In this document: one piece after another, positions 1 through 5,638 of the stretch
Layout of the letters: the number at the start of each line of letters is the position of its first letter
Numbering within the stretch: position 1 is the stretch's first letter
IMG/VR virus record: IMGVR_UViG_3300029181_000111
Direction: 5' to 3' (one strand)
From: a virus
Lineage: Duplodnaviria > Heunggongvirae > Uroviricota > Caudoviricetes
DNA length: 5,638 nt
Notes under the pieces: generated by a model
The model's database searches: none
Told to the model about the DNA's origin: nothing
The model's input: the letters and a program-made list of their open reading frames with translations, nothing else
Program-made: the position numbers and the translations under genes

Positions 1-51
1 CTGACACCGTTGAATTATCTCGCCAAACAGCGACAAAAAGTGATGTGGTGA
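1..51 (+). CDS. Possible 3' end of an upstream AraC-family regulator gene (envY-like); 5' part lies outside the window
   Basis: Frame 1 reads LTPLNYLAKQRQKVMW then TGA at 49-51. The TP..Y spacing resembles the C-terminal G-x-TP-x-x-Y tail of AraC/XylS proteins (compare [10 protein letters not shown] at the AppY C-terminus in this window). Only 16 codons are visible, and frame 3 is also open here, so this is weak. Confidence 0.3.
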   Translation: MTPLNYLAKQRQKVMW

Positions 52-96
52 AGGGCAAAGCGGAAACGGATAAGACGGGCATAAATGAGGAAGAAA

Positions 97-141
97 TGGC
101 GCGCCCTGCAGGATTCGAACCTGCGGCCCACGACTTAGAAG
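97..141 (-). other. 3'-terminal 45 nt of tRNA-Arg(UCU) (argU) without the 5' half: prophage attachment-site core (attR-type remnant)
   Basis: Reverse complement of 97-141 is CTTCTAAGTCGTGGGCCGCAGGTTCGAATCCTGCAGGGCGCGCCA: anticodon loop with UCU, T-arm GGTTCGAATCC, acceptor 3' strand and CCA. Sequence beyond 141 (tRNA 5' side) does not continue as a D-arm or acceptor 5' strand, so this is a fragment, not a gene. Lambdoid prophage DLP12 is known to integrate into argU. Confidence 0.85.
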
Positions 142-464
142 TTCCTAGAACGACATTTTAAGTCAACAACTTACCGCGCCATCTCTGCGCTCACACGTCC
201 CACTACCTCAAAACATGTAAAGCCTTGCAAGCCATTGCGAGGCCTTATGTGTCTCAGTTTTGTCCCTCTTTTTTGTACTAAAAAACATAGTAATTGAGGA
301 TAAACCTCATGCTATTTTCGCTTATATGCCTCTAAAGGCATGGCACTTAAATAGATAAAAGCACCACAAAAGCATAAAAAAACCACACAGTAAAACCGAA
401 ATATGAAACAATAACAGATAATTAAACCAAAAACAGATAGCGCATTGTGATAATCATTCAATAC

Positions 465-481
465 TAAACAAAATATAAACA
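465..481 (-). promoter_or_regulatory. Candidate PhoP box (direct repeat TGTTTA-N5-TGTTTA read on the minus strand) upstream of ompT
   Basis: Plus strand 465-481 is TAAACAAAATATAAACA; reverse complement is TGTTTA-TATTT-TGTTTA, a perfect match to the (T/G)GTTTA-N5-(T/G)GTTTA PhoP consensus. It sits about 85-100 bp upstream of the ompT ATG. ompT is reported to be PhoPQ-regulated; function of this particular site is inferred. Confidence 0.45.
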
Positions 482-553
482 GTGGAGCAATATGTAATTG
501 ACTCATTAAGTTAGATATAAAAAATACATATTCAATCATTAAAACGATTGAAT

Positions 554-557
554 GGAG
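554..557 (+). promoter_or_regulatory. Shine-Dalgarno sequence (GGAG) for ompT
   Basis: GGAG lies 7 nt upstream of the ATG at 565. Confidence 0.7.
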
Positions 558-564
558 AACTTTT

Positions 565-624
565 ATGCGGGCGAAACTTCTGGGAATAGTCCTGACAACC
601 CCTATTGCGATCAGCTCTTTTGCT
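565..624 (+). other. ompT: OmpT signal peptide (predicted cleavage after Ala20, SFA/STE)
   Basis: N-terminal basic residues (R2, K4), a hydrophobic core, and A-x-A-like SFA before the mature N-terminus STETLSF. Confidence 0.8.
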
Positions 625-1518
625 TCTACCGAGACTTTATCGTTTACTCCTGACAACATAAATGCGGACATTAGTCTTGGAACTCTGAGCGGAAAAACAA
701 AAGAGCGTGTTTATCTAGCCGAAGAAGGAGGCCGAAAAGTCAGTCAACTCGACTGGAAATTCAATAACGCTGCAATTATTAAAGGTGCAATTAATTGGGA
801 TTTGATGCCCCAGATATCTATCGGGGCTGCTGGCTGGACAACTCTCGGCAGCCGAGGTGGCAATATGGTCGATCAGGACTGGATGGATTCCAGTAACCCC
901 GGAACCTGGACGGATGAAAGTAGACACCCTGATACACAACTCAATTATGCCAACGAATTTGATCTGAATATCAAAGGCTGGCTCCTCAACGAACCCAATT
1001 ACCGCCTGGGACTCATGGCCGGATATCAGGAAAGCCGTTATAGCTTTACAGCCAGAGGTGGTTCCTATATCTACAGTTCTGAGGAGGGATTCAGAGATGA
1101 TATCGGCTCCTTCCCGAATGGAGAAAGAGCAATCGGCTACAAACAACGTTTTAAAATGCCCTACATTGGCTTGACTGGAAGTTATCGTTATGAAGATTTT
1201 GAACTCGGTGGCACATTTAAATACAGCGGCTGGGTGGAATCATCTGATAACGATGAACACTATGACCCGGGAAAAAGAATCACTTATCGCAGTAAGGTCA
1301 AAGACCAAAATTACTATTCTGTTGCAGTCAATGCAGGTTATTACGTCACACCTAACGCAAAAGTTTATGTTGAAGGCGCATGGAATCGGGTTACGAATAA
1401 AAAAGGTAATACTTCACTTTATGATCACAATAATAACACTTCAGACTACAGCAAAAATGGAGCAGGTATAGAAAACTATAACTTCATCACTACTGCTGGT
1501 CTTAAGTACACATTTTAA
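565..1518 (+). CDS. ompT: Outer membrane protease OmpT (omptin family, protease VII), 317-aa precursor
   Basis: ORF of 317 aa with good RBS. The translation matches E. coli OmpT as I recall it, including signal peptide MRAKLLGIVLTTPIAISSFA, the catalytic Asp pair in VDQDWMD (precursor D103/D105) and the Asp/His pair in SDNDEHYD (precursor D230/H232), and a C-terminal aromatic residue (…GLKYTF) typical of beta-barrel outer membrane proteins. Confidence 0.97.
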   Translation: MRAKLLGIVLTTPIAISSFASTETLSFTPDNINADISLGTLSGKTKERVYLAEEGGRKVSQLDWKFNNAAIIKGAINWDLMPQISIGAAGWTTLGSRGGNMVDQDWMDSSNPGTWTDESRHPDTQLNYANEFDLNIKGWLLNEPNYRLGLMAGYQESRYSFTARGGSYIYSSEEGFRDDIGSFPNGERAIGYKQRFKMPYIGLTGSYRYEDFELGGTFKYSGWVESSDNDEHYDPGKRITYRSKVKDQNYYSVAVNAGYYVTPNAKVYVEGAWNRVTNKKGNTSLYDHNNNTSDYSKNGAGIENYNFITTAGLKYTF

Positions 1519-1534
1519 GAACGCCAACTAAAAT

Positions 1535-1563
1535 TTCCCCGAGGTGAAAATCGCCCCGGGGAA
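1535..1563. terminator. GC-rich hairpin in the convergent ompT/appY intergenic region; possible transcription terminator
   Basis: TTCCCCG (1535-1541) pairs with CGGGGAA (1557-1563), 7 bp with a 15-nt loop, 17 bp after the ompT stop. There is no U-tract on the plus strand; on the minus strand it is followed by AUUUUAG. Weak as a classical intrinsic terminator. Confidence 0.3.
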
Positions 1564-1767
1564 TAACTAGCCATTTCAATGTAACAATTAACCCTTAAAA
1601 TAAACCCAGAAGGTTATTAACTAAATCACATAGAAAACCATCAATTATAGTATGTATAAAATAGGCGACAGCAACCCAATTACAAATTAATGGTTCCAGA
1701 ATATCACATCAAAAAAAACGCTGTATAATATTATAATTAACATGTAGACAACTTGTAATAAACATTA

Positions 1768-2517
1768 TCAGTCAATTGTTTTGTTTATTCCATCTGTGAC
1801 GCCGATTATTTTCTCAAAATAATGAGATGGCGTGACACCATAATAATCTTTAAATGCACATATGAAATATGAAGTACTGTTATAGCCACATTTCTGGGCT
1901 ACGACATTGATAGAATAAGAGTTTGAAGTTATGAGTTTTTTTGCATACCTCATCCTAGTATCTCTCAATATTTCAGTAAATGACGTTCCTTCATCCCTTA
2001 ATCTTTTTTTTATTAAACTTTCACTCGTATAAATCAATTCCGCAATATCTTTTAAATGCCATTGCCGCTCAATATTAAAACTGATTATTCCAGTAATTTT
2101 ACAGGTAAATGTATTTATATTTGTTAGTATAAATGAATTTACACTTTCGCGTTTTTTGAACATGGCAAGTAAGGATATACATAGTCTTTCTTTTAACCAA
2201 AGGGAGTGTGAGTCTGCTATTTTAATCCCTTCAAACAGAGAAAAAACAAGCGATAATGGAGGTTCCTCTTCAGCAATATAGCCATTCTTATCAAGAGTAA
2301 ATTTGCCAGGCAGCTCATTATTCACGTCGATAAAAAAGGATAAACATGTTTTCTTATCTATATCAACAATTCTTAGTTTAGAGGGGCATACTGGTAACTC
2401 CCTTCTAATTTTGTCGCTTACAATAAACAATGAATTTTTTTTGAACGAGATAACTCTCCTGTTTATAATTAAATCAAATGATTGACAGATGAAAACTACG
2501 GAGCAAACATAATCCAT
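1768..2517 (-). CDS. appY: AraC-family transcriptional activator AppY (C-terminal HTH domain), 249 aa
   Basis: 249-aa ORF with ATG start and an AGGTG SD-like sequence upstream. The C-terminal region has AraC-type HTH signatures (…[25 protein letters not shown]…). It is convergent with ompT as in K-12 DLP12, and the sequence matches my recollection of AppY. The gene is very AT-rich. Confidence 0.9.
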
Positions 2518-3062
2518 CTTGCACCTATCATAAAATTAAAACAAGTTGATAGTAGTCAAATAACAACCAATTAAATACACAATCATAATCAGGATGATGT
2601 GCATTTATATTTTTATACACAAAATTATAGTTTGCAAATTTTAATAAATTTCATTTAAGATTAAATTATTATATGTATGTTGTTTTTTATTCTAACTTAT
2701 TTCAAAGTTACATTTTTCAACGCTTACTATGCTTTTTATTAACATAAACTCACTACAACGCACCTGAAACCTCTTGCTATATATATGTCAACCGTTTGAA
2801 TTTAAAATAAAAAGAGTATCATTTTTACTTGCATTTCTTATCAAGTCACATTCAACAACAGTAAAAAAACATTATTAGAACCATTCAATTAACAAAAAAC
2901 CAACATCCAGCTTGCTTAATTTTTCTTTATTAAACGATATTGAAAATCAATTGATAAAATACATCTAAACAACCTTTTGGGGCGCAAAAGCATAACATCA
3001 AACAAACAAATAACACACCGAAAAAACTCACAATTAATAACCTATGATATACATACTGTTTA

Positions 3063-3323
3063 TTATGGTTGAATAAGCCACTCGATATCTGGTGCTACGG
3101 AAGTGTCCACACGGTTTAGCAGCACCCGATACTTTTTTCAGGCTTCCAGCAACGATCTTTCTTCCTCCGTTGCGATTTCCAGATCTACAGCATCCTGCAG
3201 TGGCGCAATATACTCACTGAATTCCTGGATGTAGAACTGTGTGGTGACGGTCTTCCAGCCATTCGGCTCCTGCTGTATTGAAGCATACCAGGCTATTTCA
3301 ATATCGCTATGCTGCGGCAGCAT
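3063..3323 (-). pseudogene. tfaX: Tail fibre assembly protein remnant (tfaX-like); C-terminal Tfa homology interrupted by an in-frame TGA
   Basis: The 61-aa ORF 3138-3323 ends …[25 protein letters not shown], matching the intact Tfa in this window (…[29 protein letters not shown]…). At the position of Tfa Trp (TGG) this copy has TGA. Reading on in the same frame gives [20 protein letters not shown]… to a TAA at 3063-3065. The N-terminal part is diverged. Confidence 0.7.
3077..3219. repeat. Copy 1 of a 143-bp imperfect direct repeat (3' end of tfa-family genes)
   Basis: By hand alignment, 3077-3219 against 4124-4266 shows about 17 mismatches over 143 bp (about 88% identity) with no indels. 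Confidence 0.85.
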
Positions 3324-3461
3324 TTAACCCCTTGTAATTCATTGCCATAATTGATTTAATTCACAAATAAAACTATAACATGGTGAAATTAATAAAAAAA
3401 CACAGATGATGGGGCTAGAATTTACACACCACTTACCCTAAAGCTTTATGACTGGTGGGTT

Positions 3462-4046
3462 TTGGGAGTATCAAATCGGCTTGCATGGGGATGTCCTACA
3501 AAGGAACACCTTCTTCCACACTTTCTGGAACATTTAGGTAACAACCATCTGGATATTGGTGTTGGAACTGGGTTTTACCTTACTCACGTACCTGAGAGTA
3601 GTCTGATATCTTTAATGGATTTGAACGAAGCTAGCCTGAACGCGGCATCTACAAGGGCTGGGGAATCAAAAATTAAACATAAAATTAGCCATGATGTTTT
3701 TGAACCTTATCCCGCGGCGTTACATGGTCAATTTGATTCCATTTCCATGTCTTACCTTCTTCACTGCCTGCCTGGAAATATATCTACAAAAAGCTGTGTA
3801 ATACGCAATGCGGCGCAGGCCTTAACTGACGATGGAACTCTATACGGAGCCACAATTCTTGGCGATGGAGTTGTGCACAATAGCTTCGGTCAAAAACTGA
3901 TGCGCATTTACAATCAGAAAGGCATCTTTTCAAACACAAAAGATTCCGAAGAAGGCTTAACACATATACTCTCAGAGCATTTCGAGAATGTTAAAACCAA
4001 GGTTCAAGGTACTGTAGTAATGTTTTCCGCTTCAGGAAAAAAATAG
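3462..4046 (+). CDS. ybcY: Class I SAM-dependent methyltransferase (ybcY-like); start codon uncertain, possibly 5'-truncated or a pseudogene
   Basis: Motif I LDIGVGTG, an acidic residue after beta-2 (LISLMDLNE) and an FDSISMSYLLHCL motif-II-like segment. The ORF track starts at TTG 3462 with a poorly spaced SD. The same frame is open back to 3396 (…PLTLKLYDWWVLGVS…) with no in-frame ATG or GTG. ATG-ATG at 3406-3411 is one nucleotide out of frame. The position between tfa and tfaX matches ybcY of K-12 DLP12. Confidence 0.6.
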   Translation: MGVSNRLAWGCPTKEHLLPHFLEHLGNNHLDIGVGTGFYLTHVPESSLISLMDLNEASLNAASTRAGESKIKHKISHDVFEPYPAALHGQFDSISMSYLLHCLPGNISTKSCVIRNAAQALTDDGTLYGATILGDGVVHNSFGQKLMRIYNQKGIFSNTKDSEEGLTHILSEHFENVKTKVQGTVVMFSASGKK

Positions 4047-4086
4047 CATCCAACCGCAGCATGTTCTTGCTTAAGACGTGCTGCGG
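4038..4086 (-). terminator. Candidate intrinsic terminator downstream of tfa (minus-strand sense)
   Basis: Stem CCGCAGCATG (4054-4063) pairs with CGTGCTGCGG (4077-4086), 10 bp with one G-U pair and a 13-nt loop. On the minus strand it is followed by UUGGAUGCUAUUUUUUU. It lies between the convergent stops of tfa (4101) and ybcY (4046). Confidence 0.35.
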
Positions 4087-4100
4087 CATAATCCCAATGA

Positions 4101-4685
4101 TTACTCCCTGACAGGGTTCGTAGGCCACTCAATATCAGGTGCAGTTGATGTATCAACACGGTTCAGCAACACCCGATATTTTTTCCAGGCTTCCAGCAAT
4201 GAGGTTTCTTCCTCCGTTGCGATTTCCAGATCTACAGCATCCTGAAGTGGCGCAATATGCTCACTGGCTACCTGCATCAGGCTGTTTTTTGTTTCTTCCG
4301 CCTCCCGAATCCGGAACAGTTTTTCTGCTTCTGCATCTTTCACCCAGGCTGTACCGTTCCACTTCTGAAACTCCCCTTCCGGCGATAACCAGGTAACATT
4401 TTCCGGTAACGGACCGAGTTCAGAAATAAATAACGCGTCCCCTGACGCTACGTCATAAACCGTTTTACCCCGATGATCTTCAACGAGATGCCACGATGAC
4501 TCATCACTGTTGAAAACAGCCACGAAGCCAGCTGGAATATCTGGCGGTGCAATGTCGGTACTGTTTGCTGGCAGACCTGTATGAGGCGGAATATATGCAT
4601 CACCTTCACCAATAAATTCATTAGTTCCGGCCAGCAGATTATAAATTTTTATGGTCCGTGGTTGTTCACTCATTCTGAATGCCAT
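4101..4685 (-). CDS. tfaD: Tail fibre assembly protein Tfa (lambda Tfa-like), 194 aa, apparently intact
   Basis: The 194-aa ORF ([24 protein letters not shown]…[11 protein letters not shown]) closely matches lambda Tfa as recalled. Its ATG overlaps the upstream stf stop in the TAATG arrangement typical of stf-tfa. The symbol is assigned by position in DLP12 and is uncertain. Confidence 0.9.
4124..4266. repeat. Copy 2 of the 143-bp imperfect direct repeat (3' end of the intact tfa)
   Basis: See copy 1. This copy lies within the tfa coding sequence. Confidence 0.85.
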
Positions 4686-5548
4686 TATGCAAGCCTCACA
4701 ATATAGTTAAATGCGATGTTTTTGACGGTGTTTTCCGCGTTACCAGCAGCGTTAACGGTGATGGTGTGTCCATGTGAGCCAATCGCAACGGAGTGCGTAT
4801 GAGCACCAATACCGACAGTATGTGCATGTGCGCCTGCGCTTGCAGCAGTGCCGGACAGCGAGTGGGTATGAGCACCATCTGATGATGTCTTCCCTGCATT
4901 ACGAGTCTGGCCACTACCGCTTGTTGTGCTCATAATCCCCGCGCTCAGATTTGAAATCGCGGTATAACCATTAGGAAAAATGCTCGTATTCGTGCCACCA
5001 AATGCACCGGAACTCTTGTGTTGGTGCGCACCGGCACTATTTGCAGTCCCGCTAATACTATGGGTATGCGCCCCGGTGTTATTCGTGGATTTGGTTCCGT
5101 AATCAAACGACGATGTGTTTTTCGTCCCCAAATCCGTACTGGATGCGCTGGCGCTGTGGGTGTGCGATTTAATGCCGTCCTGTTCCTGAGACAATACGGC
5201 ACGACCACTGGCGGGTTTGCCCTTAATCGTCCAGCCACGCATAAGGGTGTTGCGCTGCTTATGCTCTATAAAGTAGGCATAAACACCCAGCAGCATTTTG
5301 GAATAACCGACACGGGCAGACTTCACCACATTCACCTCACGGATGTAGTCGCTGCCCATCGCATTCATGATGGCCCGCTGAAAGGGCAGTGTTTCCCAGC
5401 GCCCTTCCTGGTATGCGGATTCTTTCGGGAGATAGTAATTAGCATCCGCCCATTCAACGGCGGTCTGTGGCTCCGGCCTGAACAGTGAGCGAAGCCCGGC
5501 GCGGACAAAATGCCGCAGCCTGTTAACCTGACTGTTCGATATATTCAC
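4685..5548 (-). CDS. In-frame chimeric ORF: N-terminal ~103 aa of terminase large subunit (lambda gpA-like) fused to the C-terminal ~184 aa of a side tail fibre (Stf) receptor-binding region; deletion scar of a defective prophage
   Basis: The N-terminus [102 protein letters not shown] matches lambda gpA as recalled, with a GTG start overlapping the Nu1 stop. After …RNTL the sequence switches to Stf-like His/Gly/Ser-rich repeats ending …[31 protein letters not shown]. The junction is near nt 5240. It may correspond to the aaaD/stf remnant of K-12 DLP12, which I am not sure of. Confidence 0.85.
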
Positions 5549-5638
5549 TCAGCAACCCCGGTATCAGTTCATCCAGCGCGGCTGCTTTGTTCATGGCTTT
5601 GATGATATCCCGTTTCAGGAAATCAACATGTCGGTTTT
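5523..5638 (-). CDS. nohD: 3' end of terminase small subunit gene (lambda Nu1 homologue); 5' part lies outside the window
   Basis: The minus-strand frame reads …[37 protein letters not shown] with TAA at 5523-5525, matching the lambda Nu1 C-terminus as recalled. The stop overlaps the start of the downstream A-like ORF, as in lambda. Confidence 0.8.

What the first reader, a model, noticed from the sequence alone, without database searches (positions are those of the whole stretch)
97..141. Truncated argU tRNA (3' 45 nt) marks a prophage attachment site at the edge of the ompT/appY island
Only the anticodon-loop-to-CCA part of tRNA-Arg(UCU) is present, on the minus strand, with no matching 5' half. 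That is the signature of the duplicated att core left by a phage that integrated into the 3' end of a tRNA gene. It puts the prophage boundary at 141/142 and places ompT and appY inside the element as cargo. The discriminator base here is G (…AGGGCGCGCCA).
Basis: partly seen in the sequence, partly recalled or inferred. Interest (0 to 1): 0.45.

Follow-up and report, generated by a model that had tools for sequence, protein, structure and literature searches.

The report
DLP12 prophage attR: displaced argU fragment

Summary
Confirmed and already known. Window 97-141 (minus strand) is an exact copy of the last 45 nt of E. coli argU, tRNA-Arg(UCU), running from the first base of the anticodon loop to CCA. 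It has no 5' half and no tRNA call. The exact repeat with the argU locus is 47 bp (window 95-141).

The window is the reverse complement of the right end of prophage DLP12: envY 3' end, fragment, ompT, appY, tail-fibre remnants. The K-12 RefSeq feature "cryptic prophage DLP12" starts at the first base of this 45-nt block inside argU.

Intact argU lies next to the tyrosine integrase intD 21.3 kb away in K-12, and 39 kb away in the closest relative, NCTC9038. An empty site (fimZ-argU-envY, contiguous) is present in about 2514 of 5426 complete E. coli genomes. The envY-fragment-ompT junction is present in most of about 2714.

Sequenced phage genomes (Kati, 2G7b and others) carry integrase, the same 47-bp core, a conserved P arm and ompT; Kati also carries appY. 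This is the attP form, and it shows ompT and appY are phage cargo.

Published work already describes the 47-bp argU-like attR of DLP12. Interest is low.

The parts
1..51 (+). 3' end of envY (last 16 codons plus stop); host gene flanking the prophage
   Evidence: Frame-1 translation reads LTPLNYLAKQRQKVMW*. The envY CDS ends at locus 20051, which is window 51, in NCTC9038. K-12 envY is at 586147-586908.
52..94 (.). Host flank B': the original sequence downstream of argU before phage integration
   Evidence: In empty-site genomes this sequence directly follows the CCA-TT of intact argU. Matches of empty-site genomes to the window stop at 141-144 (H48-H51).
95..141 (-). 47-bp att core (identity block). 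Positions 97-141 are argU nt 33-77, from the anticodon loop to CCA; 95-96 are the TT shared after CCA. This is a displaced 3' tRNA-gene fragment, not a tRNA gene.
   Evidence: Exact match to K-12 argU. There are two copies only in K-12 (L002 1256-1300 and 22558-22602) and two in NCTC9038. No tRNA is called.
135..141 (-). The 7-nt anticodon loop CUUCUAA: the probable strand-exchange (overlap) region. Inferred, not shown.
   Evidence: The identity with argU starts exactly at the first loop base. Anticodon-centred crossover is one of the recognised classes of tRNA-gene attachment sites (PMC4383910).
142..266 (+). Phage P arm of the attachment site, which makes this attR = P-O-B'. It holds a near-consensus IHF-like site at 161-173, a GTCCCAC motif at 197-203 and a hairpin at 222-243.
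   Evidence: Identical or near-identical in phages Kati, 2G7b and PhiR29_1. About 76-87% conserved in Salmonella phages epsilon34 and BIS08P22, Enterobacter phage vB_Ecl_MII_001 and two further E. coli phage records, up to about window 264-269. Beyond that the cargo differs. Motifs and hairpin.
267..564 (+). AT-rich start of the cargo segment and ompT upstream region
   Evidence: GC is 0.31-0.38. The sequence diverges from PhiR29_1 and epsilon34 after about 266 but continues into ompT in Kati and 2G7b.
565..1518 (+). ompT, omptin outer-membrane protease (prophage cargo)
   Evidence: Pfam Omptin 433 bits. Annotated ompT at the same coordinates in NCTC9038. Present next to attP in phages 2G7b and Kati.
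1768..2517 (-). appY, AraC-family regulator (prophage cargo)
   Evidence: Pfam HTH_18 and HTH_AraC. Annotated appY. Phage Kati has a 750-nt 'transcriptional regulator' CDS in the same position. PMC10057817 states that appY lies in DLP12, which is integrated in argU.
3063..4685 (.). Prophage remnants: partial tail-fibre assembly gene (3063-3230, -), frameshifted SAM methyltransferase ybcY (3380-4046, +), tail-fibre assembly gene tfaD (4101-4685, -)
   Evidence: Annotation of NCTC9038 and K-12 at the equivalent positions.
4685..5548 (-). Fusion ORF of 287 aa: terminase large-subunit N-terminus (5548-5244) joined to a tail-fibre C-terminus (5243-4685). This is an internal deletion scar of the prophage.
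   Evidence: The identical protein is encoded on two human-gut metagenome contigs, with GpA_ATPase and Phage_fiber Pfam hits.

Best explanation
Window 95-141 is the core of attR, the right-hand attachment site of the lambdoid cryptic prophage DLP12 (or a very close variant of it).

A phage whose attP carries the last 45 nt of argU plus TT recombined with the host argU gene through its tyrosine integrase. The exchange most probably took place in the anticodon loop. Integration regenerated a complete argU next to int (attL). It displaced the original 3' part of argU to the far end of the prophage, where it now sits between the phage P arm (window 142-266) and the old host flank leading to envY (window 1-94).

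The fragment is not a tRNA gene. It is a recombination site and a scar. ompT and appY sit in the variable cargo slot just inside the P arm.

Shown: the repeat, the intact argU with integrase at the other end, the empty site, the attP form in phage genomes, and the cargo position. Inferred: the exact crossover point, the arm-type, IHF and terminator-like elements in the P arm, and whether the site can still recombine in this strain.
For: - Exact 45/47-bp match to argU; no chance match in 200 shuffles.
- The K-12 RefSeq DLP12 feature 564755..586056 has the same boundaries, with argU and intD at the other end. The window is 100% identical to K-12 over the aligned stretches of 4000-5638, apart from one 704-bp segment, and a K-12 laboratory strain matches window 1-700 at 100%.
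- NCTC9038 is 100% identical over window 1-5243. It has a 39-kb lambdoid prophage ending at tRNA-Arg plus a truncated integrase.
- The empty attB is contiguous in about 2514 of 5426 genomes. The envY-fragment-ompT junction, or in some strains the fragment-ompT part alone, covers at least 80% of window 1-700 in about 2714.
- Only two core copies exist per prophage.
- Phages Kati, Turner, 2G7b, ev243 and PhiR49_1 match from window 91-95 onwards; the two examined, Kati and 2G7b, show integrase, 47-bp core, P arm and ompT in that order.
- The P arm is conserved in epsilon34, whose record annotates the attP site as similar to the 3' end of argU.
- IntD and Kati Int are Phage_integrase family members.
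- Literature: a 47-bp argU-like attR at the other end of DLP12 (PMC6379469); appY in DLP12, which is integrated in argU (PMC10057817); epsilon34 attP and its DLP12-like integrase (PMC2629481); the general principle of a regenerated tRNA gene plus a displaced fragment (PMC4383910).
Against: - The window does not include the argU/int end, so for this particular strain the second copy is inferred from K-12 and NCTC9038.
- No complete genome in the collection holds the whole window; the 5243/5244 junction is found only on two short metagenome contigs.
- The crossover point inside the 47 bp cannot be read from the sequence, because the two copies are identical.
- Nothing tested contradicts the attR reading.
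Confidence: 0.97

Rival explanations
1. A complete or functional tRNA or tRNA-like gene sits at this locus. The phage Kati record annotates an 84-nt 'tRNA-Pro' at the position equivalent to window 97-180.
For: The Kati annotation lists tRNA-Pro at 5936-6019(-). The Rfam tRNA model gives a sub-threshold hit at 108-191(-) of 24.8 bits. A 6-bp helix can form between GGCGCG (175-180) and CGCGCC, which uses up the CCA.
Against: - ARAGORN calls nothing in the window, in Kati or in 2G7b, yet it does call argU in K-12 and in the ST131 strain.
- The Rfam score is below the 29-bit gathering score, and the alignment has no acceptor stem and a 29-nt insertion.
- The fold energy is no better than shuffles, z = -1.15.
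- Only the genuine argU T arm drives the hit.
Confidence: 0.01
2. The fragment is the decayed remnant of a second chromosomal argU gene copy, truncated by deletion and unrelated to phage integration.
For: Truncated tRNA pseudogenes can arise by deletion. The ST131 copy differs at 5 positions from that strain's argU, which shows the fragment can decay.
Against: - The truncation point is exactly the first base of the anticodon loop, and the same 47 bp is found in phage attP next to int.
- Empty-site genomes have a single argU joined to precisely the flank that follows the fragment here.
- The sequence on the other side of the fragment is the phage P arm, shared with sequenced phage genomes.
Confidence: 0.01
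3. The fragment is the end of a separate ompT/appY genomic island that integrated in tandem beside DLP12, rather than the prophage's own attR.
For: The ompT-appY segment is much more AT-rich (GC 0.24-0.33) than the neighbouring tail-fibre genes (about 0.5). Tandem arrays at tRNA genes are known (PMC4383910).
Against: - A tandem array needs a third core copy between the elements. K-12 and NCTC9038 each have only two.
- Sequenced phage genomes carry ompT (Kati also appY) between the tail-fibre genes and attP, as part of one genome.
- The slot after the P arm holds other cargo in related phages: gtrABC, umuD, an acetyltransferase.
Confidence: 0.02

Closest known systems
attR of cryptic prophage DLP12 in E. 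coli K-12 MG1655 (RefSeq feature 564755..586056). From my own memory, not checked here, older K-12 annotation names the fragment pauD, 'argU pseudogene, DLP12 prophage attachment site'.
   Same: The 45/47-bp fragment, the flanks (envY side and P arm), ompT and appY are the same. The sequence is 100% identical where compared. The 47-bp attR is described in PMC6379469.
   Different: This window keeps 704 bp (about 4538-5241: tfaD N-terminal part plus tail-fibre C-terminus) that MG1655 lacks. Both share the same terminase breakpoint.
attP of ompT-carrying lambdoid phages Kati (PP925833), Turner, 2G7b (NC_049954), ev243 and the PhiR49_1 group
   Same: They share the same 47-bp core, the same P arm and ompT (Kati also appY), at 98-99% identity from window 95 onwards.
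   Different: In the phages the core is followed by P' and int (attP = P-O-P'). Here it is followed by the host flank and envY (attR = P-O-B').
attP of Salmonella phage epsilon34 (P22-like; putative argU integration)
   Same: The integrase is DLP12-like, and the core is similar to the 3' end of argU. The core plus P arm is conserved at about 81% over window 95-264 (PMC2629481).
   Different: The virion type and cargo differ (gtrABC instead of ompT/appY). A few substitutions in the core match Salmonella argU.
Phage lambda attR (P-O-B') and the general class of tRNA-gene-integrating tyrosine-recombinase elements
   Same: The logic is the same: a core shared by attL and attR, a P arm of about 125-150 bp on the tail/b-region side, and int on the other side. 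The regenerated tRNA gene and its displaced fragment mark the ends (PMC4383910).
   Different: Lambda's core is 15 bp in an intergenic site. Here the core is 47 bp and overlaps a tRNA gene from the anticodon loop to the 3' end.

Membership tests
Functional tRNA gene (argU, tRNA-Arg UCU) | Complete cloverleaf: acceptor stem 5' strand, D arm, anticodon stem 5' strand | tested here: not met
   Only nt 33-77 are present. ARAGORN finds none. Rfam scores 24.8, below 29 bits, with no acceptor stem. The alignment to argU shows no similarity upstream of the core.
Displaced tRNA-gene fragment marking attR of a tyrosine-integrase element | Exact direct repeat of the 3' part of a tRNA gene, with the intact gene at the other end of the element | tested here: met
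   The 47-bp repeat occurs at K-12 L002 1256-1300 and 22558-22602, and in NCTC9038 at L001 20097-20141 and L003 14924-14968. For the window's own strain this is inferred from these relatives.
Displaced tRNA-gene fragment marking attR of a tyrosine-integrase element | Tyrosine integrase gene adjacent to the regenerated tRNA gene | tested here: met
   intD lies 15 nt from argU in K-12 and scores PF00589 160 bits. A truncated integrase sits next to tRNA-Arg in NCTC9038 and in ST131 strain uk_P46212.
Displaced tRNA-gene fragment marking attR of a tyrosine-integrase element | Related genomes without the element show the precise empty site (attB) | tested here: met
   A synthetic fimZ-argU-envY junction matches about 2514 of 5426 genomes over at least 80% of its length. 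Many are single pieces at 100% identity.
Displaced tRNA-gene fragment marking attR of a tyrosine-integrase element | The free element carries attP, with the same core between the two arms | tested here: met
   Kati and 2G7b carry int, core, P arm and ompT in that order.
Displaced tRNA-gene fragment marking attR of a tyrosine-integrase element | Int/Xis-dependent recombination at the site (excision giving attB plus attP) | not testable with these tools
   This needs PCR or sequencing of the junctions, or an in vitro assay. In K-12, xisD is a pseudogene.
Prophage DLP12 | Location between argU and envY, with the right-end gene order tfaD-ybcY-tfaX-appY-ompT | tested here: met
   The gene order and coordinates match the K-12 and NCTC9038 annotation. 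Identity is 100% where compared.

The most novel reading that the evidence does not exclude
The site may be more than a dead scar. The intact 47-bp core plus the fully conserved P arm (identical to that of sequenced phages such as Kati) could still act as a live attR. It could also act as a secondary landing site for other argU-targeting phages. The conserved P-arm hairpin (222-243) could be a lambda sib/tI-like element, separated from int by integration, that now lies downstream of envY. None of this is excluded, and none is shown.
Probability: 0.15. Interest if true: 0.2.

Novelty: already known. Interest (0 to 1): 0.07.

Why it matters
The finding correctly delimits a prophage and shows that two physiologically important E. 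coli genes are phage-borne cargo: the outer-membrane protease ompT and the regulator appY. This is textbook knowledge for K-12 and is already in the reference annotation and in the literature. Its value here is as a clean positive control for boundary calling, not as a discovery.

Tried and rejected
- **Chance match:** rejected.
- **Complete tRNA:** rejected. The 'tRNA-Pro' in the Kati record is most likely a predictor false positive driven by the real argU T arm.
- **Tandem-island reading:** rejected, because there is no third core copy.
- **IHF consensus scan:** one near-consensus site lies in the P arm (161-173). The window as a whole has 20 matches against 11.9 expected, so this is weak evidence.
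- **GTCCCAY motif:** the total count in 12.4 kb of Kati is not above chance (3 against 1.98 expected). All three copies do lie within 300 bp around the core, on one strand, and sit in blocks conserved across phages. I treat them only as candidate arm-type sites.
- **10-mer ACGACATTTT in both arms:** not significant on its own.
- **Literature dead ends:** Lindsey et al. 1989 (PMC210489) is not held. A search for 'pauD' returned only unrelated papers.
- **Technical failures:** two Python calls failed because loci fetched by accession were not exported to /data. I worked from pasted sequence instead.
- **Side question on the window's source strain:** no complete genome holds the 5243/5244 junction. 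Strain PSJ-16 turned out to have yet another, independent deletion.

Full report
**Observation.** On the minus strand, window 97-141 reads CTTCTAAGTCGTGGGCCGCAGGTTCGAATCCTGCAGGGCGCGCCA. K-12 argU is 77 nt, and ARAGORN places its tct anticodon at position 35. The window block equals argU nt 33-77, so it starts at the first base of the seven-base anticodon loop and runs through the T arm, the 3' acceptor strand, the discriminator G and CCA. The match is exact and unique in the window, and no shuffle gave a match even at 3 mismatches.

There is no 5' half. ARAGORN calls no tRNA in the window. The Rfam tRNA model reaches 24.8 bits against a 29-bit gathering score; it covers model positions 9-63 only, by joining the real T arm to two fortuitous hairpins across a 29-nt insertion. 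The 84-nt stretch folds no better than shuffles, z = -1.15. The only correction is that the perfect repeat shared with the argU locus is 47 bp (window 95-141), because the TT after CCA is also shared.

**What the window is.** The ORFs and the annotation of matching genomes give this layout:
- envY 3' end at 1-51
- the argU fragment
- ompT at 565-1518 (+), Pfam Omptin 433 bits
- appY at 1768-2517 (-), AraC-type HTH
- a partial tail-fibre assembly gene, a frameshifted methyltransferase (ybcY) and tfaD
- a tail-fibre C-terminus fused to a terminase fragment

This is the reverse complement of the right end of the K-12 cryptic prophage DLP12. NCTC9038 is 100% identical over window 1-5243. K-12 is 100% identical over the aligned stretches of 4000-5638 except for a 704-bp segment discussed below, and a K-12 laboratory strain matches window 1-700 at 100%.

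**Tests of the att-site reading.**

1. *Second copy and integrase.* In K-12, argU (564723-564799) is followed after 15 nt by intD, which is Pfam Phage_integrase at 160 bits. The fragment lies 21.3 kb away at 586057-586101. In NCTC9038 the intact tRNA-Arg, next to a truncated integrase, lies 39 kb away across a near-complete lambdoid prophage.

2. *Annotated boundary.* The RefSeq feature 'cryptic prophage DLP12' spans 564755..586056. Base 564755 is the first base of the 45-nt block within argU, and 586056 maps to window 142.

3. *Empty site.* I joined K-12 fimZ-argU to the sequence that follows the fragment, which is window 96->1 continuing into envY. This synthetic attB is matched over at least 80% of its length in about 2514 of 5426 complete E. 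coli genomes, many as a single piece at 100% identity. Conversely, at least 80% of window 1-700 is covered in about 2714 genomes; most hold the envY-fragment-ompT junction, and some (such as ST131 strains) only the fragment-ompT part. In empty-site genomes the match to the window stops at 141-144 and lies under an annotated tRNA-Arg.

4. *Number of copies.* There are only two core copies per prophage in K-12 and in NCTC9038, so this is not a tandem array.

5. *attP in phage genomes.* Phages Kati, Turner, 2G7b, ev243 and the PhiR49_1 group match the window from position 91-95 onward at 98-99% identity. In 2G7b and Kati the order is integrase, 47-bp core, P arm, ompT. Kati also has the appY-sized regulator gene.

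A multiple alignment of attR (window), attL (K-12) and attP (five phages) shows the classical pattern. The core is common to all three forms. The int side is shared by attL and attP. The ompT side is shared by attR and attP.

**Anatomy of the site.** The P arm is conserved as far as about window 264-269, not only in E. coli phages. It is also about 76-87% conserved in Salmonella phages epsilon34 and BIS08P22, Enterobacter phage vB_Ecl_MII_001 and two further E. coli phage records. Beyond that point each phage carries different genes: gtrABC, umuD plus gtr, an acetyltransferase, or ompT with or without appY. So window 142-266 is the functional arm, and the next position is a cargo slot. The low GC of the cargo (0.24-0.38, against about 0.5 in the tail-fibre genes) fits that view.

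Candidate protein-binding elements in the arm are inference only:
- a near-consensus IHF site at 161-173
- a GTCCCAC motif at 197-203, whose only other copies in 12.4 kb of Kati lie in the P' arm and the int 3' end, on the same strand
- a hairpin at 222-243, in a region that the epsilon34 record marks as a possible int terminator

**Mechanism.** The identity block starts exactly at the anticodon loop, and anticodon-centred crossover is one of the recognised classes of tRNA-gene attachment sites (PMC4383910). The likely strand-exchange region is therefore window 135-141. If so, the 3' part of today's functional argU is phage-supplied, and the fragment in the window is the displaced original host 3' end, still attached to its old downstream flank.

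The fragment is not maintained as a tRNA. In ST131 strain uk_P46212 the prophage has shrunk to about 3.4 kb (fragment, ompT, methyltransferase, partial tfa, partial int, argU), and there the fragment differs from that strain's own argU at five positions.

**Comparison with what is known.** This is DLP12 attR.
- PMC10057817 states that appY lies in DLP12, which is integrated into argU, citing Lindsey et al. 1989.
- PMC2629481 describes the homologous epsilon34 attP and its DLP12-like integrase.
- From memory, not verified here, older K-12 annotation names the fragment pauD.

The finding is correct and already known. Interest is low.

**Side observations.** The window carries 704 bp (about 4538-5241) that MG1655 lacks, yet it shares MG1655's terminase breakpoint. 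The resulting 287-aa terminase/tail-fibre fusion ORF is absent as a contiguous junction from all 5426 complete genomes. It is encoded identically on two human-gut metagenome contigs, so it is a natural DLP12 variant. Strain PSJ-16 has a third, independent deletion in the same region. Two Rfam IS009 hits lie inside tail-fibre assembly genes.

Noticed in passing
window 4538-5241 and the junction at 5243/5244: The window is identical to K-12 MG1655 here except for an extra 704 bp (tfaD N-terminal part plus tail-fibre C-terminus), flanked by ATA microhomology. Both sequences share the same terminase breakpoint, which suggests that MG1655's DLP12 arose from a window-like intermediate by a second deletion. 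No complete E. coli genome of 5426 holds the window's junction. The 287-aa terminase/tail-fibre fusion ORF (4685-5548, -) is encoded identically on two short human-gut metagenome contigs.
   Followed up: partly
window 4144-4342 (-) and 3097-3300 (-): There are two matches to Rfam IS009 (RF02111): 227.8 bits, above the 117-bit gathering score, and 110 bits, just below it. Both lie inside tail-fibre assembly genes (tfaD and the tfaX remnant), so this 'sRNA' family may simply track conserved tfa coding sequence.
   Followed up: no
L006 (phage Kati, PP925833.1) 5936-6019, equivalent to window 97-180: The phage record annotates an 84-nt 'tRNA-Pro' over the argU-derived core plus part of the P arm. 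ARAGORN finds nothing there, and the Rfam tRNA score for the equivalent window sequence is below threshold. It looks like an annotation false positive caused by the att core.
   Followed up: yes
L004 (E. coli ST131 uk_P46212) 8001-11454: DLP12 is reduced to a remnant of about 3.4 kb: diverged argU fragment, ompT, methyltransferase, partial tfa, partial integrase, argU. envY is missing on one side and fimZ/sfm on the other. ompT has been kept while nearly all phage genes are lost.
   Followed up: partly
window 150-159, 161-173, 197-203, 222-243: The conserved P arm holds several features. ACGACATTTT is repeated in the int 3' end. There is a near-consensus IHF site. GTCCCAC recurs only around attP in phage Kati. 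A hairpin corresponds to a region the epsilon34 record marks as a possible int terminator. These are candidates for arm-type, IHF and sib/tI-like elements, and none is significant alone.
   Followed up: partly
L014 (E. coli PSJ-16) 186-1459: This is a third, independent internal deletion of DLP12. A 744-nt terminase fragment is joined directly to the tail-fibre assembly gene, which shows repeated loss of the structural-gene block in different lineages.
   Followed up: no
window 1500-3000: GC is very low (0.24-0.33) around appY and its upstream region, compared with about 0.5 in the tail-fibre genes. This fits foreign, H-NS-type silenced cargo.
   Followed up: no

What the first reader, a model, noticed from the sequence alone, without database searches (positions are those of the whole stretch)
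465..481. Perfect PhoP-box-like direct repeat upstream of ompT
On the minus strand this reads TGTTTA-TATTT-TGTTTA, an exact match to the PhoP consensus hexamers with 5-nt spacing, about 85-100 bp upstream of the ompT start codon. A putative -35-like TTGACT lies at 498-503. OmpT cleaves cationic antimicrobial peptides, which are a PhoQ-activating signal, so direct PhoP control is biologically coherent. The site's orientation and distance relative to the true transcription start are unknown from sequence alone.
Basis: partly seen in the sequence, partly recalled or inferred. Interest (0 to 1): 0.4.

Follow-up and report, generated by a model that had tools for sequence, protein, structure and literature searches.

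The report
Known PhoP box activating ompT promoter
The repeat is real and is very probably the already published binding site through which the magnesium and antimicrobial-peptide sensing regulator PhoP switches on the E. coli outer-membrane protease gene ompT, so the reading is correct but not new.

Summary
Observation confirmed. Window 465-481, read on the minus strand, is TGTTTA-TATTT-TGTTTA. It is the only perfect PhoP-box match in the window. Such a match arises in about 0.1% of shuffles of the AT-rich 300 nt upstream region.

The window is the E. coli K-12-type envY/ompT/appY region of cryptic prophage DLP12. ompT is at 565-1518 (+). A published genome-wide transcription start map puts the ompT start at window 534, giving a 31-nt leader. 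That places TTGACT (498-503) at -36..-31 and the box at -69..-53, centred on -61, in reverse orientation.

The composite TAAACA-N5-TAAACA-N16-TTGAC is exact in every E. coli ompT promoter class sampled, in E. albertii, and in the plasmid paralogues arlC and ompP. The spacer and the 16-nt gap have diverged between them. Degenerate versions sit at the same position in Pectobacterium and Serratia omptin genes.

A reverse-orientation PhoP box at ompT was noted by 2009. Cho et al. (bioRxiv 2020; Infect Immun 2023) showed that phoP deletion, or an AAA->GGG change in the gene-proximal half-site, abolishes low-Mg2+ induction of ompT-GFP.

I found no physical PhoP binding data for E. coli ompT in the papers I could open. 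Low interest.

The parts
465..481 (-). PhoP box, TGTTTA-TATTT-TGTTTA, in reverse orientation relative to ompT. It spans -69..-53 from the mapped start site and is centred at -61.
   Evidence: Sequence. Only perfect match in the window. 4 of 3000 local shuffles reach it. Conserved in position and strand across omptin promoters. Reverse-strand PhoP site in ompT reported in PMC2681069 and in Cho et al..
476..481 (-). Gene-proximal half-site (TAAACA on the + strand). Its AAA at 477-479 is most probably the triplet changed to GGG by Cho et al.
   Evidence: [quoted passage not shown] The sequence itself is only in a figure I could not see, so the match to 477-479 is my inference. It rests on this being the only reverse-strand site shared by ompT, ompP and arlC.
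465..470 (-). Gene-distal half-site (TAAACA on the + strand).
   Evidence: TAAA and A of this hexamer are invariant columns in the 12-sequence alignment.
482..497 (+). 16-nt gap between the box and the -35. Its length is conserved but its sequence is not.
   Evidence: the gap is 16 nt in 9 of 12 promoters and 15 nt in Pectobacterium and Serratia. In C. amalonaticus the script chose a different, equally weak site (gap 22). The gap sequences are unrelated.
498..503 (+). -35 hexamer TTGACT, at -36..-31.
   Evidence: Promoter scan. TTGAC is invariant in all 12 aligned omptin promoters. Its position relative to the start site follows.
520..525 (+). Predicted -10-like hexamer AAAAAT, at -14..-9, 16 nt after the -35.
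   Evidence: 9 of 12 matches to the consensus. The assignment is a prediction; the exact hexamer is uncertain by 1-2 nt.
534..534 (+). ompT transcription start site (A).
   Evidence: Kim et al. 2012, supplementary file 2: NC_000913.2 position 584887 (-), 3632 reads, 31-nt 5' UTR. The listed upstream 51-mer GGAGCAA...ATATTCA equals window 484-534.
534..564 (+). 31-nt 5' leader with the Shine-Dalgarno sequence GGAG at 554-557.
565..1518 (+). ompT coding sequence (317 aa omptin outer-membrane protease), the regulated gene.
   Evidence: ORF. (RefSeq annotation of the 100%-identical locus).

Best explanation
The 17-bp element is the PhoP box of the sigma-70 ompT promoter. When PhoQ senses low Mg2+, acid pH or cationic peptides it phosphorylates PhoP. 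A PhoP dimer then binds the two TGTTTA hexamers, which lie in reverse orientation centred at -61. This is 16 bp upstream of a near-consensus -35 (TTGACT) that is paired with a weak -10 (AAAAAT). From there PhoP activates transcription starting at window 534, raising OmpT levels.

Shown here or in the papers read: the sequence, the start site, the geometry, the conservation, the PhoP and low-Mg2+ dependence of ompT transcription, and the cis requirement for a reverse-strand half-site.

Inferred: that the mutated published site is exactly 476-481; that PhoP-P binds it physically; and that activation works from upstream of the -35, probably by contact with the RNA polymerase alpha C-terminal domain as in class I activation and/or by relieving H-NS silencing, rather than by replacing the -35.
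For: The match is perfect and unique, and it is rare in local shuffles (4/3000). The start site at 534 puts the box at -69..-53 and 38 nt from the -10-like hexamer. Zwir 2012 found that reverse-oriented boxes activate at 27, 37 and 48 nt but not at 23 or 28-32 nt. The natural pagK box lies at 37 nt, and the box of pgtE, the Salmonella omptin gene, lies at 49 nt.

The composite TAAACA-N5-TAAACA-N16-TTGAC is exact in all 8 distinct E. coli ompT loci fetched (K-12-like, A39, EH2252, FDAARGOS_1262, 22AR0750, UTI89 and two O157-type), in E. albertii, in arlC and in ompP. The spacers differ (TATTT, TGGTT, TAATG, ACGTT, GCTTT) and so does the gap sequence. Homology between the O157 and K-12 upstream regions begins at window 452, just distal to the box.

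Literature: PMC2681069 names ompT as carrying a PhoP site in opposite orientation. Cho et al. show loss of OmpT protein, protease activity and ompT-GFP induction in a phoP deletion, and loss of induction after the half-site mutation. [quoted passage not shown]
Against: I could not open any paper with a footprint, EMSA or ChIP result for PhoP on the E. coli ompT promoter. The Cho preprint contains no EMSA. Zwir 2005, Eguchi 2004 and the final Cho 2023 paper are not held.

The distance to my -10 assignment is 38 nt, not the tested 37, and the -10 is only predicted.

One study reports no shift of an 'OmpTp' (plasmid ompT) promoter fragment by unphosphorylated PhoP, where it was used as a negative control, although the arlC-type promoter carries a perfect box. 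That paper's methods and legend disagree about which fragment the control was.
Confidence: 0.9

Rival explanations
1. PhoP at this site works mainly by counter-silencing. It displaces or remodels H-NS on a horizontally acquired, AT-rich promoter, possibly together with SlyA, rather than recruiting RNA polymerase. This is a rival account of the mechanism, not of the site's identity.
For: The upstream 300 nt are 28% G+C and lie inside cryptic prophage DLP12. The -35 is already near consensus, so the promoter may not need recruitment. Zwir 2012 associates reverse-orientation, far-upstream boxes with horizontally acquired genes and mentions SlyA/H-NS dependence at some PhoP promoters. Cho et al. 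mention H-NS silencing and SlyA/PhoP activation of pgtE.
Against: The box-to-(-35) distance is fixed at 15-16 nt across very different sequence contexts. This suggests a stereospecific contact with RNA polymerase, which simple displacement of H-NS would not require. No H-NS data for ompT were examined here.
Confidence: 0.2
2. The site is functional but PhoP control is indirect. Another OmpR/PhoB-family regulator whose level depends on PhoP (for example RstA) binds the repeat.
For: The half-site mutation and the phoP deletion show cis and trans requirements but not physical PhoP binding. No binding assay for ompT was found.
Against: Both hexamers match the PhoP consensus (T/G)GTTTA-N5-(T/G)GTTTA perfectly. 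[quoted passage not shown] From my own knowledge, not tested here: the RstA, OmpR, CpxR and PmrA consensus sequences do not fit this sequence. The homologous Salmonella pgtE box is listed in Zwir 2012's table of PhoP boxes, which that paper says were defined by DNase I footprinting.
Confidence: 0.04
3. The repeat is a chance occurrence in AT-rich DNA with no regulatory role.
For: The region is 72% A+T, and T/A-rich hexamers are common there. Sites with three mismatches are frequent.
Against: Only 4 of 3000 local shuffles give a perfect site. The same site, on the same strand and at the same distance from TTGAC, recurs in paralogues of about 70-77% protein identity whose flanking bases have diverged. 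A published half-site mutation abolishes induction.
Confidence: 0.01

Closest known systems
The published PhoP-binding site of E. coli ompT (Harari, Zwir et al. 2009, PMC2681069; Cho et al., bioRxiv 10.1101/2020.02.28.965145, later Infect Immun 2023)
   Same: Same gene, same strand (reverse), conserved in ompT, ompP and arlC, and the gene-adjacent half-site contains AAA. This is the only site in the ompT upstream region that fits that description.
   Different: Nothing detectable. The papers' figures giving the sequence could not be read, so identity is inferred, at high confidence.
Salmonella 'architecture V' PhoP promoters (ugtL, pagK, pgtE, mgtC, pagC, pipD; Zwir et al. 2012, PMC3335776)
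   Same: The activating box is in reverse orientation and far upstream of the -10 (30-58 nt there, 38 nt in ompT; pagK has 37 nt to the -10 and 55 to the start, ompT has 38 and 53). The genes are horizontally acquired and AT-rich. pgtE is the Salmonella omptin orthologue.
   Different: Architecture V promoters carry a second PhoP box at or downstream of the -10. ompT has none with two or fewer mismatches; the only candidates are three-mismatch sites such as 518-534(-). The ompT hexamers are both perfect TGTTTA rather than the TATTTA submotif typical of reverse boxes, and ompT has a near-consensus -35.
Canonical class II PhoP promoters (mgtA, phoP, mgrB type; 'architecture I')
   Same: Same 17-bp direct-repeat recognition sequence and the same regulator.
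   Different: There the box is in direct orientation, 12 nt upstream of the -10, and replaces the -35. In ompT it is inverted and lies 16 nt upstream of an intact -35.
Class I activation as at CRP-dependent lac P1 (activator centred near -61.5). This comparison is from my own knowledge of the field.
   Same: The activator site is centred at about -61, upstream of a recognisable -35. Zwir 2012 shows alpha-CTD dependence for a PhoP box upstream of the -35 at rstA.
   Different: Alpha-CTD dependence has not been tested for ompT. PhoP binds as a head-to-tail dimer, so orientation matters.

Membership tests
PhoP box / directly PhoP-activated promoter (E. coli-Salmonella PhoP regulon) | Direct repeat (T/G)GTTTA - 5 nt - (T/G)GTTTA | tested here: met
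   TGTTTA-TATTT-TGTTTA with zero mismatches at 465-481(-). The consensus is as stated in Zwir 2012.
PhoP box / directly PhoP-activated promoter (E. coli-Salmonella PhoP regulon) | Position and orientation relative to the -10 and the start site compatible with activation | tested here: met
   Start at 534, -10-like hexamer at 520-525, reverse box 38 nt upstream. Reverse boxes are active at 27, 37 and 48 nt. Agreement is within 1 nt, and the -10 is only predicted.
PhoP box / directly PhoP-activated promoter (E. coli-Salmonella PhoP regulon) | Conservation of the site in orthologous and paralogous promoters | tested here: met
   The exact composite motif is present in 8 distinct E. coli ompT loci, E. 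albertii, arlC and ompP. Versions with 1-2 mismatches lie at the same position in five further omptin promoters.
PhoP box / directly PhoP-activated promoter (E. coli-Salmonella PhoP regulon) | Transcription depends on phoP and on PhoQ-inducing conditions | not testable with these tools
   Reported by Cho et al.: ompT-GFP, OmpT protein and protease activity are lost in a phoP deletion and induced by 10 uM Mg2+. That paper cites Eguchi 2004 for earlier data.
PhoP box / directly PhoP-activated promoter (E. coli-Salmonella PhoP regulon) | Mutation of the box abolishes PhoP-dependent expression | not testable with these tools
   Reported: an AAA->GGG half-site mutation gives complete loss of induction. 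Mapping that mutation to 477-479 is my inference.
PhoP box / directly PhoP-activated promoter (E. coli-Salmonella PhoP regulon) | Physical binding of phosphorylated PhoP (footprint, EMSA or ChIP) | not testable with these tools
   Not found for E. coli ompT in the papers I could open. The pgtE box is listed among the PhoP boxes that Zwir 2012 says were defined by DNase I footprinting. My unverified recollection is that databases cite Zwir 2005 for binding at ompT.
Architecture V of Zwir et al. 2012 | Activating box in reverse orientation, 30-58 nt upstream of the -10 | tested here: met
   Reverse orientation, 38 nt.
Architecture V of Zwir et al. 2012 | Second PhoP box overlapping the -10 or downstream of the start site | tested here: inconclusive
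   There is no second site with two or fewer mismatches in 400-700. Three-mismatch sites at 518-534(-) and 529-545(-) overlap the -10 and the start, but sites that weak are common by chance.

The most novel reading that the evidence does not exclude
The unit 'reverse PhoP box - 15/16 nt - TTGAC' may be an ancient promoter cassette that travels with omptin genes between prophages, plasmids and chromosomes. It appears to reach beyond the published set (ompT, ompP, arlC, croP, pgtE) to plant-associated Pectobacterium and Serratia. If so, omptins there are also direct PhoP (PhoPQ/PehRS) targets. icsP would have lost the gene-proximal half-site when it came under different control.
Probability: 0.4. 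Interest if true: 0.25.

Novelty: already known. Interest (0 to 1): 0.1.

Why it matters
OmpT degrades cationic antimicrobial peptides, and those peptides also activate PhoQ. Direct PhoP control therefore closes a sense-and-destroy loop that matters for gut and urinary-tract E. coli. This is established: the site, its orientation, its conservation among omptin promoters and its cis requirement are published.

The present work adds a coordinate-level anatomy:
- start site at window 534
- box at -69..-53
- a fixed 16-nt distance to an invariant TTGAC
- the same module in all sampled E. coli promoter classes and, in degenerate form, in Pectobacterium and Serratia

Tried and rejected
- **Divergent PhoP-dependent promoter on the minus strand.** The box is in direct orientation on that strand. 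It is followed after 12 nt by TATCAC (452-447), or after 10 nt by GATTAT. This is unsupported. The hexamer lacks the final T, it is not conserved in UTI89 or O157, there is no divergent gene because envY is co-directional and ends at window 51, and the Kim 2012 table lists no start between ompT and cusS.
- **Second PhoP box.** None with two or fewer mismatches.
- **ARAGORN for the tRNA-like sequence.** No gene found. Rfam gives a sub-threshold partial tRNA.
- **Papers not held.** Zwir 2005, Eguchi 2004, Cho 2023 (final version) and Thomason 2015 could not be opened. Statements about them rest on citations in other papers or on my memory.
- **Search 'ompT promoter' plus 'transcription start site'.** It returned only papers on Vibrio OmpT, an unrelated protein.
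- **Guillier & Gottesman 2008.** It gives no ompT start site.
- **Genome-collection scan with OmpT.** It found only 14 loci and missed croP and pgtE, so those promoters were not examined directly.
- **Box frequency across all 5426 E. coli genomes.** Not counted; only representatives of each identity class were fetched.

Full report
**Observation.** Window 465-481 reads TAAACAAAATATAAACA on the + strand and TGTTTA-TATTT-TGTTTA on the minus strand. It is the only perfect match to TGTTTA-N5-TGTTTA in the window, where 0.01 are expected from whole-window shuffles. The region is AT-rich, so I also shuffled only the 300 nt upstream of ompT (28% G+C). A perfect (T/G)GTTTA-N5-(T/G)GTTTA on either strand appeared in 4 of 3000 dinucleotide-preserving shuffles. 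TTGACT is at 498-503 as stated, and the consensus scan pairs it through a 16-nt spacer with AAAAAT at 520-525. The ompT ATG is at 565, so the box lies 84-100 nt upstream of it.

**Locus.** The window is the E. coli envY/ompT/appY region. Positions 1-4539 are 100% identical to K-12 MG1655 and lie inside the annotated cryptic prophage DLP12, whose end corresponds to window 142. ompT is at 565-1518 (+) and appY at 1768-2517 (-). envY is upstream of ompT, co-directional, and ends at window 51. There is therefore no divergent gene that the box could serve instead.

**Promoter anatomy.**
- The supplementary start-site table of Kim et al. 2012 (PMC3415461) lists one ompT start: NC_000913.2 position 584887 (-), 3632 reads, 31-nt leader. 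It gives the upstream 51-mer GGAGCAATATGTAATTGACTCATTAAGTTAGATATAAAAAATACATATTCA.
- That string is window 484-534, so the start is the A at 534.
- TTGACT is then at -36..-31 and AAAAAT at -14..-9.
- The PhoP box is at -69..-53, centred at -61. It lies 16 nt upstream of the -35 and 38 nt upstream of the -10-like hexamer.
- The box is in the orientation opposite to the classical mgtA/phoP type, where a direct box 12 nt from the -10 replaces the -35.
- Zwir et al. 2012 moved a PhoP box along a test promoter. A reverse-oriented box activated at 27, 37 and 48 nt from the -10 but not at 23 or 28-32 nt.
- The natural reverse boxes of pagK and of pgtE (the Salmonella omptin gene) lie at 37 and 49 nt.
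- The ompT geometry (38 nt to the -10, 53 to the start) is essentially that of pagK (37 and 55). The caveat is that the ompT -10 is predicted, not demonstrated.

**Conservation (computed here).**
- I fetched ompT upstream regions from each identity class of E. coli: K-12-like, A39, EH2252, FDAARGOS_1262, 22AR0750, UTI89 and two O157-type. I also fetched the plasmid paralogues arlC-type, ompP and icsP, an E. fergusonii plasmid omptin, and chromosomal omptins from E. albertii, Citrobacter amalonaticus, Pectobacterium, Serratia and others.
- In each 300-nt upstream region the best PhoP-box match fell on the reverse strand, centred 91-94 nt before the start codon, in ompT (all three main classes), E. 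albertii, arlC, ompP, the 80%-identity metagenome omptin (MAG80), the E. fergusonii plasmid omptin and Pectobacterium. Near-equal matches lie at -88 to -99 in Serratia, C. amalonaticus and icsP.
- The match has zero mismatches in ompT, E. albertii, arlC and ompP, although their 5-nt spacers all differ (TATTT, TGGTT, TAATG, ACGTT, GCTTT).
- In the alignment, the only invariant blocks upstream of the start codon are TAAA.A of the distal hexamer, AA of the proximal hexamer, TTGAC, and a few A's around the -10.
- The gap between box and TTGAC is 16 nt in 9 of 12 promoters and 15 nt in Pectobacterium and Serratia. Its sequence is unrelated between paralogues.
- The composite pattern TAAACA-N5-TAAACA-N16-TTGAC occurs exactly once in every E. 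coli ompT locus fetched and in E. albertii, arlC and ompP.
- Homology between the O157 and K-12 upstream regions starts at window 452, just distal to the box. This fits the published statement that EHEC/EPEC expression differences map to distal sequences.
- This is a classical phylogenetic footprint. It rules out chance and argues for a stereospecific relation between the bound protein and RNA polymerase.

**Literature.**
- Harari, Zwir et al. 2009 state that the E. coli ompT promoter harbours a putative PhoP site in the orientation opposite to mgtA, citing Zwir 2005.
- Cho et al. (bioRxiv 2020, later Infect Immun 2023) show that OmpT activity, OmpT protein and ompT-GFP are induced by low Mg2+, abolished in a phoP deletion and unaffected in a pmrA deletion. 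[quoted passage not shown] - The site's sequence is only in a figure. I infer it is 465-481, with the mutated AAA at 477-479, because no other reverse-strand site is shared by ompT, ompP and arlC.
- A 2025 paper on Yersinia pla treats PhoP binding upstream of the core promoter at ompT, ompP, croP and pgtE as established.

**Gaps and contrary points.**
- I could not open any paper with a footprint, EMSA or ChIP result for PhoP at E. coli ompT. Zwir 2005, Eguchi 2004 and the final Cho 2023 paper are not held.
- I recall that databases list binding evidence from Zwir 2005, but that is memory, not a result obtained here.
- Zhuge et al. 2018 used a plasmid 'OmpTp' promoter fragment as a negative EMSA control and saw no shift with unphosphorylated PhoP. 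The arlC-type promoter nevertheless has a perfect box and is PhoP-dependent according to Cho et al. That paper's methods describe a different control fragment, so I give this little weight.
- ompT lacks the clear second PhoP box that Salmonella architecture V promoters have. Only three-mismatch candidates overlap the -10 and the start.

**Mechanism.** The most likely sequence is as follows. PhoQ activation leads to PhoP-P. PhoP-P binds as a dimer to the two hexamers at -69..-53. It then activates a promoter that has a good -35 but a poor -10. This would occur through contact with the alpha C-terminal domain (class I-like; centre -61) and/or through relief of H-NS silencing of this AT-rich prophage DNA. 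The fixed 15-16-nt distance to the -35 favours a direct polymerase contact. Neither sub-mechanism has been tested for ompT. After transcription, the OmrA/B small RNAs pair with -15..+20 of the mRNA relative to the start codon, which is a separate layer of control.

**Verdict.** The interest lies only in the anatomical detail and in the possible extension of the PhoP-box/-35 cassette to Pectobacterium and Serratia omptins.

Noticed in passing
window 4540-5240: This 701-nt segment is absent from MG1655, although both flanks (1-4539 and 5241-5638) are 100% identical to MG1655. It covers the 3' part of the tail-fibre-assembly ORF 4101..4685(-) and the C-terminal part of the tail-fibre ORF 4685..5548(-). 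NCTC9038-type genomes match 1-5243 at 100% and then diverge. No complete E. coli genome holds 4300-5638 as one colinear piece. The window therefore carries a less-deleted form of the DLP12 aaaD/tfaD junction than the reference K-12.
   Followed up: partly
window 108-191 (-): Partial tRNA-like sequence: Rfam tRNA 24.8 bits, below the gathering score of 29, matching model positions 9-63. ARAGORN finds no gene. The annotated end of prophage DLP12 maps to window 142. This is probably the attR remnant of the arginine tRNA target; from memory it is called pauD in K-12.
   Followed up: partly
window 222-309 (+): Three terminator-like hairpins (222-243, 239-255, 295-309) lie between the tRNA remnant and the ompT promoter, where 0.3 are expected from shuffles. 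They may insulate ompT from read-through from envY.
   Followed up: no
window about 550-584 (+): Published OmrA/OmrB small-RNA pairing region on ompT mRNA, -15..+20 relative to the start codon (PMC2588501). This is an EnvZ/OmpR-dependent post-transcriptional layer on the same gene.
   Followed up: no
L007 (Shigella flexneri plasmid icsP), upstream of position 601: The icsP promoter keeps TTGAC, the 16-nt gap and the distal TAAACA, but the gene-proximal half-site is degenerate (TTAATT; three mismatches overall). This suggests a weakened or lost PhoP box.
   Followed up: no
L016 (Pectobacterium odoriferum) and L017 (Serratia sp.), about 90 nt upstream of position 701: Reverse-strand PhoP-like boxes lie 15 nt upstream of TTGACT: GGTTTAGGTTATATTTA with 1 mismatch and CGTTGAGGTATTGTTTA with 2 mismatches. 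The Pectobacterium second repeat, TATTTA, is the submotif that Zwir 2012 associates with reverse-oriented boxes.
   Followed up: partly
L004 (arlC-type plasmid omptin), box centred at -93: Zhuge et al. 2018 report no PhoP shift of a plasmid 'OmpTp' promoter fragment used as a negative control, yet this promoter has a perfect PhoP box. The paper's methods name a different control fragment.
   Followed up: no
window 3077-3219 and 4124-4266: These two segments of about 143 nt each match the other's MG1655 counterpart at about 87% identity, so they form a diverged repeat. They fall within or near the two tail-fibre-assembly genes annotated in MG1655 as tfaX and tfaD.
   Followed up: no
window 452: Homology between O157:H7-type and K-12-type ompT upstream regions begins here, 13 nt distal to the PhoP box. 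Upstream of it O157 has unrelated sequence and a different neighbouring gene, encoding a helix-turn-helix domain protein.
   Followed up: partly

What the first reader, a model, noticed from the sequence alone, without database searches (positions are those of the whole stretch)
3063..4277. Imperfect 143-bp direct repeats of tfa 3' ends bracket the methyltransferase gene
3077-3219 and 4124-4266 are about 88% identical and in the same orientation. The downstream copy belongs to the intact tfa. The upstream copy is a decayed tfa (TGG to TGA nonsense at the Trp codon) fused to unrelated N-terminal sequence. The ybcY-like methyltransferase lies between them on the opposite strand. This looks like a past tail-fibre cassette duplication or exchange that captured a foreign gene, and the repeats are a substrate for homologous deletion of the intervening ~900 bp.
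Basis: seen in the sequence. Interest (0 to 1): 0.4.

Follow-up and report, generated by a model that had tools for sequence, protein, structure and literature searches.

The report
Tail-fibre chaperone repeats flanking prophage methyltransferase
Two diverged copies of the end of a phage tail-fibre chaperone gene flank a broken methyltransferase gene in a defective E. coli prophage; this is ordinary phage gene shuffling, and a few natural strains have lost the methyltransferase by recombination between the two copies.

Summary
Window 3077-3219 and 4124-4266 are direct repeats, 125/143 identical (87.4%), far beyond chance. The locus is the right end of a DLP12-type lambdoid prophage: ompT, appY, tfaX remnant, ybcY methyltransferase, tfaD. 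It is identical to E. coli K-12 over 2900-4539.

The repeat encodes the conserved C-terminal domain of Tfa. Mismatches concentrate at third codon positions, so the copies are two diverged tfa alleles brought together by exchange, not an in-place duplication.

tfaX is a chimera. Codons 2-37 come from the start of an unrelated 79-aa phage gene family (phrog_3893). The rest is a tfa C-terminus with TGG changed to TGA. The methyltransferase is also broken, by a 2-bp deletion.

The same unit occurs in 1,488 of 5,426 complete E. coli genomes, and in working lambda-like phages and P2-like prophages.

The predicted deletion exists. Two strains equal a near-identical cassette-bearing locus minus 1,049 bp, with the crossover in the only 40-bp perfectly identical block. 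Their single tfa inherits the TGA.

This is annotated, ordinary prophage mosaicism of low interest.

The parts
3077..3219 (-). Upstream repeat copy: the tfa C-terminal-domain coding sequence inside the tfaX remnant.
   Evidence: 125/143 identical to 4124-4266. Pfam Caudo_TAP profile positions 75-105 match the 61-aa ORF.
4124..4266 (-). Downstream repeat copy: the 3' end of the intact tfaD.
   Evidence: It lies inside the 194-aa Caudo_TAP ORF.
3063..3323 (-). tfaX chimeric pseudogene. ATG at 3321-3323, in-frame TGA at 3138-3140, and the original TAA stop at 3063-3065.
   Evidence: Translation. PGAP in identical K-12 and GPEC1446 DNA annotates a tail fiber assembly protein with an internal stop and missing N-terminus. 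Intact 88-89-aa relatives match phrog_2341 (E 3.6e-60).
3220..3323 (-). Non-Tfa 5' part of tfaX ('Xn'), derived from the N-terminus of a phrog_3893-type 79-aa gene. It keeps that gene's Shine-Dalgarno sequence (AAGGGG, 3328-3333) and ATG.
   Evidence: tblastn hits in Klebsiella phage Kp4882-3 and phage Ayreon. The 79-aa ORF is L019 4004-4243. BLASTP gives 19/36 identical, E 5e-12. The 79-aa protein matches phrog_3893 over its full length (E 1e-37), and the Xn part of the 89-aa ORF matches phrog_3893 at E 1e-6.
3138..3140 (-). TGA nonsense codon replacing the Trp codon (TGG in tfaD at 4185-4187).
3066..3144 (-). Segment of tfaX that follows the resident DLP12-type tfa 3' end (...VAPDIEWLIQP*). 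It carries three private transitions at 3117, 3122 and 3138. From 3145 onward tfaX is identical to the cassette type of other phages.
   Evidence: Register table. Single-tfa loci L007 and L009 end in the same LIQP* plus the same AT-rich flank.
3158..3197 (.). The longest perfectly identical block between the repeats (40 bp; its partner is 4205-4244). This is the crossover interval of the natural deletion alleles.
   Evidence: Mismatch profile. L008 and L120 switch from tfaX type to tfaD type inside this block.
3324..3379 (.). 56-bp divergent spacer between the tfaX ATG and the methyltransferase ATG. It holds a promoter-like site, TTAACC-16-CATAAT with an upstream TG, at 3324-3351 on the plus strand.
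   Evidence: The spacer is 55/56 identical between distant cassettes.
3380..4046 (+). ybcY-type class I SAM-dependent methyltransferase, here a pseudogene. A 2-bp deletion after 3393 creates a stop at 3407-3409. The long ORF resumes at 3462.
   Evidence: Pfam Methyltransf_12 scores 37.8 bits against a cutoff of 30. PGAP marks it 'frameshifted'. It matches phrog_2132.
4054..4086 (.). G+C-rich hairpin between the converging methyltransferase and tfaD genes. It is shared with phage lambda downstream of tfa and marks the right edge of the minimal cassette.
   Evidence: Fold energy -22.1 kcal/mol, z -4.5. Lambda homology runs from about 4052 to 4700. 23 of 87 surveyed loci end homology at 4086 and 2 more at 4092.
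4101..4685 (-). tfaD, an intact 194-aa tail fibre assembly gene.
   Evidence: Pfam Caudo_TAP E 3e-45. phrog_105 E 4e-101. 92% DNA identity to lambda tfa.

Best explanation
The two repeats are the DNA for the conserved C-terminal (trimerisation) domain of the tail fibre assembly protein Tfa, present twice because of modular exchange between temperate phages. The proposed history has five steps.

Step 1 (inferred). In an ancestral phage the methyltransferase sat in the cargo slot after the tail fibre genes, reading divergently from a small 79-aa gene of the phrog_3893 family. An illegitimate join fused the first ~36 codons of that gene, in frame, to the last ~52 codons of a tfa. This produced the unit: hairpin, MT, 56-bp spacer, chimeric 89-aa ORF.

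Step 2 (shown by comparison). This unit has spread among lambda-like and P2-like E. coli phages. Its homology boundaries fall repeatedly inside or at the end of tfa C-terminal sequence on both sides. That is expected if crossovers in this conserved block move the cassette onto new tail-fibre modules and new right arms.

Step 3 (shown). In the DLP12-type lineage the right-hand crossover lay at 3145-3152. tfaX therefore ends in the resident tfa 3' end and the AT-rich flank leading to appY.

Step 4 (shown). In this defective prophage both cargo ORFs have since decayed: TGG to TGA in tfaX and a 2-bp deletion in ybcY.

Step 5 (shown in natural variants). Homologous recombination between the direct repeats deletes the 1,047-1,049 bp in between and leaves one hybrid tfa.

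The repeat has no function of its own. It is a scar that doubles as a recombination substrate.
For: The repeat is real. The locus is identical to K-12 DLP12 over 2900-4539 and carries the PGAP annotations for tfa remnant, methyltransferase and tfa.

Tfa has a variable fibre-binding N-domain and a conserved helical C-domain (PMC9608196, citing North et al. 2019). The repeat matches Caudo_TAP profile positions 75-130.

Mismatches by codon position are 4/3/13. The Xn part matches the phrog_3893 N-terminus. That family is a conserved 79-aa gene across Enterobacterales. It sits next to a UmuD-like gene and divergent from cargo genes such as gtr glycosyltransferases or an acyltransferase, close to the integrase.

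The cassette is present in 1,488 of 5,426 E. coli genomes. It is also in phages PhiR26_1, PhiR29, 2G7b, ev243 and Kati and in P2-like prophages beside smpB.

Homology ends recur at 3077 or 3094 on the left and at 4086, 4198, 4220 or 4246 on the right. Of 86 loci, 25 have a full tfa on the MT-stop side, 34 have only a tfa C-terminal fragment, and 27 have none.

The methyltransferase is intact in 86 of 91 loci. Only about half of the tfaX-type ORFs keep a native length.

For the deletion: the synthetic junction query is found in one piece in 9 genomes. L008 equals L119 (LH50-c) minus 1,049 bp, with 3 mismatches in 1,523 bp on the left and 1 in 1,097 bp on the right. The switch falls inside the 40-bp identical block, and the TGA is inherited. 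L120 has the same junction.
Against: No extant locus was found with the methyltransferase next to an intact 79-aa gene. The Enterobacter homologues (61-64% identical) are chromosomal, beside a Peptidase_M3 gene, with no Xn nearby. Step 1 therefore rests on a 36-residue, 53%-identical match.

For 7 of the 9 single-tfa loci (the L007 and L009 types) no near-identical cassette-bearing parent was found. They may be ancestral rather than deletion products.

The 89-aa chimeric ORF keeps its start, Shine-Dalgarno sequence and length in a copy that is 14% diverged at the nucleotide level, with dN/dS 0.22. A function for it is therefore not excluded.

No experiment here measures ongoing recombination.
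Confidence: 0.8

Rival explanations
1. The upstream copy is not a relic but a working small gene. The 89-aa chimeric 'mini-Tfa' (phrog_2341) would act together with the methyltransferase as a two-gene cargo module, for example by using the Tfa trimerisation domain to interfere with fibre assembly of competing phages. The window would simply hold an inactivated copy.
For: The ORF has a good Shine-Dalgarno sequence and ATG, and it is always 56 bp from the methyltransferase start. It is a recognised 88-aa PHROG family. An allele with 86% nucleotide identity in P2-like prophages keeps exactly 89 codons, with dN/dS 0.22. About half of 102 copies are native length.
Against: About 25% of copies are truncated by several independent frameshifts, deletions or nonsense codons, and about 18% have a replaced C-terminus. 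By contrast the adjacent methyltransferase is intact in 86 of 91 loci.

The low dN/dS sits in the Tfa-derived part (0.18, dS 0.63). That part can be inherited from functional tfa genes by recombination. The Xn part gives 0.42 from only 9 substitutions.

Deposited phage genomes 2G7b and Kati carry disrupted copies. The fibre-binding N-domain is absent.
Confidence: 0.08
2. The structure is a local tandem duplication of the tfa 3' end, made in this prophage, into which a foreign methyltransferase gene later inserted.
For: The A-B-insert-B layout is also what a duplication followed by an insertion would give.
Against: The copies differ at 12.6% of positions, with a strong third-codon-position bias. 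That pattern indicates divergence under protein selection, not decay after duplication.

The same cassette with the same internal joints occurs in unrelated phage backbones and at other chromosomal sites. The upstream copy is a mosaic of resident-type and cassette-type sequence.
Confidence: 0.04
3. The repeated sequence is a small-RNA gene (Rfam RF02111, IS009) present in two copies.
For: cmscan gives IS009 at 4144-4342 on the minus strand with 227.8 bits (gathering score 117), and at 3097-3300 with 110 bits.
Against: Both hits lie in the sense direction inside tfa reading frames. Substitutions between the copies follow codon positions. The second hit is below the gathering score, and its 5' half is aligned to the non-homologous Xn with many broken pairs. 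[quoted passage not shown]
Confidence: 0.03
4. The two tfa ends are remnants of an invertible tail-fibre segment of the Mu G, P1 C or e14 P type.
For: Relatives carry a pin-type DNA invertase, and opposed tfa genes, between the tail fibre genes and the methyltransferase (phage Kati; L014-L017).
Against: The copies are direct repeats, not inverted. The window has no invertase gene and no alternative fibre C-terminus. In Kati the invertase lies outside the cassette.
Confidence: 0.02

Closest known systems
E. coli K-12 DLP12 prophage right end: tfaD, ybcY, tfaX, appY, ompT
   Same: K-12 is 100% identical over window 2900-4539, including the TGA in tfaX and the frameshift in ybcY. The gene names tfaX and ybcY are used in the literature.
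   Different: K-12 lacks window 4540-5240, so its tfaD is truncated at the 5' end and fused to a terminase fragment. In the window tfaD is complete. I found no paper describing the repeat as a recombination substrate.
Phage lambda stf-tfa module, and exchange of tail-fibre genes through the conserved Tfa C-terminal domain
   Same: tfaD plus the downstream hairpin is 92% identical to lambda tfa (orf-194). Tfa has a variable N-domain and a conserved C-domain. Tail-fibre mosaicism among lambda, P2, Mu and P1 is established knowledge (Hendrix and Duda 1992; Haggard-Ljungquist et al. 1992; Sandmeier et al. 1992; cited from memory).
   Different: Lambda has a single tfa followed by b-region genes. 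Here a methyltransferase cassette with a second, chimeric tfa end follows it.
Morons, or lysogenic-conversion cargo, in the slot between the tail fibre genes and the attachment site
   Same: The methyltransferase is on the opposite strand and has lower G+C (41-43%, against 47-49% for tfa). It has a promoter-like site of its own and a hairpin. It is absent from related phages, and it occupies the place where gtr or acyltransferase cargo sits in other prophages.
   Different: In 59 of 86 surveyed loci this cargo gene is bracketed on both sides by pieces of the same conserved structural gene. That allows it to be lost, and probably gained, by homologous recombination.
Invertible tail-fibre segments (Mu G/Gin, P1 C/Cin, e14 P/Pin)
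   Same: They also hold two tfa-type genes near the tail fibre gene. Some relatives of this locus carry pin.
   Different: Those systems use inverted copies, invertase crossover sites and an invertase gene. None of these is present here.
Rfam RF02111 IS009
   Same: The family model covers the tfa 3' region that includes the repeat.
   Different: The matched sequence is protein-coding and in the sense direction. Only the tfaD copy passes the family threshold.

Membership tests
Tail fibre assembly protein, Pfam PF02413 Caudo_TAP | A match to the whole profile above the gathering score. | tested here: met
   tfaD at 4101-4685: 153.9 bits, profile positions 1-130 of 131.
Tail fibre assembly protein, Pfam PF02413 Caudo_TAP | Two-domain build: a fibre-binding N-terminal domain plus a conserved C-terminal helical domain. 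| tested here: not met
   tfaX matches only profile positions 75-105 (75-130 in intact relatives). Its first 35 codons are not Tfa-related. It also has an in-frame TGA.
phrog_2341 (88-aa phage ORF of unknown function) | A full-length match to the 88-position profile with an open reading frame. | tested here: inconclusive
   An intact relative (L014 5001-5270) matches positions 1-88 at E 3.6e-60. The window copy has the same sequence but is stopped at codon 62.
phrog_3893 (79-aa gene upstream of UmuD-like genes) | A full-length match. | tested here: not met
   Only residues 3-37 of the 89-aa ORF match profile positions 2-36 (E 1e-6). The rest of the family sequence (…NWHWSPRQANQWIEHY…NPNGGL) is absent. 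This is a fragment, not a member.
Class I SAM-dependent methyltransferase | A Rossmann-type methyltransferase domain above the Pfam threshold, and an intact ORF. | tested here: inconclusive
   The domain is present: Methyltransf_12 scores 37.8 bits against a cutoff of 30. The ORF is frameshifted by a 2-bp deletion. The substrate is unknown. The best solved relatives are UbiG and juvenile-hormone acid methyltransferase at only E ~1e-3.
Moron (autonomous cargo gene) | Its own promoter and terminator, atypical composition, and presence or absence among related phages. | tested here: inconclusive
   There is a promoter-like site at 3324-3351, but such sites are no more frequent here than in shuffles. 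The hairpin at 4054-4086 has no T-run on the plus strand. G+C is 41-43%, against 47-49% in tfa. Presence or absence among relatives is shown. Transcription was not testable here.
Substrate for RecA-type homologous deletion | Direct orientation, and a perfectly identical block at least as long as the minimal efficient processing segment (about 25 bp; established knowledge, Shen and Huang 1986, from memory). | tested here: met
   The copies are direct repeats with a 40-bp identical block at 3158-3197 and 4205-4244. Natural deletion alleles have their crossover inside this block.
Invertible tail-fibre segment (Gin/Pin/Cin type) | Inverted crossover repeats, opposed fibre and tfa gene sets, and an adjacent invertase gene. 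| tested here: not met
   The repeats are direct. No resolvase or invertase ORF occurs in the window.
Rfam RF02111 IS009 small RNA | A score at or above the gathering threshold (117 bits), and a non-coding transcript. | tested here: inconclusive
   4144-4342 scores 227.8 bits and 3097-3300 scores 110 bits. Both lie in the sense direction within tfa frames with codon-patterned divergence. Transcript status is not testable here.

The most novel reading that the evidence does not exclude
The chimeric 89-aa ORF next to the methyltransferase may be a functional cargo protein. It consists of the N-terminus of a phrog_3893 protein fused to the Tfa trimerisation domain. It could act as a decoy that co-assembles with, and poisons, the Tfa chaperones of superinfecting phages. 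In that case the pairing of MT and mini-Tfa would be a two-gene module, and the copy in this window only an inactivated one.
Probability: 0.06. Interest if true: 0.6.

Novelty: already known. Interest (0 to 1): 0.18.

Why it matters
It matters little beyond bookkeeping. The locus is the annotated tfaD-ybcY-tfaX region of the K-12-type DLP12 prophage, and the process is standard phage mosaicism.

Three by-products are useful.
- The 'unrelated' head of tfaX can be traced to a named phage gene family.
- The conserved Tfa C-terminal coding block is shown acting as a natural homology arm through which a cargo gene is lost, and probably moved between lambda-like and P2-like phages.
- The Rfam family IS009 appears to describe tfa coding sequence rather than an RNA gene.

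Tried and rejected
- ARAGORN found no tRNA. The attR tRNA relic shows only as a sub-threshold Rfam tRNA hit.
- NCBIfam gave nothing for the methyltransferase, the mini-Tfa or tfaD.
- PADLOC gave only a weak mad2 hit, E 0.0033, which I treated as noise.
- The PDB sequence search gave only generic methyltransferase hits at E ~1e-3, and nothing credible for the 79-aa protein.
- A search for a full-length parent of tfaX among 5.8 billion proteins returned only short ORFs that begin with MLPQHS… and many decayed variants.
- More distant methyltransferase homologues in Enterobacter are chromosomal and have no Xn or tfa nearby. They do not reveal the pre-fusion context.
- The simple terminator scan found none in 2900-4300. 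The hairpin was found by folding.
- Searches for near-identical cassette-bearing parents of the L007-type and L009-type single-tfa loci failed. The best were 97.7-97.9% identical, so the direction of change is open for those.
- The apparent two-piece matches reaching window 4266 in Kati-type records were an artefact of the repeat matching twice.
- I rejected the invertible-segment, tandem-duplication and small-RNA readings. The reasons are given under the rival explanations.
Full report
**What the window is.** The ORFs and Pfam hits give this order: omptin OmpT (565-1518, +), an AraC-type regulator (1768-2517, -), a 61-aa Caudo_TAP fragment (3138-3323, -), a class I methyltransferase (+), a 194-aa Caudo_TAP protein (4101-4685, -), and an ORF that fuses a terminase gpA N-terminus to a tail-fibre C-terminus (4685-5548, -). 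Against 5,426 complete E. coli genomes, window 2900-4539 is 100% identical to K-12. There PGAP annotates appY, a tail fiber assembly pseudogene (internal stop, missing N-terminus), a frameshifted class I SAM-dependent methyltransferase, and a second tail fiber assembly gene. These are the K-12 DLP12 genes appY, tfaX, ybcY and tfaD (gene names from my own knowledge; tfaX and ybcY also appear in papers).

**Checking the observation.** At offset 1047, positions 3077-3219 and 4124-4266 share 125 of 143 bases (87.4%). This is the top-scoring ungapped segment in the window, with score 89 against 11-14 in shuffled sequence. The minus-strand frame through the upstream copy reads [85 protein letters not shown]. 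tfaD reads …[54 protein letters not shown]. The stop is TGA at 3138-3140 where tfaD has TGG. The methyltransferase lies between the copies on the other strand. Two corrections apply. The interval between equivalent points of the repeats is 1,047 bp, not about 900. The methyltransferase is also broken: compared with intact 222-aa copies it lacks two bases after 3393 and stops at 3407-3409.

**What the repeat encodes.** Tfa proteins have a non-conserved N-terminal domain that binds the fibre and a conserved C-terminal helical domain that drives trimerisation (PMC9608196, summarising North et al. 2019). The repeat corresponds to Caudo_TAP profile positions 75-130, which is that conserved C-terminal domain. 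Over a codon-aligned 144-nt stretch (3078-3221 and its partner) the copies differ at 20 positions, distributed 4/3/13 over codon positions 1/2/3. Eleven codon differences are synonymous and 5 are non-synonymous. The copies therefore diverged as working tfa genes and were later placed side by side. An in-place duplication followed by decay would not give this pattern.

**The 'unrelated' head of tfaX.** A search of 5.8 billion proteins found no full-length Tfa containing the first 35 residues. It returned only short ORFs starting MLPQHS…, together with many frameshifted or truncated versions. PHROGs places the intact 89-aa form in its own family, phrog_2341, and shows a second hit of residues 3-37 to phrog_3893. 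A tblastn search with the 38-residue head found diverged copies in phage Ayreon and in Klebsiella phages. In Klebsiella phage Kp4882-3 the match is the start of a 79-aa ORF that continues with non-Tfa sequence and is followed by a UmuD-like gene. BLASTP gives 19/36 identical, E 5e-12. The 79-aa protein is a full-length phrog_3893 member (E 1e-37). The family keeps a constant 79 residues across Klebsiella, Raoultella, Enterobacter, Citrobacter, Salmonella, Erwinia and Pantoea. In prophages it sits between an oppositely oriented cargo gene (gtr glycosyltransferases or an acyltransferase) and the integrase. tfaX is therefore a chimera: the ribosome-binding site, start codon and ~36 codons of a phrog_3893-type gene joined in frame to the last ~52 codons of a tfa. 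I infer that the methyltransferase once lay divergent from such a gene. I did not find that arrangement intact.

**The cassette is widespread and pre-formed.** Window 2900-4700 is matched at 80% coverage or better in 1,488 of 5,426 E. coli genomes, at several chromosomal sites. It also occurs in deposited phage genomes. PhiR26_1 has J, lom, stf, tfa, intact ybcY, a 101-aa tfaX-type ORF, a hydrolase-like gene and ompT. 2G7b and ev243 have a different fibre module. Kati has stf, tfa, pin invertase, a ynaE-like ORF, ybcY, tfaX, appY, ompT and the integrase. The cassette is also present in P2-like prophages beside smpB, and in prophages with an invertible fibre segment near trp.

Across 87 loci from species-representative genomes and IMG/VR, the block containing the methyltransferase ends at recurrent points. 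On the left these are 3077 (the tfa stop) or 3094. On the right they are 4086 (just past the hairpin) or 4198, 4220 and 4246 inside the tfa C-terminal block, or the block runs on through a whole tfa. On the methyltransferase-stop side, 25 of 86 loci have a full tfa, 34 have only a tfa C-terminal fragment with at least five different truncation points, and 27 have none. Bracketing of the methyltransferase by tfa ends is thus a property of the cassette in 59 of 86 contexts, not of this prophage alone.

The methyltransferase ORF is intact in 86 of 91 loci. Among tfaX-type ORFs about 52 of 102 keep a native length, about 18 have a replaced C-terminus, and about 26 are truncated.

Between two distant cassettes the methyltransferase is 98.7% identical, the spacer is 55/56 identical, and the 89-aa ORF is only 85.9% identical. 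Its dS rises from 0.17 in the head to 0.63 in the Tfa part. This is the signature of repeated recombination in the tfa-derived segment.

**This locus is itself a recombinant.** In register, the window's tfaX is identical to the cassette type (PhiR26_1, NCCP13717) from 3145 to 3323. From 3066 to 3144 it follows a different type, which ends …VAPDIEWLIQP* and continues into the AT-rich spacer toward appY. The same ending and flank belong to full-length single tfa genes in DLP12-site prophages that lack the methyltransferase (L007, L009). The window differs from L007 in that stretch only by three transitions, at 3117, 3122 and 3138 (the last makes the TGA). The simplest history is that a DLP12-type phage with one tfa acquired the cassette through a crossover at 3145-3152, and its old tfa end then decayed.

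**The predicted deletion exists.** I built the expected junction (2877-3076 joined to 4124-4323) and searched it. Nine genomes hold it in one piece at full coverage, in three sequence types. All nine have J, lom, stf, one tfa, the spacer, appY and ompT at the DLP12 site.

In EM18-18-42 (L008) the single tfa is annotated with an internal stop. It is identical to the window's tfaX from the flank up to 3197, including the TGA and the cassette-type bases at 3153-3157. It is tfaD type from 3198 onward.

Its closest relative in the collection, LH50-c (L119), has the full tfaX, intact methyltransferase and tfa structure. L008 equals L119 minus 1,049 bp. There are 3 mismatches in 1,523 bp on the left and 1 mismatch in 1,097 bp on the right. 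The switch falls within the 40-bp block (3158-3197 and 4205-4244), the longest perfectly identical stretch between the repeats. WGI31CT (L120) has the same junction and stop.

Near-identity on both sides makes deletion far more likely than an insertion from a donor that happened to carry the same tfa allele. A side effect is that the only remaining tfa inherits the nonsense codon.

For the other seven genomes (L007 and L009 types) the best cassette-bearing relatives are only 97.7-97.9% identical. These may be older deletions or the ancestral state.

**Rivals.** A functional 'mini-Tfa' is not excluded, because the start site, length and linkage to the methyltransferase are conserved and dN/dS is 0.22. 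It is weakened by the many independent disruptions and by the recombinational origin of the low dN/dS. A local tandem duplication is contradicted. An invertible segment is contradicted by the direct orientation and the lack of an invertase. Rfam IS009 hits both copies (227.8 bits and 110 bits, gathering score 117), but the matched sequence is tfa coding sequence read in the sense direction.

**Verdict.** It describes an already annotated K-12-type locus and a well-understood kind of event, so interest is low.

Noticed in passing
window 5241-5243 (terminase/stf joint), compared with K-12 locus L003 5638-5640: The window equals K-12 plus 701 extra bases (4540-5240). Everything else, 1-4539 and 5241-5638, is 100% identical. 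The terminase-side breakpoint is the same to within a 3-bp 'ATA' microhomology in both, but the tail side differs: stf in the window and mid-tfaD in K-12. Two deletions sharing one endpoint is unexpected. No complete E. coli genome in the collection holds the window's joint in one piece.
   Followed up: partly
window 108-191 (-): A partial tRNA-like sequence gives a sub-threshold Rfam tRNA hit (24.8 bits, model positions 9-63), and ARAGORN finds nothing. It lies beyond ompT and is probably the prophage attR relic of the tRNA-Arg integration site (pauD in K-12, from memory).
   Followed up: partly
window 4144-4342 (-) and 3097-3300 (-): The Rfam family RF02111 'IS009' matches tfa coding sequence on the sense strand. 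The family looks like a protein-coding fragment rather than an RNA gene.
   Followed up: partly
window 3991-4128 (-): RefSeq annotates a 45-aa ORF overlapping the methyltransferase 3' end, the hairpin and the tfaD stop as 'nucleocapsid protein' or 'hypothetical protein'. It has no PHROG match and is probably a spurious call.
   Followed up: partly
L005 (phage Kati), L004 (PhiR26_1), L006 (2G7b): Deposited lambda-like phage genomes carry ompT as cargo, and Kati also carries an appY-like regulator, next to the integrase. Kati has essentially the whole DLP12 right arm: int, a tRNA fragment, ompT, appY, tfaX and ybcY.
   Followed up: partly
tfaX-type ORFs in IMG/VR loci: The same Trp-to-stop truncation (a 61-aa product) occurs on two different allele backgrounds (…SEYIAPL…EERSLLEA* and …SEHIAPL…EENSLLEA*). 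This means either a recurrent TGG-to-TGA change or spread by recombination.
   Followed up: no
L033-L036 (Enterobacter), methyltransferase at 3001-3657: The nearest non-phage homologues of the methyltransferase (61-64% identical) are chromosomal genes converging on a Peptidase_M3 gene (oligopeptidase A-like). This is a possible source lineage for the phage cargo gene.
   Followed up: partly
window 2520-3062: The appY-tfaX spacer has only 24-28% G+C. A published study describes it as a 'promoter island' with divergent transcription (PMC4469952). It is conserved in 835 genomes and in phage Kati.
   Followed up: no
L018 (phage Ayreon) 3786-4099: Ayreon keeps a tfa 3'-end remnant, the hairpin, a short trace of the methyltransferase 3' end and a diverged, truncated Xn, but no methyltransferase. 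This is a separate way in which the cassette has been gutted.
   Followed up: no

What the first reader, a model, noticed from the sequence alone, without database searches (positions are those of the whole stretch)
3396..4046. Orphan SAM-dependent methyltransferase without a conventional start codon
The ORF has clear class I methyltransferase motifs, but its frame is open from 3396 with no ATG or GTG before the TTG at 3462, whose SD is only 2 nt away. An ATG-ATG pair at 3406-3411 sits one base out of frame just after an A7 homopolymer (3394-3400). A single-base indel, or a 5' truncation at the recombination boundary with tfaX, could explain this. The substrate is unknown. There are none of the DPPY or PCQ-type motifs of DNA methyltransferases and no adjacent nuclease gene, so a restriction-modification role is unlikely.
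Basis: partly seen in the sequence, partly recalled or inferred. Interest (0 to 1): 0.4.

Follow-up and report, generated by a model that had tools for sequence, protein, structure and literature searches.

The report
Frameshifted prophage methyltransferase pseudogene (ybcY)
This is a broken copy of a methyltransferase gene that lambda-like prophages carry in about 70% of E. coli genomes: it lost two bases at its real start codon, which is the defect already annotated as the ybcY pseudogene of E. coli K-12, so the finding is ordinary.

Summary
The frame is open from 3396, TTG at 3462 is the first possible start, A7 lies at 3394-3400, and the class I SAM-methyltransferase motifs are present.

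The cause is a small lesion, not an unusual start codon. Intact alleles read TTAATGAAAAAAAAC. The window reads TTAAT--AAAAAAAC, a net loss of 2 nt. This removes the G of the true ATG and shifts the frame.

The true start is that second ATG. It has a GGTGA Shine-Dalgarno sequence 5 nt upstream, and all distant orthologues and the phage family phrog_2132 begin there.

The ATG at 3380 aligns with AAG inside the Shine-Dalgarno sequence of the Enterobacter orthologue. The ATG-ATG at 3406-3411 is ordinary internal coding sequence (Asp-Asp).

There is no 5' truncation. The upstream spacer is colinear with intact alleles.

RefSeq already marks this allele "frameshifted" in E. coli K-12 strains and in NCTC9038. 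A TTG-started product would lack eight invariant N-terminal residues. The copy also carries F125S at a near-invariant position.

Alleles with A9, A8 and A7 tracts after a lost G suggest stepwise decay.

The intact protein has a small-molecule-type class I methyltransferase fold. Its substrate is unknown, and nothing indicates a DNA methyltransferase or a defence system.

The parts
3324..3351 (+). Promoter-like site TTAACC-16-(TG)CATAAT upstream of the methyltransferase gene
   Evidence: Consensus scan. The region had 2 sites against 2.8 expected by chance, so this is weak on its own.
3351..3379 (+). TTGATT-17-TATAAC, the constitutive sigma-70 promoter assigned to ybcY in the literature. Its -10 hexamer abuts the ATG at 3380.
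   Evidence: Shimada et al. 2014 (PMC3946193) list TTGATT-17-TATAAC for ybcY with an H-NS mark. The sequence was read. The block ATTGATTTAATTCAC is identical in the Enterobacter orthologue.
3380..3409 (+). Stub ORF MVKLIKKHR* from the upstream ATG. RefSeq uses this ATG as the start of the pseudogene and of intact alleles.
   Evidence: This ATG aligns with AAG in Enterobacter, so it is not the conserved start.
3382..3386 (+). Shine-Dalgarno sequence GGTGA, 5 nt upstream of the position of the lost start codon
   Evidence: Sequence read. AAGGTGAAATTAATG is conserved in Enterobacter.
3392..3400 (+). The lesion. ATA + A6 stands where intact alleles have ATG + A8, so the true start codon is destroyed and the frame shifted (net -2 nt).
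   Evidence: Alignments. Allele counts.
3396..4046 (+). Remaining open frame of the methyltransferase (residues 7-222 of the intact 222-aa RefSeq model), ending at TAG 4044-4046
3462..3464 (+). TTG taken as a start by ORF finders. It is codon Leu29 of the intact protein, and GGTGGG ends only 2 nt upstream.
   Evidence: Starting here would remove the invariant residues Y16, P18, L21, Y24, D25, W26, W27 and V28.
3549..3572 (+). SAM-binding motif I, LDIGVGTG. D59, G61, G63 and G65 are invariant in the family.
   Evidence: alignment. Coordinates derived.
3750..3752 (+). TCT (Ser) where the compared E. coli and phage alleles have TTT (Phe125). The substitution falls in a near-invariant column and is specific to this allele.
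4054..4086 (.). Stable hairpin between the convergent methyltransferase and tail-fibre-assembly genes. It could act as a two-way terminator but has no U-run.
   Evidence: -21.2 kcal/mol, z = -4.6, 0 of 200 shuffles fold as well.
3074..3230 (-). Upstream copy of the 3' end of a tail-fibre-assembly gene (tfaX fragment). It is a direct repeat of 4121-4277.
   Evidence: searches (157 nt, 85% identity; 26 of 35 aa identical), and the RefSeq pseudogene call.
4121..4277 (-). Downstream copy of the same repeat, inside the full-length tail-fibre-assembly gene at 4101-4685

Best explanation
The feature is an inactivated copy (pseudogene) of a cargo gene of lambda-like prophages. It carries the same allele as ybcY (b0562) of the DLP12 prophage of E. 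coli K-12.

**The intact gene.** It encodes a cytoplasmic class I SAM-dependent methyltransferase of 218 aa. It has its own promoter and lies between the tail-fibre-assembly gene and the ompT/integrase end of the prophage, on the opposite strand to the tail genes. Translation starts at ATG-AAA-AAA-AAC (M-K-K-N), 5 nt after a GGTGA Shine-Dalgarno sequence.

**The lesion.** In the window this ATG plus A8 has become ATA plus A6, a net loss of 2 nt. The start codon is gone, and the only upstream ATG (3380) reads into a stop after 9 codons.

**Consequence.** The TTG at 3462 is just the first start-like triplet inside the orphaned frame. A product started there would lack the invariant N-terminal segment YTPLTLKLYDWWV. 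The copy also carries F125S. No functional enzyme is expected.

**Likely path.** G to A at the start codon produced an A9 tract. Slippage then shortened it to A8 and then A7.

**What is shown and what is inferred.**
- Shown: the lesion, its position relative to the conserved start, its distribution, the fold, and the absence of DNA-methylase features.
- Inferred: the order of the mutational steps, the lack of translation, and that the intact enzyme methylates a small molecule or lipid rather than DNA.
For: **Lesion.** Intact alleles (IAI39, O157:H7, A32, phage ev243) read TTAATGAAAAAAAAC. The window and K-12 read TTAATAAAAAAAC. Re-inserting GA restores a 222-codon ORF.

**Existing annotation.** RefSeq marks the identical allele 'class I SAM-dependent methyltransferase, frameshifted' in K-12 strain ER1709, in NCTC9038 and in FCI51.

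**True start.**
- phrog_2132 aligns from residue 5, positions 1-218 of 218.
- Most homologues from other genera are 218-224 aa, and those aligned begin at the M5 position.
- The Enterobacter, Yersinia and Erwinia orthologues have a Shine-Dalgarno sequence before that ATG.
- The E. coli ATG at 3380 aligns with AAG of AAGGTGA in Enterobacter.

**Distribution.**
- The gene is in 3831 of 5426 complete E. coli genomes.
- In an even sample of 60 records, 52 have the intact length and 7 the window's length.
- The window's exact 95-mer is in 379 records. The intact 97-mer is in 1314.

**Decay series.** All of these lie in the same appY-type prophage context: ATA-A8 (an A9 tract) in GPEC1189, TAAT-A8 in LR-48 and ZH177, and TAAT-A7 in the window.

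**Selection.** Four other alleles differ from the intact IAI39 allele by 9 synonymous and 3 non-synonymous changes, one of which is M5I in GPEC1189. The window's lineage adds K14R and F125S.

**Loss of essential parts.** Eight invariant residues precede Leu29. They lie in or before helix 18-36 of a model with pLDDT 90.

**Live phages.** Lambdoid phages ev243, 2G7b, PhiR29 and others carry the intact gene.
Against: - No expression data were examined. Low-level translation from TTG 3462, or rare slippage on A7, cannot be excluded from sequence alone.
- A constitutive promoter has been reported for ybcY in K-12 (PMC3946193), so the remnant may still be transcribed.
- The order of steps (substitution, then slippage) rests on single assemblies: GPEC1189, LR-48 and ZH177. 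Homopolymer lengths in single assemblies can be wrong. A direct GA deletion would give the same end state.
- FCI51 has the same A7 allele on a different SNP and gene background. The lesion therefore either recurred or was moved by recombination.
- The choice between the two ATGs in intact alleles is comparative, not experimental.
Confidence: 0.9

Rival explanations
1. The gene is functional and is translated from the TTG at 3462, giving a 194-aa N-terminally shortened methyltransferase.
For: The frame is open and TTG is a legal bacterial start. A G-rich stretch, GGTGGG, precedes it. The SAM-binding motifs downstream are intact. A promoter has been reported upstream.
Against: - The spacing of 2 nt from GGTGGG to TTG is too short for a working Shine-Dalgarno sequence.
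- TTG is codon Leu29 in the compared E. coli and phage intact alleles and in most aligned relatives from other genera.
- Eight invariant residues (Y16 to V28) would be lost.
- The allele also carries F125S.
- RefSeq treats it as a pseudogene.
Confidence: 0.04
2. The full-length protein is still made from the ATG at 3380 by recoding: a +1 ribosomal frameshift, or RNA polymerase slippage (loss of one A) on the A7 tract.
For: ATG 3380 is followed by ATA AAA AAA, and moving +1 within the A-run joins it to the methyltransferase frame. Homopolymeric A-runs are known slippage sites (general knowledge).
Against: - The two-frame arrangement is not conserved. About 87% of sampled E. coli copies, all the phage copies examined at the DNA level, and all the other genera examined have one continuous ORF.
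- ATG 3380 has no Shine-Dalgarno sequence, abuts the reported -10 hexamer, and is not conserved (AAG in Enterobacter).
- A7 is shorter than the runs of 9 or more that give efficient transcriptional slippage (general knowledge).
- There is no stimulatory context.
Confidence: 0.03
3. The 5' end was cut off by the recombination event that created the tfaX fragment, so the start codon lies outside the present locus.
For: The methyltransferase is bracketed by direct repeats of the 3' end of a tail-fibre-assembly gene (3074-3230 and 4121-4277, 85% identical). This shows past recombination in the region.
Against: The window is colinear with intact alleles from 3290 through the promoter-like block and the Shine-Dalgarno sequence up to the lesion, with one SNP only. 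The same flanking tail-fibre-assembly fragment is present next to intact copies in IAI39, O157:H7 and phage ev243.
Confidence: 0.01
4. The start-proximal A8 tract is a contingency (phase-variation) switch that turns the prophage methyltransferase on and off. On this reading the window shows the 'off' state rather than a dead gene.
For: The tract sits directly after the start codon. Several length states exist among genomes: A9, A8 and A7 after a lost G, and ATG-A7 in 11 records.
Against: - On the commonest background, ATG-A8 is found in 1314 records, ATG-A7 in 11 and ATG-A9 in 0.
- All 52 intact-length records in the even sample have the same length.
- The window allele has lost the G of the ATG, which slippage cannot restore.
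- It has also picked up F125S.
- Some single-assembly length variants may be homopolymer errors.
Confidence: 0.03

Closest known systems
ybcY (b0562), DLP12 prophage of E. coli K-12
   Same: The sequence is 100% identical over window 3324-4100 to K-12 laboratory strains ER1709, NEB5-alpha, JM109 and others. It has the same TAAT-A7 lesion and the same F125S. The neighbours are the same: ompT, appY, tfaX fragment and tail-fibre-assembly gene. RefSeq annotates it 'frameshifted'. From my own knowledge, ybcY is listed as a pseudogene in the K-12 reference annotation.
   Different: The window as a whole is not K-12. It has 701 nt (4540-5240) that K-12 lacks. No complete E. coli genome holds the whole window in one piece.
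Intact prophage/phage methyltransferase WP_000239881.1 / phrog_2132 (for example gp26 of Escherichia phage ev243)
   Same: About 99% identical over the shared 216 residues. It occupies the same position between the tail-fibre-assembly gene and the ompT-integrase end, in the same orientation and with the same upstream region.
   Different: The intact gene has ATG-A8 and Phe125. The window has ATA-A6 and Ser125. Other prophages carry a TAP-like alpha/beta hydrolase where this one has appY.
Small-molecule and lipid class I methyltransferases with solved structures: phosphatidylethanolamine N-methyltransferase 8ys9, juvenile-hormone acid methyltransferase 7ec0, RebM 3bus, UbiG 4kdr
   Different: Sequence identity is only 11-21%. 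The scores form a flat plateau with no single best relative, so no substrate can be transferred. The conserved N-terminal YTPLTLKLYDWWV segment is specific to this family.
Orphan and restriction-modification DNA methyltransferases of phages (Dam- or Dcm-like)
   Same: Phage-borne, SAM-dependent, and with no partner nuclease nearby.
   Different: There is no DPPY/NPPY or PCQ catalytic motif, no DNA-methylase Pfam family, no target-recognition domain in a protein of about 220 aa, and no PADLOC match.

Membership tests
Class I (Rossmann-fold) SAM-dependent methyltransferases | Motif I (D/E-x-G-x-G-x-G) after strand 1 | tested here: met
   LDIGVGTG at 3549-3572. D59, G61, G63 and G65 are invariant in 28 relatives. 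Pfam Methyltransf_12, _23, _25 and _11 are above their cut-offs.
Class I (Rossmann-fold) SAM-dependent methyltransferases | Acidic residue at the end of strand 2 and seven-stranded sheet fold | tested here: met
Class I (Rossmann-fold) SAM-dependent methyltransferases | Binds SAM and transfers a methyl group | not testable with these tools
   This needs biochemistry on the intact protein.
YbcY / phrog_2132 family as a functional gene | Full-length similarity to the family profile | tested here: met
   For the repaired or intact sequence, phrog_2132 gives E 8e-157 over positions 1-218 of 218. There are 411 cluster representatives at E <= 1e-30.
YbcY / phrog_2132 family as a functional gene | Continuous ORF starting at the conserved Met (M5 of the RefSeq model) with a Shine-Dalgarno sequence | tested here: not met
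   In the window the ATG is replaced by ATA and the frame is shifted by -2 nt. The window holds a pseudogene of the family, not a working member.
DNA methyltransferases (restriction-modification or orphan) | Catalytic motif IV (D/N/S-PP-Y/F/W for N-methylation, or PCQ plus ENV for C5) | tested here: not met
   A regular-expression scan of the intact protein finds no [DNS]PP[YFW] and no PCQ. A lone ENV without PCQ is meaningless. No DNA-methylase Pfam hit at E <= 0.01.
DNA methyltransferases (restriction-modification or orphan) | Adjacent restriction endonuclease or specificity subunit | tested here: not met
   The neighbours are tail-fibre-assembly fragments, appY and ompT in the window. In Yersinia, Erwinia and Enterobacter the neighbours are unrelated housekeeping genes. 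No PADLOC model matches.
Phosphatidylethanolamine N-methyltransferase (PmtA type) | Specific sequence or structure similarity above that to other class I methyltransferases | tested here: inconclusive
Programmed frameshift / transcriptional-slippage genes | Two-frame arrangement and slippery site conserved among orthologues | tested here: not met
   All intact E. coli, phage, Enterobacter, Yersinia and Erwinia copies examined are single ORFs. The shifted arrangement is a minority state.
Phase-variable (contingency) loci | Frequent, reversible length variation of the repeat tract among close relatives | tested here: not met
   ATG-A8 is in 1314 records, ATG-A7 in 11 and ATG-A9 in 0 on the same 97-nt background. 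The window allele has also lost the G of the ATG, which slippage cannot restore.

The most novel reading that the evidence does not exclude
The A8 tract directly after the start codon of this very common prophage methyltransferase could be a recurrent on/off switch or inactivation hot-spot that selection uses. On this reading E. coli lineages repeatedly silence a cargo enzyme whose small-molecule or lipid product is costly in some niches, and the window is one such 'off' state. A related open point is that the intact enzyme, present in about 70% of complete E. coli genomes, has no known substrate.
Probability: 0.06. Interest if true: 0.45.

Novelty: already known. Interest (0 to 1): 0.1.

Why it matters
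It matters little for the window itself: this is a known, annotated pseudogene.

Three modest points come out of the check.
1. ORF finders report a misleading 194-aa TTG-started 'methyltransferase' here. That model should not be propagated.
2. The RefSeq model of the intact protein (222 aa, from the upstream ATG) is probably four codons too long. The conserved start is the second ATG.
3. The intact family is one of the commonest prophage cargo genes of E. coli, with stand-alone orthologues across Enterobacterales, yet its substrate is unknown. This is a reasonable target for functional work. The K-12 laboratory strains lack a working copy, so they are natural null backgrounds for it.

Tried and rejected
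- **Methyltransferase-esterase gene pair.** A hydrolase lies near the gene in E. coli prophages, Erwinia and Enterobacter. The three hydrolases belong to different families and are not detectably similar to each other (TAP-like Abhydrolase_1/4, COesterase, small Abhydrolase_1; BLASTP E 0.8). Rejected as coincidence.
- **Defence system.** No PADLOC model matches the methyltransferase.
- **Domain fusions among distant relatives as functional clues.** The longer relatives carry no informative Pfam domain. One is a fungal RCC1 fusion.
- **Names attached to distant clusters.** Only generic labels turned up: 'SAM-dependent methyltransferase' and 'UbiE'.
- **NCBIfam.** Only a far sub-threshold hit to CpaM, 19.7 bits against a cut-off of 180.
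- **Conserved gene neighbourhood outside E. coli.** None was found in Yersinia, Erwinia or Enterobacter.
- **Literature.** ybcY appears only in gene lists, in one deletion mutant with no phenotype, and in a promoter table. No functional study was found.
- **Sequencing error as the cause.** Rejected, because the allele is identical in 379 independent complete assemblies.
- **A tRNA at the prophage end (about 95-170).** ARAGORN and Rfam found nothing.

Full report
**What is in the window.**
- The gene order is ompT (565-1518, +), appY (1768-2517, -), a 3' fragment of a tail-fibre-assembly gene (tfaX region, 3074-3323, -), the methyltransferase frame (3396-4046, +), a full tail-fibre-assembly gene (4101-4685, -), and a chimeric ORF that joins a tail-fibre fragment to a terminase fragment (4685-5548, -).
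- This is the right end of a DLP12-type lambdoid prophage.
- Window 3324-4100 is 100% identical to E. coli K-12 laboratory strains.
- In K-12 strain ER1709, RefSeq annotates 3380-4046 as 'class I SAM-dependent methyltransferase, frameshifted'. This is ybcY of DLP12. The name is from my own knowledge and from the gene lists.

**The observation.**
It opens MVKLIKKHR* in the third frame.

**The lesion.**
- Intact alleles in IAI39, O157:H7 strain 3384, A32 and phage ev243 read ...GGTGAAATTAATGAAAAAAAACACAGAT....
- The window reads ...GGTGAAATTAAT--AAAAAAACACAGAT.... The net loss is 2 nt: the G of an ATG and one A of an A8 tract.
- Putting GA back gives a 222-codon ORF counted from the ATG at 3380.
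- There is no truncation. From 3290 to the lesion the window differs from IAI39 by one SNP. Intact copies have the same tail-fibre-assembly fragment upstream.

**Which ATG is the real start.** RefSeq starts intact proteins at the upstream ATG, giving 222 aa. Four lines of evidence point to the second ATG, the one destroyed here:
- The phage family profile phrog_2132 begins at residue 5 and is matched end to end at E 8e-157.
- Most homologues from Salmonella, Citrobacter, Enterobacter, Klebsiella, Yersinia, Erwinia, Pantoea and Pasteurellaceae are 218-224 aa. Those aligned begin at that Met.
- GGTGA lies 5 nt upstream of it. The Yersinia and Erwinia orthologues have AAGGA 7-8 nt before the equivalent ATG.
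- In the Enterobacter orthologue the upstream region is conserved (ATTGATTTAATTCAC ... AAGGTGAAATTAATG). There the E. coli upstream ATG corresponds to AAG, which is part of the Shine-Dalgarno sequence.

In addition, the promoter published for ybcY, TTGATT-17-TATAAC (PMC3946193), has its -10 hexamer ending at 3379. A transcript from it would probably start downstream of the ATG at 3380. This last point is inference, because no transcription-start data were available.

**Consequences for the product.**
- TTG 3462 is codon Leu29. In front of it lie the invariant residues Y16, P18, L21, Y24, D25, W26, W27 and V28. They lie in or just before helix 18-36 of a confident model (pLDDT 90.2).
- The window's allele also has Ser for the near-invariant Phe125 (T to C at 3751). 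This change is absent from all seven compared alleles, including its closest relative LR-48.
- Four other alleles differ from the intact IAI39 allele by 9 synonymous and 3 non-synonymous changes. One of the three is M5I in GPEC1189. The window's lineage has K14R and F125S plus one synonymous change.
- This is what a gene under purifying selection, and a decaying copy of it, should look like.

**Distribution and history.**
- The gene is in 3831 of 5426 complete E. coli genomes, with up to 4 copies per genome.
- In a sample of 60 records taken at even steps down the ranking, 52 have the intact length, 7 have the window's length and 1 is partial.
- The window's exact 95-mer is in 379 records. The sampled ones look like K-12 laboratory derivatives. 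NCTC9038 and GPEC1446 match window 1-5243 at 100%, and RefSeq marks the NCTC9038 copy 'frameshifted'.
- NCTC9038 still has a full tail-fibre gene and lom. The frameshift therefore predates the large DLP12 deletions.
- I built the hypothetical intermediate allele, with ATG changed to ATA to give an A9 tract, and searched for it. It exists in exactly one genome, GPEC1189, in the same appY-type prophage context.
- LR-48 shares two derived SNPs with the window. LR-48 and ZH177 both have TAAT-A8. ZH177 also has an internal deletion.
- These alleles fit a path from ATG-A8 to ATA-A8 to A8 to A7. The path rests on single assemblies, and a direct GA deletion is equally possible.
- FCI51 has A7 on a different SNP and gene background. 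This means either recurrence or recombination.
- On the commonest background, ATG-A7 is in 11 records and ATG-A9 in none, against 1314 with ATG-A8. The tract is at most a mild hot-spot, not a phase-variation switch.

**What the intact protein is.**
- Pfam gives only generic methyltransferase domains. NCBIfam gives nothing usable.
- No DNA-methylase motif or family was found, and no defence model.
- Outside E. coli the gene stands alone in the chromosome, with no conserved neighbour.
- The family has 411 cluster representatives at E <= 1e-30. It reaches Acidobacteria and lichen-forming fungi, and none carries an informative name or domain fusion.
- Live temperate phages carry it intact, next to ompT and a TAP-like hydrolase.
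- My working view is that it is a self-promoted cargo ('moron') gene for a cytoplasmic methyltransferase acting on a small molecule or lipid. I hold this with low confidence as to substrate.

**Rivals.**
- Translation from TTG 3462: unlikely because of the poor spacing, the loss of invariant residues and F125S.
- Recoding from ATG 3380: the arrangement is not conserved, there is no Shine-Dalgarno sequence, and the ATG itself is not conserved.
- 5' truncation: refuted by colinearity with intact alleles.
- Phase variation: the allele counts do not fit, and the lost G cannot be restored by slippage.
- Sequencing error: excluded by 379 identical assemblies.

**Verdict.** It is wrong about the size of the indel, about which ATG matters, and about truncation. 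The feature is the known ybcY pseudogene allele. Novelty: already known. Interest: low.

Noticed in passing
window 4540-5240 and the junction at about 5241-5243: The window is not colinear with K-12. K-12 strain ER1709 matches 1-4539 and 5241-5638 at 100% but lacks the 701 nt in between. NCTC9038 and GPEC1446 match 1-5243 and then continue into an intact tail-fibre gene. No complete E. coli genome holds the whole window in one piece (best 93%). The window and K-12 share the same terminase-side end point but have different tail-side end points, which is odd for independent deletions.
   Followed up: partly
window 4685-5548 (-): A 287-aa chimeric ORF. Its N-terminal part looks like the start of a lambda-type terminase large subunit, and the rest is a His- and Gly-rich C-terminal fragment of a tail fibre. 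It is a deletion-fusion product of the decayed prophage.
   Followed up: partly
window 4144-4342 (-): Rfam family IS009 (RF02111) matches at 227.8 bits (gathering score 117), full length, inside the 3' half of the tail-fibre-assembly gene. The related repeat copy at 3074-3230 did not reach the threshold.
   Followed up: no
window 3991-4128 (-): RefSeq annotates a 45-aa 'nucleocapsid protein' (WP_071592174.1; 'hypothetical protein' in other strains). It overlaps the 3' end of the methyltransferase and the intergenic hairpin. It looks like a spurious small-ORF call.
   Followed up: no
window 4054-4086: A strong hairpin (-21.2 kcal/mol, z = -4.6) lies between the convergent methyltransferase and tail-fibre-assembly genes, without a U-run. 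It may be a two-way terminator or an RNA-stability element.
   Followed up: partly
L002 3557-4225 and other intact alleles (equivalent to window 3380-3394): The RefSeq model of the intact protein (WP_000239881.1, 222 aa) starts at an ATG that is not conserved and overlaps the Shine-Dalgarno sequence. The conserved start is four codons downstream, giving 218 aa as in phrog_2132 and in other genera.
   Followed up: yes
L002 1534-3018; L011 2959-4443 (the place of appY, window 1768-2517): In many prophages and in phage ev243, a 494-aa TAP-like alpha/beta hydrolase sits between ompT and the tail-fibre-assembly fragment, where this window has appY. It matches the PADLOC candidate model PDLC01094 (C3a206) at E 7e-56.
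   Followed up: partly
window 3290-3395 vs L008 5910-6003: The non-coding region upstream of the methyltransferase (CCTTGTAATT, ATTGATTTAATTCAC, GGTGAAATTAATG) is conserved between the E. coli prophage copy and a stand-alone chromosomal Enterobacter orthologue whose protein is only about 65% identical. This suggests a conserved regulatory region, or that the gene moved as a cassette.
   Followed up: partly
window 2400-3000: A very AT-rich stretch (GC 0.25-0.26) lies upstream of appY. The ybcY-tfaX spacer is marked as H-NS-bound in PMC3946193.
   Followed up: no
window about 95-170: The sequence GGCGCGCCCTGCAGGATTCGAACCTGCGG... looks like the 3' part of a tRNA on the minus strand. From my own knowledge this is the argU-like attachment-site remnant of DLP12. 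ARAGORN and Rfam report no tRNA there.
   Followed up: partly

What the first reader, a model, noticed from the sequence alone, without database searches (positions are those of the whole stretch)
4685..5548. Deletion junction fusing terminase A N-terminus in frame to the side-tail-fibre C-terminus
About 100 codons of a gpA-like terminase are joined near nt 5240 to the distal receptor-binding part of Stf, which removes all head and tail genes that normally lie between them. The prophage therefore cannot make virions. The fusion keeps the reading frame (287 aa, GTG start overlapping the Nu1 stop, stop overlapping the tfa start), and an intact tfa chaperone gene follows. A chimeric protein carrying a folded fibre tip could in principle be made from the late operon if it were ever transcribed.
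Basis: partly seen in the sequence, partly recalled or inferred. Interest (0 to 1): 0.5.

Follow-up and report, generated by a model that had tools for sequence, protein, structure and literature searches.

The report
Terminase–fibre fusion scar in DLP12 prophage
This is a real 21-kb deletion scar in the DLP12 cryptic prophage of E. coli that joins the first 102 codons of the terminase gene in frame to the last 185 codons of the side-tail-fibre gene; it is ordinary prophage decay, but both breakpoints are sites that many other independent rearrangements also use.

Summary
ORF 4685-5548 (minus strand, 287 aa) consists of lambda gpA residues 1-102 (100% identical) joined to Stf residues 803-987 of an undeleted sister prophage in strain NCTC9038 (100% identical). 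The junction is a 3-bp microhomology at window 5241-5243. Relative to NCTC9038, 21,040 bp are missing: the rest of A, all head and tail genes, lom, and 802 codons of stf.

The window is the right end of DLP12. It is 100% identical to E. coli K-12, except that K-12 lacks a further 704 bp (4540-5243). K-12's annotated aaaD/tfaD uses the same terminase-side breakpoint but joins it to tfa.

This junction is absent from 5,426 complete E. coli genomes. It does occur on two independent gut-metagenome contigs.

The most likely reading is a non-functional scar made by microhomology-mediated illegitimate recombination. The open frame is not evidence of selection: 6 of 14 comparable alleles are in frame. 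The retained fibre part keeps the gp37-like needle and tip but loses most of the collar domain, so folding is doubtful.

One result was unexpected. The stf breakpoint is joined to at least 12 different partners, and the A breakpoint to 3. I could not explain this re-use.

The parts
5523..5638 (-). 3' end of nohD, the Nu1-type small terminase subunit gene (cut by the window edge). Its stop codon is at 5523-5525.
   Evidence: 100% identical to K-12 nohD (L001 4835-5380) and to NCTC9038 nohD.
5244..5548 (-). A' : codons 1-102 of the large terminase subunit gene, with a GTG start at 5548-5546. It keeps the Walker A region and lacks the rest of the ATPase domain and the nuclease domain.
   Evidence: 100% identical to lambda gpA 1-102. 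Pfam GpA_ATPase covers profile positions 3-61 of 247. DNA is 100% identical to K-12 aaaD and to NCTC9038 A.
5241..5243 (.). Deletion junction: a 3-bp microhomology (ATA on the plus strand, TAT on the coding strand) shared by A (..CCCTTAT|CTGG) and stf (..CTGATAT|GCGT).
   Evidence: Overlapping BLAST segments and direct reading of the three sequences.
4685..5240 (-). 'stf : the last 185 codons of the side-tail-fibre gene (Stf 803-987) plus the stop codon. It holds the gp37-like stem and tip with seven HxH motifs, and only the last few residues of the Collar domain.
   Evidence: 100% identical to NCTC9038 Stf 803-987. Stf 744-987 matches the T4 gp37 tip 2XGF with E = 1e-82. The Pfam Collar match is Stf 761-808.
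4101..4685 (-). Intact tfa (tail-fibre assembly chaperone, 194 aa). Its ATG shares base 4685 with the stop of the chimera.
   Evidence: 94% identical to lambda Tfa over all 194 aa. Pfam Caudo_TAP E = 3e-45.
4540..5243 (.). 704 bp present here but absent from E. coli K-12. In K-12 the same A' end is joined to tfa at the ATA at 4537-4539, giving the in-frame A'::'TfaD ORF (247 aa) annotated as aaaD/tfaD.
   Evidence: Window 1-4539 and 5241-5638 are 100% identical to MG1655.

Best explanation
The ORF is a scar of prophage decay.

**Origin.** An ancestral lambda-like prophage sat at the DLP12 position (argU), like the one still complete in strain NCTC9038. It lost 21,040 bp in a single illegitimate-recombination event. 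That event joined a TAT in terminase gene A (codon 102/103) to a TAT in stf (codon 802/803).

**Why the frame is open.** The join happens to keep the frame. The native GTG start of A, which overlaps the end of nohD, therefore now leads into the last 185 codons of stf and on to the overlapping start of tfa.

**Expected activity of the product.**
- Terminase function: none, because only 102 of 641 residues remain and Walker B and the nuclease are missing.
- Virion function: none, because the Stf tail-attachment N-terminus and shaft are missing and no tail is made.
- I judge it most likely a pseudogene. Its only plausible biological role is as homologous DNA (cos-nohD-A' and stf tip-tfa) that infecting lambdoid phages can recombine with.

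**Relation to K-12.** The allele is a sister or precursor of K-12's DLP12 state. K-12 has the same A-side breakpoint, and 704 bp more are gone.

**Shown versus inferred.**
- Shown: the anatomy, parentage, breakpoint, microhomology and rarity, and the fact that both breakpoints recur in other rearrangements.
- Inferred: the single-step origin, the lack of function, and the order of events leading to K-12.
For: **Parentage and breakpoint**
- The two halves match the parental proteins as set out in the observation check.
- Window 1-5243 and 5241-5638 are each 100% identical to NCTC9038. That strain carries A, W, B, C, D, E, FI, FII, Z, U, V, G, T, H, M, L, K, I, J, lom and full stf between the two points.
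- The junction is a 3-bp microhomology.

**Relation to K-12**
- K-12 is 100% identical on both sides and has the same A end joined to tfa.

**Rarity and reality**
- No one-piece match to the junction exists in 5,426 complete genomes.
- The junction is on two independent metagenome contigs.

**No sign of selection on the frame**
- Other strains carry many different deletions of the same kind at DLP12 and Qin. Of the 14 alleles examined, 6 are in frame and 8 are not, against an expectation of one third.

**Lost domains**
- The Collar domain is largely lost.
- The tail-attachment domain (Stf 1-94, PDB 9E7M) is lost.

**Known recombination role**
- De Paepe et al. showed that lambda recombines with DLP12 around cos/nu1/A and with the Qin and Rac stf-tfa regions (PMC3945230).
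Against: - All three DNA-level alleles that use this same stf breakpoint in complete genomes (window, 23AR1101, F2_81) are in frame. So are several alleles found only as proteins. This could hint at selection for translation into the tip or tfa.
- The stf breakpoint is re-used by at least 12 different partners and the A breakpoint by 3. Plain random microhomology joining does not predict this.
- No expression data were available, so non-function is an inference.
Confidence: 0.8

Rival explanations
1. The fusion is kept because it is useful. Translation from the A start through the fibre stem and tip is retained by selection. The benefit could be production of a soluble needle/tip protein with Tfa, or continued translational coupling of tfa to upstream translation.
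For: - The stop/start overlap with tfa is preserved.
- Three of three complete-genome alleles at this stf breakpoint are in frame.
- In three lineage pairs, the shorter allele is in frame and the longer one is not: E14 to KSC9, DLI5a to CUPS03, and S3 to K-12 Qin. In two of these pairs the in-frame allele is also much commoner. The KSC9 type is on 480 contigs and the CUPS03 type is in about 50 complete genomes.
- Pfam places the end of the Collar domain 5 residues after the breakpoint.
Against: - Overall 6 of 14 alleles are in frame, which is not significantly above one third.
- At this same breakpoint there are also out-of-frame or inverted joins: L143/L145 and L146.
- The window allele itself is very rare (0 of 5,426 complete genomes). 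In K-12 the fibre part has been deleted altogether.
- The product has no signal peptide and no tail-attachment domain.
- Relative to T4 gp37, the collar domain D10 is cut in the middle (PMC6957217).
Confidence: 0.1
2. The junction was not made by a random event. A site-preferring process acts repeatedly at TA-centred sites, for example a recombinase or transposase acting at quasi-sites, or an insertion sequence that sat at the junction, made adjacent deletions on either side and was later excised. Under this reading K-12's allele arose from the window's allele by a second event at the same site.
For: - The stf site ..CTGATA|TGCGTGG is joined to A nt 10, 308, 560, 829 and 1048, to J, to a ParB-like gene, to inverted A and to others.
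- A nt 245 has at least 8 partners.
- A nt 306-308 has 3 partners: this window, K-12, and L142.
- 11 of 14 junctions have TA at the crossover.
- Within single lineages, pairs of alleles differ by a deletion that starts exactly at the older junction: window/K-12, E14/KSC9, and S3/K-12 Qin.
- The same stf breakpoint occurs at the DLP12 locus in a background 1.3% diverged from the window (L140), which points to independent recurrence.
Against: - No invertase crossover-like site or matching inverted repeat lies at the breakpoint.
- No unusual hairpin potential was found.
- None of the alleles I fetched has an insertion sequence at the junction.
- Microhomologies of 3-5 bp are also what ordinary illegitimate recombination gives.
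- The sampling of alleles was not exhaustive, and part of it (the protein search) sees only in-frame events.
Confidence: 0.3
3. The junction is an assembly artefact that joins two multi-copy prophage repeats, nohD-A' and the stf tip.
For: Both sides are repeated in most E. coli genomes (median 4 places per genome), and no complete genome has the junction.
Against: - The same junction, with identical DNA for about 1 kb, is on two contigs from different metagenome projects assembled with k = 127 and k = 119. A 3-bp overlap could not be bridged at those k values without spanning reads.
- The window runs uninterrupted from ompT through the junction into nohD. Both flanks are 100% identical to the DLP12 locus of K-12 and NCTC9038.
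Confidence: 0.02

Closest known systems
aaaD / tfaD of E. coli K-12 DLP12 (b4634, b0561)
   Same: Same locus, same prophage and the same terminase fragment. The first 308 nt of A are 100% identical and the A-side breakpoint is the same to the base. Both are in-frame fusions read from the A start.
   Different: In K-12 the partner is tfa (codon about 49), so the whole fibre remnant and the start of tfa (704 bp) are missing. Here the partner is stf codon 803 and tfa is intact.
StfQ (b1547) of the Qin cryptic prophage, and its variants in other strains
   Same: It is also a head-and-tail deletion that fuses the start of A in frame to an Stf C-terminus followed by tfa. StfQ begins VNI, the first three codons of A, and its fibre part is 97% identical in DNA to the window.
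   Different: The locus and both breakpoints differ: A codon 3 is joined to a point 318 residues from the Stf end. StfQ therefore keeps the complete Collar domain.
T4 gp37 receptor-binding tip (PDB 2XGF) and the Ur-lambda Stf distal domain
   Same: The retained fibre part is homologous to the iron-binding stem and tip (E = 1e-82 for Stf 744-987). It has all seven HxH motifs and the conserved C-terminus [11 protein letters not shown]. In T4 and Ur-lambda this part binds OmpC or LPS and needs a chaperone, gp38 or Tfa (PMC6957217, PMC12617516).
   Different: The chimera starts at about gp37 residue 858, so it lacks residues 811-857 of collar domain D10. It also lacks the whole shaft and the tail-attachment domain, and carries an unrelated 102-residue N-terminus.
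Lambda gpA (large terminase subunit)
   Same: Residues 1-102 are identical, and the overlap with the Nu1 gene is the same.
   Different: 539 of 641 residues are missing. The start codon is GTG, as in the intact DLP12-type A of NCTC9038.

Membership tests
Lambda-type large terminase subunit (gpA) | Complete N-terminal ATPase domain (Pfam GpA_ATPase, 247 profile positions) | tested here: not met
   Only profile positions 3-61 are matched, on residues 47-103. Identity to lambda gpA ends at residue 102.
Lambda-type large terminase subunit (gpA) | C-terminal nuclease domain and a length of about 641 aa | tested here: not met
   The ORF is 287 aa, and nothing after residue 102 aligns to gpA.
Lambdoid side tail fibre (Stf) | N-terminal tail-attachment domain (Pfam phage_tail_N; PDB 9E7M residues 1-94) | tested here: not met
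   The domain is present in the 987-aa NCTC9038 Stf and absent from the chimera.
Lambdoid side tail fibre (Stf) | Collar domain (PF07484) preceding the distal stem | tested here: not met
   The Collar match is Stf 761-808 and the chimera starts at 803. There is no PF07484 hit in the chimera.
Lambdoid side tail fibre (Stf) | gp37-like distal stem and tip with HxH iron-binding motifs and a conserved C-terminus | tested here: met
   There are seven HxH motifs. The segment is 100% identical to Stf 803-987 and homologous to 2XGF.
Functional trimeric fibre tip | Chaperone-dependent folding into an SDS-resistant trimer that binds OmpC or LPS | not testable with these tools
   This needs expression with Tfa and biochemical assay. 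A monomer structure prediction would not settle it and was not run.
DLP12 cryptic prophage (argU locus) | Flanking gene order ompT-appY-tfaX-ybcY'-tfa ... nohD, and the att repeat of argU | tested here: met
   Window 1-4539 and 5241-5638 are 100% identical to MG1655 DLP12. Window 95-141 is identical to the 3' end region of tRNA-Arg at the other prophage end in NCTC9038.
Tail-fibre assembly protein Tfa (neighbouring gene) | Full-length Caudo_TAP protein | tested here: met
   194 aa, 94% identical to lambda Tfa. PF02413 E = 3e-45.
Invertase (Pin/Gin/Cin) crossover site at the breakpoint | A 26-bp site with AAACCnnGGTTT-like core, and a matching inverted copy next to tfa/pin | tested here: not met
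   There is no such site at window 5241-5243 or at the homologous Qin position, and no inverted repeat linking it to the tfa-pin spacer.

The most novel reading that the evidence does not exclude
The two breakpoints of this scar are recurrent hubs. The stf site GATA|TG lies at the end of the Collar domain and is joined to at least 12 different partners in diverged lineages. The A site at nt 306-308 has 3 partners, and the neighbouring A sites at nt 245 and nt 1048 have at least 8 and 4. Junctions are nearly always centred on TA. Within lineages, later deletions start exactly at the older junction. This would mean that decay of lambdoid prophages, and perhaps the shuffling of fibre tips onto new N-termini such as J, is driven by a site-preferring break-and-join process. 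Alternatively, selection could favour fusions that begin precisely at the stem/tip module. Either way it would not be random microhomology deletion.
Probability: 0.3. Interest if true: 0.55.

Novelty: new member of a known kind. Interest (0 to 1): 0.3.

Why it matters
**On its own.** The ORF is a previously unannotated allele of a well-known cryptic prophage. It documents an intermediate state between a complete DLP12-type prophage (NCTC9038) and the K-12 remnant. It also explains the odd K-12 annotation: aaaD overlaps tfaD because tfaD is itself an A'::'Tfa fusion.

**The wider point.** Terminase-fibre fusions of this kind are common in E. coli, and their breakpoints cluster on a few TA-centred sites. 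If that clustering is mutational, it points to an unrecognised mechanism shaping prophage decay and fibre-tip modularity. If it is selective, it suggests that fibre stem/tip plus Tfa cassettes are kept translatable in defective prophages.

Tried and rejected
**Searches that found nothing or added nothing**
- Exact 31-nt junction scans of the species-representative genomes and of the JGI metagenome contigs found nothing. The junction was found only through the exact-protein look-up in ENA assemblies.
- NCBIfam gave no hit for the chimera or for Tfa.
- Promoter and terminator scans of 3000-5638 gave counts equal to shuffled controls, so they say nothing about expression.
- Literature searches for aaaD, tfaD/nohD, stfQ/tfaQ/nohA and for terminase-fibre fusions found no description of this allele or of breakpoint re-use.

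**Explanations tested and not supported**
- Invertase crossover site at the breakpoint: no AAACCnnGGTTT-like site and no inverted repeat to the tfa-pin spacer.
- Hairpin or cruciform at the hub sites: DNA folding z-scores ran from -1.7 to +2.4, nothing unusual.
- In-frame enrichment as evidence of selection: 6 of 14 alleles are in frame, which is not significant. At the stf hub, 4 of the 6 other alleles found at the DNA level (excluding the window) are in frame (binomial p about 0.1).
- Insertion-sequence target motifs recalled from memory did not fit all hub sites: IS5 YTAR, and the TTAC or TTAT targets of the IS200/IS605 family. I did not test these further.

**Other**
- I did not run a structure prediction. 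A monomer model of an intertwined, chaperone-dependent trimer would not decide whether the truncated tip folds.
- I first computed the K-12 difference as 701 bp. The correct figure is 704 bp (window 4540-5243).

Full report
**What the window is.** The window is the reverse complement of the right end of the E. coli cryptic prophage DLP12. The gene order, with strands, is:
- ompT (565-1518, +)
- appY (1768-2517, -)
- the tfaX fragment (3138-3323, -)
- the frameshifted methyltransferase ybcY (about 3462-4046, +)
- tfa (4101-4685, -)
- the ORF in question (4685-5548, -)
- the end of nohD (from 5523, -)

Window 1-4539 and 5241-5638 are 100% identical to K-12 MG1655.

**Checking the observation.** The ORF is 287 aa with a GTG start.
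- Its start lies 26 nt inside nohD, as in lambda Nu1/A.
- Its stop shares base 4685 with the tfa ATG.
- Residues 1-102 are 100% identical to lambda gpA 1-102, and similarity then stops.
- Residues 103-287 are 66% identical to the C-terminus of lambda Stf (orf-314 residues 115-314). They are 100% identical to residues 803-987 of the 987-aa Stf of strain NCTC9038.
- Pfam sees GpA_ATPase (profile positions 3-61 of 247) and the fibre repeat.
- Tfa is complete and 94% identical to lambda Tfa.

**Parent and breakpoint.** NCTC9038 carries an undeleted lambda-like prophage at the same locus. It runs from tRNA-Arg and the remains of int, through the Q, lysis, nohD and A genes and all head and tail genes, to J, lom, stf, tfa, ybcY, appY and ompT.
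- Window 1-5243 and 5241-5638 are each 100% identical to it.
- The window equals NCTC9038 minus record positions 3312947-3333986, which is 21,040 bp.
- The two segments overlap on 3 bases: ATA at window 5241-5243. On the coding strand, A reads ..CCCTTAT|CTGG and stf reads ..CTGATAT|GCGT.
- This is a typical short-microhomology illegitimate join.

**Relation to K-12.** K-12 lacks window 4540-5243 (704 bp).
- Its junction joins the same A end to an ATA inside tfa at window 4537-4539.
- Translating K-12 from the A start gives a 247-aa in-frame A'(102)::'Tfa ORF carrying both Pfam domains.
- This explains why the K-12 annotation has aaaD overlapping tfaD.
- The window allele is therefore either the precursor of the K-12 state or a sister event at the same A site.
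- The K-12 junction is in 366 complete genomes.

**How common is the allele.**
- No complete genome of 5,426 holds the window junction in one piece.
- Exact scans of two contig collections found nothing.
- The exact 287-aa protein is on two gut-metagenome contigs from different projects. Their DNA is identical to the window over 968-988 bp.
- The junction is therefore real and natural, but rare. No dN/dS test is possible.

**What the product could be.**
- The A' part keeps the N-terminus and the Walker A region, but nothing else of the ATPase or nuclease.
- The Stf part is homologous to the T4 gp37 tip (2XGF, E = 1e-82 for Stf 744-987) and keeps seven HxH motifs.
- By that alignment the junction corresponds to about gp37 residue 858. 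That is inside collar domain D10 (residues 811-881 and 1010-1026). The stem and tip, D11 (residues 882-1009), is complete (PMC6957217).
- Pfam places the Collar match at Stf 761-808, so 42 of its 48 residues are gone.
- The tail-attachment N-terminus (PDB 9E7M, Stf 1-94) is gone (PMC12617516).
- A virion role is excluded. Autonomous folding of the tip is uncertain.
- Promoter and terminator scans are uninformative. Transcription would have to come from the Q-dependent late promoter far upstream. That statement rests on established lambda biology and was not tested here.

**Comparable alleles elsewhere.** Fusions of the A start to Stf or Tfa are frequent.
- K-12 StfQ begins VNI, the first three codons of A, joined in frame to the last 318 Stf residues.
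- Across DLP12 and Qin-type loci I characterised 14 alleles.
- Six are in frame: the window, K-12 DLP12, K-12 Qin, CUPS03, F2_81 and 23AR1101.
- Eight are not in frame. This fraction does not differ from one third.
- A protein search found many more in-frame fusions of A, Nu1, H, J and other N-termini to Stf tips. One 348-aa form is on 480 contigs.

**The unexpected part: breakpoints are re-used.**
- The stf breakpoint of this window (..CTGATA|TGCGTGG, codon 802/803) is joined to many partners:
  - A nt 308 (this window)
  - A nt 560 (L139)
  - A nt 829 (23AR1101)
  - A nt 1048 (F2_81)
  - the Nu1 end / A nt 10 (L140)
  - J (L141)
  - a ParB-like gene (L147)
  - a short unknown ORF (L092)
  - inverted A (L143/L145)
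  - an unidentified sequence (L146)
  - two more partners seen only as proteins
  
  Each join uses 3-5 bp of GATAT.
- L140 is at the DLP12 locus in a background 1.3% diverged from the window, which argues for independent recurrence.
- The A breakpoint (nt 306-308) has three partners: this window, K-12 and L142.
- A nt 245 has at least eight partners.
- A nt about 1048 has four partners.
- Eleven of 14 junctions have TA at the crossover.
- Within lineages, allele pairs differ by a deletion that begins exactly at the older junction: window/K-12, E14/KSC9 and S3/K-12 Qin.
- The last 1,200 nt of stf hold about 50 ATA/TAT positions and 72 TA dinucleotides. Chance re-use on this scale is therefore unlikely.
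- I found no invertase site, no hairpin and no resident insertion sequence to explain the pattern. It remains unexplained.
- A caveat on sampling: the protein-based part of the sample can only see in-frame events, and the DNA-based part is small.

**Verdict.** The finding is correct, and its main interpretation stands. It is a deletion scar in a known cryptic prophage, and a new allele of a known kind. It is most probably non-functional apart from serving as recombination substrate for infecting lambdoid phages (PMC3945230). Interest is low to moderate. What could raise it is the hub-like re-use of both breakpoints, which deserves a proper census.

Noticed in passing
window 95-141: This 47-bp stretch is 100% identical to the region overlapping the 3' end of tRNA-Arg at the far end of the NCTC9038 prophage (L003 22922-22968). 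It looks like the att repeat marking the right boundary of DLP12. It places ompT and appY inside the prophage and envY outside.
   Followed up: partly
window 3074-3230 and 4121-4277: The 3' part of tfa is present twice in direct orientation at about 85-87% identity: once as the tfaX fragment and once in the intact tfa. The two copies bracket the oppositely oriented, frameshifted methyltransferase gene ybcY. This looks like a cargo gene inserted between duplicated tfa ends.
   Followed up: no
L001 5355-6098 (K-12 MG1655): K-12's annotated tfaD CDS starts at an internal ATG of the terminase A' fragment (codon 61), in the A frame. The full ORF from the A start is a 247-aa A'(102)::'Tfa fusion. 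The pseudogene aaaD and the CDS tfaD are therefore one fused reading frame.
   Followed up: yes
L141 1501-2610; protein P0078: The C-terminal region of J (the central tail fibre) is fused in frame to the Stf stem/tip. In P0025/L141 the join is exactly at the stf codon-803 breakpoint. In P0078 it is a few residues later. These could be host-range variants of J rather than decay products.
   Followed up: no
L143 and L145 (IMG/VR contigs), about 70 nt upstream of the stf breakpoint: Here the same stf breakpoint is joined to the reverse complement of the 3' part of terminase gene A. This is an inversion junction, not a deletion.
   Followed up: partly
L147 and protein P0016: One endpoint in a ParB-like gene (..LTDVLPG|) is joined to two different stf positions: codon 803 in L147 and ..NALTATKLQ.. 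in P0016. This is another case of a re-used endpoint.
   Followed up: no
window 3991-4128 (minus strand): In NCTC9038 and PSJ-16, RefSeq annotates a 45-aa ORF here as 'nucleocapsid protein'. The ORF overlaps the end of ybcY and the spacer before tfa. The name is almost certainly a spurious annotation.
   Followed up: no
L007 2796-4069 (strain PSJ-16, DLP12 locus): A third, independent DLP12 deletion allele sits in a K-12-identical background. A nt 742 is joined out of frame to tfa near its start, with no TA at the junction.
   Followed up: partly

What the first reader, a model, noticed from the sequence alone, without database searches (positions are those of the whole stretch)
4685..5240. 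Seven HxH motifs retained in the Stf-derived receptor-binding tip
The Stf-derived part contains SHTHS, AHTHS, AHQHK, AHTHS, AHAHT, AHTHS and SHGHT (seven H-x-H motifs), encoded by related DNA repeats around 4740-5100. In the phage T4 long tail fibre tip (gp37), HxH motifs from three chains coordinate a column of metal ions. The complete motif set plus an intact Tfa suggests the tip domain could still fold, which is notable for a cryptic prophage.
Basis: partly seen in the sequence, partly recalled or inferred. Interest (0 to 1): 0.4.

Follow-up and report, generated by a model that had tools for sequence, protein, structure and literature searches.

The report
Leftover phage tail-fibre tip gene
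The window holds the last 185 codons of a lambda-type side tail fibre gene, fused by a deletion to the start of a terminase gene; it keeps all seven metal-binding His-x-His motifs because the deletion is recent, and this is ordinary for E. coli prophage remnants.

Summary
ORF 4685-5548 (minus strand, 287 aa) joins terminase gpA residues 1-102 in frame to the C-terminal 185 residues of a side tail fibre (Stf). Those 185 residues hold seven H-x-H motifs that use all 14 histidines. The motifs align one-to-one with the seven iron-binding pairs of the T4 gp37 needle (PDB 2XGF, E 6e-50). Their spacing matches gp37 except across the variable distal tip. The next gene is a full-length Tfa, 95% identical to a lambda-type Tfa.

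The fragment starts at gp37 position 858. It therefore lacks two thirds of the N-terminal arm of the collar domain and everything that attaches a fibre to a virion.

Retention is not notable. The DNA is 100% identical to an intact prophage at the same locus, and K-12's own Qin remnant carries the same tip (183/185) with TfaQ.

Two side findings:
- The window equals K-12 DLP12 plus 701 bp.
- The Stf breakpoint (D|MRGW) recurs in at least 12 differently partnered deletions, which is unexplained.

The parts
4688..5242 (-). Stf-derived part of the chimeric ORF: 185 codons (chimera residues 103-287), equivalent to the T4 gp37 needle, residues 858-1026. The stop codon is at 4685-4687.
   Evidence: Translation. 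100% DNA identity to the 3' end of the 987-aa Stf of NCTC9038. 2XGF match at E 6.4e-50. Pfam PF03335 Phage_fiber at E 1.7e-7.
5153..5167 (-). HxH motif 1, SHTHS (chimera H129/H131). Aligns with gp37 H883/H885.
5057..5071 (-). HxH motif 2, AHTHS (H161/H163). Aligns with gp37 H915/H917.
5015..5029 (-). HxH motif 3, AHQHK (H175/H177). Aligns with gp37 H929/H931, whose alanine substitutions abolish T4 plaque formation.
   Evidence: PMC6957217
4874..5014 (-). Variable distal tip between motifs 3 and 4 (47 residues). This is the presumed receptor-contacting head. It is 15 residues longer than in gp37 and divergent from both gp37 and lambda Stf.
   Evidence: Alignment and spacings. The receptor role is inferred from gp37 mutagenesis (PMC6957217).
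4859..4873 (-). HxH motif 4, AHTHS (H227/H229). Aligns with gp37 H966/H968.
4817..4831 (-). HxH motif 5, AHAHT (H241/H243). Aligns with gp37 H980/H982.
4790..4804 (-). HxH motif 6, AHTHS (H250/H252). Aligns with gp37 H989/H991.
4763..4777 (-). HxH motif 7, SHGHT (H259/H261). Aligns with gp37 H998/H1000.
5241..5243 (.). Deletion junction. TAT is shared by terminase (CCCTTAT|CTGG) and stf (CCTGATAT|GCGTGG).
   Evidence: Sequence comparison with the intact stf (NCTC9038) and an intact terminase N-terminus (CUPS03).
5244..5548 (-). Terminase large subunit (gpA) N-terminal fragment, codons 1-102, with a GTG start. It is fused in frame to the Stf part.
   Evidence: Pfam PF05876 GpA_ATPase at E 2.9e-10 over residues 47-103. 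100% identical to K-12 DLP12 aaaD/nohD DNA.
4101..4685 (-). Full-length tail fibre assembly protein (Tfa, 194 aa). Its start overlaps the Stf stop by one base.
   Evidence: Pfam Caudo_TAP at E 3.2e-45. 95% identical to HK630 Tfa, 29% to T4 gp38 at E 1e-18. C-terminus matches Mu Tfa U, PDB 5YVQ.
4540..5240 (.). The 701 bp that K-12 MG1655 lacks. K-12 DLP12 joins the same terminase point directly to tfaD codon 49.
   Evidence: blastn of the window against NC_000913.
5523..5638 (-). 3' part of nohD (Nu1-like small terminase subunit). It runs off the window and overlaps the chimera start by 26 nt. The window end coordinate 5523 is derived from the 26-nt nohD-chimera overlap in L007/L008.
   Evidence: Gene calls on the identical contigs L007 and L008. 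K-12 annotation.

Best explanation
This is a recent deletion remnant of a lambdoid prophage at the DLP12 (ompT-appY) locus.

How the parent works. In the parent phage the 987-aa Stf forms a homotrimeric side fibre. In its last ~170 residues each chain runs out to the distal tip and back. The seven H-x-H pairs of the three chains stack along the axis, and each layer of six histidines coordinates one iron ion. The variable loop between motifs 3 and 4 contacts the receptor, and Tfa is the chaperone needed for trimerisation. These points are inferred by homology to the T4 gp37 needle and lambda Stf.

What happened here. A deletion using 3 nt of microhomology removed everything between terminase codon 102 and Stf codon 802. 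That is the whole head and tail module, about 20 kb by lambda gene order. It left an in-frame gpA(1-102)::Stf(802-986) ORF followed by an intact tfa.

Why the motifs are all present. The deletion endpoint lies upstream of the needle, and there has been no time for decay. Selection on the tip need not be invoked.

What the product can do. It cannot be a fibre, because it lacks the virion-attachment domain, the shaft and most of the collar. Its most likely biological relevance is as homologous DNA (stf tip plus tfa) that incoming lambdoid phages can recombine with.

Shown: sequence identity, the junction, motif register, and an intact Tfa. Inferred: metal binding, trimer formation, lack of function, and the recombination role.
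For: - Window 1-5243 is 100% identical to NCTC9038, where the same DNA is the 3' end of an intact 987-aa Stf. That gene sits within a complete J-lom-stf-tfa tail module.
- The junction is exact, with TAT shared.
- The same 287-aa protein and junction occur on two independent human-gut metagenome contigs (L007, L008; 100% identical over 988 and 968 nt). The junction is therefore not an assembly artefact.
- The motifs are in register with the iron-binding histidines of gp37 (PMC6957217; PMC11705849).
- Pfam finds no Collar (PF07484) and no Stf N-terminal (PF08400) domain in the chimera, while longer homologues have them.
- Deletions that leave tip plus tfa are common. Examples are the K-12 Qin remnant, a 601-aa gpA::Stf fusion in Qin of about 61 genomes, and many other fusions.
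- The DLP12 locus shows at least three different head-tail deletions: the window, K-12 and PSJ-16.
- Lambda recombines with stf-tfa of Rac and Qin (PMC3945230).
Against: - The fusion is in frame and sits behind nohD in what would be the late operon, with an intact chaperone gene next to it, so expression and folding are not excluded.
- One report assigns an adsorption-blocking role to a cryptic-prophage fibre protein, e14 StfE2 (PMC12529663).
- The Stf endpoint is reused by many independent deletions. A purely random decay model does not predict this.
Confidence: 0.72

Rival explanations
1. The chimera is expressed from the DLP12 late transcript. With Tfa it folds into an iron-bound trimeric needle carrying a terminase-derived N-terminal tag. 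It serves the host, for example by occupying an outer-membrane receptor and lowering adsorption of phages that use it.
For: - The ORF is in frame, has a natural start overlapping nohD, and is followed by an intact Tfa.
- The whole needle (D11 equivalent) and the C-terminal strand of D10 are present.
- gp37 fragments lacking the shaft fold when co-expressed with chaperones (PMC6957217).
- There is a precedent claim for e14 StfE2 (PMC12529663).
Against: - There is no signal peptide or export route.
- 47 collar residues are missing and replaced by a truncated ATPase fragment.
- The exact chimera is very rare. It was found on three complete contigs (two ENA, one JGI) plus a 106-aa partial on a Logan contig among about 15 billion proteins, and in none of 5426 complete genomes.
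- The K-12 lineage lacks the segment without known consequence.
- StfE2 has a different fold family (gp53-like) and lacks these motifs.
- No expression data could be obtained here.
Confidence: 0.1
2. Retention of exactly this unit (M802 to the end, plus tfa) reflects a site-preferring break or joining process at the collar/needle boundary of lambda-type stf genes. On this view neither chance nor selection on the protein is responsible. The window is one product of that process.
For: - At least 12 differently partnered junctions end at the same stf nucleotides...GAT|ATGCGTGG. The partners are gpA codon 102 (window), gpA codon 276 (23AR1101), gpK, RrrD, ParB-N, gpZ, DUF1441, two HTH proteins, an internal Stf deletion, the portal gene (out of frame) and the bor/iss region (non-coding).
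- The out-of-frame and non-coding partners argue against selection for in-frame fusions.
- Control scans at +24 and +48 gave no junctions. The scan at -24 gave one event, which matches a second cluster (YPSG) seen in the proteins.
Against: - Event numbers in the frame-independent sample are small: 2-3 against 0-1.
- No structure, repeat or known recombinase site was found at the point. The DNA fold z-score was -0.33, and no pix-like site was found.
- Microhomologies are only 1-5 nt.
- The protein list is not a random sample.
Confidence: 0.15
3. The junction is an artefact: a chimeric metagenome assembly joining a K-12-like terminase fragment to a fibre gene from another strain.
For: The window is itself a 5638-nt JGI metagenome contig. 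No complete E. coli genome contains the junction in one piece.
Against: Two other assemblies from different projects (ENA ERZ914683 and ERZ19662054) carry the identical junction and ORF. Only 3 nt are shared at the join, too few for an assembler to bridge.
Confidence: 0.03

Closest known systems
T4 gp37 long tail fibre tip (needle, domains D10-D11; PDB 2XGF)
   Same: - About 58% identity over the whole 185 residues.
- Seven H-x-H pairs in the same alignment columns, with spacing identical except across the distal tip.
- The C-terminus [15 protein letters not shown] is identical.
- A gp38/Tfa-type chaperone gene follows.
   Different: - The distal tip is 15 residues longer and divergent, so receptor specificity is probably different.
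- The fragment starts at gp37 residue 858 and lacks D10 residues 811-857 and the entire shaft.
- It is fused to a terminase fragment.
Lambda side tail fibre Stf with Tfa (Ur-lambda; the HK630 copy was used here)
   Same: - 65.5% identity of the tip.
- The same gene order, stf-tfa, with a one-base overlap.
- Tfa is 95% identical.
- The Stf needle is described as structurally homologous to gp37 and as binding OmpC (PMC12617516).
   Different: - Lambda has eight H-x-H motifs, one extra 9-residue unit, and a 10-residue FDYGTK duplication.
- The variable tip differs.
- The window lacks the N-terminal ~800 residues of its parent fibre.
E. coli K-12 Qin prophage stf remnant (stfQ) with tfaQ
   Same: The tip is virtually the same: 183/185 identical, with seven motifs. 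It is followed by an intact tfa, lies next to a nohA/terminase region, and is a cryptic-prophage remnant.
   Different: The Qin remnant retains the collar (233 codons). It is not fused to terminase in K-12, though in about 61 other genomes Qin carries a 601-aa gpA::Stf fusion.
E. coli K-12 DLP12 aaaD-tfaD junction
   Same: It lies at the same locus and has the same terminase breakpoint (after CCCTTAT, codon 102). Flanking DNA is 100% identical.
   Different: K-12 lacks window 4540-5240. It therefore has no Stf tip, and its TfaD is truncated (codons 49-194 fused in frame to gpA).
e14 StfE2 adsorption-blocking protein (Kirigo et al. 2025, PMC12529663)
   Same: It is a cryptic-prophage chimeric tail-fibre C-terminal protein with an adjacent tfa.
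   Different: It is created by Pin inversion, not by deletion. Its C-terminal domain is gp53-like without H-x-H motifs. A function has been reported for it, whereas none was tested here.

Membership tests
gp37/Stf receptor-binding needle (2XGF type; Pfam PF03335 repeats) | Significant full-length sequence similarity to the solved needle | tested here: met
   phmmer against PDB: 2xgf_A at E 6.4e-50, query 1-185 against chain 74-242. tblastn to T4 gene 37: 58.4% identity, 100% coverage.
gp37/Stf receptor-binding needle (2XGF type; Pfam PF03335 repeats) | H-x-H pairs in register with the seven iron-coordinating pairs of gp37 | tested here: met
   The MAFFT alignment puts all seven in the same columns. 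Spacing is 32,14,52,14,9,9 against 32,14,37,14,9,9, and both have 29 residues from the first histidine of the last pair to the C-terminus.
gp37/Stf receptor-binding needle (2XGF type; Pfam PF03335 repeats) | Complete knob/collar domain (gp37 D10: 811-881 plus 1010-1026; Pfam PF07484) | tested here: not met
   The fragment begins at gp37-equivalent residue 858. There is no PF07484 hit, while longer homologues have one. Domain limits come from PMC6957217.
gp37/Stf receptor-binding needle (2XGF type; Pfam PF03335 repeats) | Intertwined homotrimer with a column of metal ions | tested here: inconclusive
   The AlphaFold2 monomer with a 74-sequence alignment gave pLDDT 60.4 and pTM 0.24. Foldseek against PDB gave no match below E 0.2. 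Metal content cannot be tested with these tools.
Functional lambdoid side tail fibre gene | N-terminal virion-attachment domain (PF08400) and shaft | tested here: not met
   Only the last 185 of the parent's 987 codons remain. The N-terminus is terminase gpA 1-102.
Caudo_TAP tail fibre assembly proteins (lambda Tfa / T4 gp38) | Full-length protein matching the family profile, encoded directly downstream of the fibre gene | tested here: met
   PF02413 at E 3.2e-45. 194/194 residues aligned, 95% identical to HK630 Tfa. T4 gp38 at E 1e-18. The start overlaps the stf stop.
Phage terminase large subunit gpA | Complete ATPase and nuclease domains | tested here: not met
   Only profile positions 3-61 of the 247 in PF05876 are matched. 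The sequence leaves gpA after codon 102.
Receptor-masking cryptic-prophage fibre proteins (StfE2 type) | Production of the protein reduces phage adsorption | not testable with these tools
   Only the literature precedent is available (PMC12529663).

The most novel reading that the evidence does not exclude
The boundary D801|M802 (GAT|ATGCGTGG), between the collar and the needle of lambda-type stf genes, may be a preferred break or joining point. On this reading it repeatedly leaves a self-contained 'needle plus Tfa' cassette in decaying prophages. The resulting products, either fusions like this one or a 185-aa protein starting at that ATG, would be made, fold with Tfa into iron-bound trimers, and be used by the host. 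Possible uses are receptor masking against superinfecting phages, or a ready-made host-range cassette for incoming phages.
Probability: 0.1. Interest if true: 0.55.

Novelty: already known. Interest (0 to 1): 0.2.

Why it matters
As stated, the finding matters little. H-x-H iron sites in gp37/Stf-type fibre tips, their Tfa/gp38 chaperones and their survival in E. coli cryptic prophages are all documented, and K-12 itself carries this tip in Qin. Three things are mildly useful:
- The contig is a natural form of DLP12 that differs from K-12 only by 701 bp. It shows how the K-12 aaaD-tfaD junction may have arisen, or that the terminase point is reused.
- It adds one more stf-tfa segment available for recombination with lambdoid phages.
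- The reuse of one stf nucleotide position by many independent deletions, if confirmed, says something about how prophage structural modules are lost.

Tried and rejected
- **Monomer structure prediction.** AlphaFold2 on the 185-aa tip with a 74-sequence alignment gave low confidence (pLDDT 60, pTM 0.24). The Foldseek search of PDB returned only chance matches to long beta-hairpin proteins. This is uninformative for an obligate intertwined trimer.
- **Tandem repeats.** Tandem Repeats Finder on 4600-5300 found none. The idea that the motifs are encoded by clear DNA repeats was dropped.
- **Pin/pix crossover site.** None was found in the window with up to 3 mismatches. A Pin-mediated origin of the breakpoint has no support.
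- **DNA hairpin at the stf breakpoint.** The fold was no better than shuffles (z -0.33).
- **Promoter and terminator scan of 3900-5638.** Counts equalled those of shuffles. Nothing can be said about expression.
- **Assembly-artefact reading.** Rejected because two independent ENA contigs carry the same junction.
- **K-12 origin.** I first assumed the window was K-12 DLP12. This was rejected because K-12 lacks 4540-5240.
- **Bartual et al. 2010.** The original 2XGF paper is not held. Domain limits and iron data were taken from PMC6957217 and PMC11705849 instead.
Full report
**What is in the window.** The 5638-nt window is the right-hand end of the E. coli DLP12 prophage region, read in reverse. 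ORFs and their Pfam domains come; gene names come from the RefSeq annotations.
- ompT, 565-1518 (+)
- appY, 1768-2517 (-)
- a tfa C-terminal fragment (tfaX), 3138-3323 (-)
- a methyltransferase ORF (ybcY), 3462-4046 (+)
- a 194-aa tail fibre assembly gene, 4101-4685 (-)
- a 287-aa ORF, 4685-5548 (-)
- the 3' end of nohD

By exact protein look-up, the window is a JGI metagenome contig of exactly this length.

**Observation check.** The 287-aa ORF has two parts. Residues 1-102 are the N-terminus of the terminase large subunit gpA (Pfam PF05876, E 2.9e-10). Residues 103-287 are a tail-fibre C-terminus (PF03335 repeats).

The second part contains SHTHS, AHTHS, AHQHK, AHTHS, AHAHT, AHTHS and SHGHT. 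All 14 of its histidines lie in H-x-H pairs. Composition-preserving shuffles give on average 0.97 such pairs, and seven were reached once in 100,000 shuffles. So the motif count and the coordinates are right.

The accompanying remark about related DNA repeats is weak:
- There is no tandem repeat.
- Only 14-18-nt matches link the three GAHTHS copies.
- The seven 21-nt motif segments average 56% nucleotide identity.

**Origin of the segment.** Window 1-5243 is 100% identical to strain NCTC9038. There the same DNA is the 3' end of a 987-aa fibre gene, inside a complete lambdoid tail module (tape measure, M, L, K, I, J, lom, stf, tfa) at the same chromosomal site next to appY-ompT.

Window 5241-5638 is 100% identical to the nohD-aaaD DNA of K-12.

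The join is exact. Terminase ...CCCTTAT meets stf GCGTGGCTGG..., with TAT common to both parents. The deletion therefore removed everything from terminase codon 103 to Stf codon 801 and happened to stay in frame.

The junction is real. The identical ORF and junction occur on two contigs from unrelated human-gut metagenome assemblies. It is also rare, because no complete genome among 5426 has it in one piece.

**Relation to characterised fibre tips.**
- The 185 residues match one PDB sequence, the T4 gp37 tip (2XGF), at E 6.4e-50 from first to last residue.
- They are 58% identical to T4 gp37, 65.5% to the lambda-type Stf, and 99.5% to the Stf of phage mEp332, whose record names K-12 as host.
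- In a multiple alignment the seven motifs occupy the same columns as gp37 His pairs 883/885, 915/917, 929/931, 966/968, 980/982, 989/991 and 998/1000.
- Distances between successive motifs are 32,14,52,14,9,9 here and 32,14,37,14,9,9 in gp37.
- In lambda-type Stf the distances are 42,14,48,14,9,9,9, with eight motifs.
- All three have 29 residues from the first histidine of the last pair to the C-terminus.
- The only real difference from gp37 is therefore the length and sequence of the distal loop between motifs 3 and 4. In gp37 that region carries the receptor-contacting residues (PMC6957217).
- The literature reports that gp37 holds seven iron ions coordinated by these pairs, and that H929 and H931 are essential (PMC6957217; PMC11705849).
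- Among 73 distinct homologous tips, 53 have seven motifs. The rest have five, six or eight.
- The full-length parent also has exactly seven, all in the retained part.

**The chaperone.** The downstream gene is full length. It is 184/194 identical to a lambda-type Tfa and 29% identical to T4 gp38 (E 1e-18). Its C-terminus matches the Mu assembly protein solved in complex with its fibre. 'Intact Tfa' is confirmed.

**What is missing.** MRGW, the first residues of the retained part, correspond to gp37 858-861. According to PMC6957217, the gp37 knob/collar domain D10 comprises 811-881 plus 1010-1026, and the needle D11 is 882-1009.

The fragment thus keeps the whole needle and the C-terminal strand of D10. 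It lacks 47 of the 71 N-terminal D10 residues, which are replaced by a truncated terminase ATPase fragment. Pfam accordingly finds no Collar domain here, although longer homologues have one. The shaft and the virion-binding N-terminal domain are gone.

The gp37 fragments I found reported as folding with chaperones start at residue 799 (PMC6957217) and at 785 (2XGF chain numbering). Both include the collar.

Whether this shorter piece trimerises is therefore open. My attempt to address it failed:
- The monomer AlphaFold model has pLDDT 60 and pTM 0.24.
- That model gives no meaningful fold match.

**Is retention remarkable?** It is not.
- K-12's own Qin remnant has the same tip (183/185 residues, seven motifs), with the collar and an intact tfaQ.
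- About 1000 of 5426 complete genomes carry at least 80% of this tip sequence.
- About 61 genomes carry a 601-aa gpA::Stf fusion in Qin.
- The best 120 homologues include in-frame fusions of the tip to fragments of terminase, portal, capsid, gpZ, gpL, gpK, gpJ, tape measure, lysozyme, ParB-like and DUF1441 proteins. In the contexts examined, each was followed by a full-length tfa.

With zero substitutions relative to an intact prophage, the complete motif set reflects recency and gives no evidence of preservation. The documented relevance of such remnants is as recombination partners for lambdoid phages (PMC3945230). One paper reports an adsorption-blocking role for a different cryptic fibre chimera, e14 StfE2 (PMC12529663). 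That keeps a host-level function conceivable but untested here.

**Side finding 1: relation to K-12.** K-12 MG1655 is 100% identical to window 198-4539 and 5241-5638, but it lacks 4540-5240. Its aaaD-tfaD junction uses the same terminase point (…CCCTTAT) joined to tfaD codon 49 (…CCAGATAT|TCCAGC), again in frame.

There are two possible histories. K-12 may descend from the window type by a second 701-bp deletion between two TAT triplets. Alternatively, the terminase point was used twice. The K-12 junction occurs in 366 complete genomes. Strain PSJ-16 has yet another deletion at this locus, gpA 1-247 joined out of frame to tfa codon ~18.

**Side finding 2: a recurrent stf endpoint.** The stf side of the junction (…CCTGAT|ATGCGTGGCTGG) is shared by at least 12 deletions with different left partners.
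- Verified at the DNA level: gpA codon 102 (window), gpA codon 276, gpK, RrrD, ParB, the portal gene (out of frame) and the bor/iss region (non-coding).
- Seen at the protein level: gpZ, DUF1441, two HTH proteins and an internal Stf deletion.
- Shared bases at the joins are only 1-5 nt.

I scanned IMG/VR for the 24-mer after a candidate point, preceded by a non-native base at position -6. This gave two events at this site, plus one event 6 nt upstream. It gave one event at -24, the YPSG cluster also seen in the proteins. It gave none at +24 or +48, where the only hits were natural polymorphisms.

Out-of-frame and non-coding partners argue against selection for fusion proteins. No hairpin or pix-like site explains the point. 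The numbers are small and the mechanism is unknown.

**Verdict.** It is unproven about folding, and wrong in treating retention as notable. The feature belongs to a well-described family and is already represented in K-12. I score interest at 0.2.

Noticed in passing
window 4540-5240 and junction 5241-5243; L006 (NC_000913) 7655-7665: The window equals K-12 DLP12 plus 701 bp. K-12 joins the same terminase nucleotide (after CCCTTAT, gpA codon 102) to tfaD codon 49, also in frame. The flanks are 100% identical. Either K-12 arose from this form by a second deletion, or the terminase point was used twice.
   Followed up: partly
window 5243/5244; L001:17243; L010:3103/3104; L011, L013, L014, L136-L138: The stf breakpoint GAT|ATGCGTGG (D801|M802) is shared by at least 12 deletions with different left partners, including out-of-frame and non-coding ones. 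Secondary clusters lie at |YPSG and |YPKL. Control positions at +24 and +48 showed no junctions in IMG/VR. No mechanism was found.
   Followed up: partly
L009:3563-5368 (strain CUPS03, Qin prophage): A 601-aa in-frame fusion of terminase gpA (about 367 residues) to the Stf collar plus needle, followed by tfaQ and pinQ. It is present in about 61 complete genomes and annotated there simply as 'phage terminase large subunit family protein'.
   Followed up: partly
L152:1296-2569 (strain PSJ-16, DLP12 locus): A third, independent head-tail deletion at the same locus: gpA codons 1-247 joined out of frame to tfa near codon 18.
   Followed up: partly
window 3074-3219 and 4121-4266: Two direct copies (87% identical, about 146 nt) of the tfa 3' end flank the oppositely oriented methyltransferase ORF (ybcY). 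The upstream copy is the tfaX fragment. This suggests an older tfa was displaced by a module exchange.
   Followed up: no
window 3462-4046 (+): The ybcY-like class I SAM methyltransferase ORF (194 aa from a TTG start) is annotated as a frameshifted pseudogene in the identical DNA of NCTC9038 and CLSC36.
   Followed up: no
window 3991-4128 (-): A 45-aa ORF overlapping the ybcY 3' end and the tfa 3' end is annotated in RefSeq genomes as 'nucleocapsid protein' (WP_071592174.1). This is probably a spurious call.
   Followed up: no
homologues P0021-P0137: The number of H-x-H motifs in related tips varies: five (8 tips), six (3), seven (53) and eight (9). The nine-residue units near the C-terminus appear to be gained and lost.
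   Followed up: no
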